This document shows, in pieces, positions 1 to 64,000 of a DNA stretch of 64,000 nt. This stretch comes from Mobula hypostoma (lineage: Eukaryota). How positions within the stretch are numbered: the first letter of the stretch is position 1; every line of letters begins with the position of its first letter. Location: assembly GCF_963921235.1 (NCBI RefSeq), contig NC_086097.1:13826001-13890000 (forward strand). The letters run 5' to 3'. Position numbers and translations under genes: made by a program. Under the pieces are notes generated by a model. The model did no database searches. It was not told the DNA's origin and saw nothing but the letters and a program-made list of their open reading frames with translations.

Positions 1-1696
1 TTACATTGGTCTTAGTTTTAGCCTTCTTCATCTTACTCTATGAGAACATTCTTCCACTTCCTTCTCCCTCAGTTAGAAGTATTCATGGTGTTTCCTCTCA
101 TCCTCTCTGGTGAGCTGGCCATCTCTGTTGTGGGGCATCCATCTAAAACATTTGCCCAGTTGTACTCTCTGCACTAGTCCAGCTTGCCTTTCTGAGCATG
201 TCCCACACTCTGCCATCAGCAGAAAATTGCACAGAGAAGTGTAAATTAATCTCTTGTTACCTCTCTTTAACCTATTTGTTTCAATGCCCCATCCTCATGG
301 AAGCCTATCACAGAATTCCCCTTTGTCATATCCATCTCTTCCACCATCTTCTCTGCAATTTAAAACCTTCTTTGTTATAGTACTGTGCAAAAGCGTTAGG
401 CATGAATATTTAGATAGGGTGCCTAAGATCTGACCTGGCGCTTAAATTGGCTAAAAAGTGGCTTGTTCCTCATTCTCGGACCTGGTCCCTGCCCCCCGAG
501 ACCCTCTCAGGCCCAGGACCCGCTGCCTCGATTCCAATCCCTATCCAATCCCACCCTGCGCTTAAATCTGTCAAACCTCAGCTTATTCCTCACTCATGGG
601 TCCGGGTCCGGGCCCAGCCACTTCAAATACACTCCAGCAACCAGACATTGGCTCATTCCCTGCTCTCAGGCCTGGCCCCGCTGCCTTGATTTAGCCTGTA
701 CACACCATGCCAAAACCATCCTTCACCTTTAAGACTTTGGTTCACACCGCAAAAATGTTAGGTTGTACAGGTGGTTCAACAGTCCAACTCCGAAAGAGAA
801 ATTCCAGGCTATTTATTGCAATGATCGTTTTTGAGAAAAAAATGTGATTAATAGAGTAATTAGTAAAGGTAGATCTTCCCTCTGCCTTTTCCTTGGGTTT
901 ACCCACAGTGGCAGCAGGACCCCCAATAATTATTAACACACCAGCTTTCAAACACGGATTCAAAGACTATTATTTGTACTGAGGGCTTAATTCCTGCTCA
1001 GAATACCTCAATTATATTAATTGCCCCTGATGATCCTAATGGAGGTTGAGTTTGGACAGCAAAAACCAACACAGAAAAATGCTCTGAGATTCATTTTAAA
1101 CTGCCAGGCATGGGTTGGGCATTTCACTCAGCAAGACTATGATGACAGACAGCAGAATACATAGCTTGACACCAAGGATAAAAAGTGTAATCATACTCTT
1201 CGAGTTTCAATAGGACTAGACCCATATTCCTTTTCAATTCCTTCAGGGCTAGTTGATTTTCAGACTGCACTCTCTTGTATAGATCCTCGATCATTCAAGA
1301 ATACTATCCATTAATCTGAAGTGGTTGTTTGCTCCCCGTGGGAATAGGTCATTGTCTCTTCTGTGGCCCCGTTTGTACAGGGTTGCTTCCAAATCTCTCT
1401 TCAAGAAATACCCTGAATTTTACTGACGGCTCTCCTGGTTGAGGTTGGGTCCTGTGCATTAGCTCACAGGAAGAGATGAATTTTAGTTTCATTCCTTAGG
1501 TTATTCATTCAGGGGTTCTGGCATCCCAAGATTTATTGCAGATTGCCAATTGCCCCTGAATGGAAAGTCAGCCATATTACTGTTGATCTGACATCATATA
1601 TAGATGAAAAAGGATGATAGACTCCCCTCTGCATTAGATAATAGTGAACAAAATGAGTCTTACATCAATGTATTTGTCTTAAACATGAGAAAGTCT

Positions 1697-2043
1697 CACC
1701 ACCCAGTACATACCTATTCCCATTGTTACTGTTAAGAAGATGGTACAGAAGCCGAAAGGCACACACTCAGCGATTCAGGGACAGCTTCTTCCCCTCTGCC
1801 ATCTGATTTCTAAATCGGCATTGAACCCATAAACACTACCTCACTACTTTATTTATTTCTGTTTTTGCACCATCTATTTTAACTTTATATAAAATACACA
1901 CACACACACACACACACATAAATATATATACTTACTGTAATTCATTTTTTCCCATATTTATCATATATTTCATTGTACTGCTGCTGCAAAGTTAACAAAT
2001 TTCACGACATATGCCGATGATATCACATCTGACTCTGATTCTG
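1697..2043 (+). mobile_element. 3' end of a Rex1/Babar-type LINE with (ATTCTG) tail
   Basis: Degenerate ORF end (...gattcagggacagcttcttcccctctgccatc), AT-rich 3'UTR with (CA)n, ending ctgactctgattctg. The same terminus recurs at about 31040, 51060, 56845 and 58190. Confidence 0.6.
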
Positions 2044-2160
2044 AGATGCTGGAAATTCAGAGCAACACCCACAAAATGCTGGAGGAACTCAGCAGTCTAG
2101 GCAGCATCTATAGAAATGAATAGATAATCGACGTTTTGGGCTGAGACTTTTCTTTAGGAC
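2043..2160 (-). mobile_element. Old Penelope-like terminal repeat fragment with decayed hammerhead motif
   Basis: gatgctggaaattc...ggaggaactcagcag...cagcatc...tcgacgttttgggctgagac is a diverged match to the terminal repeat of the element at 40623-42569. Confidence 0.6.
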
Positions 2161-2287
2161 ACTTCATGTATCTTTGTTTCATGGTCAGCATTGCTGACAC
2201 TAGATTTTATATTCTAGCATTATTCACTGAAAAGTGGATTTTAAACTAACATCTCTGGGTTACTATCAAATATTGAAAGGCATAGAT

Positions 2288-2367
2288 CAGGGTTTCCCAA
2301 TCTCTTTTATGCCATGGACCCCTACCGTTAACCGAGGGGTCTGTGGGCCCCAGGTTGGGAGACCCTG
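2288..2367. mobile_element. 80-bp hAT (Charlie-like) MITE
   Basis: TIRs cagggtttcccaa / ttgggagaccctg; imperfect 8-bp flanks gcatagat / ccctagat. Related copies at 7445-7524 and 45872-45935. Confidence 0.7.
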
Positions 2368-2371
2368 CCCT

Positions 2372-2720
2372 AGATATAGAGGGTGTGGAGAGGATGTTTC
2401 CTATGTTGGGGTAGTCTAGAATCAGAGGACACAGCCTCAGAATAGAAGGATGTCCCTTTAGAACAAGCATGAGGAGGAATTTCTTCGGCCAGATGGTGGT
2501 GAATCTGTGGAATTTATTGCCACAGATGGCTGTGAAGCCCAAGTCATTGGATATACTTAAAGAGGAGTTTGATAGTTTCTTGATTAGTCAAGGCATCAAC
2601 AGTATGGAGAAATAGCAGAGAATTGGTATGAGTCGAATCATAAGTCAGCCATGGTGGGATGGCAGAGCAGATGTAATGAGCTGCATGGCCTAATTTTCCT
2701 CCTATGTCTTATGTCTGATG
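2372..2720 (+). mobile_element. CR1 LINE 3' fragment (older family)
   Basis: Encodes the CR1 ORF2 end (RGHSLRI...RNFF...VVNLWN) followed by the CR1 3'UTR. Confidence 0.75.
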
Positions 2721-3371
2721 TCTAAAACAGGTCGTGCTGGAATAATTCAGCAGGTCAGGCAGCATTTGTGGAGAGAGAATCAAAATTAGTGATGGAAATT
2801 GATGACCTTTCATCAGAGCACATTTCTAGCATTTTGCTATTGGATTTCTGGTTGATTACCGGTCTAGTAGCATTTTCACAATGCAGATGCATCCACCTTC
2901 ATACTAAGTCCCATTGTAAGTCTTCAGGAGGAAACCAAGCAATCTATTAACTGTGCAATTAGCCATAACGTTAAAGTTGCCAGAGTGAGCTGGGGTTTGC
3001 CTTGGTGACCCTCACAACACCCAGCAGTACATTAATCTCCTCAATTTCCCAAAGTGAGATTTTGACAGGGACCTGCCAACTAAGCAGAGGGAAATAGAGA
3101 AAGGTGCGAAGCAAAACTGTGAATAAACCTAAGAGGGAGAAATTACTGCAAATTCAGAATTGGTTCAATGGTATTTGAACAAAAACAGCCAAATTTTCTC
3201 AGTGGATCAGTGGATTTTTAAATTTGAATTTAGATTCTAATCAAGCCTTCATTTTCAGTGTTTTTGTATTCTATTTAAGAATTTAAATTCATACATGCTT
3301 GCACACACACATAGACACATATGTACACTGAGGTGTTGTCAGATTCACATACCAATATTCATGCACATATA

Positions 3372-3876
3372 TAGTACTGTGCTGAAGACTTATAGCAAGG
3401 GTGCCTAAGATCTATAGTAATTTTATGTATTGTACTGTACAGCTGCTGCCACCAAAAAAAACAAATTTCATGACATATGTGCTTGATGATAAATCTGATT
3501 CTGTTATGGACTGAGAGTGGGAAAGGGCAGGGACAGGGGAATTGCAGTTGGAAAAAGGGGAAGGGAGGGGAGAGGCAGCGGGAATCACTAGAGAGGCATT
3601 CTGTAATGATCAATAAACCAATTGTCTGGAATCAACTGACCTTGCCAGATGCCTCAGGCTGGGTGTGTCTGCATCCTCTCGATCCCCTGCCCCTGGCACT
3701 CCTACTCTGTCACCTGTCAAACACCCCTCCCCTGGTGCTCCACCCTCACCATTCCCAACAACCTTTACTCCTGCCTGATTTACAAACTCGCTCTCTGCTC
3801 CACATTGACAAATATATTCTTCGGCACCCAGCTGCTGTATATATATATATGTACCTAAGATTTGTGCACAGTACTG
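3372..3876 (+). mobile_element. Composite non-autonomous Tc1-like element, copy 1
   Basis: Degenerate cagtactgtgcaaaagtcttaggcac palindromic termini around a LINE tail and a ~310-bp body shared with four other copies. Confidence 0.7.
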
Positions 3877-4446
3877 TACATCAGATGTTTGACGAGACCC
3901 GGAACGCAGAGGTGAAGTGGAAATAGAATTCAATGCAAGTGAGCCACAGTGGATGGTAGAAGTTACAAAACCAAAGGGTATTCTCATAAATAAACACATG
4001 GAGGGAGCAAATGGCATAATGAGAAGGCAGGGCAGTGGCCATGGCCGAGCCTGTAGTCAGGCAAGAAGGAACATTGTTTCATTTGGTTGTATATATGTAC
4101 TGCCGGATGACAGTAAACTTGAACTTGGCTCGAAGGGCAGCAAGCGCATGGGGAAGTTTCCCTCCATATCATGCACCATACTAACTTGAATATAACTATT
4201 GGCATTCCTTCACTGTTGCTGGGTCACAATCCTGGGACTCTTTCCCGAATGGCATTATGGGTATATGGGCAAATGACAAGGACCGCAGCTATTGAAAAGG
4301 CAACTCACTGCCATTTTCTCAGGGGCAACTTGGGATGAGCAATCAAATATCAGCTCATCTTTTAAAGACCATATTTCTTGAAGGAGAGAAAAATGCACAC
4401 ACGAGTATGTGTGCCCCACCTTATCTACATATGCAGCTTCTAATTT

Positions 4447-4726
4447 GGGGTGGCATGGTAGTGTGGTAGTTAGCCCAAAGCTTTGCAGTACAGGCGAACC
4501 GGATTCAATTCCAGCTGCTGCCAGTAAGGAAATTGTACGTTCTCCACGTGACTGCGTGGGTTTCCTCCGGGTGCTCCAGTTTCCTCCCACAGTGCAAAGA
4601 TGTACCAGTTGGTAGGTTAATTGGTCATTGTAAATTGTCGCGTTATTAGGCTATGGTTAATTCGAGGGGGATTGCTGGGGAGCGTTGCTCGAAGTACTGG
4701 AAAGGCTTATTCCATGCTGTATCACA
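4447..4726 (+). mobile_element. tRNA-derived V-SINE (HE1-like)
   Basis: tRNA-like head (tggcatggtagtgtgg...ggattcaattcc) and V-domain gtgggtttcctccgggtgctccagtttcctcccacag. Similar copies at about 10020-10310(-), 21737-22015, 24752-24962, 39330-39475, 54295-54565, 55350-55600(-) and 60133-60435(-). Confidence 0.75.
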
Positions 4727-5375
4727 AATGACCTGACTTGGTCCAACCAAGCAGAGTTCACTGTCAAGGAGGCCCACCAGCGACTTTACTTCCTGAGAAA
4801 GCTAAAGGAATTTGGCCTGTCCCCTAAAACCCTCACTAATTTTTATAGACGCACCGTAGAAAACATTCTTCTAGGGTGCATCACAACCTGGTATGGAAGT
4901 TACCCTGTCCAAGACTGGAAGAAGCTGCAGAAGATCGTGAACACAGCCCAGCACATCACACAAACCAATCTTCCATCCTTTACACCGCATGCTGTCGGAG
5001 CAGTGCTGCCAGGATAATCAAGGACACAATCCACCCAGCCAACACATTTTTCATCCCTCTTCCCTCCAGGAGAAGACTCAGGAGCTTGAAGACTCGTACG
5101 GCCAGATATGGGAACAGCTTCTTTCCAACTGTGATAAGACTGCTGAGTGGATCCTAACCTGGATCTGGGCCGTACCCTCCAAATATCCGGACTTGCCTCT
5201 CGGTTTTTTTTGCACTACCTTACTTTCCCTTTCCTATTTTCTATTTATGATTTATAATTTAAATTTTTAATATTTACTATCGACTTATACTCCAGGGAGC
5301 GCGAAGCGCAGAATCAAATATCGCTGTGATGATTGTACGCTCTAGTATCAATTGTTTGGCGACAATAAAGAAAAG
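4727..5375 (+). mobile_element. Rex1/Babar-type LINE 3' fragment
   Basis: Peptides QRLYFLRKLKEFGLSPKTLTNFYR...WYG and RTARYGNSFFPTVIRLL are typical C-terminal motifs of this clade; 3'UTR ends near aataaa. Confidence 0.75.
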
Positions 5376-5439
5376 TAAATAAAGTGAAGTAAATCTAATA
5401 AATAAATAAATAATGTCTTCATATGCACAGATCTGCGCC

Positions 5440-5677
5440 ATGGACAGTCTCAAGCCTGGTTGCGAAACTAGGAGAATTGAGCATGGGGCTAGCAACCCCC
5501 ATCCGTAAAACCCAGTGCTACAGGAATGCCAACAGAAACTCCAAAGATCTCATCCTTGGCAGAGGAAGGATTTTTGATGGCCTACTTGAAAGACTGGCCC
5601 AGGACAGAGGACTCTGGTGAGGCACTCTCAGCTGCCTTTGCCCCAGCAGCGCTGGTGGGCTTAAGGAGAAGAAGAAA
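5440..5677 (+). mobile_element. Bipartite non-autonomous RTE derivative
   Basis: RTE 5'UTR-like motif ttgagcatggggctagcaacccccatccgtaaaa joined to an RTE ORF end (ERLAQDRGLW) and a (GAA)n tail. Confidence 0.55.
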
Positions 5678-6745
5678 AATGTACAGAGCAAAGTTAGATA
5701 CGTAGAATAGTAAAGAATCTTCAGATCGGCATGAGCGTGGGAATATATAGGCCAGAGAATGAAACAATAGGTCACTTTTGCTTCCTCAAGCACCAAATGC
5801 ATAACTAATTTCAAGATAAAAAGAGAATCAGATATGGGAAATAGAGAGAAAAACTCAAGCTGGGAATTTCTAATGTCCTTGAAAAACTGTTCATTAAACC
5901 ACCTCATAAAATTAGGGTATGGCTTTAAGCAGTTGGAGTGCAGTTTATTTCTGAGTAGCAAGTCCATTGCTTTTTCTTTCAAAATCTGGGAAAGTGCAGT
6001 AAAACTTTATTTCAATAAGCATAACAAGAAGCAATAAATATTCAGTGAAAAAAAATAGAGGGGAATAGATGCTCACTGTTTCCTCCATCTCACCTTGTTC
6101 TGACCTAGATATCTTGATGTAAGTCAACTTCTTATTTAAGTACTTCAAGTAATTAAAAAAATTATGCAAAAAATTTGGGAGGGGGTCACTGAGTTTTCAT
6201 TAATTTGATGGCAGCATCCTTAATGAGCAGGCTTGGCTGCAAAAGCTGATTGGTTGCTTGATTGTGTTAACTCTCTGGTATTTATAGTGATTTTTGCTTA
6301 CTTTCAGCAGCTCCCCTCTACCGACACAACCTAACCTCCAGTCTGCATATATGTGCACACATACAGACAAACACATTCAAGGTCAAGAGTGAAGTAAGGT
6401 GAAAAGATCTTTAGATAAGTAAAGGAAATGAAAAAGCAGACAAAAGTAGGTAGTAAATTATTTCTTAAGGTGAGGGGGTGTCTCCCTGCTTACTGGGAGC
6501 AATAAGACTGTAACTGCTTGTTCATCTATTTAAAGTTCAGTCTCAAACCAGCAGAATGCTACGTCCTGGCCACCTTCTCATTAAAATGGGAGCAATCACA
6601 ATGGAACAACATTGGTATTGTGATTTGTTATCAAGGTCACATAAAACATCCATTGAATTTTTCAAATTAAGCAGCTTTGCTTGCTATTTCTATTAGGATT
6701 TCTCTTCTGTTCCTTCCAGATATTTTTGACTTAATAATCCGGGAT

Positions 6746-7083
6746 TCAAAATTATGAGGGGTGTGGATCGGGTAAATGCAAACAGGCTGCTTCCGCTGAG
6801 GATGAGTGAGTCCAGAACTAGAGATTATTCATTAAGATGTTTAAGAGAACGTAAGGTGGAGCTTCTTCACTCAGAGGGTGGTGAGAGTGTGGAACAAGCT
6901 GCCGGTGGAAGTGGTAGATGAGGATTCAATTTCAGCATTTGACAGAAATTTGCATAAGTACATGGATGGTAGGGGTATGGAGGACTATGCTCCAGGTGCA
7001 GGACGATGGGACTAGGCAGAATAGTAGTTTGTCATGGATTAGATGGGCTGAAGGGCCTGTTTCTGTGCTGTAGTGTTCTATGA
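6746..7083 (+). mobile_element. CR1 LINE 3' fragment
   Basis: KIMRG...FFTQRVVRVWN motifs and tail gggctgaagggcctgtttctgtgctgtag. Confidence 0.75.
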
Positions 7084-7444
7084 GGCTAAAAATTGCTAAT
7101 CAAATCATGGGAATTGGGAATTTCATTTCAAGGTTTTAAATCAGCCATGATCATTCACAAGTGAGTTTAGCAGCAATAATTTGTGATAGCTTATCTCAGT
7201 ATCACCATAGTACTAATGATTGCTCCTCCTGTTTCTATGTTTTATAATACTCTATTAGTCACAGAGTCATAGACTTGTACAGTATGGAAACACAGAAACA
7301 TAGAAAATAGGTGCAGGAGTAGGCCATTCGGCCCTTCGAGCCTGCACCACCAAACAGACACTTTGGCCCAAACTGTCCATCCCAGCCAAAGTGCCCATTT
7401 TAAATAGTCCCGTTTCCCTGTACTTAACCCATACCCCTCTAAAC

Positions 7445-7524
7445 CAGGGGCTCTTAACCTGGGATCCATGGAAGCCTTGGTTAATGGTAGACGTCCATGG
7501 CATAAAAAAGTTTGGAAACCCCTG
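7445..7524. mobile_element. 80-bp hAT MITE inside a minus-strand CR1 fragment
   Basis: TIRs caggggctcttaa / ttggaaacccctg; 8-bp TSD ctctaaac / ctctaaaa. Confidence 0.75.
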
Positions 7525-8377
7525 CTCTAAAACTTTACATATTTTAATATCTGTCCAAATGTTATTAATGAACCTTCTTCAATCACTTACTCTGGCAGCT
7601 TGTTCTACCTATACACCACTCTCTGTGTGGAAATGTTGCCCCTCAAGTTCCTTTCAGATCTTACCCCTCTCACCTTAGGCCCATGTACATACTTGGTTCC
7701 CCAACCCTAGCAAAGGCACTAAAATGTGTTTACCCAACCTCTGTGCATCATGATTTTATATCCTCTATAAGATCTCAATCTCTGAAGTTACTAGGAGTAA
7801 AGTCTTGTCTACGTCCCTGTAGTCACGGTAGACTTGAAGACAATTTACATCTCTCAGTGCCTACAGGGGACTCGTATCATCATTAAAGACCCATCCCATC
7901 CCGACACTGTCTGTTCAATCTCCTGCCATCTGGTAGGAGATTCAGAAACATCTCAGCCAAGACAGTAAGACTGAAGAACAGCTTCTTCCCAAGAGCTATT
8001 GTGCAGCTGAATAATGCAACACCCCGGCTTGCCAATGGCCTTTGAGTGTTATGGACTATCAAAGTCACTTGTTGGATGTAAATATGGATTAGTCTTTAAT
8101 TAAGCTGTACCACATGTATTGTAAATATCTGTTTTGGATGGACTGGTGTATCACCACAATCCCGTCTTGAACAATGACAATAAAGTTCTCTTCTATTCTA
8201 TTCTGTAAATCCTTTCACCATTTGTTCCAGCTTCTTGGCACAGTTATTAGAGCAAGGTGGCCAAAAGTGAATGCAATAATCCAAATCAAACCTCATCAAG
8301 GTCTTGTACAACTGCAACAGGTTGTATATTGTGTACATTCTGATATTAAATGAAACTATTGAACTACCCCAAATTCT

Positions 8378-8912
8378 GTACTGGGAAGATGGTGTCGAAG
8401 AAGCTTATGAGAGGAAAAAGACCAAGTACTCTGAACTGGCAACTGAAGCTGCCCAGAACGGCTGGAAGACCAAGATTTTCCCTGTAGAAGTGGGATGCAG
8501 GGGATTCGTTGCTACATCTACGACCAGTCGATTGAAGAAGAAGGGGGTGAGGGGTCACCCCCTCCAACAAGCAATCAAGTCCTTGTCAAATGCAGCAGAA
8601 GAAAGCAGCAATTGGATTTGGATTAAAAGGAAAGACAACAACTGGGCTGCAAGATGAAGACAGGAGGGTATGGAACTGAGGGGGGTGTATCTGGGACGCC
8701 AGGTAGCACCGTTGAGCACTCTGGAGACATCGTGGGTGTATCAACGAAACATCAAAGAAGGAGGGTGTCCACCTGATGACCCCGATGACGTACCTACCCT
8801 CCCTCCCTATCACCACTCCAAACCAACTGCCAATATCGAGAGTGCCAACTTACCATAGGGATTGAAACATCAAGTCCTAGTAGCTCTACTTCTACTCTAC
8901 TTCTACTCTACT
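8378..8912 (+). mobile_element. 3' end of a restriction-like-endonuclease non-LTR retrotransposon (HERO/R4-like)
   Basis: Peptide WEDGVEEAYERKKTKYSELA...GWKTKIFPVEVGCRGF matches the RLE domain signature. Stop at 8657, then 3'UTR and (CTACT)n-like tail. Flanked by pieces of a minus-strand CR1. Confidence 0.7.
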
Positions 8913-10612
8913 CAGTACCCTGACTGATGAATGCCAGCATATCAAGAGCTTCCTTCAGCATGTTATCTTACCTGTGACACCAGTCACACTGCAGGCATTT
9001 TCCTCCAGGCTGCTGCCAGAGAGGACCAATTAATGGACCCATGGTAAGAAATCAAACTCGCCCTTAGCCAAGTAATTAGGCAAGAAATGGTCTATCAAGA
9101 GTGGGATGGGTGTGACTGTGTGTATACAGAGGTGTGTATGGGAGCAAGATCATAAAGTGGTAGGCCAAAGGTTCAATGCTTTCATTTGATATCAGAGAAT
9201 GTGTACAGTATACAGCTTGAAATCCTTACTCTTCTCAGACATCCAGGAAGCAAAAAGAAAAGCCCCAAAAAATGAATGGCAGAAAAAACGATAGAATCCC
9301 AAAGCCCTCTCTCTTCCTCCCACACACAAGAGCAGCAAAAGCATCAACACTCTTCCCCCACCCCACACTCCCACTTGTTCCTGCAACGGCATCAACCCCC
9401 CCGCCCCGTCAACCACCATGCAAGCAATAGCAAAGCCCATGATCTAGACTCCATCAAGATCTACAGTCCATCTCAACATTTTGACATCTCAAACAGGTTG
9501 TCTTTCTCATTAGTGAGGGAGGGAGAGAGAGAGATACATCACTCCTTATAAATGGAAATCCCATTGTATAGGTCTCATATCTTCTTTGCCTCAGATGTCC
9601 ATGTGCCACATGAACAAGGTAAATAATAGTCATTTTGGAGAGACTCCCATATTTAATGGTCTGGTATTCAAGCTCTGCCATGATGGCTGCGGAATATAAA
9701 CAGTTTTAAACTTATAATCTAAAATAAAACATTGGAATCAATGACAGTTACAATGAACACGCAGGATTGTTGTGAAAACACTCCTAGTTCATTAGCTTGT
9801 TGCGATCATTATCCAGCCGGATCTATAAATGAATCTAAAACACAGCAATATTGTTGTAGCAACTACTTGAAAACCAACTAAAAGTCGCTGAGGGGCTAAG
9901 TGAGGGAATATGTGCTTCGAAATAACTGCATTCCAAGTCCAAAAAGAATGTTTTAATCCATTATTTCAAACCAACAATAAAATTATTTGATTGTTCTGTA
10001 ATTCATGTTAATGTCAGGTTATTTATTTATTTACTTACTTAGATTATTGAGATACAGTGTGGACTAGGCCCTCCCGACCCTTAGAGCCGCACTACTCAGC
10101 AACCCCCCCCCCCCCCGATTCAGCTCTAGCCTAATCACAGGACAATTTGCAATGACCAATTAACCTACCAACCGGAGCACCCAGAGGAAGCCCATGCAGT
10201 CACCGGCAGAACATACAAACTCATTACAGGCAGCAGCGGGAATTGAACCCCGGTCTCTGGTACTGTAAAGTGTTTTGCTGACCACTACCACTACACTACT
10301 GTGCCATTCCTAACTAGTTAGCTAGTTACTGTCTGTTATGCCACTGGCAGAAAGGGCAGCAATGAAGGTTCTCCATCTCACTCTGTCCAAAACTAGTTTT
10401 AGTCTTGATCTTGGTGGTGTTCAGAGATTCCTTCGTCATACCAATAGCTTCCTCTCAGTTTTCACTGTTGTCAGTCATACAAATCCCAGGTGGAGACTCA
10501 GAAATTCCAGTGCATACAGTTAGAGGATTGTATAGGAGTGTATGCTGTAATGTACTGGAAACAGAGAACTCTAGAAGGGATGTATGTTTTATATTCATGT
10601 TCTTCATTAGAT

Positions 10613-10827
10613 AGCCGGCTGGTGACGTAGTGGCATCAGCGCCGGACTTCGAAGTGAAGGCTCCTGAGTTCAAATCCAGCCGGCTCCCTTGCACGTTTTC
10701 CATCCGTGCTGGGTTGAGTGTCGAGCTAGCAACTCTGCCTCGTGAAAATAAGAAAGCCAGCTAAAAATACACCGTCATGACGGCATCCCAATGACTCCAC
10801 TCGGAGTTAAGGGCTTTCTCCGTCTTC
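10613..10827 (+). mobile_element. tRNA-derived SINE with RTE-related body and (TTC)n tail
   Basis: A box tgacgtagtgg, B box gagttcaaatcc; 13-bp direct repeat ttcttcattagat at 10600-10612 and 10828-10840. Confidence 0.8.
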
Positions 10828-10981
10828 TTCTTCATTAGATTGCACATCTGTGCACAATGATACCTCATAAGTGACATTATTCTTATTTTCATACACTTTA
10901 CTTCCAGTCCACATAATTGGAAGAGCATAATCTTCAGATTATAAAACATATTTGACTTACTGAAAGGTATAATAATATGCA

Positions 10982-11140
10982 GGGGTGGTGGGGTGGAGTT
11001 ACATCTCTACCAAAGGAGATGGAAGGCACTTCTTCCCTCCGCTAGCCTGCAGATCACCCTTGGGCAAGGTGTAGCATCTGCTTACTTAGCAACCCCCCCA
11101 CCCCGATCAGGGTCACATGGTCATACGACATGGCATACAG
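10982..11140 (+). mobile_element. Internally deleted copy of the Bov-A-like RTE-derived element
   Basis: Matches the 5' part and extreme 3' end of the copies at 21223 and 25877. Confidence 0.65.
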
Positions 11141-11324
11141 CATGCCTCGACAATGAGTGGTGGGGGCAAGTAGCACAGATACGAATAAGGAGAATATAGA
11201 TAAATGAGAGGGAGAAAGAAAAATGATGAACAAGAAACTGTAGATGCTGGAACCTGCAGCAACAATCAGCTGGTGGAACTCAGTGGGTCGAGCAGCATCT
11301 CAGGAGGAAAGGAATTGTATTGCT

Positions 11325-11830
11325 ATTGGTTTATCATTGTCACATGTGCCGAGATACATTGAAGCACTTGCCTTGCATACTGTTCACACAGATCAAATCA
11401 TTACATAGTGCATTGAGCTAGAATTAGGTAAAACAGTAACAATGAAGAACAGAGTGTAAAGGCTACAAAGAGTGCAGAGCAGGAAAACAATTAAGTGCAA
11501 GATCATAATGAAGTAGATTGTGAGGCCAGGAGTCTCTCTCATTGTACAAGAGGTCCTGCCCAGAGTCTGGGATAGAAGCTGTCCTTGAGCCTGGAGGTAC
11601 GTGATTTCAGGCTTTTGTATCTTCAGGCCAATGGGAGAGGGGAGAAGAGAGAAGGCCCAAGGTGGCTGGGATCTTTGACAGCCAGCTGCTTTACTGAGGC
11701 AGTACAAAGTATAGACAGAGTCCATTGGGGACGTTGCTTCCTGTGTTGTGCTGAGCTGTGTCCACAACTCTACAATTTCTTGCGGTCACATGCTGAGCAG
11801 TTGCCGTACCGAGCTGTTAAGCATCCACAC
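11325..11830 (-). mobile_element. Rex1/Babar-type LINE 3' fragment
   Basis: Degenerate C-terminal coding on the minus strand followed by 3'UTR. Confidence 0.55.
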
Positions 11831-14124
11831 AGAATATTGACATTTTCAGCCTATACCCAGAGGATCTGCTGAGAGGATTAGTTGATGGAGGGTGGGATGA
11901 GGTTTGTGAAGAGTGTATGAGCACCATTTAAGAACCATTTGGACTGAAGGGCCTATTTCTGTCCTATCATTTCAATGTAATTTGCTTCCACTTCCTCCCC
12001 TTGATTGTGGTTCCACAGCTGCCAAGATTAAATTTGGCTCCACCTCACATCTCTGCCACCTCTGGCCTGATCTTCACCCTCTGGAAATGCCCCTCAGGGC
12101 CTGCAAGGCTTAGCATGTGCATCGGGAACATGAATTGACATTGATGTGCACATAATCTGTACAGCAGCAGCAGATGGGAGCAAAGTGATACCTCTTAACT
12201 CACACATTTTGCATCCCAACAGTGAAGCTCAGCTCCTCATCTTCCTGAGTCTCCCGCTTAAATGTGTCAAATTTCAGACGGACTCGAACACACACACACC
12301 CATCCAGAATAATGGACTTTTCCTGTTTTTCACTTAGCCAAGATGATATAAGGAATCTGATTTTGAAGTTTATGGTTAACAGAATAGAGAGACTGGTTTG
12401 TAAGGAACTATTTCGGCTGCTGTGGGAATCCCGAAGATATATTCCTAAAATTAGAGGTTCAATTAGGGAATATATCTTCAAATTCTAAGAGTCACTGAAA
12501 TTTTCAGATCAGAAATTGATAGATTTTTGTTTGGCAAAGTCATAACTAAGACACATCAACAGGAGTAAGGTACAGGTTACGTGATATAATTAAATAGCCA
12601 CGTGGTATTGAAGGGTTGAATGACCTACTCATGTCCTATGTTTTTATATACTGACTTTTCAATGGGGACAGCAAGTCCTCTCTGGCCTCTGTCCTAAAGG
12701 ACACATTGCTTCAGAACAAATTCGACCTGCCTTCGGAACGGGATTGTCACTTGTTAGGATGGAAGAATTCAGGAGAATTTTTTTTTTAGGCAATGCAAAA
12801 TCCTCCTGGCTGCAAAGAGCGCCTGAATGTTAAAAGACAAAATACAAAGCAAAAGAGAGAGAGAGAGCAACTGTCTATTTAAATGGCAACGTGTAATCAG
12901 TGCTTTTTGTTAGTGCACAGTGTTTGGCAGTGATGGGAAGTCCAGTCAGAGCCGGGACAGTAATAGCCCTTCCTCATAACCTGAATGCTCCCTCCGATGT
13001 TAACATACTGTGAACTGAGCAGAAGTGACAAAAACAATCCATCACGTATGCATGAACACAAAGAAGAATTGAGAGGTTAACAGAAATTGATGACATCCCT
13101 GCCCGACTTTTACACTGATTCGGACGAGTATGCGATTGAAACAGACAGAGATTTATAGAGGGAGCCGGGACAGTGTTCCTTTTGATTGCCTTGATTTTTT
13201 TCTTAGCTGCTCTGCATATTTATTCCCCAGCCCATCACCACCTTGCAGGATTAGAATGCTGATTTGATTTTACATTCTACGAGCAGGCATTATGCAGGCA
13301 TTTGCATGATGTGAAAAAAAAATCACTCTAACCGATTCTGATGCCGTCGATGAAATGAGCTCAAATGTAAGGTGCATAAGTGGAATCCTGTAATATTTTT
13401 TGAAATTCAGATTTTTTTATATATCTCTTCATCACCACCACTACCACTACCACCCCCCTCCTCAACAATCCGTTGCATCTTTAAAGGAATTATTCCGTCT
13501 TTTAAATGAGAAAATGTGTTTTTGTCTTTGCCTCGAAGGGAAACAGCTGTATTGGGCTTTTATGAATTCATTTGAAGTAGGAACTTCCAGAGGAAGGAGA
13601 AACAAAAAAAAAGCATCAACTAGCTTTTACTAAAGGTGTCACAATTACAAAAGACTCTTTGCAATTAATTTTGACAGCAAAATAATTATTATCCCTTAGC
13701 TATGATGGATATCTTTCATTTGCCAGCTTTTTATTGGCTGAGGAGTCATTTTGCAGGGGATGAGGGTAAGTGGCTAAGGTCAGGAATATCTCAAATTTCC
13801 TAACTTTCTTTTATAATCTCAATGTCTACTGCGGGTTGTGTGGGTCAATTCCAATAAGGATGGGACAGGAGTAGAACAAGAGCATCTTTTTTTTTGGAAC
13901 TTACTGTCCATTTCTGAGCTGATAATCAGGTATGGAGAGGAGAGACAGAAGCATAGAGTTGAATAAACCCAAAGATATTTCTGCTCTCTGAATCTCCTAC
14001 TTCCTACCTCACCTGAACACGTCTTCAAAGGGAAGAAAAGAGTAAACTCCAAGCTTTTACTCAATGGCATTTAAACCCAGACCCTTCAAAAACCTAGTTC
14101 CAAGCAGTAATTGGAATGACCATT

Positions 14125-14745
14125 AGATATAGGAGCAGAATTAGGCCACTTGGCCCGTGGTGTCTCCACCATTTCAACATGGCTGATCCATTTTCCCTCT
14201 CAGCCTCAATCTCCTGCCTTCTCATCATAACCCTTCATGCATGACTAATCAAGAATCTATCAACCACTGCCTTACATATACCCAATGATTTGGCCTCCAC
14301 AGATGCCCATGGCAACTAATTCCACAGATTCACCATTCTCTGGCCAAAGAAATTCCTCCTTCTCTCTGTTCTAAAAGGATGCCCTTCTTTTGTGCAGCTG
14401 TGTCCTCTTAGACTAGCCCACCAGAGGAAAGATCCTCTCCACATCCACTCTATCAAGGCCTTTCAACATTCAATAGGTTTCAATGAAATTTTCCCTCATT
14501 CTTTTGAATTTCGGTGAGTAGAGGTTCAAAGCCATCAAACGTTCCTCATATGATAAGCCTTTCAATCCGGGAATCATTTTTGTGAACTTCCTTTGAAGCT
14601 CTCCAATGTCAGTATATCCTTTCTTAGATAAAGGGCCCAAAACTGCTCACAATATTCCAAGTGAGGCCTTACCAGTGCATTATAAAGCCTCAACATTACA
14701 TCCTTGCTTTTATATTCTCATCCTCTTGAAATGAATGCTAACATC
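14125..14745 (-). mobile_element. CR1 LINE 3' fragment (older family)
   Basis: Reverse complement of the CR1 ORF2 end and tail; similar to 19130-19730(+), 31552-31958(+) and 54566-55110(-). Confidence 0.75.
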
Positions 14746-15089
14746 ATAGTTCAGATTTATTGTTGAGATTTTTTAGATTTATTAGACAATTATGAATTTG
14801 GATGAATTCTGTTTGTCTGAGGGTGAGCTAGTCACGGCAAGTTTTCCCAAAGCCAACCTATTCCATTAGGTATATGGAATATTGAAAAACAAAGCAAGAT
14901 ACTTCATAATGTCAGTGCCGGGTTGAATAGGAGATGTGCTTTCACTGGGCGGGTCTTACAAGAGTCTTGGTTCAGCCATCAGGCTTCTGGACTGGCATCA
15001 CTCACCTCAGTGTTGAACTGGTTCCGTGGCTGTGGCCTGCAGGCATCGGACTTCTGGACTGGCTTCACTCACCTCAGTGTTGAACCGGT

Positions 15090-15372
15090 TATAACCATAT
15101 AACCATATAACAATCTCTGAGTAAAGAAGTTCCCCCTCATGTTACCCCTAAACTTTTGCCCTTTAACTCTCAAGTCATGTCCTGTTGTTTGAATCTCCTA
15201 CTCTCAATGGAAAAAGCCTATGCACGTCAACGCTATCTATCCCCCTCATAATTTTAAATACCTCTATTAAGTCCCCCCTCAACCTTCTAAGCTCCAAAGA
15301 ATAAAGACCCAACTTGTTCAACCTTTCCCTGTAACTTAGGTGCTGAAATCCAGATAACATTCTAGTAAATCT
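15090..15372 (-). mobile_element. Young CR1 3' fragment with internal deletion
   Basis: LSYRERLNKLGLYSLELRRLRGDLIEVFKIMRG and (TATATGGT) tail. About 200 bp present in the 18678 copy is missing near 15115. Confidence 0.8.
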
Positions 15373-17362
15373 TCAGGTATCTTCAGGTGGCCTGCAGGTA
15401 TCGGACTTCTGGACCGGTTTCACTCACCTCAGTGCTGAACTGATTTAATGGCTGTGGACCCACTTTCAGGAACTCTGCGATTCATGTACTGTGTATTATT
15501 TACGTTCCTTGTGTCGATTCTATTATTTTCTTTGTTTTGTGACTGCATACAGGAAGATGAATCTCAAGCTTAGGTATGATTTACATACTTCGATAATAAA
15601 TTTATTTTGAACTTTGAATGTTTGAACAAGTCCTTGGATGTGTGTTGTATAAAAAAACTGTATAAGCACACGTATACACACCTACACACATATACTGATA
15701 GACAAAAATACACAGATGAAATTACCAATGAAAATGGACTGATACACCCTAGGACACACAAAGGAAGAGACATGGGACTAATGAGCAAACCAAACTTTAC
15801 AAGCACACAAACACTCACACGCACCCCAGTCTACCAAAATACAAGAACAGACATAAAAACACGGAAAGAAACAGAAAAAATACAAAGGCTCAAACCAAGA
15901 AATCACCTGTATAAAAAATTATAAATCACACCGATGCACGACAACAGCCACAAGTACACATGCATTTCAGATATGGGACCACTGATTGATTTATCGATCA
16001 GTGAGGAATGAACAAGTAGCCTTAATGTGAAGATGAAATCATAGAAATTAATCATGATCATCTAATGAAAGTGGCAAACAAAAATTGTTGGAACAAAGCT
16101 TCTTGCAATAACTCACCTCATGTCATTGAGAATCAAAGAAAGTCAAATGTTTTATCTGTTAACAAAAGGGTTAGGATCATGTGGGCACTTTAGTCTCATA
16201 CAGAATGGATCAGAGTCAGGAAATAGCAACAGTGGAGTTCCAAGGAGATTTAGGATTTTATCACTAAAATATCTCGAGTGCACAAAATAATAATCAAATA
16301 GGCTAACAGAAACCTGGTATTTTTGCCTGTAAGGCAGGAAAGCAAAGATTAGGAGATAAGCTCCAACTACATAAAGCCCCTGATTGGACCATACGCTGTG
16401 CTGTTTTTGAGCACCTTTCCTTGGGAAATGCACTGTAGACAAGGATAATAATAACCAGACTCCAAATATTAAATTACCAACAGTGGTTACCAAGATTGTA
16501 TTCTCTGGAATTTGGCAGATGAAGAGGAAGCTTGAATCTGAATGAAGTGATAGAATGGATGGAAAACTATTTTTTCTATCCATTGTTGGGGAACTTTAGA
16601 CAAGTGGACGAAGACTGAAGGTAGTGCCGGAATACAATTTGGGTATATATGTACCCACAGGGGTTCAGAGAAATTTGCAGCTCTTTTCTGTAGTAGACTG
16701 GCCATTCAATATTATGGTATCAGACTTTATGGGAGGCCAGGAAAGAAATCACGGAGGCTACTGTAGAGATAATTGCTTCACCATTAGTCGCTGGCAAAGT
16801 TCCAGAGAACTTCAGAGTGGCTAATTTTGCTCCATTGTTCAAACTTTCTTCAGGGTCTAGGCTCGAAACGTCGACTGCTTGTTCATTTCCATGGATGCTG
16901 CCTAACCTGCTGAGTTCCTCTAGCATTTTGTGTATGTTGCTTTGGATTTCCAGCGTATGCAGAATTTCTTGTGCGCAATGTATCATTTGCATCAAATCGA
17001 ATCAGCGAGGATTGTGCCAGGCGGCCTGAGAGTACCGCCAAGTTTCCAGCGCCAATGTCGCATCCCCACAGCTCACTAACCCTAACTGTACATCTTTGGT
17101 CTATGGGAGGTGACTGAGGAAAACTATGCCGCGGCTGGGAGAATGTACAAACTCCTTAAAGATAGCGGCAGGAATTCAGGCCCAGAGTGTTGTAAAGAGT
17201 TGCGCTAACCACTCTATTACCATGCTGCCTCCGATTATTGCATTCCTGACACCACATTAAAGCACTTACTCAACTTGGAAGAGTTATTGTGCAGCATTTA
17301 GTGTCATAACTCTCCCATGGATGCTCCCAAGCTCGGTTGTGAAAAGAAAGGGTTGGGCATGG

Positions 17363-17593
17363 TGATGCACTATCAATTACTCCAAAAGACTGGAAGTAGA
17401 GTAAATACTGAAACGCTTTTATTAACAGTAAATGATCCAACGTCCATGCTGAGTATCTGCCCTGGACTGAGGGTGGAACAGTGGAAAAATCGCCTTTATT
17501 CAGGGGTCTGTGGGAGGAGCCACAGGAGCAGTCAGCAGAGGGGCATGTCCAGGCAGGTAACCCAGTTACAACATATATATATGGTTTGCCACA
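17363..17593 (-). mobile_element. Solo LTR (231 bp)
   Basis: Minus strand reads TG...CA with two AATAAA motifs; perfect 5-bp TSD catgg at 17358-17362 and 17594-17598. Confidence 0.8.
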
Positions 17594-18677
17594 CATGGTC
17601 TCACATAAAAACCCAGAGCTACAGAAAAGTAGGGGTGATGGGCTAAGAAAGAAATTTAGATTCATATTGGCATGTTAACATAGTTATAAATAGCAATCAC
17701 AAACTAACATCACTGGAATCAGACTATGCAGATCACAAAGGTCATAAATCGTCCAGATTATTAAAGGTCCTGAGGGTGTAAGGAGTCAAACGGTGTTGTA
17801 ATAAACTTAATTATTATAAATGTCCTAGCAATTCCTGATGAAGTCCTACTAAAGCCAATGCACTTCCATCTCGGTTATGATGCACACCGTTCCAACAGAC
17901 TTGAAAGAGTGCTTGCTGTTGCTCTGCAGTATTTCACAGTCAACTGTGGCCCCTTTATATTGAGCATTAGCATTTAATTCAGAATTAGAATCGGGTTTAA
18001 TATTACGGACATGTGTCATGAAATTTGTTGTTTTGAGGCAGCTGTAAATTCCGATACATAATAATCAATAAATCTACAAATTAAAAGAAGAAATTTATAA
18101 ATATACATAGAACTTAAATAAGTAGTGCAGATGGAGAGCAAAAAAGAAAAATAATAGTGAGGCAGTGTTCTTGTGTTCATTGTTCACTCAGGAATTTGAT
18201 GACAGAGTGGGAGAAGCTGTTCCTGAGACGTTGAGTGTGTGCCTTCAGGCTCCGGTACCTCCTCCCTGACGGTGGCAATAAGAAGAGGGCATATCCTGGG
18301 TGATGGGAGTCCTGGATGATGGATACAGAAGTTGTGACGCATCAACTTTTGAAGATGCCCTCAATGCTGGGAAGGCTGGGAGCTGGCTGAATTTACAACT
18401 TTCTGTAGCTTTTTCTGACCCTGTTGCAGTGGCCCCTCCATATAGTTATTTCCACTCTCAAACAAAATTATATTTAGTGTCAGCTACCGATTTTCAATTA
18501 AATCTGTTCAACGTAAGCAATCAAAGAAAACCCCTGAAATGTGTATGAAAGACACAATAATGCTTGCTTGGTCTTTGATGTTATATCTCCATATGACTTG
18601 GTATTTCATTACTTTTCAGATTTAGATACATTTTTTTCTTGAATTTCAAGATTCACAAATGCATCTCTTGTCATAAG

Positions 18678-19078
18678 TTGGAGCATAGAAGGTTGAGGGG
18701 AGACTTGATAGAGGTGTTTAAAATTATGAGGGGGATTGATAGAGTTGACGTGGATAGGCTTTTTCCATTGAGAATGGGGGAGATTCAAACAAGAGGACAT
18801 GAGTTGAGAGTTAAAGGGCAAAAGTTTAGGGGTAACATGAGGGGGAACTTCTTTACTTAGAGAGTGGTAGCTGTGTGGAACGAGCTTCCAGCAGAAGTGG
18901 TTGAGGCAGGTTCGATGTTGTCGTTTAAAGTTAAATTGGACAGCTATATGGACAGGAAAGGAATGGAGGGATATGGGCCGAGTGCAGGTCGGTGGGACTA
19001 GGTGAGAGTAAGAGTTCGGCACGGACTAGAAGGGCCGAGATGGCCTGTTTCCGTGCTGTAATTGTTATATGGTTATAT
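18678..19078 (+). mobile_element. Young CR1 LINE 3' fragment
   Basis: RRLRGDLIEVFKIMRGIDRVD...RGHELRV and tail gttatatggttatat; nearly identical to the 3' part of 27831-28412. Confidence 0.85.
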
Positions 19079-19129
19079 ACGTTTCCTAATGCTCACTGAT
19101 GCAACTTGCAGGAAAAGTAGGCAAATACA

Positions 19130-19730
19130 ATGTTAGCATTTATTTTGAGAGGACTAGAGTATACTGTAAAAGCAAGGATGGAATGTTGAGTCTTTATAAG
19201 GCACTGGTGTGGCCTCACTTGGAGAATTCTGAGCAGTTTTGAGCCCCTTATCATCTTAAAAAAGATATGCTGGCATTGGAAAGGATCCAGAGGAAGTTCT
19301 TGAGAATGATCCCAGGATTGAAAGGATTAACATTTGGGCTCTGGGCCTGTATGAGGAAGGGGGATCTTCTTGAAACCTATTGAATGTTGAAAAGCCTTGG
19401 TAGAGTGGATGTGGACAGGATGTTTCATATGGTGGGGAAATCTAAGAGCAGAGGACAAAGCCTCAGAATAGAGTGGCATCCATTTAGGATGGAAATGAGG
19501 AGCAAGAATGTAGTGAATCTGTGGAATGAGTTGCCACAGGCAACTGTGGAGGCCAAGTCATTGGGTATACTTATGGCAGATTTTGATAGATTCTTGATTG
19601 GTCAGGGCATGAAGGGATACGGGGAGAAGGCAGGAGATTGGGGCTGAGAAGGAAATGGATCAGCCATGATGAAATGGCGGAGCAGACTCAATGGGCCAAA
19701 GGGCCTAATTCTGCTCCTATATCTTATGGT
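19130..19730 (+). mobile_element. CR1 LINE 3' fragment (older family)
   Basis: LYKALV.PHLE...VVNLWNELP motifs and the CR1 3'UTR. Confidence 0.75.
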
Positions 19731-20589
19731 TTAACTTCAGAACGCTGTATATAACCAGAGCAACATTAATGTAAAGGATCATTGGGAAAGGCACCAGGTC
19801 CACCCCCTGACCCCATCTCAAGCCTTCATGGGCAGTGTGGTTAGAGTCAGACTGAACTGCTTTATCAGCCATTCAGATGATGTGTGACATTGGGATCACT
19901 AAAAGAGTGGCATCAAGACTCAGAACATAATGTCATCCCCACATCTGTAGATGGAAGAATTTGTCATCAATTGTCTTCATGCCCATTGGTTGTTGCCAAG
20001 CAACTAGCAAATCGCACGGACTATTTGCAATGATAAATTAGTAGCATAGTTCCTATGACAACTGCCTTTGTTACTTAATTAGTTTGGTTCAAAATCTGAA
20101 TTGGCTTAAGGGGAGCAAGCATGTTTTCTAAAAGGGGTGCAGTGGCACGCATTAACTTTCTCTCCTCCCGCCCCCTTCCTTTATGTTTTGGACAGCTTGT
20201 GCATATTCATGGCATGCTATTTTTCACATTTGCATATTGATTGATGGATCAGATCAGCGAATCAGGAGTTTGCAAGGCCCATCAATCACTGTCGGTTGTA
20301 GCTTGTTTGAACTGATTTGCTGTGCAGATCCATCGAGGCATGAGACAAAGATTTCGCACAGGGATGAATCACACAAGGTGCCCAAGGAGCATTGAGGAGC
20401 ACGTAAGACATTGTGTCCTCTAAATGCAAAACTAGGTTCCTTACTAGGAATCGACAAAGTTGAAGACTACCAGGCTGGCCCATTGGAGTGAAGCATTGTT
20501 GTTCCAGTACTGGTCTTTAAATAGATAGGCATATTATGCATACTTGGAAACTTTGCATTTTAAAATATTTTCCTTCATTCATTCATTAC

Positions 20590-20957
20590 ATTCATTACAT
20601 GCTGAGACGTATGACATGGGTGATCATGGTCTTTGGCCATGATTGCTATTGGCAAATTTTTCTACAGAAGTGGTTTGCCATTGCCTTCTTCTGGGCAGTG
20701 TCTTTACAAGATGGATGACCACTACCATTATCAATACTCTTCAGAGATTATCTGCCTGGTGTCAGCGGTTGCACGACCAGGACTTGTGATATGCACCAGC
20801 TGTTCATACGAGCATGCACTACCCACTCCCATGGCTTCATGTGACCCCAATCGGGGGGCTAAGCAGGTGGTACACTTTGCCCAAGGGTGACCTGCGGGCT
20901 AGTGGAGGGAAGGAGTGCCTTACACCTCCTTTGCTGGAGGCATATCTTCACCCCTCC
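20590..20957 (-). mobile_element. Bov-A-like RTE-derived non-autonomous element
   Basis: Reverse complement of the 21223 and 25877 copies. Confidence 0.7.
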
Positions 20958-21222
20958 ACTCAAAACATTTCAAAGTAAAGTTCAAAGTAAAATTTATTAT
21001 CACAGTAAATACATGTCACCACATACAACCCTGGGACTCTTTATCCTGCAGGCATACTTAGCAAATCTAGAACAGTAATTGTAAACAGGATCAATGAACA
21101 ACCTACCTCTGACGTCTCCCCTGTACTTTCCTCCGGTCACCTGAAAACTATGCCACCTCTCGTATTAGCCATAACTGGTAAAAGGGGGCTAGCTAGGCCT
21201 CTTATCATCTTATACACCTCTC

Positions 21223-21606
21223 AGGTGGCAGTTGAAGATACATCTCTGCCAAAGGAGGTGTAAGGCACTCCTTCCTTCCACTAGCCTGCAGGTCACCCTT
21301 GCACAAGGTGTAGCCCCGGCTTAGCTGCTCCCCCTCCCGATAAGGGTCACCTGAAGCCAAGGGAGCAGGTGGTGGATGACCGTATGAGCAACTGAAGCAG
21401 ATCACAAGTCCTGGTTATGCAACCACTGATACCAGGCAGACAATCCCTGAAGAGAATTGATAGTGGCTGCGGTCACCCACCTTGGGAAAAACACTGCCCA
21501 GAAGAAGACAATGGCAAACCACTTCTGTAGAAAAATTTGCTAGGAATAGTCATGGTCACCATGACAGCCAATGCCATACGACCTGACACATAATGACGAT
21601 GATGAT
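21223..21606 (+). mobile_element. Bov-A-like RTE-derived non-autonomous element nested in a CR1 fragment
   Basis: Motif gaagaagacaatggcaaaccacttctg and (GAT)n tail; CR1 sequence on both sides (about 21115-21740, minus). Confidence 0.7.
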
Positions 21607-22384
21607 ATCTCTCATCCTTCTTTGCTCCAAATAGAAAAACCATCAAACTTTCCTCATAAGACATGCTGTCTATTTCAGGCAGCCTCCTGGTAAATCTCTT
21701 TGCACCCTCTCTAAAGCTTCCACATCCTTCCTATAACGGGGTGGAGCGTTAGTATAGCACCTAGCACAATGCTTTATAGTAGCAGAAACCCAGCTTCACT
21801 TCCCACTGCTGCCTGTAAGGAGTTTTTACGTTCACCCCAATATTGCGTGGGTTTCCTCTGGGTGCTCTGGTTTCCTTCCACAGTCCAAAAATGTTCCAGT
21901 TGGTAGGTTAGTTGGTCATTGTAAATTCTCCCAAGATTAGGCTATGATTAAATTGAGGGATGGTTGGCTCAAAGGGTTGGAAAGGCTTATTCTGTGCTGC
22001 TTGTCAATAAATAAATCTTCTCAATCAGATTTTCTCAAGTATCTGAGTGTGATTTCAGGCAACACAGTCCGAGGATTCTTTCGGGGGGCAGCCCACAAGT
22101 GTCACCATACTTTGGGCGCCAACAAAGCATGCCCACAACCCACTAACCCTTACTGTAAATCTTTGGAATACGAGAGGAAAGCGGAACACCCGGAGGAAAG
22201 TCAAATGGTAGAGGAAAGACCATATACACTCCTTATAGACAGAAGTGGGCATTGAACCTCCTTCGGTGATCGCTAGGGTTGTACTCAGCCTTCTACACCA
22301 TTGAGGCCATCTTCAAAAGATGATGCCTCAAGAAGGCAGCATCCATCATTAAGGACCCTCACCACCCGGGATATGATCTCTTCT

Positions 22385-22765
22385 GCAGCACACACAGAAT
22401 ACTGGAGGAACTCAGCAGGTCAGCAGCATCTATAGAGATGAATAGACAGTCGACATTTCAGGCCAGGACCCTTCTACAGGACTGAGAAGGAAGGAGGAAG
22501 ACACCAGAGTAAAAAGGTGGGGGGGGGGGAGGGGGAGGAGGCTCACTGGAAGGTGACAGGTGATGTCAGGTGGGCGGCAAAGGTCAAGGGCTAGAGAAGA
22601 AGGAATCTGATAGGAGAGGAGAGTGGACCATAGAGGAAGGGGAAGGAGGAGGGGACCCAGAGAGAAGTCATAGGCAGGTGACAAAAGGTAAAAGTTAAAA
22701 GATCAGAGTGGGGAATAAAGAAAGATGGGGGGAATTTTTTTTACCAGGAGAAATTGATATTCATC
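22385..22765 (-). mobile_element. Older Penelope-like element 3' end
   Basis: Minus strand encodes MNINFSW* (compare MNIDFSNFR* of the young family), then a pyrimidine-rich UTR and decayed hammerhead cagtc-ctgtaga-agggtcctggcct-gaaa-tgtc-gactg. Confidence 0.7.
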
Positions 22766-23389
22766 TACAAATCCATGAACTATTCCTTGTTTACAATATA
22801 TATTAACTTGTTGTAACTTATTTTATGTTTTGTACTGTACTGCTGCCACAAAACAACAAACTTCATGACATATGTCAAGAATAATAAACCTGATGCTGAT
22901 TCTGATCCAGAAATTCAATTCATTCATGACTGTAACCTGAACCCAAGGTTACTTCAGGGCTCTTCAAACTAATGATATCTCTCACTTTTTACCTTCCATT
23001 TGCCTGCTGATTTTTATTTAAATTTCTTTCTGATTCCAACTTTTCCTTGTCCTTGATGCATGGTAACGTTCAGAGATTAGTAATTGTGAGATCATTAGTG
23101 TAGGAAATAATCTGCAGGCATTTACCTGAACGTTCAAAGTTCTGTATGACTTAGAGCTAAAACAACCATAGGAACTCGACTAACACCCCCTTACATGTCT
23201 GGACAGAATACAAGCAGTAACTTGTTATCTGATAGATCATACACCTTCATCTCCAGCCTCATTTTATAGACTGCACCCTTTCATGCCTCTATTTCATGAC
23301 CAAGCCTCCTCAGAATGTTCCTTTCTTAGTTCTTCCTAAGGTCCGATCTTGCTTTCCTCCACATTTTTCCTCCTCCCTAAAGAATCACT

Positions 23390-24619
23390 TTTGATGACCA
23401 GAGCTAAACGTGAGATACAAGCTGAAATAGGTAAAGAACAATGTGGTTTTGTGAAAGACAAAGGTTCAAAAAATGTGATATTGATGTTAAGGATACTATC
23501 AGAACAAGCTATTCAAGTGCAAAAAGATTTGTTTGTTTGTTTTATCGACTACACAAAAGCATTTGATAAAGTGAAGCACAATAAGTTATTTGAAATATTA
23601 CAGGAAACTCTAGATCTAGATTCAAAAGACCTCTGCCTAATCAGAAATCTGTACTGGGAACAAACCTCCGCTGTAAGAATGGATGGAGAAGTGAGTCAGT
23701 TTATGAAAATCAAGAGAGGCGTTAGACAAGAGTGTGTTTTCTCCCCTGATTTGTTTAATGTGTACAGTGAAACAATATTACAAAAAAGAGACATCTTGGG
23801 AATCAAAGTTGGCGATGAAAACATCAATAATTTCAGATATGCAGATGACACTGTGTTAATTGCAAGTACGGAGGAAGAACTATAAAACTTAATTGATACA
23901 GTCATTGAAGAAAGTACAAAAATGGGTCTATCTATCAATTGCAAAAAGACAAAATGTATGGTGATATCCAAAAAGAAGGAGAATCCTATCTGCGGGCTGA
24001 AAATAAACGGGGAAGACATAAAACAAATACAGAACTTTTGCTACTTAGGAAGCTGGGTGACATCAGATGGCAGGTGCGACATGGACATCAAAAGAAGAAT
24101 AGGGATGGCAAAAGACACCTTTATGAGAATGAAGAGTATACTGACCAACACTAAACGAGGTATGACAACCCGCCTCAGAGTGCTGAAATGTTACGTTTAT
24201 CCAGTTATGTTATATGGATCAGAATGTTGGACAATATCTTGTAACATGAGGAAACAAGTGGAAGCAGCAGAGATGTGGCGCTTGAGGACGATGCAAAGAA
24301 TATCATGGACGAAATGAATATCTAACGAGGATGTCATGAACAGAGCAAACACAAAGAGAGAATTAATGTATGAGATCATGAAAAGGCAACGTAACTTCAT
24401 TGGACATGTGATTAAGAAAGAGGAGTTAGAATGTATGGTAATTATGGGAAAGATTGAAGGGAAGAAAGCAAAAGGAAGACAAAGACAAATGATGATGAAG
24501 ACAGCAGCCAGAGAACTGGAAATAAATACAAATGAATTGATCCACTTGACCCAAAACAGGAATGTGTGGGCCATGGTAGTCAAAGCTCAGTCTGGGCATG
24601 GCACCTGATGATGATGATG
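23390..24619 (+). mobile_element. 5'-truncated RTE LINE (RT pseudogene)
   Basis: Three same-frame ORF pieces (23349-24608) split by two premature stops; EQCGF, FIDYTKAFD, GVRQ and YADD motifs; (TGA)n tail; 11-bp direct repeat aaagaatcact at 23379-23389 and 24620-24630. Confidence 0.9.
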
Positions 24620-25876
24620 AAAGAATCACTGTATTACAGCCACGAGTTCTGTGGCATATTCCACCCCCTCCCCCCCACCGCCGCTGTCTTTCTATAACCC
24701 TTTGACATGCTGAATTTTGCAGTCCTGCAAACTACACAGCTGGTAGTTTGGAGAGGCACGGTAGCATAGCGGTTAGAATAATGCTATTACGATGGCAGCT
24801 GTAAGATCAGGGTTTGATTGCTGCCAATCTCTGTAAGGACTGTGTACATGATCATATGGGTTTCCTCCGGGTGCTCCAGTTTCCTCCACAGTATAGCGTA
24901 CGACTCAGTAGGGTATAATTGGGTGTCATGGGCTGGAAGGGCCTGCTAGTGTGCTGTATCTCGTTATTTTAAAAAAATTAAATTAAAAAATAACAAGTAA
25001 CTTTGATTGATAGTGCCTTTTCCTCATAAACTTTACAATTTTAGATCCAAGTTTATTCAACCTAAGACAATAGCTGTTTGGTGCAACTTGTAGTGCTGAT
25101 GCTTCCCAGTTCCAGTGACTCAGCTTCAGTCTGACCTCAGTGTGGAGTTTGTGCGTTCTGTCTCTGAGTGTATGGGTTCCCTCTGAGTCTTCTGGCTTCC
25201 TCCCACACCTGAAGGTTTGGCATGATGTTATGCTAATTAGCTGTTAGAAATTGCCCCTCGTTGGCAAGTGATGGAAGTTATTCAGAAACTGGGGATAATA
25301 AACGATTCTACTACAGAGAGGCTCAAATGCATGCTCTAGGAACGGCTCCTCATTTTCCACCTTCCTGACAGTGCAACAAGAAGAGGGCATGTCCTGGGTG
25401 GTGGGTAGGTGGGTGGGATAGAACATTGAACAAAGAACAGTACAGTACAAGGACAAGCCCTTCAGCCCACAATGTTGTCAAGCTAATGATGCCTAATCCT
25501 GTTAGTAACTTTTTCCTGCACATATTCCATATCCTTCCATTCCCTGCACCTTCAAATGCCTAACTAAAAATCACTTAAGGACCCCTATTACATCTGTCTC
25601 CATCATCAACCCTGGCAGTGTATTCCAGGCAGCCACCCCACACTCTGTGTAGAAATAAAACTTATCCAATATCTTCTTCCTCTCTAAATGTATGAGAACT
25701 CCCTTCAGATCTACAAACTCTTTTTCTTTCCTTTCCAGTTCTGACAAAGCACCTCCGACCTGAAAAACTGATTCTGTTCCCTTCCCAAAGATGAGGCTCA
25801 ACCTGCTGGGGATTTCCAGCATTTGAAGATTTAGTTTCAGATAGTTAAAGAGAATTTGTGTAAGTGGTTCAATGAA

Positions 25877-26246
25877 GCAGTGGAGATACGTCCCTACCAA
25901 AGGAGATGTAAGGTGCTCCTTCCCTCCTGTAGCCTGCAGGTCACCCTTGGGCAAGGTGTAGCACCTGCTTAGCCTCCCCGATCAGGGTCATGTGGAGCCA
26001 TGGGAGTAGGTGGTGAATGGTTGTTTGCGTACCTGGTGCAGATCACAAGTCCTGGTTATGCGACCACTGACACCAGGCAATCTTTGAAGAGTATTGATGA
26101 CGACTGAGATCACCCATCTTGTAAAGGCACTGCCCAGAAGAAGGCAATGGCAAACCACTTCTGTAGAAAAATTTCCTAAGAACAATCTTGCCCATGAGAC
26201 CATGATTGTCTCTGTCATATGACACAGTACAAAATGATGATGATGA
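25877..26246 (+). mobile_element. Bov-A-like RTE-derived non-autonomous element
   Basis: gaagaaggcaatggcaaaccacttctgtag motif and (GAT)n tail. Confidence 0.7.
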
Positions 26247-26536
26247 GTGTAAATGTGTGCTCGATGGTTGGCACAATCTCGGTGGGCCAAAAGTCCTGTT
26301 TATGTGCCATGTGGCTGTGTAGTCTCTAATACCATGGGTTGTCTCGGAATGTTCAAAAAGCTCCCATTTCACAAAACTTGGTATGGATGGAAAACGTTCC
26401 CTCCCAACAAGCAACTATCACCCCACCATCTCTTCTAACAGTGTGGGGAGGAGGGGATCAAGGTCTAGTCATAGTTACATACATCAAAGTTGCTGGTGAA
26501 CGCAGCAGGCCAAACAGCATCTATAGGAAGAGGTGC

Positions 26537-26572
26537 AGTCGATGTTTCAGGCTGAGACCCTTCGTCAGGACT
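26537..26572 (-). ncRNA. Minimal type I hammerhead ribozyme motif (CAUC variant)
   Basis: Minus strand: AGUC-CUGACGA-AGG(gucucag)CCU-GAAA-CAUC-GACU. Confidence 0.6.
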
Positions 26573-26656
26573 AACTGAAGGAAGAGTGAGTAAGGGATTT
26601 TGGATCTCCCCCTCCCCCTCCAACTTTCAAATCCCTTACTCACTCTTCCTTCAGTT

Positions 26657-26692
26657 AGTCCTGACGAAGGGTCTCGGCCTGAAACGTCGACT
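26657..26692 (+). ncRNA. Minimal type I hammerhead ribozyme motif
   Basis: AGUC-CUGACGA-AGG(gucucgg)CCU-GAAA-CGUC-GACU: stem I AGUC/GACU, core CUGANGA and GAAA, GUC cleavage triplet, palindromic vestigial stem III. Confidence 0.8.
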
Positions 26693-27540
26693 GCACCTCT
26701 TCCTATAGATGCCGTTTGGCCTGCTGCGTTCACCAGCAACTTTGATGTATGTTGCTTGAATTTCCAGCGTCTTCAGAATTCCTGTTGTTTTCTAGTCATA
26801 GTTACGTTGACTCTTTCAAAGGCATCACTTGTGTGACAGAGAGAGATGGCAGAGTAGGAGAAGCATAGTTACTGCAACTCTGAGAAAGTGACGGTAGCTG
26901 TCATGCATTTTGCTGCAAAGATTGACGCCCTTAAAGAACAAAGCAGTGTCAAAGACCAAGAGAAGGAAATGCTCAAACCAACACTTGGCAGTCCTGTAGC
27001 TGTGGACAAGGCGAGGTGTCCCCGTGTTGGAGAAAAACTTAACAAGGTGGACTTGTGGAAATCACACTTTTTTTTCTGCAGCCACTATTAGAGATGCCTC
27101 CAGAGGAGGTGTGAAGGATTATATTATGAAATATGGGGTAGTTTCTTCTCACTGAACTGAGGCATTTTTATTCTTCTTTTGTGTGATTTTTGGCACAATA
27201 TTCACATAATGCTTAAACTCAAGTGGAAACTTGCCAACTCAGCAGTGATCTTACTGACACCCCTGTTAATAAGACATGGACAAGACCACAAAATTACTTT
27301 AACCTAACAGCTCGACTGACGCAGCACCTTTAAATCCATCAAAGTACAAATTATCACGACTGAGGTAACATGCTATTGGAGAAAAAAAAATGGATTCCCT
27401 GGAAATGAAAAATACCATTACCTCACATGGCTCCAGCAAGCTAATATTGCTGCTATTCATCTTCAGGGTATTTTCACTGCTGAGGCTGCACCTCTTGCCC
27501 ATTATAAGATGTCGTAAGAAAGTAGTGATGGGCTATTTAT

Positions 27541-28581
27541 GTACTGTATAGCTAGGGTGCCTAAGACTTTTGCACAGTACCGTAATTGTTAACATGGAGT
27601 GGAGAGCAAGTTTGTTAATCTGGTGGGAGCAAAGGATTCTGGGAATGGTGAAGAGGTGTGGAACGGGTGGCAAAGAAGAAGTGACGGGGCAGGGGGTGGT
27701 GCTGGTACAAACATACCCAGATCTGAGATACTAGGCAGGGTCATCTGATTCTAAACAATTGCTTTATTGATGATTACAGAATGTCTCTCTTGTGCTTCCT
27801 GCTCCCTTCCCTCTCCCTTTCCCTTTTCCCGACCTTGTACAAGGCATTGGTGAGGCCAAATTTGGAGTATTGTGTACAGTTTTGGTCACTGAATTATAGG
27901 AAAGATGTCAACAAAATAGAGAGAGTACAGAGAAGATTTACTAGAATGTTACCTGGGTTTCATCACCTAAATTACAGAGAAAGGTTGAACAAGTTGGGTC
28001 TTCATTCTTTGGAGCGTAGAAGGTTGAGGGGGGACTTGATAGAGGTATTTAAAATTATGAGGGGGATAGATAGACTTGACATGGATAGGTGCTTTCCATT
28101 GACAGTGGGAGAGATTCAAACAAGAGGACATGAGTTGAGAGTTAAAGGGCAAAAGTTTAGGGGGTAACATGAGAGGGAACTTCTTCACTCAGAGAGTGGT
28201 AGCTGTGTGGAACAAGCTTCCAGCAGAAGTGGTTGAGGCAGGTTCGATGTTGTCGTTTTAAGTTAAGTTGGACAGCTATACGGACAGGAAAGGAATGGAG
28301 GGTTATGGGCTGAGTGCAGGTCGGTGGGACTAGGTGAGAGTAAGCATTTGGTATGGTCTAGAAGGGCCGAGATGGCCTGTTTCCGTGCTGTAATTGTTAT
28401 TTGGTTATATGGTAGATGCACATCAGAATCAAGTTGATCATCACACACAGATGGCATGAAATTTGTCATATTTTTGCGGCAGTGGTACAGTACAATGCAT
28501 AAAATTATTACAGTGCTGTGCAAAAGTCTTAGGCACCCTAGCTACATATGTATATGTGCCTAAGACTTCTGCACACTACTG
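27541..28581 (-). mobile_element. Composite Tc1-like element, copy 2, interrupted by CR1
   Basis: Well-preserved palindromic terminus at 28511-28581 flanked by TA; body at 27583-27830; partial second terminus at 27541-27582. Confidence 0.75.
27831..28412 (+). mobile_element. Young CR1 LINE 3' fragment
   Basis: LYKALVRPNLEYCVQFWS...ERVQRRFTRML...RRLRGDLIEVFKIMRG, followed by the tail. Confidence 0.9.
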
Positions 28582-31551
28582 TAGATCCAAACAGCTCACC
28601 TACCCAGACAATATAGAGGACAGCTAAAAGTCAGCTGTGTTGTCTCATGTCTCTGTGCCAATATCTGGCAGCTTGCTGAGAGCAAACCTTCACCTCAAAA
28701 ATAGATTCACTCTTACGTATTCCCAGCAGCCATCTGCCGGTGAGTGAATATTCTACATTATCCTCACAATGTGAGGACCGACTGGTGAGAAGTATTTCAC
28801 AAAATGTAATACTCTTTTCCTTTGGTGAAGGCAGTGACATTTCTACCAAATTCTGTGGAATGTGTGATGATGTGTCAAGGAATAATGAAAGCTGTGATGG
28901 CAAGATGGATATTGTTTTTATGAGAGAACTTACTTGCATGGACTGTGATAATCCACCTGGTCCTTTAGAAAATTAAAGTGCCTCCATATAAAAATGTGTA
29001 AGAGTTCAATATGAATGTGATAATCAATTTGATGATTATGATTAAAAGTCAGACTTACTACTATTATCTGCCACAGCAATATTTTATTGTATTCCCTTAA
29101 GCTATTGGTTCTAATTTTGTTTACAATTCAGGTCAAAGACTCCGAGTTAGAATAGGGGAAAGGTGAAAACTGGTAAAGAGAAGGTAGGGGAGGATTGGGA
29201 TAGAACCAAAGGAATATATTTGATTGGGTCCAGGCAGGATTCACATTGTGCTCAATTGTTGACGAAGCCATCTAGTTGATACGTTAATAAGGGATGTTAG
29301 AAAGAAGACAAACAAAAGAATGTGGAGAGAACTGTGAAATGCTTAACTCAGAAGGCAATGTTACTGAGAGAAAGGACTGTTCATGTTACAGATGGATAAT
29401 CTACAGCAGAAAGCAAGTTTCCTGAATTTATTGCTGAATCTAGAAAGTTACAATATGCCCAGATGGAAGATGAAGGGCTGTTCATCAAGGTTATGCTAGG
29501 CATCATTAGAATGGTGTGAGTGGTCACAGACCGTTAGAAAAATTAAGCGATTTTCCTTTTTACTTTTGCCTTTTTGCTAATGTTGGTTTGCTGGTGATCC
29601 AAACAAGCTCTCTCCATAAAAGAACCCAAAGTCAGACAGCAAAAACAGGCTTTATATTCTGAGGTTTCTTATGGGAAGATAGCACAAGGTGAACAGAGGA
29701 ACACATTCAAAGATGTTTGCAGAGCTGCCTTGAAGGACTGTAACCTGCAAAGGTCTCCTGGGGATTCCTGGGCCAGAGCAGCTCAAAGTGGACAAAGGAC
29801 ATTTATGTTTGCACTGCGAGCCTTGATGCTACCCATCAGGAGCACACAACAGCTCAACTTAAACAACAGGATCCATTGGATCAACGAATCCATGCTTGCT
29901 CTTAGCTAAGCAATTGCATCAGTTCTATTTATCTTGTCTTACTCTGTGGTCCCAGAGCTTTGCTTCAGATTTGATCATCATACATCTTTATTGTCAAATG
30001 GCCTAACAATGGCCTGATACACTGAATCCTTATAAGAGGCAATATGACTGGAATTGGTCATTGCCACTAGTATGCAGGAAAACTATGTAAGCTGGGGGAA
30101 AGCTGATGGGAATTAGGAAAAAATACAATGGTAGGATTAGTGTCAATGTGTGTCTGATTATTGATTCAAAGTCTATTTATTATCAATAATGTATAAATTT
30201 TACAATCTTGAGATTTGTTTGTTTACAGGCAGTTGCAAAGCAAGGAACCGGAAATAAACCAATTAAAAAAAATAAGACCAACCCCTCCAGTGCCTATGGA
30301 GAAAGACAAAAAAACAAATCATGCAAACAATAGAAGGAGGCAACAACAACAGCATTCTAAACCAAACTGAGTACATTAATTCAAATCCTAGGAGCAGCCC
30401 AGAGTAGGCACAAATCCTCGGTATTCAGTTCATCATATTAGTGGGGCAAATTGCTGCTAAGTTCATAGACACAAAGCACAACAGCCGCAGGCAGTCACAC
30501 AGACTTACCATCCCAAAGAAAGGAACCATCAGACTATCTGGCCTGGCGATTAGGTTGTCCGAACTTTGCACTAGGACCTGGGCCCCGCCATGGCAAATCA
30601 TTCCGGGCCAGAAGAATATTCTCGACCTCCTGAAATCTGCTTGGTAACCAGAGCAACCCAACCTCAGCCGAATCTCGACACTTGCCTTTCCAGTTTATCT
30701 GGGCCAATGTTTAGATTGTCCAAACAGCAAATTGTACTTTGTCCTCAACCTCTCCCAATTGGCTCAGCACTTAGAGCAATCCACCCTCATACCTGGGCCC
30801 GCTGGATGGGCATCAGAATTCCTCTGTCCCACCTTCTCCTCTCCGAATTGTCCACTCCAACCAGCATGGCTCCAATTCCAAGTGTGTCAATTTTACAGGG
30901 CACCAGCAGGGCACATCTCTCGAGTTTGCTTCATCCTCACTCGCCTGTTCATTGTTTGCGGTGATAGTTTACCGCAATTTACTTCAAAAGGCGTGTCATT
31001 AATAGAATCAGAAAAACAGAAGTAATATGTGTTAAAAAAGTGAGGTAGTGTTCACGGATTCAACGTCCATTTAGGAATCGGATGGCAGAGGGGAAGAAGC
31101 TGTTCCTGAATCGCTGAGTGTGTGCCTTCAGGCTTCTGTACCTCCTACCTGATGGTAACAGTGAGAAAAGGGCATGTCCTGGGTGCTAGGGGTCCTTAAC
31201 AATGGATGCTGTCTTTCTGAGACACCGCTCCTTGAAGGTGTCCTGGGTACTTTGTAGGCTAGTACCTGAGATGGAGCTGACTAAACTTATGACCCTCTGC
31301 AGCTTCTTTGTATTAATCAAATTCCTTTGCTTTTGAACTATCAGTAAGCTGTTGCACATCCTTGGTGGTACTGTCTTAAACATGAAATGAACTCAGTGGA
31401 CTAAAAGGCCTCTTTCTGTGCTGTATTGTTCTATGAATTTCTAAGATATTTCAATTGGGAATTTTATCTTTTGAACTGAAGAACTGAGAGGAGATGAACG
31501 ATATGAACAATGGGCAATTGGTAATATCTCCTAGAGATAAGCAGGAAGAGG

Positions 31552-31958
31552 GATTGAATGGCTTATCATATGAAGAGCGTTTGATGGCTCTGGGCCTGTA
31601 TTCGCTAGAATTCAGAAGAATGAGTTGCAAAAGCCCTTGATCGAGTGGATGTGGAGAGGATGTTTCCTATGGTGAGAGCGCCTAAGGCCAGAGAACACAG
31701 CCTCAGAATAGAGGAGTGTCCCTTTAAAAGGGCGAGGAGGAGCTTCTTTAGTCAGAGAATGGTGAATCTGTGGAATTCTTTGCTGACTGCTGTGGAGGCC
31801 AAGTCTTTATGAATATTTCAGATAGAGGTTAATAGATTCAGGGCATGAAGGGATATGGGTAGCATGCAGGAGATTGGATCAGCCATGATGGAATGGCAAA
31901 GCAGACTCAGTGGGCCAAATGGCCAAATTCTGCACTATATCTTGTTCTCTTATGGTCC
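31552..31958 (+). mobile_element. CR1 LINE 3' fragment (older family)
   Basis: LSYEERLMALGLYSLEFRR motif and 3'UTR. Confidence 0.75.
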
Positions 31959-33400
31959 TTTTGTTTATCCTGTTGACCTACTCCACTCCAGCAAAAGCTC
32001 ACTGGAGAGGTATAGAACTTCAGAGAGAAATATTGGGATTTTAAACATATGTCTTGCCTGATGCCAGTCTGCACTAGAACTGGGTCTAGTGTGGACCCAG
32101 TGGTTAAGATCATGGCTTACAAATGATCACCAAGATGAATTTCTCAAATTTCTGAGTATCTTGTTCCACCCATCAGGAGCACATAGTAGCCCAAATTAAA
32201 CACCTGAAGAAACAGAACAGCTCACAATCTACCCAGCTGTCTAGCACAATAGGTTCCTCCTGCCCCATCTGTGGAAGGATTCAAAGTTCCGAAGTGGCCT
32301 TGTCAATCACTTTAACAGCCATAAAAACAGAGTACAATCAAGTTTTCCTTTGTCATGGGGCATCTAGTGAGATCCTGCACACCCGTTGGGCCCCCTGCAA
32401 CATCGTTAATTGGGTGACAATGACTTCCATCTATTAAAGTGTTGAAAAAAAGATGGCTGGTGGCGAAAACCAATCAGCGTTTGCTGACTGTCAAAGACTG
32501 AAATCTCTTGAATATTTCTGAAAGTCTCAGACATTCATAAAAATTCAAAAAACAATTAAAATCCAATGAAATGATAAATAAAAACTCAAACAGAAACTTT
32601 AAAATTAACCAAAGCAAACAAGTATAAACAGAAAAATGAATTAAAACTGAATTAATTCAAAAAAATGTAAATTAGCTCATGCCTACACTTCTTCACAGCT
32701 GCGCCTCCATTAAAATGGATGGGCATACAGTTCCTGCACCAGAGCTAACTGTCTCAGGTTCTGCAAGCAGAGACAACAGGATAGGTGCTGGGGAGTTGCA
32801 ACAAGTTCACTCCCTGCTGATGGACTCCATGTGGAGTTCAAAATCAGAACACAGTCAGCATAACTCCAGTGAAAAGCATGCGGCTTTCATGTGCTGTACT
32901 TGAAGGCACATGCATTGAGAAATGCCAACAGCCTAGTATGAAGCTACTGCTATTGCCCAGCTAATCCCGGTCAGCGAAGCATTTCCTGCCTCTGTATGCC
33001 ATGTACTTGTTCCCTCAATGAAATAGGTGATATTGTTCACTAAAGGGCAGGTCTCCTTGTACATTTTAAGGTACAGTATATTTTTATAGTTATCTTGCAT
33101 TTGCTTGTGCTTTGCTTCCTATTGCCCAAATTTACAATTTATAGAATAACCAAAAGTCTGCAAAATTGTCAATAAAATATTTGCAACTTAAGGAATCATA
33201 CCAATTCAGTGAGTCTATATAGATAACCTTAACCATGGTGAGCATTAGAAGAACCCATGGATAAATATTCGCACTCAATTGTGGCCACTCAGTAACATAT
33301 CACTCTGGGTTCTGATAAAACAACTCAATTTCAGTGTATATATATATGTGTGTATATAAATCCCAATTTATCATATATTAAAGAAGGACTTACACATTTC

Positions 33401-33707
33401 CCTGTGTGGGCACGTGGCCAAGTGGTTAAGGCATTGGACTAGCGACCTGAAGGTCGTGAGTTTGAGCCTTGGCCGAGGGAACGTGTTGTGTCTTTGAGCG
33501 AGGCACTTAATCACACATTGCTCTGCGATGACACTGGTGCCAAGCTGTATGGGTCCTAATACCCTTCCCTTGGACAACATCGGTGTCGTGGAGAGGGGAG
33601 ACTTGCAACATGGGTAACTGCTGGTCTTCCATACAACCTTGCCCAGGCCTGCGCCCTGGAGAGTGAAGATCCATGGCCTCGCAAGACTAGCAGATGCCTT
33701 TACTATT
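33401..33707 (+). mobile_element. tRNA-derived SINE with CORE-like segment
   Basis: A box tggccaagtgg, B box gtttgagcc, CORE-like tgtctttgagcgaggcacttaa; 10-bp TSD ttacacattt at 33390-33399 and 33708-33717. Confidence 0.75.
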
Positions 33708-33809
33708 TTACACATTTTCACAGAAACCAGATAGAAGTATCAAGTCCCATAGCTGTGGGTTACTGCTGCAAATCAACACAATTTTCATGATTGTATATGA
33801 ACTTCAAAC

Positions 33810-34320
33810 AGTACAGCATACTACAGACCTCTTGGCCCACAATGTTGTATCAAACTTTTAACTCTATTCCCTCTTACATAGCCCTCCATTTTTCTTTCAT
33901 CCATGTGCCCTTCTAAGACTCTTCTAAATGTCCCTAATGTGTCTGCTTCTACGCCAATAGCCACGACAGTGCGTTCCGTGCACTCACCACTCTCCGTGTT
34001 AAAAACCTACCTCTAAACCCCTCTTTACTTTCCTCCAATCACTGTGAAAGTCTGTTCTCTTGCATTAGCCATTGCCACCCTTGGAAAAAAGGTGCTGGTT
34101 GTTCACTCTGTTGTTGCCGCTCATCATCTTATCCACCTCTATTAGGTCACCTTTCATTTTCCATCTCTCCAAAGAGAAAACCTTTAGCTTTCTCAACCTT
34201 TTCCTTATAAATCATGTTCCCTAATCCAGGCAGCACCTTAATAAATCATCTCTGCACTCTCTCTAAAGCTTCCACATCTTTCCTATATTGAGGTGACCAG
34301 AATTGAACACGGTACTATGG
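33810..34320 (-). mobile_element. CR1 LINE 3' fragment (old)
   Basis: Reverse-complement CR1 ORF2 end and tail. Confidence 0.65.
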
Positions 34321-35019
34321 GTGAAGTGAAAAAGCAATTATTCAGGGTTTTAAGTGGCACCAGTACTACACTTGTCATGCCAACTGGGGCCAAGTCTGTC
34401 AGGAATTGCATTCTAGGCGGGCGATGGTTGAAAACTTGTTCTGACATTTGTTGCCAATCAAATGGAAACGAGATGCACAGTTATAGCAGAAGTAGGGGGT
34501 GAATCGATCTGAGCATACCTGTAAACCTCTGTTTGTAAGACTAAGATCTTTAGTAATCTTGCTGCCCTCCAACTCTTAAATCCTGTACTTATCCAGACCC
34601 ACTACCACAGACACATATGCCTACTACAAACTTGTCCTATCAGAATCTTTCTTCTCCAGCCCTTTATCTTTCCCACCTATCTTTCTCCTCCCCCCACACA
34701 TTTTTTATTATGGCTTCTTCCCCCCCCTTTCTTTTCAGTCCTAAAGAAGGGCCTTGGCCCAGAACTTTGACTGTTTATTCATTTCTGAAGATGCTGCCTA
34801 AACTGCTGGGTCCCTCAAACATTTTGTGTGCGTCGGTTTGGATTTCCAGCATGTACAGACTTACTTGCATTTTAGTTCTCAGCTTGGATGCTACAACTCA
34901 CAGTCTCTACATAAGTCAAATCCATCAAAGGCAAGTTCATCCCAGAGCTGGTAGGAATGGGGGAACTGGTATCTCTGCTGTATTTTCCAGCTATTTACGA
35001 TTGTCACCAATAAAGCCTT

Positions 35020-35183
35020 ACACGAGGAATTCTACAGATGCTGGAAATTCAAGCAACACACATCAAAGTTGCTGGTGAACACAGCAGGTCAGGCAGTATC
35101 TCTAGGAAGAGGTACAGTAGACGTTTCAGGGCGAGACCCTTCTGCCTGATCTGTTGCGTTCACCAGCAACTTTGATGTGTGTT
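35020..35183. mobile_element. Inverted Penelope-like mini-insertion
   Basis: Tailed arm 35020-35142 (minus) and short opposite arm 35143-35183; TSD accaataaagcctt (35006-35019) / accgataaagcctt (35184-35197). Confidence 0.85.
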
Positions 35184-36736
35184 ACCGATAAAGCCTTTTC
35201 TAGTTTCCCTTTTGACCATCTCTGCCGTATTAGGAAGTCCTCTGATTTGCATTAGGGAGAATACGTCAAGAGAAGTGTCTTCTTTCGTAAATTTTTCAGG
35301 TATTTCCTTTATCACACATTTATAATAATTATAGCACCTGTTTTGCTAGTCAGTGAACTAACTCCATTATGTATCAAACCATAACTGAAATATCAGCGCC
35401 TCCATTTGCAGCGGAAATATGATACAGCTTTTTATTGCCATCTCCCTGTTCCACATCTGAAGGTAAAGTGATTCATCAAAAGACACCATCCAACCAAATG
35501 TGCACTAGGTTTCTGCCATTCTCATCTCCAGTTCCACCTCTGTCCCCTCACTGTGATTTCTCCACCATGGCCTCTCCAACATCAGAGTCACAAATTCTTG
35601 GAAAGGTCCCAAACTCATTAACTGAACTGACTCCACAACCTATGGACTCACTTTCAAAGACTCTATAACTCATGTTCTCGGAATTATTTACTTATATACG
35701 ATGATGGTGTTGATAATGATGATTCATATAGTTTTTTTGTATTTGAACAGTTTGTTTTCTTTTGCACATTGGTTGTTTATCATTCTTTGGGTATAGTTTT
35801 CATTGATTCTATCCTATTTCTTTGTTTTACTGTGAATGCCCACAAGTAAATGATTTTCAGAGTAGTTTATGGTGAATTATATGTACTTTTGATAATAAAT
35901 TTACTTTGAACTTGGAACTTTGAACCAATGTAAAGCTGTTGGCTTAACTCAACCCAGGTGAGTGAAACATTGGCATCAACTGTGGAGTAGAAAGTGGCGG
36001 CAACTACATTCATTCTTGGCCAGTGCAAATTTTTCCTCTGTGACCGGAATAGTTCTTAGATTCCATCCCTTTGTGTTTCATGTTGGCAAATGTTAGGCAT
36101 TTTTGACAGTGTCCACCCTACTTCAACTCAATGCAAGTAGCTAGCAAAGGCTTGGGGCACCTCTATGCCTTATTCTCCCGAATTAAACAGGAATCTCAAG
36201 GAAATCGTAGACCGCCAAACTACCAAAGCAGTTTGTGGTATAGCACAAAAATCTTTGGGAAAAATATATAGTGTTACACAGTATAATAAGTTTTATAAAT
36301 CGCAAAAAACTTTTACAATCCATTAGTAAAGCTGTATTTAAGAAAAGTCAGAGCGGTTTTGTGCACACTACTATTCCACATAAGATATTTGTCACACATT
36401 GTTAGTTGAGGGACAAACATTGGTCAGACCAATAGCTGAAAGGACCTGAGCACTCGGACTAGTAACATCTTATCTAACGTATTCCATCCTCTGCACTCTG
36501 TTGGTACCTCGAGGGATGAACACACTGCTTCAGACCTTATATCGGCAATCTGTGCTAGTACAATAATTCTTGTCATTCAATAACCAGCTCACTTAAATAT
36601 GTGTTGACCTTGTAGACTATGTAATAGCATTAACTTGGGTGGAAATTCAGTGGAGTTGAAATCAGACACTGTTGGAAATTAAACAGACAGGGATGGCAAT
36701 GAGTGATTGGCCTCATTTCAGTGACCCTACTCCAAC

Positions 36737-37070
36737 GATCATCACCTTATCATGGTGGAGAGGTCTGTGCGTCCCTTCACACCCAAGAGCTATGCGGACT
36801 GGAGTTTATCCATCTGGCGCTTAGCTCCTCATAAAGTCAAAGGGGGGTTTCCAAACCAAGACTCAACAGTGGCTGGTTGAAGAGGATAACACATCACCAA
36901 GTGAGTGGAAGTGGAGGAAAGCTTCAGCAGTGGAGGGTGTCCAGTCATCTTCCACTCTATGCCACTATACACTGACCCCAATCTGTCAAGGGCCATGTAG
37001 TGCCTGCCCCTGCATCAGCCTCTCCACATTAAGCAAAGTCACGCATGGGCATTCTCCATTAAAGGCTAAC
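36737..37070 (+). mobile_element. RTE (BovB/Expander-like) 5'UTR remnant
   Basis: catcaccttatcatggtggagagg...gagctatgc resembles the conserved 5' end of RTE elements (from recall, not from an alignment). Confidence 0.45.
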
Positions 37071-37541
37071 ATCTTGGATTATGTGGATCCCAGATCAGCT
37101 TCTGTAGACACTTGAGGACCAAACAATAGACAACCTCTTAAGGGAATATCACACTCGACTCGAGTGATCGCACTACTACTGCTACTGGGACCAGATGCAG
37201 GGTGAACTGGAATATTCCCTGGGATGAACTTTTTCGGAAATATGATGGACCGAATGCCGTCCTCTTGTGCAGTAACGTCTGTCATGCTACGGTGACGTCA
37301 CCATGCTTCTGCATGACAGAATTACTGTGGAGATCCCCTCTGCTCTATTGAGCTGCGGTGGTGAGTCATTCCTCACCATCTAAAGCAAGAACACCACCAA
37401 ATGTCAGTTTATAACCCACTAGAGCTTTAAAGCAATAATCAAGAAGATCCCAGTCTGAAACATCAAATCTTATTCCTTTTTATACACGCTGCCTAATCTG
37501 CTGAGTTCCTCCAGCACTTTGCATGTGTTATTCAAGATATA

Positions 37542-38413
37542 CAGCTCTGCACAAAAGCCTTAGGCATATATGTATAGCTAGGGTGTGTAAGACTTTCATA
37601 CAGTACTGTAGTAATTTTATATAATGCACCATATTCCAGCCGCAAAAAACAAACAAATTTCATAGCATAAGTGAAAGATAGTCATAGTCATAGTCATACT
37701 TTATTGATCCCGTGGGAAATTGGTTTTCGTTACAGTTGTACCATAAATAATTAAATAGTAATAAAACCATAAATAGTTAAACAGTAATATGTAAATTATG
37801 CCAGGAAATAAGTCCAGGACCAGCCTATTGGCTCAGGGTGTCTGACCCTCCAGGGGAGGAGTTGTAAAGTTTGATGGCCACGGGCAGGAATGACTTCCTA
37901 TGACGCTCTGTGTTGCATGTCGGTGGAATGAGTCTCTGGTTGAATGTACTCCTGTGCCCAACTAGTACATTATGTAGTGGATGGGAGACATTGTCCAAGA
38001 TGATAAACCAGATTCAGTTATGGGTCTCTATTGTGGACTGAGAGTGGGAAGGGGGCAGGGAGAGGGGAATCATGGTTGGGAAAAGGGGAAGGGAGAGAGG
38101 AGAGAGCGGATTCACGAGAGAGACATTCTGTATTGATCAGTAAACTAATTGTTGGGAATCAAATGACCTTGCCTGATGTCTCAGGGCTGGGTGTGCCTGC
38201 ACCCACGCCACCCCGTGTTCCTGGAACTCCCTCTCTGCCACCAGTCCACACCCCTCCCATGATGCTCCACCCTCACCATTCCCAACATCCTTTGCGCCTG
38301 CCAGATTTACAAACTCACTGTCTGCTCCACATTGACAAATACAGTACTGTGCAAAAGTCTTAGGCACCCTAGCTACTGTGTATATATGTGCCTAAGGTTT
38401 GTGCACAGTACTG
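37542..38413 (+). mobile_element. Composite Tc1-like element, copy 3, interrupted by a Rex1/Babar fragment
   Basis: Palindromic termini at 37542-37608 and 38342-38413, each flanked by TA. Confidence 0.8.
37678..38000 (-). mobile_element. Young Rex1/Babar-type LINE 3' end with (GACTAT)n tail
   Basis: Near-identical to 39954-40341 and 51602-52214. Confidence 0.8.
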
Positions 38414-39953
38414 TACATAAGATGTTTGACAAGGCCTGGAACACAGAGATGAAGTGGAAATAGAATTCAGTGCAAGTGAGCCACAGTGAATGGTAGAAGT
38501 TACAAAACCAAAGGGTATTCTCATAAATAAACACATGGAGGAATGCAATGGCGTAATGAGAGGGCAGGACGATGGCTACGGCCGAGCCTGGGAGTTGGGC
38601 ACAGACCTTGCTGGTAGATAGTCTATCAGTTGTCTCAATCTGCTCTTCCCAACACCACAAGCAGGTTTTCACAATTAGCTGCAATAATTCAAACCAGACA
38701 GTTGTCCTGGAATATGACTATGCAGGCACACCTGATCACATTAATGCACGGCGCTTAGAATCCCTAAGGATTACAAGGTACTTCGGTGCCTCCTGGTACT
38801 GTGACTTATGTGAGCTTTTTGTTTCAGGTAGATTAATCAAACAGTCTACCTTCCTCTAATTGGATGACAATCTGCTTCTGAGGGTCTGCTGAATGGGAAG
38901 ATTTCCCCCCCTTTCTCTATAATTTCTTGTCTCTCTTTTAGTTTTTTTTTCCTGAATTTCCCTTGCACTCTCCTTTGAAGATGTATCACTCTTCGCTGTT
39001 CTCTCTTTATCTATTATCATTACTTCCCTCTTATTACTGATTCCTTTCCTCATTATCCCACAGCTACCAGGGGCAGGATTAGTAGTCATTTCTGTTGCAG
39101 CACCCTCTGTATGTAATTAGCTGTGTGCGTCTAGGGGAGCGACGCGTTAATAGGTGGACAGATAGGATAAATGTCACAGTGGTGATGTTTGAACTTAACT
39201 GCGTTCAGAAGGTGCACTGCAGTGGTGTTTAAACAGGAATGCATTTCACGAATCAAAGTGACTGTATGACTCCCTAATCAATGTGCAGAATTAGAGACAA
39301 CTACTAAAAATAAATTAGTCAACACATGGTTACCACTGTAGTGTATTGGTTATCAGAGTTTGGAGATAATTTCTGGCGTTCTCTGTAAGACCTTTGTACG
39401 TCCTACCTGCGAGCACTTGTGTTTCCTTTGGGTGCCCTGGTTTCCTCCCACAGTCCAAAGACGTACTGGTTGGTATTTCCAAAGTTCAAAGTTCAAAGTG
39501 CATTTATCAAAGTGAGATTCATCTCCTTACAGGCAGTCACAAAACAAAGAAACCCAGTAGAACCCATTAAATAAAGAAGAGCATCTAACAGCCAAAGTGC
39601 AAAAAAAAACAAGTCGTGTTAACAATAAAAGAAAGCAAATAACATTTAGATCTGGGTCCATGAAAGTGGGTTCACAGTCACAAAGCTAGTCACACTGATC
39701 CGGGAGCCTGTTAGTTACAGATTACAGCCTCAGTTTTGTGCAGGGACACATAAACCTCGAGAAGCAGAGAGCTGAACAGCGGCCTGTTCCTTGCCTCCAG
39801 CCCGGACATCCTGACCTTTTCAATCTGCCCCAACATTTAAATTGGCCAAACAGCACTCATCCCTTGCTCTTGGATTCAGACCCTGCCACTTCGATATGTT
39901 CTCCAAACCAGAACCAACCACTTTGATTCGGCCTATACTGGACCTTTCCAGTT

Positions 39954-40341
39954 TAGTCATAGTCATAGTCATAGTCATACTTTATTGATCCTGGGGGAAA
40001 TTGTTTTTTGTTACAGTTGCACCATAAATAATTAAATAGTAATAGAACCATAAATAGTTAAATTGTAAAATGTAAATTATGCCAGTAAATTATGAAATAA
40101 GTCCAGGACCAGCCTATTGGCTCAGGATGCCTGACCCTCCATGGGAGGAGTTGTAAAGTTTGATGGCCACAGGCAGGAATGACTTCCTGTGACGCTTTGT
40201 GTTGCATCTCAGTGGAATGAGTCTCTGGCTAAATGTACTCCTGTGCCCACCCAGTACATTATGTAGTGGATGGGAGACATTGACCAAGATAGCATGCAAC
40301 TTAGACAGCATCCTCTTTTCAGACACCACCGTCAGAGAGTC
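39954..40341 (-). mobile_element. Young Rex1/Babar-type LINE 3' end with (GACTAT)n tail
   Basis: HPLH...SQRLIPLRCNTKRHRKSFLPVAIKLYN peptide and tandem tail. Confidence 0.8.
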
Positions 40342-40392
40342 AGGGGGTCCGGCATTTAAGAAAAAGTGTGAGTAATACAGTATTTAACAGTT

Positions 40393-40417
40393 TAATTCTG
40401 CAGAATTCCTGTTGTTT
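40393..40417 (+). mobile_element. 25-bp tail-only Penelope-like insertion
   Basis: taattctgcagaattcctgttgttt contains the last 21 nt of the element tail, between acagtatttaacagtt repeats at 40377-40392 and 40418-40433. Confidence 0.75.
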
Positions 40418-40720
40418 ACAGTATTTAACAGTTGTGTTTGCTACCAGCAAGTCGCCGCTGTGTTTCACCAGCATATTTAGATTATGAGGACACTCAGTCC
40501 TCGTTTATTGTCATTTAGAAATGCAAGTATTAAAAATGATACAATGTTCCTCCAGAAAGATATCACAGAAACACAGGACAAACCAAGACTAAAACTGACA
40601 AAACCACATAATTATAACATGTAAACAACAGGAATTCTGCAGATGCTGGAAATTCAAGCAACATACATCAAAGTTGCTGGTGAACGCAGCAGGCCAAGCA
40701 GCATCTATAGGAAGAGACGC

Positions 40721-40755
40721 AGTCGACGTTTCAGGCCGAGACCCTTCGTCAGGAC
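40721..40755 (-). ncRNA. Minimal type I hammerhead ribozyme motif
   Basis: Minus strand: GUC-CUGACGA-AGG(gucucgg)CCU-GAAA-CGUC-GACU. Confidence 0.7.
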
Positions 40756-42173
40756 ACGCTCTTAAACTTTTCGATGATTTTAAGTTCCCTGGCCCCCACC
40801 GCTTTATTTTCACCATGGATGTCCAGTCCTTATATACTTCCATCCCCCATCAGGAAGGTCTCAAAGCTCTACGCTTCTTTTTGGATTCCAGACCTAATCA
40901 GTTCCCCTCTACCACCACTCTGCTCCGTCTAGCGGAATTAGTCCTTACTCTGAATAATTTCTCCTTTTGCTCCTCCCATTTCCTCCAAACTAAAGGTGTA
41001 GCTATGGTCACCCGTATGGGTCCTAGCTATGCCTGCCTTTTTGTTGGGTTTGTAGAACAATCTATGTTCCGTGCCTATTCTGGTATCTGTCCCCCACTTT
41101 TCCTTCGCTACATCGACGACTGCATTGGCGCTGCTTCCTGCACGCATGCAGAACTCGTTGACTTTATTAACTTTGCCTCCAACTTTCACCCTGCCCTCAA
41201 GTTTACCTGGTCCATTTCCGACACCTCCCTCCCCTTTCTAGATCTTTCTGTCTCTGTCTCTGGAGACAGCTTATCCACTGATGTCTACTATAAGCCTACT
41301 GACTCTCACAGCTATCTGGACTATTCCTCTTCTCACCCTGTCTCTTGCAAAAACTCCATCCCCTTCTCGCAATTCCTCCGTCTCCGCCGCATCTGCTCTC
41401 AGGATGAGGCTTTTCATTCTAGGACGAGGGAGATGTCTTCATTTTTTAAAGAAAGGGGCTTCCCTTCCTCCACTATCAACTCTGCTCTTAAACGCATCTC
41501 CCCCATTTCACGTACATCTGCTCTCACTCCATCCTCCCACCACCCCACTAGGAATAGGGTTCCCCTGGTCCTCAGCTACCACCCCACCAGCCTCCGGGTC
41601 CAACATATTATTCTCCGTAACTTCCGCCACCTCCAACGGGATCCCACCACTAAGCACATCTTTCCCGCCCCCCCCCCTGCATTCTGCAGGGATCGCTCCC
41701 TACACAACTCCCTTGTCCATTTTTCCCCCCCATCCCTCCCCACTGATCTCCCTCCTGGCACTTATCCGTGTAAGCGGAACAAGTGCTACACATGCCCTTA
41801 CACTTCCTCCCTTACCACCATTCAGGGCCCCAAACAGTCCTTCCAGGTGAGGCATCACTTCACCTGTGAGTCGACTGGCGTGATATACTGTGTCCGGTGC
41901 TCCCGATGTGGCCTTTTATATATTAGTGAGACTCGACGCAGACTGGGAGACCGCTTTGCTGAACATCTACGCTCTGTCCGCCAGAGAAAGCAGGATCTCC
42001 CAGTGGCCACACATTTTAATTCCACATCCCATTCCCATTCTGACATGTCTATCCACGGCCTCCTCTACTGTAAAGATGAAGCCACACTCAGGTTGGAGGA
42101 ACAACACCTTATATTCCGTCTGGGTAGCCTCCAACCTGATGGCATGAACATCGACTTCTCTATCTTCCGCGAA
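40755..42173 (+). pseudogene. Penelope-like reverse transcriptase plus GIY-YIG endonuclease (N-terminally truncated)
   Basis: FTMDVQSLYTSIP, QTKGVAM, RYIDD, Cys-rich linker CKRNKCYTC and VIYCVRCSRCGLLYISET...RFAEH. Frame is open, but with apparent G>V (AMVTR) and YIG>YIS changes; the native stop (TAA in the 53.59 kb copy) reads GAA at 42171-42173. Confidence 0.9.
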
Positions 42174-42468
42174 GGCCCCACCTCCCCCTCGTACCCCATC
42201 TGTTACTCATTTTTATGAACACATTCTTTCTCTCACTCTCCTTTTTCTCCCTCTGTCCCTCTGAATATACTCTTGCCCATCCTCTGGGTCACCCCCTCCC
42301 CTTGTCTTTCTTCCCGGACCTCCTGTCCCATGATCCTCTCGTATCCCCTTTTGTCTATCACCTGTCCAGCTCTTGGCTCCATCCCTCCCCCTCCTGTCTT
42401 CTCCTATCATTTTGCATCTCCCCCTCCCCCTCCAGCTTTCAAATCCCTTACTCACTCTTCCTTCAGTT

Positions 42469-42504
42469 AGTCCTGACGAGGGGTCTCGGCCTGAAACGTC
42501 GACT
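42469..42504 (+). ncRNA. Minimal type I hammerhead ribozyme motif
   Basis: AGUC-CUGACGA-GGG(gucucgg)CCU-GAAA-CGUC-GACU. Confidence 0.75.
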
Positions 42505-43261
42505 GCGCCTCTTCCTATAGATGCTGCTTGGCCTGCTGCGTTCACCAGCAACTTTGATGTATGTTGCTTTAATTATAACATGTAGTTACAACAGTGCAAA
42601 GCAATACCGTAATTTGAGAAAGAGCAGACCATGGGCACGGTAAAAAAAAAAGTCTCAAAGTCCCAACAGCCCCATCATCTCACGCAGACGGTAGAAGAGA
42701 GAAACTCTCCCTGCCATGAACCTCCAGCACCGCAAACTTGCGGATGCAGCACCATTGGAAGCACCCGACCGCAGCGGACTCTGAGTCCGTCCGAAAACTT
42801 TGAGCTTCCGACCAGTCCTTTGACATCGAGCACCGAGCACCATCTTCTGCCGAGCGCCTCGACCCCACCCCCGCCACCAAGCAACAAGCAAAGCCGATTT
42901 AATTTAAACCATTGTAAATTAAGCTACAGTTAAATAGGTGGTTTGCTGGGCGGTGCAGCTCATTGGCCCAGAAGAGCTTGTTATGCGCTGTATCTCGAAG
43001 TAAAAACATACATTCATACATACCGCAGGGAGCATTGTTCTACCTGGTTTAGAGTCAAGTAGGTTAAAGGGAGAGGTAGCATTATACGGAGAGGCAGGGT
43101 AGAGTCATAAAGTCATGGTGTCTTCATGGTATGGAACAGGCCATTTGTTCCAAATGGTCTGGGTTGCCCAAGATGCCCAGATAAGCTTGTCCCATTTACC
43201 TGCATTTGACTGATACCATTCTAAACCTTCCTCATCCATGTACCTGCACAAATGTCTTTGA

Positions 43262-45095
43262 AATTTTTTTTCCAGATTTTATTTCTAGAAAATTTTTTAA
43301 CCTCGAATCCTTGAGTCAGTGTTGGAATTATGTAAATCATAGCTTACAAAGCATAAAATTATCCATAAAATAAAAACAAACAGGGCAGAAATAAACATCA
43401 ATATACGAGAGGTGATTGATAAGTTCGTGACCTAAGGTAGAAGGAGTCAATTTTAGTAAACCAAGCACATTTATTTTTCCTACATTTACACACTTAGTCC
43501 AGCAGTCGTGGAGAATACGAATCCTTTCTTTGTAGAAGTTGGCATCTTGGACCTCCAGAGGTGGTCCACAGCAGGGGTGATTGACAAGTTTGCGGCCTAA
43601 GGTAGAAGGTTATTAACTTCAAACTTACTGCATTTTCACTTAAAGAGTTGAACTGCACGTGCATGTAACAAGAGCTGTATAACTGATCTCCTTCTACCTT
43701 AGGCCACAAACTTATCAATCACCCCTGCTGTGGACTAGCTGGAGGTCCAAGACGCTCTTGTTACATGGACATGCAGTTCAACTCTTTGAGCGATAATGCA
43801 GAAGGTTTGAAGTTAATAACTCATCTCCTTCTACCTTAGGCCACGAACTTATCAATCACCCTTGCTGTGGACCACTTCTACAAAGAAGGGATCCGTATGC
43901 TCCACGACCGCTGGACTAAGTGTGTACGTGTAGGAGGGGACTATGTTGAAAAATAAATGTGCTAGGTTTTCTAAAATTGACTCCTTCTACCTTAGTCCAT
44001 GAACTTATCAATCACCCCTCGTAATAACCAGGTGTGCTATTTAGACCTCTAATAACACAAAAGGCTGCCAGTCAGCGGTATGCTTCACCACACATTCACC
44101 AGTATTCCCCCCCCACAGGAAACGTAAATATTTGCCCCATTTTTGTGTATAGATGTCCAATCTATCAAACTGTTTGTAAGACATGCGTTCCAAAGCAGCC
44201 ACTTTGGCTATTTCTGTGACCTACTCCTGAAATGATGGTCCCCCCCCAAGTTCCTCCAGCCTCTAAGTATAATTTTTCTTCCTACCATTATACTTGTCTG
44301 GATCCAATTTTGAGAGTGTTTATCCCTAAGTAACCCAAGTGTGTCTCCTAAGACTAAAAGTCTAGGTCAGAAAGGCAGTTGAATAGCCTTATACCAATAT
44401 ACTTACGTATCATAATCCAAAATACTTGAATTCTGAGACAGGACCAGAGAGCATGTACTAAGTCCCCTTTATCCTCCTCACAGCGCCAACATTCAGGGGT
44501 GTTTTTCAACCCTAATCTATGTAATCTTGCTGTAGATTCTTAAACTGAATAAGGCGAACCCTCAGGTCTCTTAACATTGTTTTGACATTTTTGCAAATTT
44601 TGTCCCACTCTTTTTTCTCAAAAGTCACACTCAGGTCTTTTTCCCATGCTCTTTTAAGACCCAACAGAATTTTGTCCCCGGAGATTTGTGTTCAAGCTAA
44701 ATAATAAGTTGAGGCTGCGTGAACTTTACCATATGCAGCCAGTACAGTAGACAATATCATAGCAACTTGTGGGGGTTGATTAAAAGATTTTTTAAACTAT
44801 CACCATTATAAAGGTCTCCCAATTTAATTATACCTTTCCCTTGCCATTCCCTCCAGAAGAAAGGGGACTTACCAATACACAACTTTGGACTCATCCAGAT
44901 ACTCGAGGATTCATTCAAACATGAATTAAATTCAAATAATCTGGCTAGTTTATTCCAGAACAAATGCGTATGCGACATAATTGGGTGAAACCTTGCCTCA
45001 GGAGGTAACTTGATAGAAAAACATTGTAATGGAGGGTTGGGAGGAAGAGCAGAGCACTCAATGCGATACCAAGGGGGCGCTCTCTCTGGAGGGAG
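43262..45095 (-). mobile_element. L1-clade LINE 3' fragment, interrupted by a mariner derivative
   Basis: Minus-strand peptides WREWQGKGIIKLGDLY and the CCHC knuckle CWRCEEDKGDLVHALWSC (about 44440-44495); A-rich end near 43262. Confidence 0.75.
43406..44021. mobile_element. Foldback mariner-derived non-autonomous transposon
   Basis: TA TSD (43404-43405, 44022-44023); TIR cgag(a/g)ggtgattgataagttc...ctaaggtagaaggag; transposase C-terminus FYKEGIRMLHDRWTKCVRVGGDYVEK* at 43876-43956. Confidence 0.9.
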
Positions 45096-45221
45096 AGACT
45101 GTCTGTCTGTATCTTGTTTTACGGCGGTTGGCATCCAGCTTAATGGTGCATTACCGCCACCCTCTGCTCCAGAATGTGCACTAGACATACATTCTAAATC
45201 CCTTCACCCAATCACACACAC

Positions 45222-45223
<2 letters not shown>

Positions 45224-45304
<81 letters not shown>
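45224..45304. repeat. (CA)n microsatellite, about 40 units
   Basis: Read directly from the sequence. Confidence 0.95.
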
Positions 45305-45306
<2 letters not shown>

Positions 45307-46109
45307 CTACACTTCACCCTCCCATCTTTGACCATCCTGGTATCCTAGGAGGGAGAGACCAATGTGCTAAATGCTTAAGAGTAAAGGCATATTAATAGTA
45401 AATTAACTTTGGCAAACCTAAGCCCCCCCCCACCCCTTTCAACTAGCAATTGTAATTTGTCAAAGTTTAAGCATGGGCATTTACCATTCCAAATAAAAGC
45501 ATTAGTTATTTTTATCAAATTGCTTAAAATATGTTAATTGGATCTGTACTAGTAATGATTGGAAGTCTTTTAAATGTTTAATTGTGCCTGCCTCTGCCAC
45601 TTTCTTTGGGAGATACTTCCAAATACTGACCACACTCTGGGTGAAAAAAAAGCTGTTATTTAATTTCTGATTAAATCTTTTCCCTCTCTTCTCACTTTAA
45701 GCCTGTAGCCTGTAGTTACCCTCGCCTGGCAAAAAGACTGTGTGCATTTGCCAAATACATGACCAATATGATTTATGATTTCTGCACCTCTATAATGTCA
45801 CCTCTTGGTTTGGATCGGGAGGGGCTTTTATTCTCTAGGCGTGTAAGAAGCAGAGATGTGAATTTATAAAGCAGAGGTTCCCAACCTGGGGTCCAAGGAC
45901 CTCTCAGTGAATGGTGATGATTTTGGGAACCCCTGTAACAGAGGTTCATAAAATTATGTGAGGCATAAACAAGGTGACTAGCCACAGCATTTTCCTTAAA
46001 GTTCAAAGTACATTTATTATCAAAGTGTGAGATTCATCTTCTTGCAGGCAGCCACAAAACACAATAAAATCCATGAATAACAGCACACAACAAAGACTGT
46101 CAACCATCT

Positions 46110-46420
46110 TATAGAAACATAGAAACATAGAAAATAGGTGCAGGAGTAGGCCATTCGGCCCTTCGAGCCTGCACCGCCATTTATTATGATCATGGCTGAT
46201 CATCCAACTCAGAACCCCGCCCCAGCCTTCCCTCCATACCCCCTGACCCCCGTAGCCACAAGGGCCATATCTAACTCCCTCTTAAATATAGCCAATGAAC
46301 TGGCCTCAACAGTTTCCTGTGGCAGAGAATTCCACAGATTCACCACTCTCTGTGTGAAGAAGTTTTTCCTAATCTCAGTCCTAAAAGGCTTCCCCTCTAT
46401 CCTCAAACTGTGACCCCTCG
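46110..46420 (-). mobile_element. CR1 LINE 3' end with (TTCTATGT)n tail
   Basis: RGHSLRIEGKPFRTEIRKNFFTQRVVNLWNSLP; a short copy of the same tail is at about 7293-7350. Confidence 0.85.
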
Positions 46421-47072
46421 TTATGTGCATAAAAAGAACATGCCGTGCAAACAATAATAAAAGTTTACAAATAATACACAGAATTAGAACTGCAGAGTCT
46501 CCAAAAGTTTGTCCACATGCAAGGAGCCAGTTCAGCTTTGAGATTCATCCAAGAACCCGATGGCTGCAGGCCACAGCTACAGACACAGTTCCGTGCTGAG
46601 GTGAGTAAAACCCCACAGAGTATGGAGCTGAACAATGGTTCATCCTTTGTCCTCAGCATCGATGCCTTAATCTTTTTAATCTGACTTGGTGCTTAAATCA
46701 ACTATACTTCGATTTGTTTTTCACTCTCGTGCGCCATCGTTTCGGGGTAGGGAACCCTAAAACTAGAGGACACGGGCTTAAAGTGAGAGGAGGAAGATTT
46801 AAAATTTGTAAGTTTAAAGTTTTAAAAATCTAAGTTTGGTATTCCTTACCAATGCATTTAAGTTTATTCCCAGCCAACACTTACGATACTGAAGCTTGTT
46901 ATTTAATATTACAGCATTGTGGGTGTGGATAGTGCACACATTGGTTGCCACAGATTGTTTTTGTACTTGAGGTACTTCACTGGCTGTAAGGTATTTTGGA
47001 TCTTAGTGAAATTACAAAAGGTACAATCCGCATGAAAGTCAGGTTCAGATTCAGAATTATTTCTCACATGTT

Positions 47073-47420
47073 CAATATTGTGCAAAAATCTTCAGCATGT
47101 ATATAGATTTAGATAGATAACTAGGGTGTTGGCTAGCTGATCATTCTGTAATGATCAATAAACCAAACGTTTGGTATGAAATGACCTTGCCTAGTGTCTC
47201 TGGGCTGGGTGTGCCTGCACCCACACCTCCCCCACCCACTTCCTCTCGCCTCTTATCACACACCCCTCCCAGGGTGCTCCACCTTTGCCATTACCAACAT
47301 CTTTTGCTCCTGCCAGATTTACAAGCTGACTCTCTGCCCCATGCTGACAAATGCAGCAATGTACAAAAGTCATCATCACCCTAGCCGCATACATGTGCCT
47401 AAGAATTTTACACAGTACTG
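47073..47420 (+). mobile_element. Composite Tc1-like element, copy 4 (internally deleted)
   Basis: Degenerate termini plus the 3' part of the shared body. Confidence 0.65.
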
Positions 47421-49403
47421 TAATTAAGAAGCATACAATGAAATACCTCATTTTCATTAACAACCAACACACCCAAGGATGTTCTGGGGGCAGCCTGCAA
47501 TTGTCGCCATACCTTCTACTGCTAACATAGCATGTTTACAATGTTCAACACAACACATTACACGGCACAGCAAAAACAATAGAACAAAGCAACAGCAAAG
47601 CAAGTCCCTTTCCCAAACTCTCACCACCCTCCTTCCCCCCACGCCCCGCAAATACAAGGGCCCCAGCCTCCAGTCTTGACTCCAGAATCTCAGTCTTGCT
47701 GACATCATGCATCTAACTCCAGTCTCGGACTCAGATTACTGCTTGGGGAAAGTAACTGTTTGTGAGTCTGGTGGTCTTGACAAGGAGGCTGCCCAGCCTC
47801 CTCGCTGCTGGGACTGGGACAAATAGTTTGTGAGCAGAGTGCGTGGGATCCTTCATGATGTTACTGGTCCTTTTCCAGCACCTTTCTGTATATATGAAAG
47901 GAATAAAGAGTCGGTTTCCGGCCAATCCCTTTCATCAGGACTGGAAAGGAAAGGGGGGATACAGCATGTGCCTTTTCTCAATTGAATCAACATGTACACC
48001 AATTATTATCATGAATATGATCTATTTTCTTTCTGCAAATATTGAAAGGTAATGCCATCATGGGGAAATATCAACATAACACAGTAAATAATATGTATTT
48101 AATATACATATACATACTGTAATTGATTTAGTTATTTATTTTCCTCTAAATTATCATGTATTGCATTGTACTGCTGCCTCTAAGTTAGCAAACTTCGTGA
48201 CGTATGTCGGTGGTTTTGAACCTGATTCTGATTCTCGTGCGAACGTGAGGGTGAAGTGTGGGTATGATGATGTACACAATAACACACTGTGGCTGCTGAT
48301 GTCATCTCACTGCGTGGCAGGACGAGGACACAGTGAAAGTGATGACGTGCCTCGCAGGAAGTGGTGGGAGCTTGACTGTAACTTGGTTACACTTCAGCAC
48401 AGACATGAGGTGGAACATTTCCAGGGGCCCATTACAGCTACAGAAAAGCAAAGGATTGATATGTCGTTGAACATGCAACACACAGCTTTGCATTGGTTCA
48501 TTCTCACTGCGAAGACCAGCCAGAAAAGGGACCCACAATAAATGACACCTGAAGAAATTAATGAAATGCATTGAGAGTACCTGACCAGCTGCATCACTCC
48601 CTGGTACAAGAATTGCAAGGCATCTGGCCACAAGACCCTACAAAGTATTGCAGAGACTGCTGAGAGGATCATTGGGGTCCCTCTTCCACCCATCTGAGAT
48701 ACATACCTGGGCCCAAGGCATTGTCAATGATTGCTCCCATCCCAACAATCTCAATAGAAACTGGGGCTTAGGCCCACTTTGAGAGCTCCAAGCAAGTGAG
48801 CAAAGATGGTACCAGCAGCACCTGAGGCAGGAGACTAAGCTTCACGAAGGGCAGCGGAGCAGAGACCAGCAAAGACGTCTGTGAACAGCCCTGAGTGTAA
48901 TGGGCAGTGCACAGATGCTGGAACCTGAAGCAGCAGACGATCTGCTGGTGAAACTCTGTGTGTTGAGCAGCATCTGGTTGGGGGGGAGGGAAGCAGTTGC
49001 CGATACTTTGGGTTGAAATCGCATCAGGAAACCTTTATGTCACCAATTACTTCCTCTCTACACATGCACCTTGATCAGCTGAGTTCCTTCAGCAGATTGT
49101 AATGTATAGTAATTGCGACTTGGAGAAATAGTTGGAGCTCAAATTATATATTACCCACCACTCCTCGCCTCCACCACCACTATGTTACTATTTCCTGTCA
49201 CTCACTTTATGTACTGACACTCCAGTGCCTAGCATCACTTTGTGGACATACAATCAATCCATCTGTAAAAGCTATCATGTATTTATATTTATTGTGTTTT
49301 TGTTATTATTGTGTTCTTTATCAGTATTGGATCTGGAGTAACAACTATTTCATTATCCTTTACTAAAAATGACATAAATAATCTTGAACAGAACTGAATT
49401 CAA

Positions 49404-49431
49404 GTGTGTGTGTGTGTGTGTGTGTGTGAGC

Positions 49432-49465
<34 letters not shown>
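49404..49465. repeat. Compound (GT)n/(GA)n microsatellite
   Basis: Read directly from the sequence. Confidence 0.9.
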
Positions 49466-49914
49466 AAATAAGGCTCCATTTGCACCGGGATCCAACTTGT
49501 GACCTTTTGCTTGCCTTGAAGGTATAGAGCACCTGGGGAAGGCACACTTAAATGATACTGGTTGAAGTATTAGCAAGAACAGGGGCGACACCTTGAATGA
49601 TTTAATCCTAACTGGATCAACATGAGGTCTATAAGCTCATGATTCCAACTGTAGTAAAACAGCTGGGGTTTCAACGCCACAACTACACAGACATTACACC
49701 ACATCTACACATGGTTCTTTCTTTCTTTCATTCAGCCTAGTATCCCAGGATTCTCAGAACTCCTTTGCACCATGAATGGTCGAGATGCTTCGCTCCCAAA
49801 TGTACTTCATGCATTTTATGCACACTTTGCAAGGGGAAATAAAACTACATTTAGGCAAACCCCCGTAGCATCTAGTGACCCTGTGATCTCTGTCTTGGAG
49901 ACCAACGTCATAAC

Positions 49915-51240
49915 ATCTTTCTGACGGTGTACCTGGTAGGGCTCTGAAAATCTGCACCAACCAACTGGCGGGAGCGATCAACGACATCTTCAGTCTCTCA
50001 GTGCTGCATGCAGAGGTTCCCGCCTGCTTCAAAAGGGTGACAGTCATACCAGCGCCAAGAAGAGCAGGGTGAGCTGCCTCAATGACTATCGTCCAGTGGC
50101 ATTCACATTTACTGCGATGAAATGCATTGAGAGCTTGATCACGGCTAGAATCAATTCCTGACTAAGCAGGGACCATGACCCGATGTAATTTGCCTATCAT
50201 CACGAGAGGTCTACAGCGGTTGCAATCTCACTGGCTCTCCAGTCGGCCTTGGATCTACATCAGCCTGATTGCAGCTCAGCATTCAACTCAATCATACCCT
50301 TAGTTCTAACCAACAAGCCCCAAAACCTGTGTCTCTGTACCTCCCTTGACTTCCTCACAAAGAGACCACAGTCTGTTCTGATTGGAAAAAATATCTCCTC
50401 CTCGCTGACAATCAACACTGATACATCCCAAGGATGTATGCTTAGCCCACTGCTCTACTCTCTCTACACCTATGAATGTCTAGCTAGGCACAGCTCAAAT
50501 TCCATCTATTTGCCGACAACATGGCTATTACAGGCAGAATCTCAGATGGAGATAAGGAGGTGTACAAGAGCAAGATGTATCAGCCAGAGGAATGGTAGCA
50601 CAACAACAGGCCTTGCACTCAATATCAGTAAGACCATGGAATGCATTGCAAACTTCAAGAAGGGAAGGTCATGGGAATGCACACTAGTCTTCATTGAGGG
50701 ATCAGCAGTGGAAGTAGCGAACAGTTTCAAATTCCTGGGTGTCAACATCTCTGAGGATCAACATAATGATTCAATTACAAAGAAGGCATGATGGTGGCTA
50801 TATTTCATTAGGAGTCTGAGGAGATTTAGTATGGCTCCAAAGACACTCACAAATTTCTACAGATGCGCCGTGGAGAGCATTCCAACTGGTTGCATCACCA
50901 CGAGGTATGGAGGGGCCACTGCACAGGACTGGAGAATGTTGCAGAAAGTTGTAAACACAGCCAGCTCCATCATGGCCACTAGCCTCGCCAGTATCGAGGA
51001 CATCTTCAAAAGGTGATGCCTCAAAAAGGTGAGATCCAAAAAGGACACGCAGCATCCAGTACATATCCAGTTCTCATTGCTACCAACAAGGAGGAGGTAC
51101 AGGAGCCTGAAAGACACACAGTCAAAGTTTCAGGAATATCTTCTTCCCCTTCGCCATCAGATTTCTGAATGGACAATGAACCCGTGAACACTACTTCACT
51201 ATTTCCTTTTTCTCTTTACTTATTTAATTTAATGTTTTTT
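49915..51240 (+). mobile_element. Degenerate Rex1/Babar-type LINE (RT region to 3'UTR)
   Basis: LNDYRPVA, DCSSAFNSI, QGCMLSPLLYSLYT, SFKFLGVNIS and KTLTNFYRCAVES fragments with frameshifts. Confidence 0.8.
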
Positions 51241-51249
51241 TAATATATT

Positions 51250-52348
51250 CAGTACTGAGCAAAAAAAATATATATATATATAGCTAGGATGCATAAGTCC
51301 TTTGCACAGTACTGTATTTATCAACTCTGGTGGGAATAAAGGATGGTGGGAATGGCAAGGGTAGAGTGTCGTGGGAGGGGTATGGAAGAGGTGGCAGAGA
51401 AGGAGTGCCAGAGCCCAGAGGTTGATGCAGCTGCCCTGAGACACCAGGCAAGGTCGGTTGATTCCAAACAATTGGTTTATTGATCATTTCAGAATGCCTC
51501 TCTGATGCTTCCTGCTCCCTCCCCTCTCCCTTTCTCTTTTCCCAACAATGATTCCTCTCTCCCTGCCCTGTTCCCACTCTCAGTCCACAATAGAGACCCA
51601 TATAGTCATAGTCATAGTCATACTTTATTGATCCTGGCGGAAATTGGTTTTCGTTACAGTTGCACCATAAATAATAAATAGTAATATAACCATAAATAGT
51701 TAAATAGTAATATGTAAATTATGCCAGGAAATAAGTCCAGGACCAGCCTATTGGCTCAGGGTGTCTGACCCTCCAGGGGAGGAGTTGTAAAATTTGATAG
51801 CCACAGGCAGGAATGACTTCCTATGACGCTCTGTGCTGCATCTCGGTGGAATGAGTCTCTGGCTGAATGTACTCCTGTGCCCACCCAGTACATTATGTAG
51901 TGGATGGGAGACATTGACCAAGATGGCATGCAACTTGGACAGCATCCTCTTTTCAGACACCACCGTGAGAGAGTCCAGTTCCATCCCCACAACATCACTG
52001 GCCTTACGAATGAGTTTGTTGATTCTGTTGGTGTCTGCTACCCTCAGCCTGCTGCCCCAGCACACAACAGCAAACATGATAGCACTGGCCACCACCAACT
52101 CGTAGAACATCCTCAGCATCGTCCGGCAGATGTTAAAGGACCTCAGTCTCCTCAGGAAATAGAGACGGCTCTGACCCTTCTTGTAGACAGCCTCAGTGTT
52201 CTTTGACCAGTCCAAAATCAGAATCAGGGTTACCATATACCACTCACATGTCATGAAATTCGTTTTTGGGGGGGAGCAACAGAACAGTGTAATACATAAA
52301 ATTACTATAATACTGTGCAAATGTCTTAGGGACATATATATAGCTAGG
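51250..52348 (-). mobile_element. Composite Tc1-like element, copy 5, interrupted by a Rex1/Babar fragment
   Basis: Terminus 51250-51314, body 51320-51600, LINE tail 52215-52305, partial terminus 52308-52348. Confidence 0.7.
51602..52214 (-). mobile_element. Young Rex1/Babar-type LINE 3' fragment
   Basis: LDWSKNTEAVYKKGQSRLYFLRRLRSFN...SFLPVAIKFYN in an open frame; (GACTAT)n tail. Confidence 0.85.
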
Positions 52349-53270
52349 AACCGTACTTGATATTGTAATTTATAGTTTTATTATTACGTATTGCACTGCA
52401 GTGATGTCGCAAAACAAATTTCACGAGATACACCAGTGATATTAAACCTGACCTTGATAATACAGACAACATATAACACTGGTGGCTTCACATCCTTATG
52501 ACAACTGTGTGCCCTGATGTACATTTGTGACCTTTAACTGCAGACACACAGCTGGGTGCTGTTGCTATGTTATCTCCCTTTAAGATCTTTTACCTTTCAC
52601 TTGGCACATATCTGATCATAACATCCTTTTGGTCACAGGTGTTCTGGTTTTAAATGCGAATATGAAAAAAAATTATAATCTTGTGGATAAGCATCGGAGG
52701 AAGAAAAGCTTACCGCCTCTCCTCCACCCCCAGTCCCCTTCACCCACGTGTGTTTAAGAATTGAGCACCAGGGGTAATGTCAATACCCGTGCATAAACTA
52801 GACCAGGGATTTCAGGATACCTCAGTTTGGTCAGATTCTGTAATAAAGAGAATAGGATTGATCAAAGTTCAAAGTAAATTTATTATCAAAGTATTCACCA
52901 TACACAACCCCGAGATTCATTTTCATTTTGTATACACTTTACATAGAGACATTTCTGGTGAATAACTTAGACAGCGATGTTAAGTAATGACTCCCTGAAG
53001 GTGACCCCCACCTACCTACCAATTGATACGGTTGTCATGGGTGATACACAGGAACTCTGTGGTGGTTAGTGAAGGCAAACTGCTACAAAATCAGTTTCGA
53101 GGGTTAACGAATCTAAGGAGATGAGTGTAATGTGGTATGTATAAGCAGTACAAACTACATTTATCCTGATGTTAACAACAGGAATTCTGCAGATGCTGGA
53201 AATTCAAGCAACACACATAAAAGTTGCTGGTGAACGCAGCAGGCCAGGCAGCATCTCTAGGAAGAGGTAC

Positions 53271-53306
53271 AGTCGATGTTTCAGGCCGAGACCCTTCGTC
53301 AGGACT
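53271..53306 (-). ncRNA. Minimal type I hammerhead ribozyme motif (CAUC variant)
   Basis: Minus strand: AGUC-CUGACGA-AGG(gucucgg)CCU-GAAA-CAUC-GACU. Confidence 0.6.
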
Positions 53307-54002
53307 AACTGAAGGGATTTGAAAGTGGGAGGGGGAGGGGGAGATCCAAAATGATAGGAGAAGGCAGGAGGGGGAGGGATGGAGCCAAGAGCTGGACAGG
53401 TGATAGGCAAAAGGGATAAGAGAGGATCATGGGACAGAAAGTCCAGGAAGAAAGACGGGGTGGGGGGGACCCAGAGGATGGGCAAGGGGTATATTCAGAG
53501 GGACAGAGCGAGAAAAAGGAGAGTGAGAGAAAGAATGTGTGTATAAAAATAAGTAACAGATGGGGTACGAGGAGGAGGTGGGGCATTAGCGGAAGTTAGA
53601 GAAGTCGATGTTCATGCCATCAGGTTGGAGGCTACCCAGACGGAATATAAGGTATTGTTCCTCCAACCTGAGTGTGGCTTCATCTTTACTGTAGAGGAGG
53701 CCGTGGATAGACATGTCAGAATGGGAATGGGATGTGGAATTAAAATGTGTGGCCACTGGGAGATCCTGCTTCCTCTGGTGGACAGAGCGTAGGTGTCCCT
53801 CTGAATATACCCCTTGCCCATCCTCTGAGTCCCCCCCCCCTTGTCTTCCCGGACCTCCTGTCCCATGATCCTTTCATATCTCTTTTGCCTATCACCTGTC
53901 CAGCTCTTGGCTCCATCCCTCCCCCTCCTGTCTTCTCCTATCATTTTGGATCTCCCCCTCCCCCTCCAACTTTCAAATCCCTTACTCACTCTTCCTTCAG
54001 TT

Positions 54003-54038
54003 AGTCCTGACGAAGGGTCTCGGCCTGAAACGTCGACT
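54003..54038 (+). ncRNA. Minimal type I hammerhead ribozyme motif
   Basis: AGUC-CUGACGA-AGG(gucucgg)CCU-GAAA-CGUC-GACU. Confidence 0.8.
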
Positions 54039-54565
54039 GCACCTCTTCCTAGAGATGCTGCCTGGCCTGCTGCGTTCACCAGCAACTTTTATGTGTGTTG
54101 TTTATCCTGATGTTACCCTCACTTCTGATTACTCTGCATCAAAGCCTACTTGGGAATAGTGGAATGCATTCTCTTCTGAAAAATCTGATTCAAATCCAGA
54201 GTAATAAATTACTTTTATATAGAGTGGCTAACATAGTAAACAAGAACCTGTACATTGTCAGCACAGTTTTTCATGGGATGTCACTGGTGCTCAATACAGT
54301 GGTGTAGCAGTTGGCACAACACTATTTCAGCTTGGGGCGTCGGAGTTTAGAGTTCAATCCTGCAAGGAATTTATACGTCCACCCCATGGAATGTGTGGGT
54401 TTCCTCTGGATGTTCTGGTTTCTTCCCAGAGTCCAAGTACATACCAGTTAGTAGGTTAAATTGTCATGGAAATTGTCCTGTGATTAGGCTAGAGTTAAAT
54501 CAGGGATTGCTGGGTGAAGTGGCTCGGACGGCCTGAAGGTCCTATTCAGCACTGTATCACTAAAT

Positions 54566-55110
54566 AAGACCATAAGACCAAGAGGTATAGGAGAAGAATT
54601 AGGCCCTTTGGCCCATTGAGTCTGCTCCACCATTTCATCATGGCTGATCCATTTTCCCTCTCAGTCCTAATCTCCCCATATCCCTTCATACTCTGACTAA
54701 TCAAAAACGTATTAACTTCTGACTGAAATATACCGAATAAATTGGCCTCCATGACCACTGATGGCAATCAATTCCACAGATTCACCACTCTCTGACTAAA
54801 GAAATTCCTCCTGATCTCCATTCTAAAAGGACGTCTCTCTACTTTGAGGCTGTGTCCTCTGGTCTTAGACTCTCACTCTATAGGAAACATCCTCTCTACA
54901 TCCACTCTATCAAGGCCTTTCGCCATACAATAGGTTTCAACTAGGTCACCCCAAATTCTTCTGAATTCCAGTGAGTAGAGGCCCAGGGCCATCAAACACT
55001 CCTCATATGACAAGCCTTTCAATCCCATTGTCGTGAGTTTCCTTTGAACCCTCTCCAATGTCACCACATCCTTTCTTAAAGAGGGGCCCAAAAACTGCTC
55101 ACAATATTCC
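54566..55110 (-). mobile_element. CR1 LINE 3' fragment (older family)
   Basis: LEYCEQF...LERVQRK...LSYEECLMALGLYSLEFRR on the minus strand. Confidence 0.8.
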
Positions 55111-58100
55111 AATAAGTAAATAAATAATATCATTTAATATCTTTATAATATTTAATTAGGCATTTTGTGCACCTGAGTTAGTTTTGACTTTAAAATCTAT
55201 ACATGTTTGCACTTTGGAAGAACTTAGCAGTCAATAGAAAGAACAGATTCCTTCAGAGAATTTCATCTGAGGATTTAAAAATATTGTTCTCAATTATGAG
55301 GAAAATCTGCAGATGTCTACTTCTTCTCTTGTATCTTATGGTCTTACTTAGAGAAACAGCATGGAATAGGCCCACCTAGCCCTTTGAGCCAGGTCACCTA
55401 GCAATCCTTGATTTAATGCTAACCTAACCACAGGATAATTTAGACTTCTGATCGGTCCGTCTTTGGACTGTGGGAGGAAACTAGAGCATCCGGAGGAAAC
55501 CCATATATTCCACAGGGAGAATGTACAAGCTCCTTACGGAGGACTCTAGGATTGAAGTCTGAACTCCAACGCACCAAGCCGTAATCGTGTCATGCTAATA
55601 ATTGGTGGTTTATCAGAATCAAAATCAGGTTTATTATCACTGACATATGTTGTTTTGCCTGAGCAGTACAGTGCATTACAGGGATAATGAGAGAACAGGA
55701 TTCATTTACAGTTTAATTCCAGAACTTCCCAGTCGTCTTTGGAACTATCAGTGAGTCCACATTATGTGTCTTTGCAAAATGATGAAAGCAAATGAGTGAT
55801 ATTTATCATGTGATTGGCAGGAGAACCTTTACAGGGTCAGCTTCCTTTTGTTCTCTGCGAGATGTGGAGTTATTCAGCAGCTTGTATATATTACAGAAAG
55901 TAATTGACTTGCGTTAGTATTATCAACCTTGCTTCTGTTAGTCTGTGAAACTGCACTGCATTTCAGTCTCCAATCTCAGCACAAGTTGATATAAGTCCAT
56001 TATAATCTTATTATCTGAGCCACTACCAGTAATAAAAAGGAGCGTTGTAACTAGAGATTCCTAATAAACATCTGTTCATGCCAGAAGCATAAAAGAATGA
56101 GGGACACTGGGACAGATAAACAAAAGAGGATCTGGGACTGGTGTTCTGAATATGTGATTTTTTTTTAACTCCTTCTGCCCTCCAGCAACATGCTTCACTG
56201 ATTTTCCTGGTTTCAGGTCTATGTTGTGTGAACTGCAGTGTAGTTTTGTTTTATTTTATGGCTAATACTGAACTAATAGCACACCCCTTCATGTTAATAA
56301 CTAGTACTATCTCCAGTGCTTTCAAATGAACACTGAAGTGTAATTGTCTATGAAGCAAAATCAAATCACTGTCATTCTTTGAATGATAAGTGACTATTAA
56401 ATGCATGAGACGATGGCACAGAGTCACAGCCCTCTCCAATGCTCTCGTAATTAGTGCATTATAAATATCTATATACAAGTATTCTATGAGAGAGAGGAGT
56501 GAAGAGCCAAACATTAACCCTGTATTTAATACGATAACAATGGTGACTTGTACTTGAAATGCATCTCACACATAAACAGTTGCTTGAGAGTGCTCTATCC
56601 AGGGAGGGCTGCACCCCGTCGGGGGTTGCCAATGCAGTTGTAGGGCTGAGGGGACTAATAGAAATACATATAATGGGAAGGAATGGAAAAGAATTAAGGA
56701 TATGTCAGGTACAATTCTTAATGGTTGGCTCCCAAGTCAGATTTAATTCCATGTAACTGTAGGCATACTATCATTTTTCTTCGAGCACAGGAAACGTTTG
56801 GGTTTTAAGAGTAGAATCGCTTTATCCAAGTTACAAGCATTTCAGGATCAGAATCAGTTTAATATCATTGGCATATGTTGTAAAATTTGTTGACTTTTCA
56901 GTGGCAGTACAATGCGATAAATAATAATAGAGAGAAAACCTGTGAATTACAGTCAGTATATATGTAGTTACTCGCAGAGGGGAAGAAGCTGTTCCTGAAT
57001 CATTGAGTGTGTGTCTTCTGGCTTCTGCACCTCCTTCCTGATGGTAGCGATGAGAACAAGGCATGACCTGGGTGATGGGGGTCCCTAATGATGCTCTTTG
57101 AAGCATCGCTCCTTGAGGATGTCCTGGATACTACAGAGATTAATGCTCATGATGGAGCTGATTACGTTTATAACTCTCTGCAGCTTATAATTTCAAGTAA
57201 ACTTCACATGTAATCTATAGGATAAACCTATGTTAAAATGTGAGTGGGCCTTCATACTTTCACACATTCAAATGCATCAGTTACTTAGTTTCTTACCCTT
57301 TACTGGGACTCCCCAGAATCGACACATAAAGTGATATCGGCCTTGGGGTTGTAATATTACACTACACTTGACATAGAAGAGGTCTGCCTGTTGGTGGAGG
57401 GGAGAAGGAGTGAAATCAGGCATTGCCAGAAATTCAGAACAGGTGAAATCAAATCATTTCAGGAAAGCATTATAGGACTGTTAAAATAAAAGCTTCACAC
57501 CACCTTAAAGGTTTCTTTTCCCAGGCTGTTAATCTGATCAACCATTCTAGTTAGCCCCCTCCTCCCTCTATCTGTTACCCCTATCACTGCATTGCAGCTT
57601 AAACACTTTAAACCACTTTTTATAATGACATTACTTTGTAAATACATATTGGTATTTATGTAGTTATGAACATTTTATTCTGTATCTGTAACCTCTAACC
57701 TTATTTGTTATATAAATCTTTATAACTGTTCAATGTTGTTGGTTTTTGTTGTATGTCACACCAACACATTGCAGCAAATTCCTCATACATGTAAATGTAT
57801 ATGGCGAATAAAGTTCTTTTCATTGATACCATTGTGTTTATTTGTACTTACTGTGAATGCCCACAAGAAAATGGATCTCAGGGCAGTATACAGTGATATT
57901 TATGTACTTTGAACATAAATTTACTTCGAACTTTGAATTTGATCTTTGATGCTCGATTCTTTACCTATTATTCAAGTCAGGCATTATCAATTCCCAGATG
58001 TGTTGCTGTGAGCTGCAAATGGGATTATACCTGCCCATTTCCAGTTTCTCCCATCTCCATCTCCTATATGTTTTGCACCTGTCCTAAGTGGACTTTCTTA

Positions 58101-58819
58101 CAATCTTTCAACAGTCGGGCTGTTTCCATTTTAGCAAGGGGGCAGGATAGGAGGAACAAAATACTCAGCAGTTTTCTTCCTTCAGTCCATTATTAAAGAC
58201 CTCCATCACCCAGGACATGCCTTCATCTGATTACTACCATCAGGGAGGAGGTACAGAAGCCTGAAGTGACACACTCAAGTGATTCAGGAACAATTCTTCC
58301 CCTTTGCTATCTAATTCCTAAAAAAAATTGGACCCGTATTAAATACATATTTATATGTACTTACTGTAATTTATTTACTTATTTATTCCTTTCTCCATTA
58401 TTATGTATTGCACTGTACTGCCGCCACTAAGTTAACACATTTCAGACATATGCTGGTGATATTAAACCTGATTCTGATTTTATGGAGCAAGAGCTGAGAT
58501 TCACCTCATCAAATTCATTCAATCGACCATGGCTTGATATGTAAAAAAATTACAACATATCAAACAAACCAATAGCCCACATGAAGCAGAATACTTTCTA
58601 CCTAAACGTTTGCTTTTTACCTGTCAGGAAGCAACCAGCAGTTCATTTCACACACCCATTTGTTTCAGTCTTTACTGAGACTCTTCATTCACGAATTAAG
58701 GAGAGGGTCTAAGCCAGTGGAGCCTCACTAGATACATGAGACTGTGGCCTTTCTAAGGTGTAAGCTTGTCAGTTATTGGAATGTGATAACAAATTAGTTT
58801 TACTAATGGTTTCAGGGAA

Positions 58820-59110
58820 AAGCTTCAATACAGTACTGTGAGTGTTTCGGTGTTAGAAACAAGAAGCCAAACGGTCCTGTCTGCCCTCTCAACTGGAAGC
58901 AAAACTTTCCATCACACTGTTTCAAAGAAGATCAGGGGATTTTATCCCTGAAGAAACAGATTATTTGGTTGCTTCAGGGAGTTCACCATTTGCAAATTGG
59001 CTGCCTCATTTCCTCCAACGATTACTGCTGTTCAGAACTATATCAATGGCTGCAAATTATTTTGAAAAACTCTTGAGATCATAAAATATTTTGTATCGGT
59101 TCACATACTT
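58820..59110 (+). mobile_element. Ancient Deu-domain SINE remnant (SacSINE1/AmnSINE1-like)
   Basis: ctgtctgccctctca...tttcaaagaagatcagggg...aaacagattat...caaattggctgcc resembles the Deu domain (from recall); weaker remnants at about 36300-36560(-) and 46880-47040(+). Confidence 0.55.
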
Positions 59111-60460
59111 TCTGCCTCATCCCTAGCACTCTGAATCCTGCATGGTTTTAGATGATTGCATCACTGAGCATCTCTCTCTGAGCTGCAATATTTAACCACG
59201 GCACATTGTATTAACAACCTATCTCAAGATATATTTCTGTCAATAAATATTGATGTAAAGCATCAGTGTGCATGGAAAAGACTAAATATTCTACTCTACA
59301 CATTGTCTATTATTAGCAACATTTGCACTTGACATGGATTTTATGTATTTTAAATAACATCCTACCAATAAACAAGATAAGTAACACTTGCTAACACCAA
59401 ACATTTCAAATTTTAAGTGCGACTTCTCTCCACAATGAAATTGATCTGCATTAGTTGAAGAGGAGCAGGAAAAAAAAAGGGGAAAACTATTAGTAATATG
59501 ACAGAGACTTGACGAGCTGAAACAATTCCAAATATTCCATGATTGAGAAAGAGCAGCATTGTTATTTTTGTTTGAAAGAGAGAACAGCCAGAAGGACAAG
59601 TATATGTACTGAAAATAAAAGCTTTCACAATTGATGTGGATAGTGTTAGAAGTGTCAAGCCTGTTTCCACTGACAATTCCCAGCCTGCACATGCAGACAT
59701 TTCCCAGTCTCCGCCCTGCTAATAGGATTCACCTGCCACTCATTCTGGACTCATCACCTGCAGCCCATTTAACCCAAGTGCTCGTCCACAGTCCCGGTTC
59801 ACTCATTGAACCAGCCAGCCTCAACCAGTTGCTTTTAAGGTTCAAAGGTTCGTTTTATTATCAAAATATGTACGCAGAATACAACTCTGAGATTCGTCTT
59901 CTCCAGATAGTCATGAAATACAGAAAAACCATGGAAGTTGTTCAAAAGAAAAGACATCAATCCCCCCCCACGTGAAAAAAAAAGAAACAAAACCTGCAAA
60001 CCCCATAAACCTTTCCCTTAGCTCTCCCCTTAGCAAACCCCTTAGCTTTTACTTTCCCAATCTAAAGTTTATTTAGTTGCCTGTTGTGTTTAGTTTCTGT
60101 TTTCTCGTGTTTTGCAGCCCGTTGTGGCTTGTTATTTACTTATTTGTTTATTTATGTATTGAAATCCAGTGCAGAGTAAGCTATTCCAATGCTTCAAGCC
60201 ATACTGATCAGCAACCCCCGATTTAACCCTAGCCTAATCATGGGACAATTTACGACTAACCAAGTAACCAACTAACCAATACGTCTTTGGACTGTGGGAG
60301 GAAACTGGAGCACCTGGAGGAAACCCATGTGATCATGGGGAGAACGTGCATATTCTTTACTGACTGTGGTGGGAAATGAACCCAGGTCATTGGTAACAAA
60401 AAGTGTCATGCTGACCACTGCACTACCATGCTCCCATTTTGCAGTCTATTCATAAAGTTA

Positions 60461-60672
60461 CTGCTGGCCGGTGATGTAGTGGCATCAGCATCGGACTTTG
60501 AGGCATGTGATCCTGAGTTCAAATCCGGCTGGCTCTTTGCACGCTTTCCATCCGTGCTGGGTTGAGCATCGAGCTAGCAACTCCGCCTCATAAAAAAACA
60601 GTCAAGTGCTACGGAAACAGCAAGAAATGCCACCCGATGCGTCATAAGGTGTGAAAAGGAACAACAACAACA
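60461..60672 (+). mobile_element. tRNA-derived SINE with (AAC)n tail, nested in the 5' LTR
   Basis: Head and body match 10613-10745; the 3' part differs. Confidence 0.75.
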
Positions 60673-61125
60673 ATTAAAATTACTGTTCACCACTGAATCA
60701 TCTCCACCGCTCTGTGCCTGAACCGAGCTTCCTCTTCATTTCCCCACAGAATGAGTGAACCAACGATTGACCTAGTAGAGTATGCTCACCTTGAGGAAGT
60801 CATCCGCTGTCACGAGCACATGTTCCAGAAGCAGCAGGAAACAATTGTGCACCAGTCAACCTCCTCCCTCTGAGCCCTGGATTTCCAGCCCAATGCCACA
60901 GCATCCTGGCCCGCTGTGTCTTACACTTCGAGCTCCAGCCATCTCGGTATTCGAAGCATGAGCCAAGATCACCCTCCTCATCACTCTCTTCACTGGGCGA
61001 GCTCTGACCTAGGCCACAACTAACTGAGCCAAAAAGTCACTGTTTGCAGCAAATATGAGGATTTCTGAGGTGCGTTGGGTTTTTGACCATCTGGGAAGCG
61101 GAAGGGAGGCAGTGGATTTGATGCT

Positions 61126-61680
61126 TTGCCTGCACCAACCTCATGCTCTGTGCTGGATTACACCATGGAATTCAAGACCCTTGCGGTGGAATGCCTCTGG
61201 AATGCAGAAGCACTGCTGACCCATTATCATCACAGCCTCTCAGAGTGCTTGAAAGATGAGCTAACTACCTGGGAGATGCCCAGTGACCTCGAAAGCATCA
61301 TCACTCTGGCTGCCCATGTTAGTAAGTGTGTTATAGAATGACGCACCCCCCCCCAATCCCACCCCACCCCCTAGATCATTACCAACACCTCCAGAACCCA
61401 GGTGGTTAAGGAAAGGTTCCTTAACCCCACCCAAGCACTGGGGGAGAAACAACTTCTGTGCCTACTGTGGAGCAATCGACCACTAACACATTGAATGCCC
61501 ACAGCATCCAGGAAAACGACACTTCCAGATAAAGGCAAGAGGCTATTTATCTGGCAATCTCTCCCCAACCACTAATTCCAGCACCATAGCCTGTCTCACT
61601 TCTCTATTCTCCACCACACTCTGACAGCTTTACAAATACAAGAGGCTCTGGTGGATTCCGAAGCTGAAGACAATTTTCTG
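61126..61680 (+). pseudogene. gag and protease remnants
   Basis: SVLDYTMEFKTLAVECLWNAEALL...LSECLKDEL; CAYCGAIDH*HIEC; ALVDSEAEDNF (DSG motif mutated). Confidence 0.8.
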
Positions 61681-62129
61681 AATTGGACTTTGTGTGTGCA
61701 GGTTGTATTCCCTACCAACTCTGTCTCACACCTCTTCAACATCATGGTCATTGTCGAACATCCCTTGGGATCTGGGACAGGTAGAGCACATGGTCTGTGC
61801 ATGTGATCGTTTGAGAGCAAGCCCATCCAATTCCTCTTGATCGACTCACCCGACACTCCTCTCACCCTGGGTTACTCCTCGCTCTCTACTCACGACGCTA
61901 ACTTCACCTGGTCATCCACTGCTCAGCCAAGTTGAGGACCTGCTTGTTGAACGAGCTGCTGCCACCTCAGTTCACTTCACCCCCATAAATCTGTGGAGCT
62001 GGAAGAAAATCTTCACCTCACTAAATTTCAACCTTCCACATGTCCTGCTTCAAGCCCATTGCCTATGGACCCCTCAACCCAACCGAGCCTATACCTCCGG
62101 AACCTGAGGATGGTGGAAGATGGTCCAGT

Positions 62130-62275
62130 GGACACAGCTCACTGGTTGTTGGATTCATGTTGCCGTGAATGAGGTATGCAGTACCTGATCAACTGAGAAG
62201 GGTACAGCTCAGAGGAGAGATCTTGGGTGCCGTCCAGTTACATCTTACATCCATCACTCATCAGTGAGTTTTACT
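62130..62275 (+). pseudogene. Integrase-associated chromodomain remnant
   Basis: [40 protein letters not shown]. Confidence 0.8.
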
Positions 62276-63467
62276 GAATTGATCTGGATTGTCCTGGGCT
62301 GTTGGGTGTTGACCATGGGGAAAGGGAGGGTGATGGTCCTGTCAGGTCTTCTCCCAATCTCCACCCAGCTAATAGGAGTCACCTGCCACTCATTCCAGAC
62401 CCATCACCAGCAGCCAGTTGTCATCCACGCCCCTTGTTCACTCATCAAATCAGCCAGCCTCAAACTATTGTTTCTAACCTTCACTCTCCCAGTTTAAAAT
62501 TCACCTTGTTGCCTGTTGTATCTGTGGCCCCTCATGGTTTATCATTTTAGTCTATTATTAATTTATCATTTGCCACTGAATGGTCTCCACTGCTCTGCTT
62601 TTGGATTAAGCCCCATCTACATTTCCTGACCAGGAGAATCCAAGTGTCCAAGAAGGGGCTGATTAGTGGATCAGTAGAAGGAGCAAGATAGCTGGGGGTG
62701 GTGACGGGAGGTGGGATTTGAAACCAGTGGCAAAGTTAGGAAAGTGACCAAGAAGGATGATCATGGTTCATTAGAAATTGTGAATGGAAACAGAAGTGTT
62801 TCTCCAGAGAAATTTCAGGAACAACAAAGGAAGGCATGGCAGAGGCCAGGGACGAGAGGGAACAAACAAGTGTGACTGGAGGAAGCACAACCGGACCAGA
62901 AATGCAGAATTAAATATTGGATCAGCTGAAAATGATATGAATGGAATAATTCTTATAAAAATATAAAATCTGACCAAAGGAGGAATCCTGTGCAAACCAA
63001 ACTTCTAGAAAGCCCTGCACCATTATGTCAACAAGTATGGAAAAATCTGAATCTAAGTACTGTAGGGGGTACCAAATAAAATCGATATAAAAGCATCATG
63101 CATGAGAATTAATGGAAGTCAGCTTGACTAATCATCACATGACATTCCCAATTATAGCAAAACATGACACAGTATGATGGCTGGAGTTTTGTTCTGTCAC
63201 AAGAATTATAAAATGTTACACATATTATACAATACATTTTTACCTAGAAATTCACTGCCGATATCTGTGTCTTGTTCTCTGCCTCAGTAAGTCATTCATT
63301 AGTCAGTGGTCTGAATTTCAAAGACAGAGTACAATGTGCTAACATTACTGGTTATAATACCTTGTGCTATTATGTGGGGTTATGCTTCCAGGTACTGTAT
63401 GTGCATCTCTGTGCAATTCTAGACAACATTTTAATTATAATTTTCAGTGTATCCTTGTTTATAACAG

Positions 63468-63662
63468 GAGATGATTCAGTTCCATGAAACACCCAATCCA
63501 AAGTGGACCTGCTGTGGTGGAAGGAATGCATATTTACATATTGAAGTTCTGGTGGTCCCATTAAAAAGGCAATTCATGCAAGCAGCTCTGATGGAAATCT
63601 TCAAATATTCCTGTTTTAGACTGCTACAGCTGAAATCTGCAGCTACAGCCATGGACAATACA
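63468..63662 (+). other. Candidate host exon (195 bp), gene unknown
   Basis: Acceptor ccttgtttataacag|G, donor ACA|gtaagc, open in phase 0, strong Kozak acagccATGG 12 nt before the donor. Confidence 0.3.
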
Positions 63663-63752
63663 GTAAGCAATGTTGTTTTAGGGCCTTTAAAAAATCTATC
63701 GCTGATCTTTTTGCATTATTTATTTAAGTTCTTTTAATATATAATGTGTGTG

Positions 63753-63756
<4 letters not shown>

Positions 63757-63785
<29 letters not shown>
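63757..63785. repeat. (TA)n microsatellite
   Basis: Read directly from the sequence. Confidence 0.9.
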
Positions 63786-63786
<1 letters not shown>

Positions 63787-63879
63787 TTTACTGTAATGTA
63801 CAGGTTTTTTATTATTATGTATTGCAATATACTGCCACTGCATAACAAATTACACAACATTTACTGGTGATATTAAAAC

Positions 63880-64000
63880 AACACACACAAATCGCAGGAG
63901 GAACTCAACAGGCCAGGCAGCATCAATGGAAAAGAGCACAGCCAAAGTTTAGGCCGAGTCCCATCATCAGGATTGAAGAAAAAATAATGAGGGCTCCTCA
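63880..64000 (-). mobile_element. Old Penelope-like terminal repeat fragment
   Basis: ggaggaactcaacaggccaggcagcatc plus minus-strand cctgatga hammerhead core remnant. Confidence 0.6.

Follow-up and report, generated by a model that had tools for sequence, protein, structure and literature searches.

Head-to-head Penelope-like insertions with two recurrent 3' ends in a ray-like genome, and a plausible case for priming from both target strands

The window, that is, the whole 64,000-nucleotide stretch of DNA analysed here, contains four dead, 5'-truncated insertions of one family of Neptune-type Penelope-like elements (PLEs). Each consists of two arms arranged head to head, with the element 3' ends facing outward, inside a single target site duplication (TSD) of 14-15 bp. 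The first-pass annotation of this DNA had described the four two-armed insertions in these terms, and both the TSD repeats and the arm alignments bear it out; a fifth young insertion, consisting of tail only (40393-40416), had been overlooked. The features are as follows.

40609..40623, unstranded: left TSD (15 bp) of the focal insertion; exact repeat, with the empty site in other host-repeat copies
40624..40755, minus strand: focal inverted arm of 132 nt with the full tail end, +101/102 from the hammerhead cut
40624..40655, minus strand: focal 32-nt tail, not present in the long arm
40721..40755, minus strand: minimal hammerhead motif of the focal left arm, with helix I trimmed to 3 bp by the central junction
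40755..42569, plus strand: focal 5'-truncated arm of 1815 nt with the short-site end (+69), 1 nt being common to the left arm
40755..42218, plus strand: 5'-truncated open frame with reverse transcriptase (RT) motifs, thumb, linker and C-terminal GIY-YIG nuclease with CCHH residues
42468..42505, plus strand: minimal hammerhead motif of the focal long arm, predicted cut after 42500, mapped on the near-identical copy 26656-26693
42570..42584, unstranded: right TSD (15 bp) of the focal insertion
26464..26805, unstranded: 26-kb sister insertion, TSDs 26464-26478/26791-26805
26479-26600 (minus) and 26597-26790 (plus): short and tail arms of the 26-kb sister, central overlap 4 nt
35006..35197, unstranded: 35-kb sister insertion, more decayed, TSDs 35006-35019/35184-35197
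35020-35142 (minus) and 35142-35183 (plus): tail and short arms of the 35-kb sister, overlap 1 nt
53160..54115, unstranded: 53-kb sister insertion, TSDs 53160-53174/54101-54115
53175-53796 (minus) and 53794-54100 (plus): tail and short arms of the 53-kb sister, overlap 3 nt
40376..40433, plus strand: tail-only mini insertion, a 17-bp TSD (40376-40392/40417-40433) around 24 nt (40393-40416)
2038-2160, 2735-2777, 11229-11308, 16853-16969, 22385-22662, 34684-34865, 48912-48975 and 63869-63991: 8 older relatives of the element 3' end, 64-77% identical

The two TSD copies are identical at 26, 40.6 and 53 kb (15/15 positions each) and agree at 13/14 positions at 35 kb; TSDs are A/T at 56 of 76 positions, compared with 57% A/T across the window. 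The short-ended and tail arms measure, respectively, 122 and 194 nt at 26 kb, 42 and 123 nt at 35 kb, 1815 and 132 nt at 40.6 kb, and 307 and 622 nt at 53 kb. The earlier statement that either arm can be the longer one is true insofar as the short-ended arm is longer at 40.6 kb, one copy of the four. When end positions are numbered from the predicted hammerhead cut site, all four tail arms stop between +100 and +102, and the short arms at +62/64 (26 kb), +65 (35 kb), +69 (40.6 kb) and +66 (53 kb), with a tail of 32-40 nt on one end only of each insertion. A short end placed at a fixed site 33-40 nt before the tail end had been proposed; the spacing is essentially retained, whereas the fixed site gives way to an 8-nt window rather than a single position. 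One tail per pair was found in 4/4 insertions, an outcome expected with P = 0.0625 if the ends were independent. Both outer junctions read target and then element 3' end inward, which is target-primed geometry, and the target-template overlap at these junctions is 0-2 nt. Within the 1815-nt arm there is a single occurrence of the tail's final 8 nt, with 1 mismatch, and it lies exactly at the short end (42562-42569), which suggests two like start signals and not a trimmed end.

The 3' region is predicted to fold no more stably than its shuffled versions (z -0.29, -0.21 and -1.41), although a hairpin is predicted whose 3' strand contains the short ends. We also observed that near-identical GU-rich 8-mers close the short end at 42562-42569 and the tail end at 26783-26790.

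The focal copy retains a single ORF in which the RT motifs DVQSLY and RYIDD, the thumb and, C-terminally, a GIY-YIG nuclease follow one another in order. A Pfam search of this ORF gave no match at E 0.001; the RVT_1 (E 0.055, aa 16-126) and GIY-YIG (E 0.18, aa 375-449) hits both lie below the cut-off, and a search of solved structures with the element protein gave no match at E up to 1. The ORF has 807 homologues, many with these domains, the closest named ones (93%) being from Mobula hypostoma. The CCHH residues C382, C385, H404 and H420 are invariant in 11/11 aligned sequences, the two cysteines lying between GIY and YIG, and the focal copy carries S in place of the YIG glycine. Between the RT and the nuclease, at aa 339-347, lies the CX4CxxC linker CKRNKCYTC; in the part of Craig et al. 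(2021, PMC8557442) covered here, a CX2-5CxxC linker is given for Neptune and Nematis and as missing from Penelope/Poseidon. By the motif definitions of these authors (PMC8557442), the element is an endonuclease-bearing PLE of the Neptune/Nematis type, and Neptune and Poseidon are the only clades in the vertebrate sample of a preprint, in its accessible part. The N-terminal region, to which dimer formation is ascribed, the DKG motif and the direct pLTR tandem are truncated away in the window copies; DKG is present in 4 longer homologues (46-54% identity).

All four two-armed copies combine an inverted 5'-truncated copy, a one-sided 30-40 bp tail and a TSD. The same anatomy appears in the consulted parts of two papers, one describing an inverted pLTR, a TSD that encloses the complete insert and a tail carried by one of the inverted repeats (Arkhipova et al. 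2013, PMC3846280), the other drawing the same PLE insertion unit, whose tail is frequently restricted to a single end (Craig et al. 2021, PMC8557442, Fig. 2). The form of the insertions is thus already known for PLEs, and the host family is what is new. Compared with Pen2a_Av of Adineta vaga, as far as described in the same part of PMC3846280, the TSDs are longer (14-17 bp here vs 8-10 bp there), the element is of the Neptune type in a ray-like genome, and the central junctions are without a palindrome.

The target of the focal copy is a multicopy host repeat (40460-40623 and 42570-42700), of which no second copy was found in the 64-kb window. Many other copies of this repeat hold the focal target once, so that the focal TSD must have arisen on insertion. 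In addition, run contigs join 40608 to 42570 in 3/3 runs covering the stretch, omitting 1961 nt, which equals the insert plus one TSD copy, and loose contig ends at 40620 and 42570 continue straight into the opposite flank. Run X9 contains 48 contigs whose flanks are mixed and which exit the element at the tail end, 40623, and the tail end therefore recurs; no short-end case was present among the listed matches (18 of 5394 loose ends and 15 of 1841 joints).

The arms of each insertion are more similar to one another than to those of other insertions. In 4/4 insertions the short arm has its nearest match in the tail arm of the same insertion, the true pairing being the best of 24 (smallest possible P = 1/24), and 7 informative columns, counted manually, are concordant within pairs and differ between insertions. 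Because private variants are common to both arms, the two arms of an insertion come from one source. In favour of two independent insertions at one site, one after the other, a PLE protein is able to cleave the repeat region of its own element in vitro (Frangieh et al. 2024, PMC11167929, in the part covered); nevertheless, one TSD surrounds both arms, no second TSD lies at the centre and private variants are common to the arms in 4/4 cases, which makes such a history highly improbable. Insertions from different subfamilies are likewise unlikely, given that the true arm pairing is the best one and that variants are common within pairs.

The 53-kb arms (53175-53796 vs 53794-54100) differ at 16/294 sites and by two multi-base deletions. 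The differences are denser upstream (13/186) than downstream (2/107; P = 0.059), and each arm has a deletion of its own (14 nt and about 6 nt). The upstream excess is a hint of non-identical templates that we do not count as support. The arms at 26479-26600 and 53175-53300 carry the same G-to-A change in the self-complementary hammerhead core, at a CpG, probably as a result of independent decay.

The hammerhead was mapped by hand and comprises a helix I of 5 bp, a helix II of 4 bp and a self-complementary helix III core with no helix III loop; an Rfam search did not match it at the gathering score. Metazoan PLE minimal hammerheads (Cervera and De la Pena 2014, PMC4209133, in the part covered) share the conserved core, a helix I of 4-5 bp, an unpaired base 5' of helix II, the lack of a helix III loop and a palindromic core suited to dimers, and are reported there as pairs on opposite strands, 100-700 bp apart; helix II is shorter here than in the Schistosoma families (4 bp vs 7-8 bp). 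Judged by the 5' core, 6/8 arms contain the minimal motif, which is one reason to ask whether hammerhead cleavage, with or without circularisation, creates a template that fixes both ends; another is that retrozyme hammerhead RNAs are reported, in the part of the preprint covered, to give circles (bioRxiv 10.64898/2026.07.22.740005). Yet 7/8 arms cross the cut site, and no outer end and no central junction of the four insertions lies at it, the outer ends being 62-102 nt downstream. Moreover, catalytic ribozyme mutants of PAc, a Poseidon element of Anolis carolinensis, left insertion in vitro unchanged, and no RNA reads ended at the cut in the experiments covered (PMC11167929). The insertion ends are not defined by the hammerhead, and we consider a ribozyme-made template that fixes them very unlikely, although a re-ligated circle may be involved. 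The earlier proposal of a tandem-repeat RNA produced by hammerhead cleavage is not supported, given the same observations and given that cleavage would cut up a tandem RNA instead of creating it.

At the central junctions the two arms share 4, 1, 1 and 3 nt (26, 35, 40.6 and 53 kb, respectively). A summed overlap of at least 9 nt has a chance probability of P = 0.008-0.026, so that the microhomology noticed previously is upheld as modestly above chance. These junctions bear on the proposal, made for the same anatomy in rotifer PLEs (Arkhipova et al. 2013, PMC3846280, in the part covered), that self-priming on an antisense template at palindromes yields a head-to-head repeat before integration. 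The four junctions are not palindromes but 1-4 nt overlaps of distant element positions, and sense RNA is a working template in vitro in the experiments covered (PMC11167929), leaving this route a poor candidate for the present family.

The explanation that we favour, with a probability of roughly 0.55, is that a staggered cut supplied two 3' ends, that both of them served as primers for RT at the element's pair of internal start sites, and that the cDNAs joined centrally. Each of these ends, separated by about 15 nt in a cut that is presumably of the 3'-overhang kind, would start RT on a separate template copy at one or other of the internal sites. Either a pair of RNAs from a single source locus or two units within one tandem or circular RNA could serve as templates, and the two cDNAs would then join in the middle, by microhomology or end joining. 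The main rival is a fold-back, in which a single nick primes at the tail, and the resulting cDNA then pairs through its 3' end with a short inverted match and is extended along itself. The bound complex or a nuclease would stop or trim this copy 32-40 nt before the target junction, so that the tail is left on one side. Fold-back accounts for the one tail per pair, the common variants, the central microhomology and the 8-nt spread of the short ends. Furthermore, Craig et al. (2021, PMC8557442), in the part covered, explain the tail by a nuclease that resolves an intermediate. The common variants and the central microhomology are predicted by two-strand priming and by fold-back alike.

What separates the two is the 40.6-kb copy, in which the 132-nt arm alone carries the 32-nt tail and the 1815-nt arm alone carries some 1.7 kb, including the ORF. 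As neither arm contains the other, this copy rules out plain fold-back; its short-ended arm is 14x the length of the tail arm, and a second cDNA is needed. At 26, 35 and 53 kb the short arm is contained in the tail arm, and these three of the four copies fit fold-back equally well. Fold-back is further disfavoured because the RT of a related PLE starts at both ends in vitro (PMC11167929, in the part covered), because the short end coincides with the near-copy of the last 8 nt of the tail, and because the differences between the 53-kb arms would all have to be post-insertion decay. We judge fold-back with nuclease trimming the less likely of the two, and it may operate alongside two-strand priming.

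Priming from both strands draws on published biochemistry, all of it taken from the parts of PMC11167929 covered here (Frangieh et al. 2024). The PAc protein, a predicted dimer, cleaves both strands in vitro and extends them, the ribozyme being dispensable there, and it starts RT at two internal sites, which lie on either side of the tail and agree with genomic ends. The likeness to the present family lies in the two start sites downstream of the hammerhead around the tail and in the AT-rich targets. This in vitro work concerns another clade with AC-rich start sites, whereas the ends here are GU-rich; inverted two-armed insertions and two-site pairing on one target are not discussed in the parts of that paper covered. 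No difference in the start site of PAc was seen between strands, and independent priming would therefore give tail/tail and short/short pairs as well, of which there are 0 among the 4 insertions (P = 0.0625, a weak result). The earlier claim that both nicked strands prime at two sites thus survives in its target-primed geometry, the common source of the arms, the 40.6-kb copy and the behaviour of PAc in vitro (PMC11167929), whereas a fixed assignment of strand to site finds no parallel in PAc and three of the four copies fit fold-back.

The comparison with L1 had also been drawn too sharply, since Meyer et al. (2010, PMC2837659, in the part covered) had already put forward, for L1, a 'dual priming' by two RNAs that results in a second copy of the 3' end, validation not being achieved. 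Twin and dual priming of L1 resemble the present case in that both nicked strands prime, the cDNAs join centrally and one TSD results (PMC2837659 and PMC2246262, as covered, both referring to Ostertag and Kazazian 2001); L1 primes on poly(A) (PMC2837659), whereas two defined internal sites are used here. Twin priming of the L1 type, from two non-overlapping parts of one RNA, one of them poly(A)-primed, was rejected, as the arms overlap in the same sequence and there is no poly(A). Arms that both begin at a start site, with neither copying the other, as dual priming entails, are found at 40.6 kb; the 26-, 35- and 53-kb copies are compatible with either. A literature search, with key subscription papers outside its reach, found no paper uniting these findings into a coupled two-site PLE model. 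Two-strand priming is likely, and it lies a short step from published work, the anatomy being that of Arkhipova et al. (2013) and Craig et al. (2021) and the start sites those of Frangieh et al. (2024). As a mechanism it extends that work plausibly and by little, and four copies do not establish it.

The tail-only copy weighs against two-strand priming, as do older relatives without partners. The mini insertion, 190 bp from the focal copy, consists of 4 extra nt and the last 20 nt of the tail, with no short-site arm; two full arms are therefore not obligatory, and the two-armed form is seen in 4/5 young copies of the window. Its 5' 3 nt lengthen the 8-nt palindrome of the element to 14 nt, resembling a tiny snap-back, a likeness that would suit fold-back. 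A search within 3 kb of the 8 older relatives brought up neither a partner arm nor a TSD that convinced (7 were searchable and 1 lies at the window edge; there was one 20-nt match), a test that is limited by decay and that recovers all 4 young partners.

A broader version of two-strand priming, which we put forward tentatively and with some doubt, is that two-ended priming might be the normal PLE route. An asymmetric dimer would hold two template copies, its subunits starting at the tail motif and at the near-copy 32-40 nt upstream, and the inverted repeat with a one-sided tail would be the footprint of coupled dual priming. If both strands indeed prime at coupled sites, PLE second-strand synthesis would differ from that of LINEs, and coupled dual priming would represent the mechanism proposed but never validated for L1. 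The reading bears on how PLEs finish integration and on their inverted, one-tailed insertions, and this high-copy family would then be a good place to count the use of coupled start sites. What is new is the near-repeat motif found at each end, the one copy that excludes plain fold-back and the one tail-only copy; otherwise little goes beyond the published anatomy.

Scans of metagenome and viral contigs for the end pattern yielded 12 metagenome loci, which we attribute to chance as they match only 22-29 nt around the pattern (9/12 at E 0.01), and 0 matches in the other scans. By eye, some of the older relatives within the window finish near the tail and others near the short site. Finally, the ORFs at 23340-24317, 27727-28167, 4661-5157, 50189-50791 and 51748-52377 are, by eye, what we take to be decayed LINE reverse transcriptase fragments.
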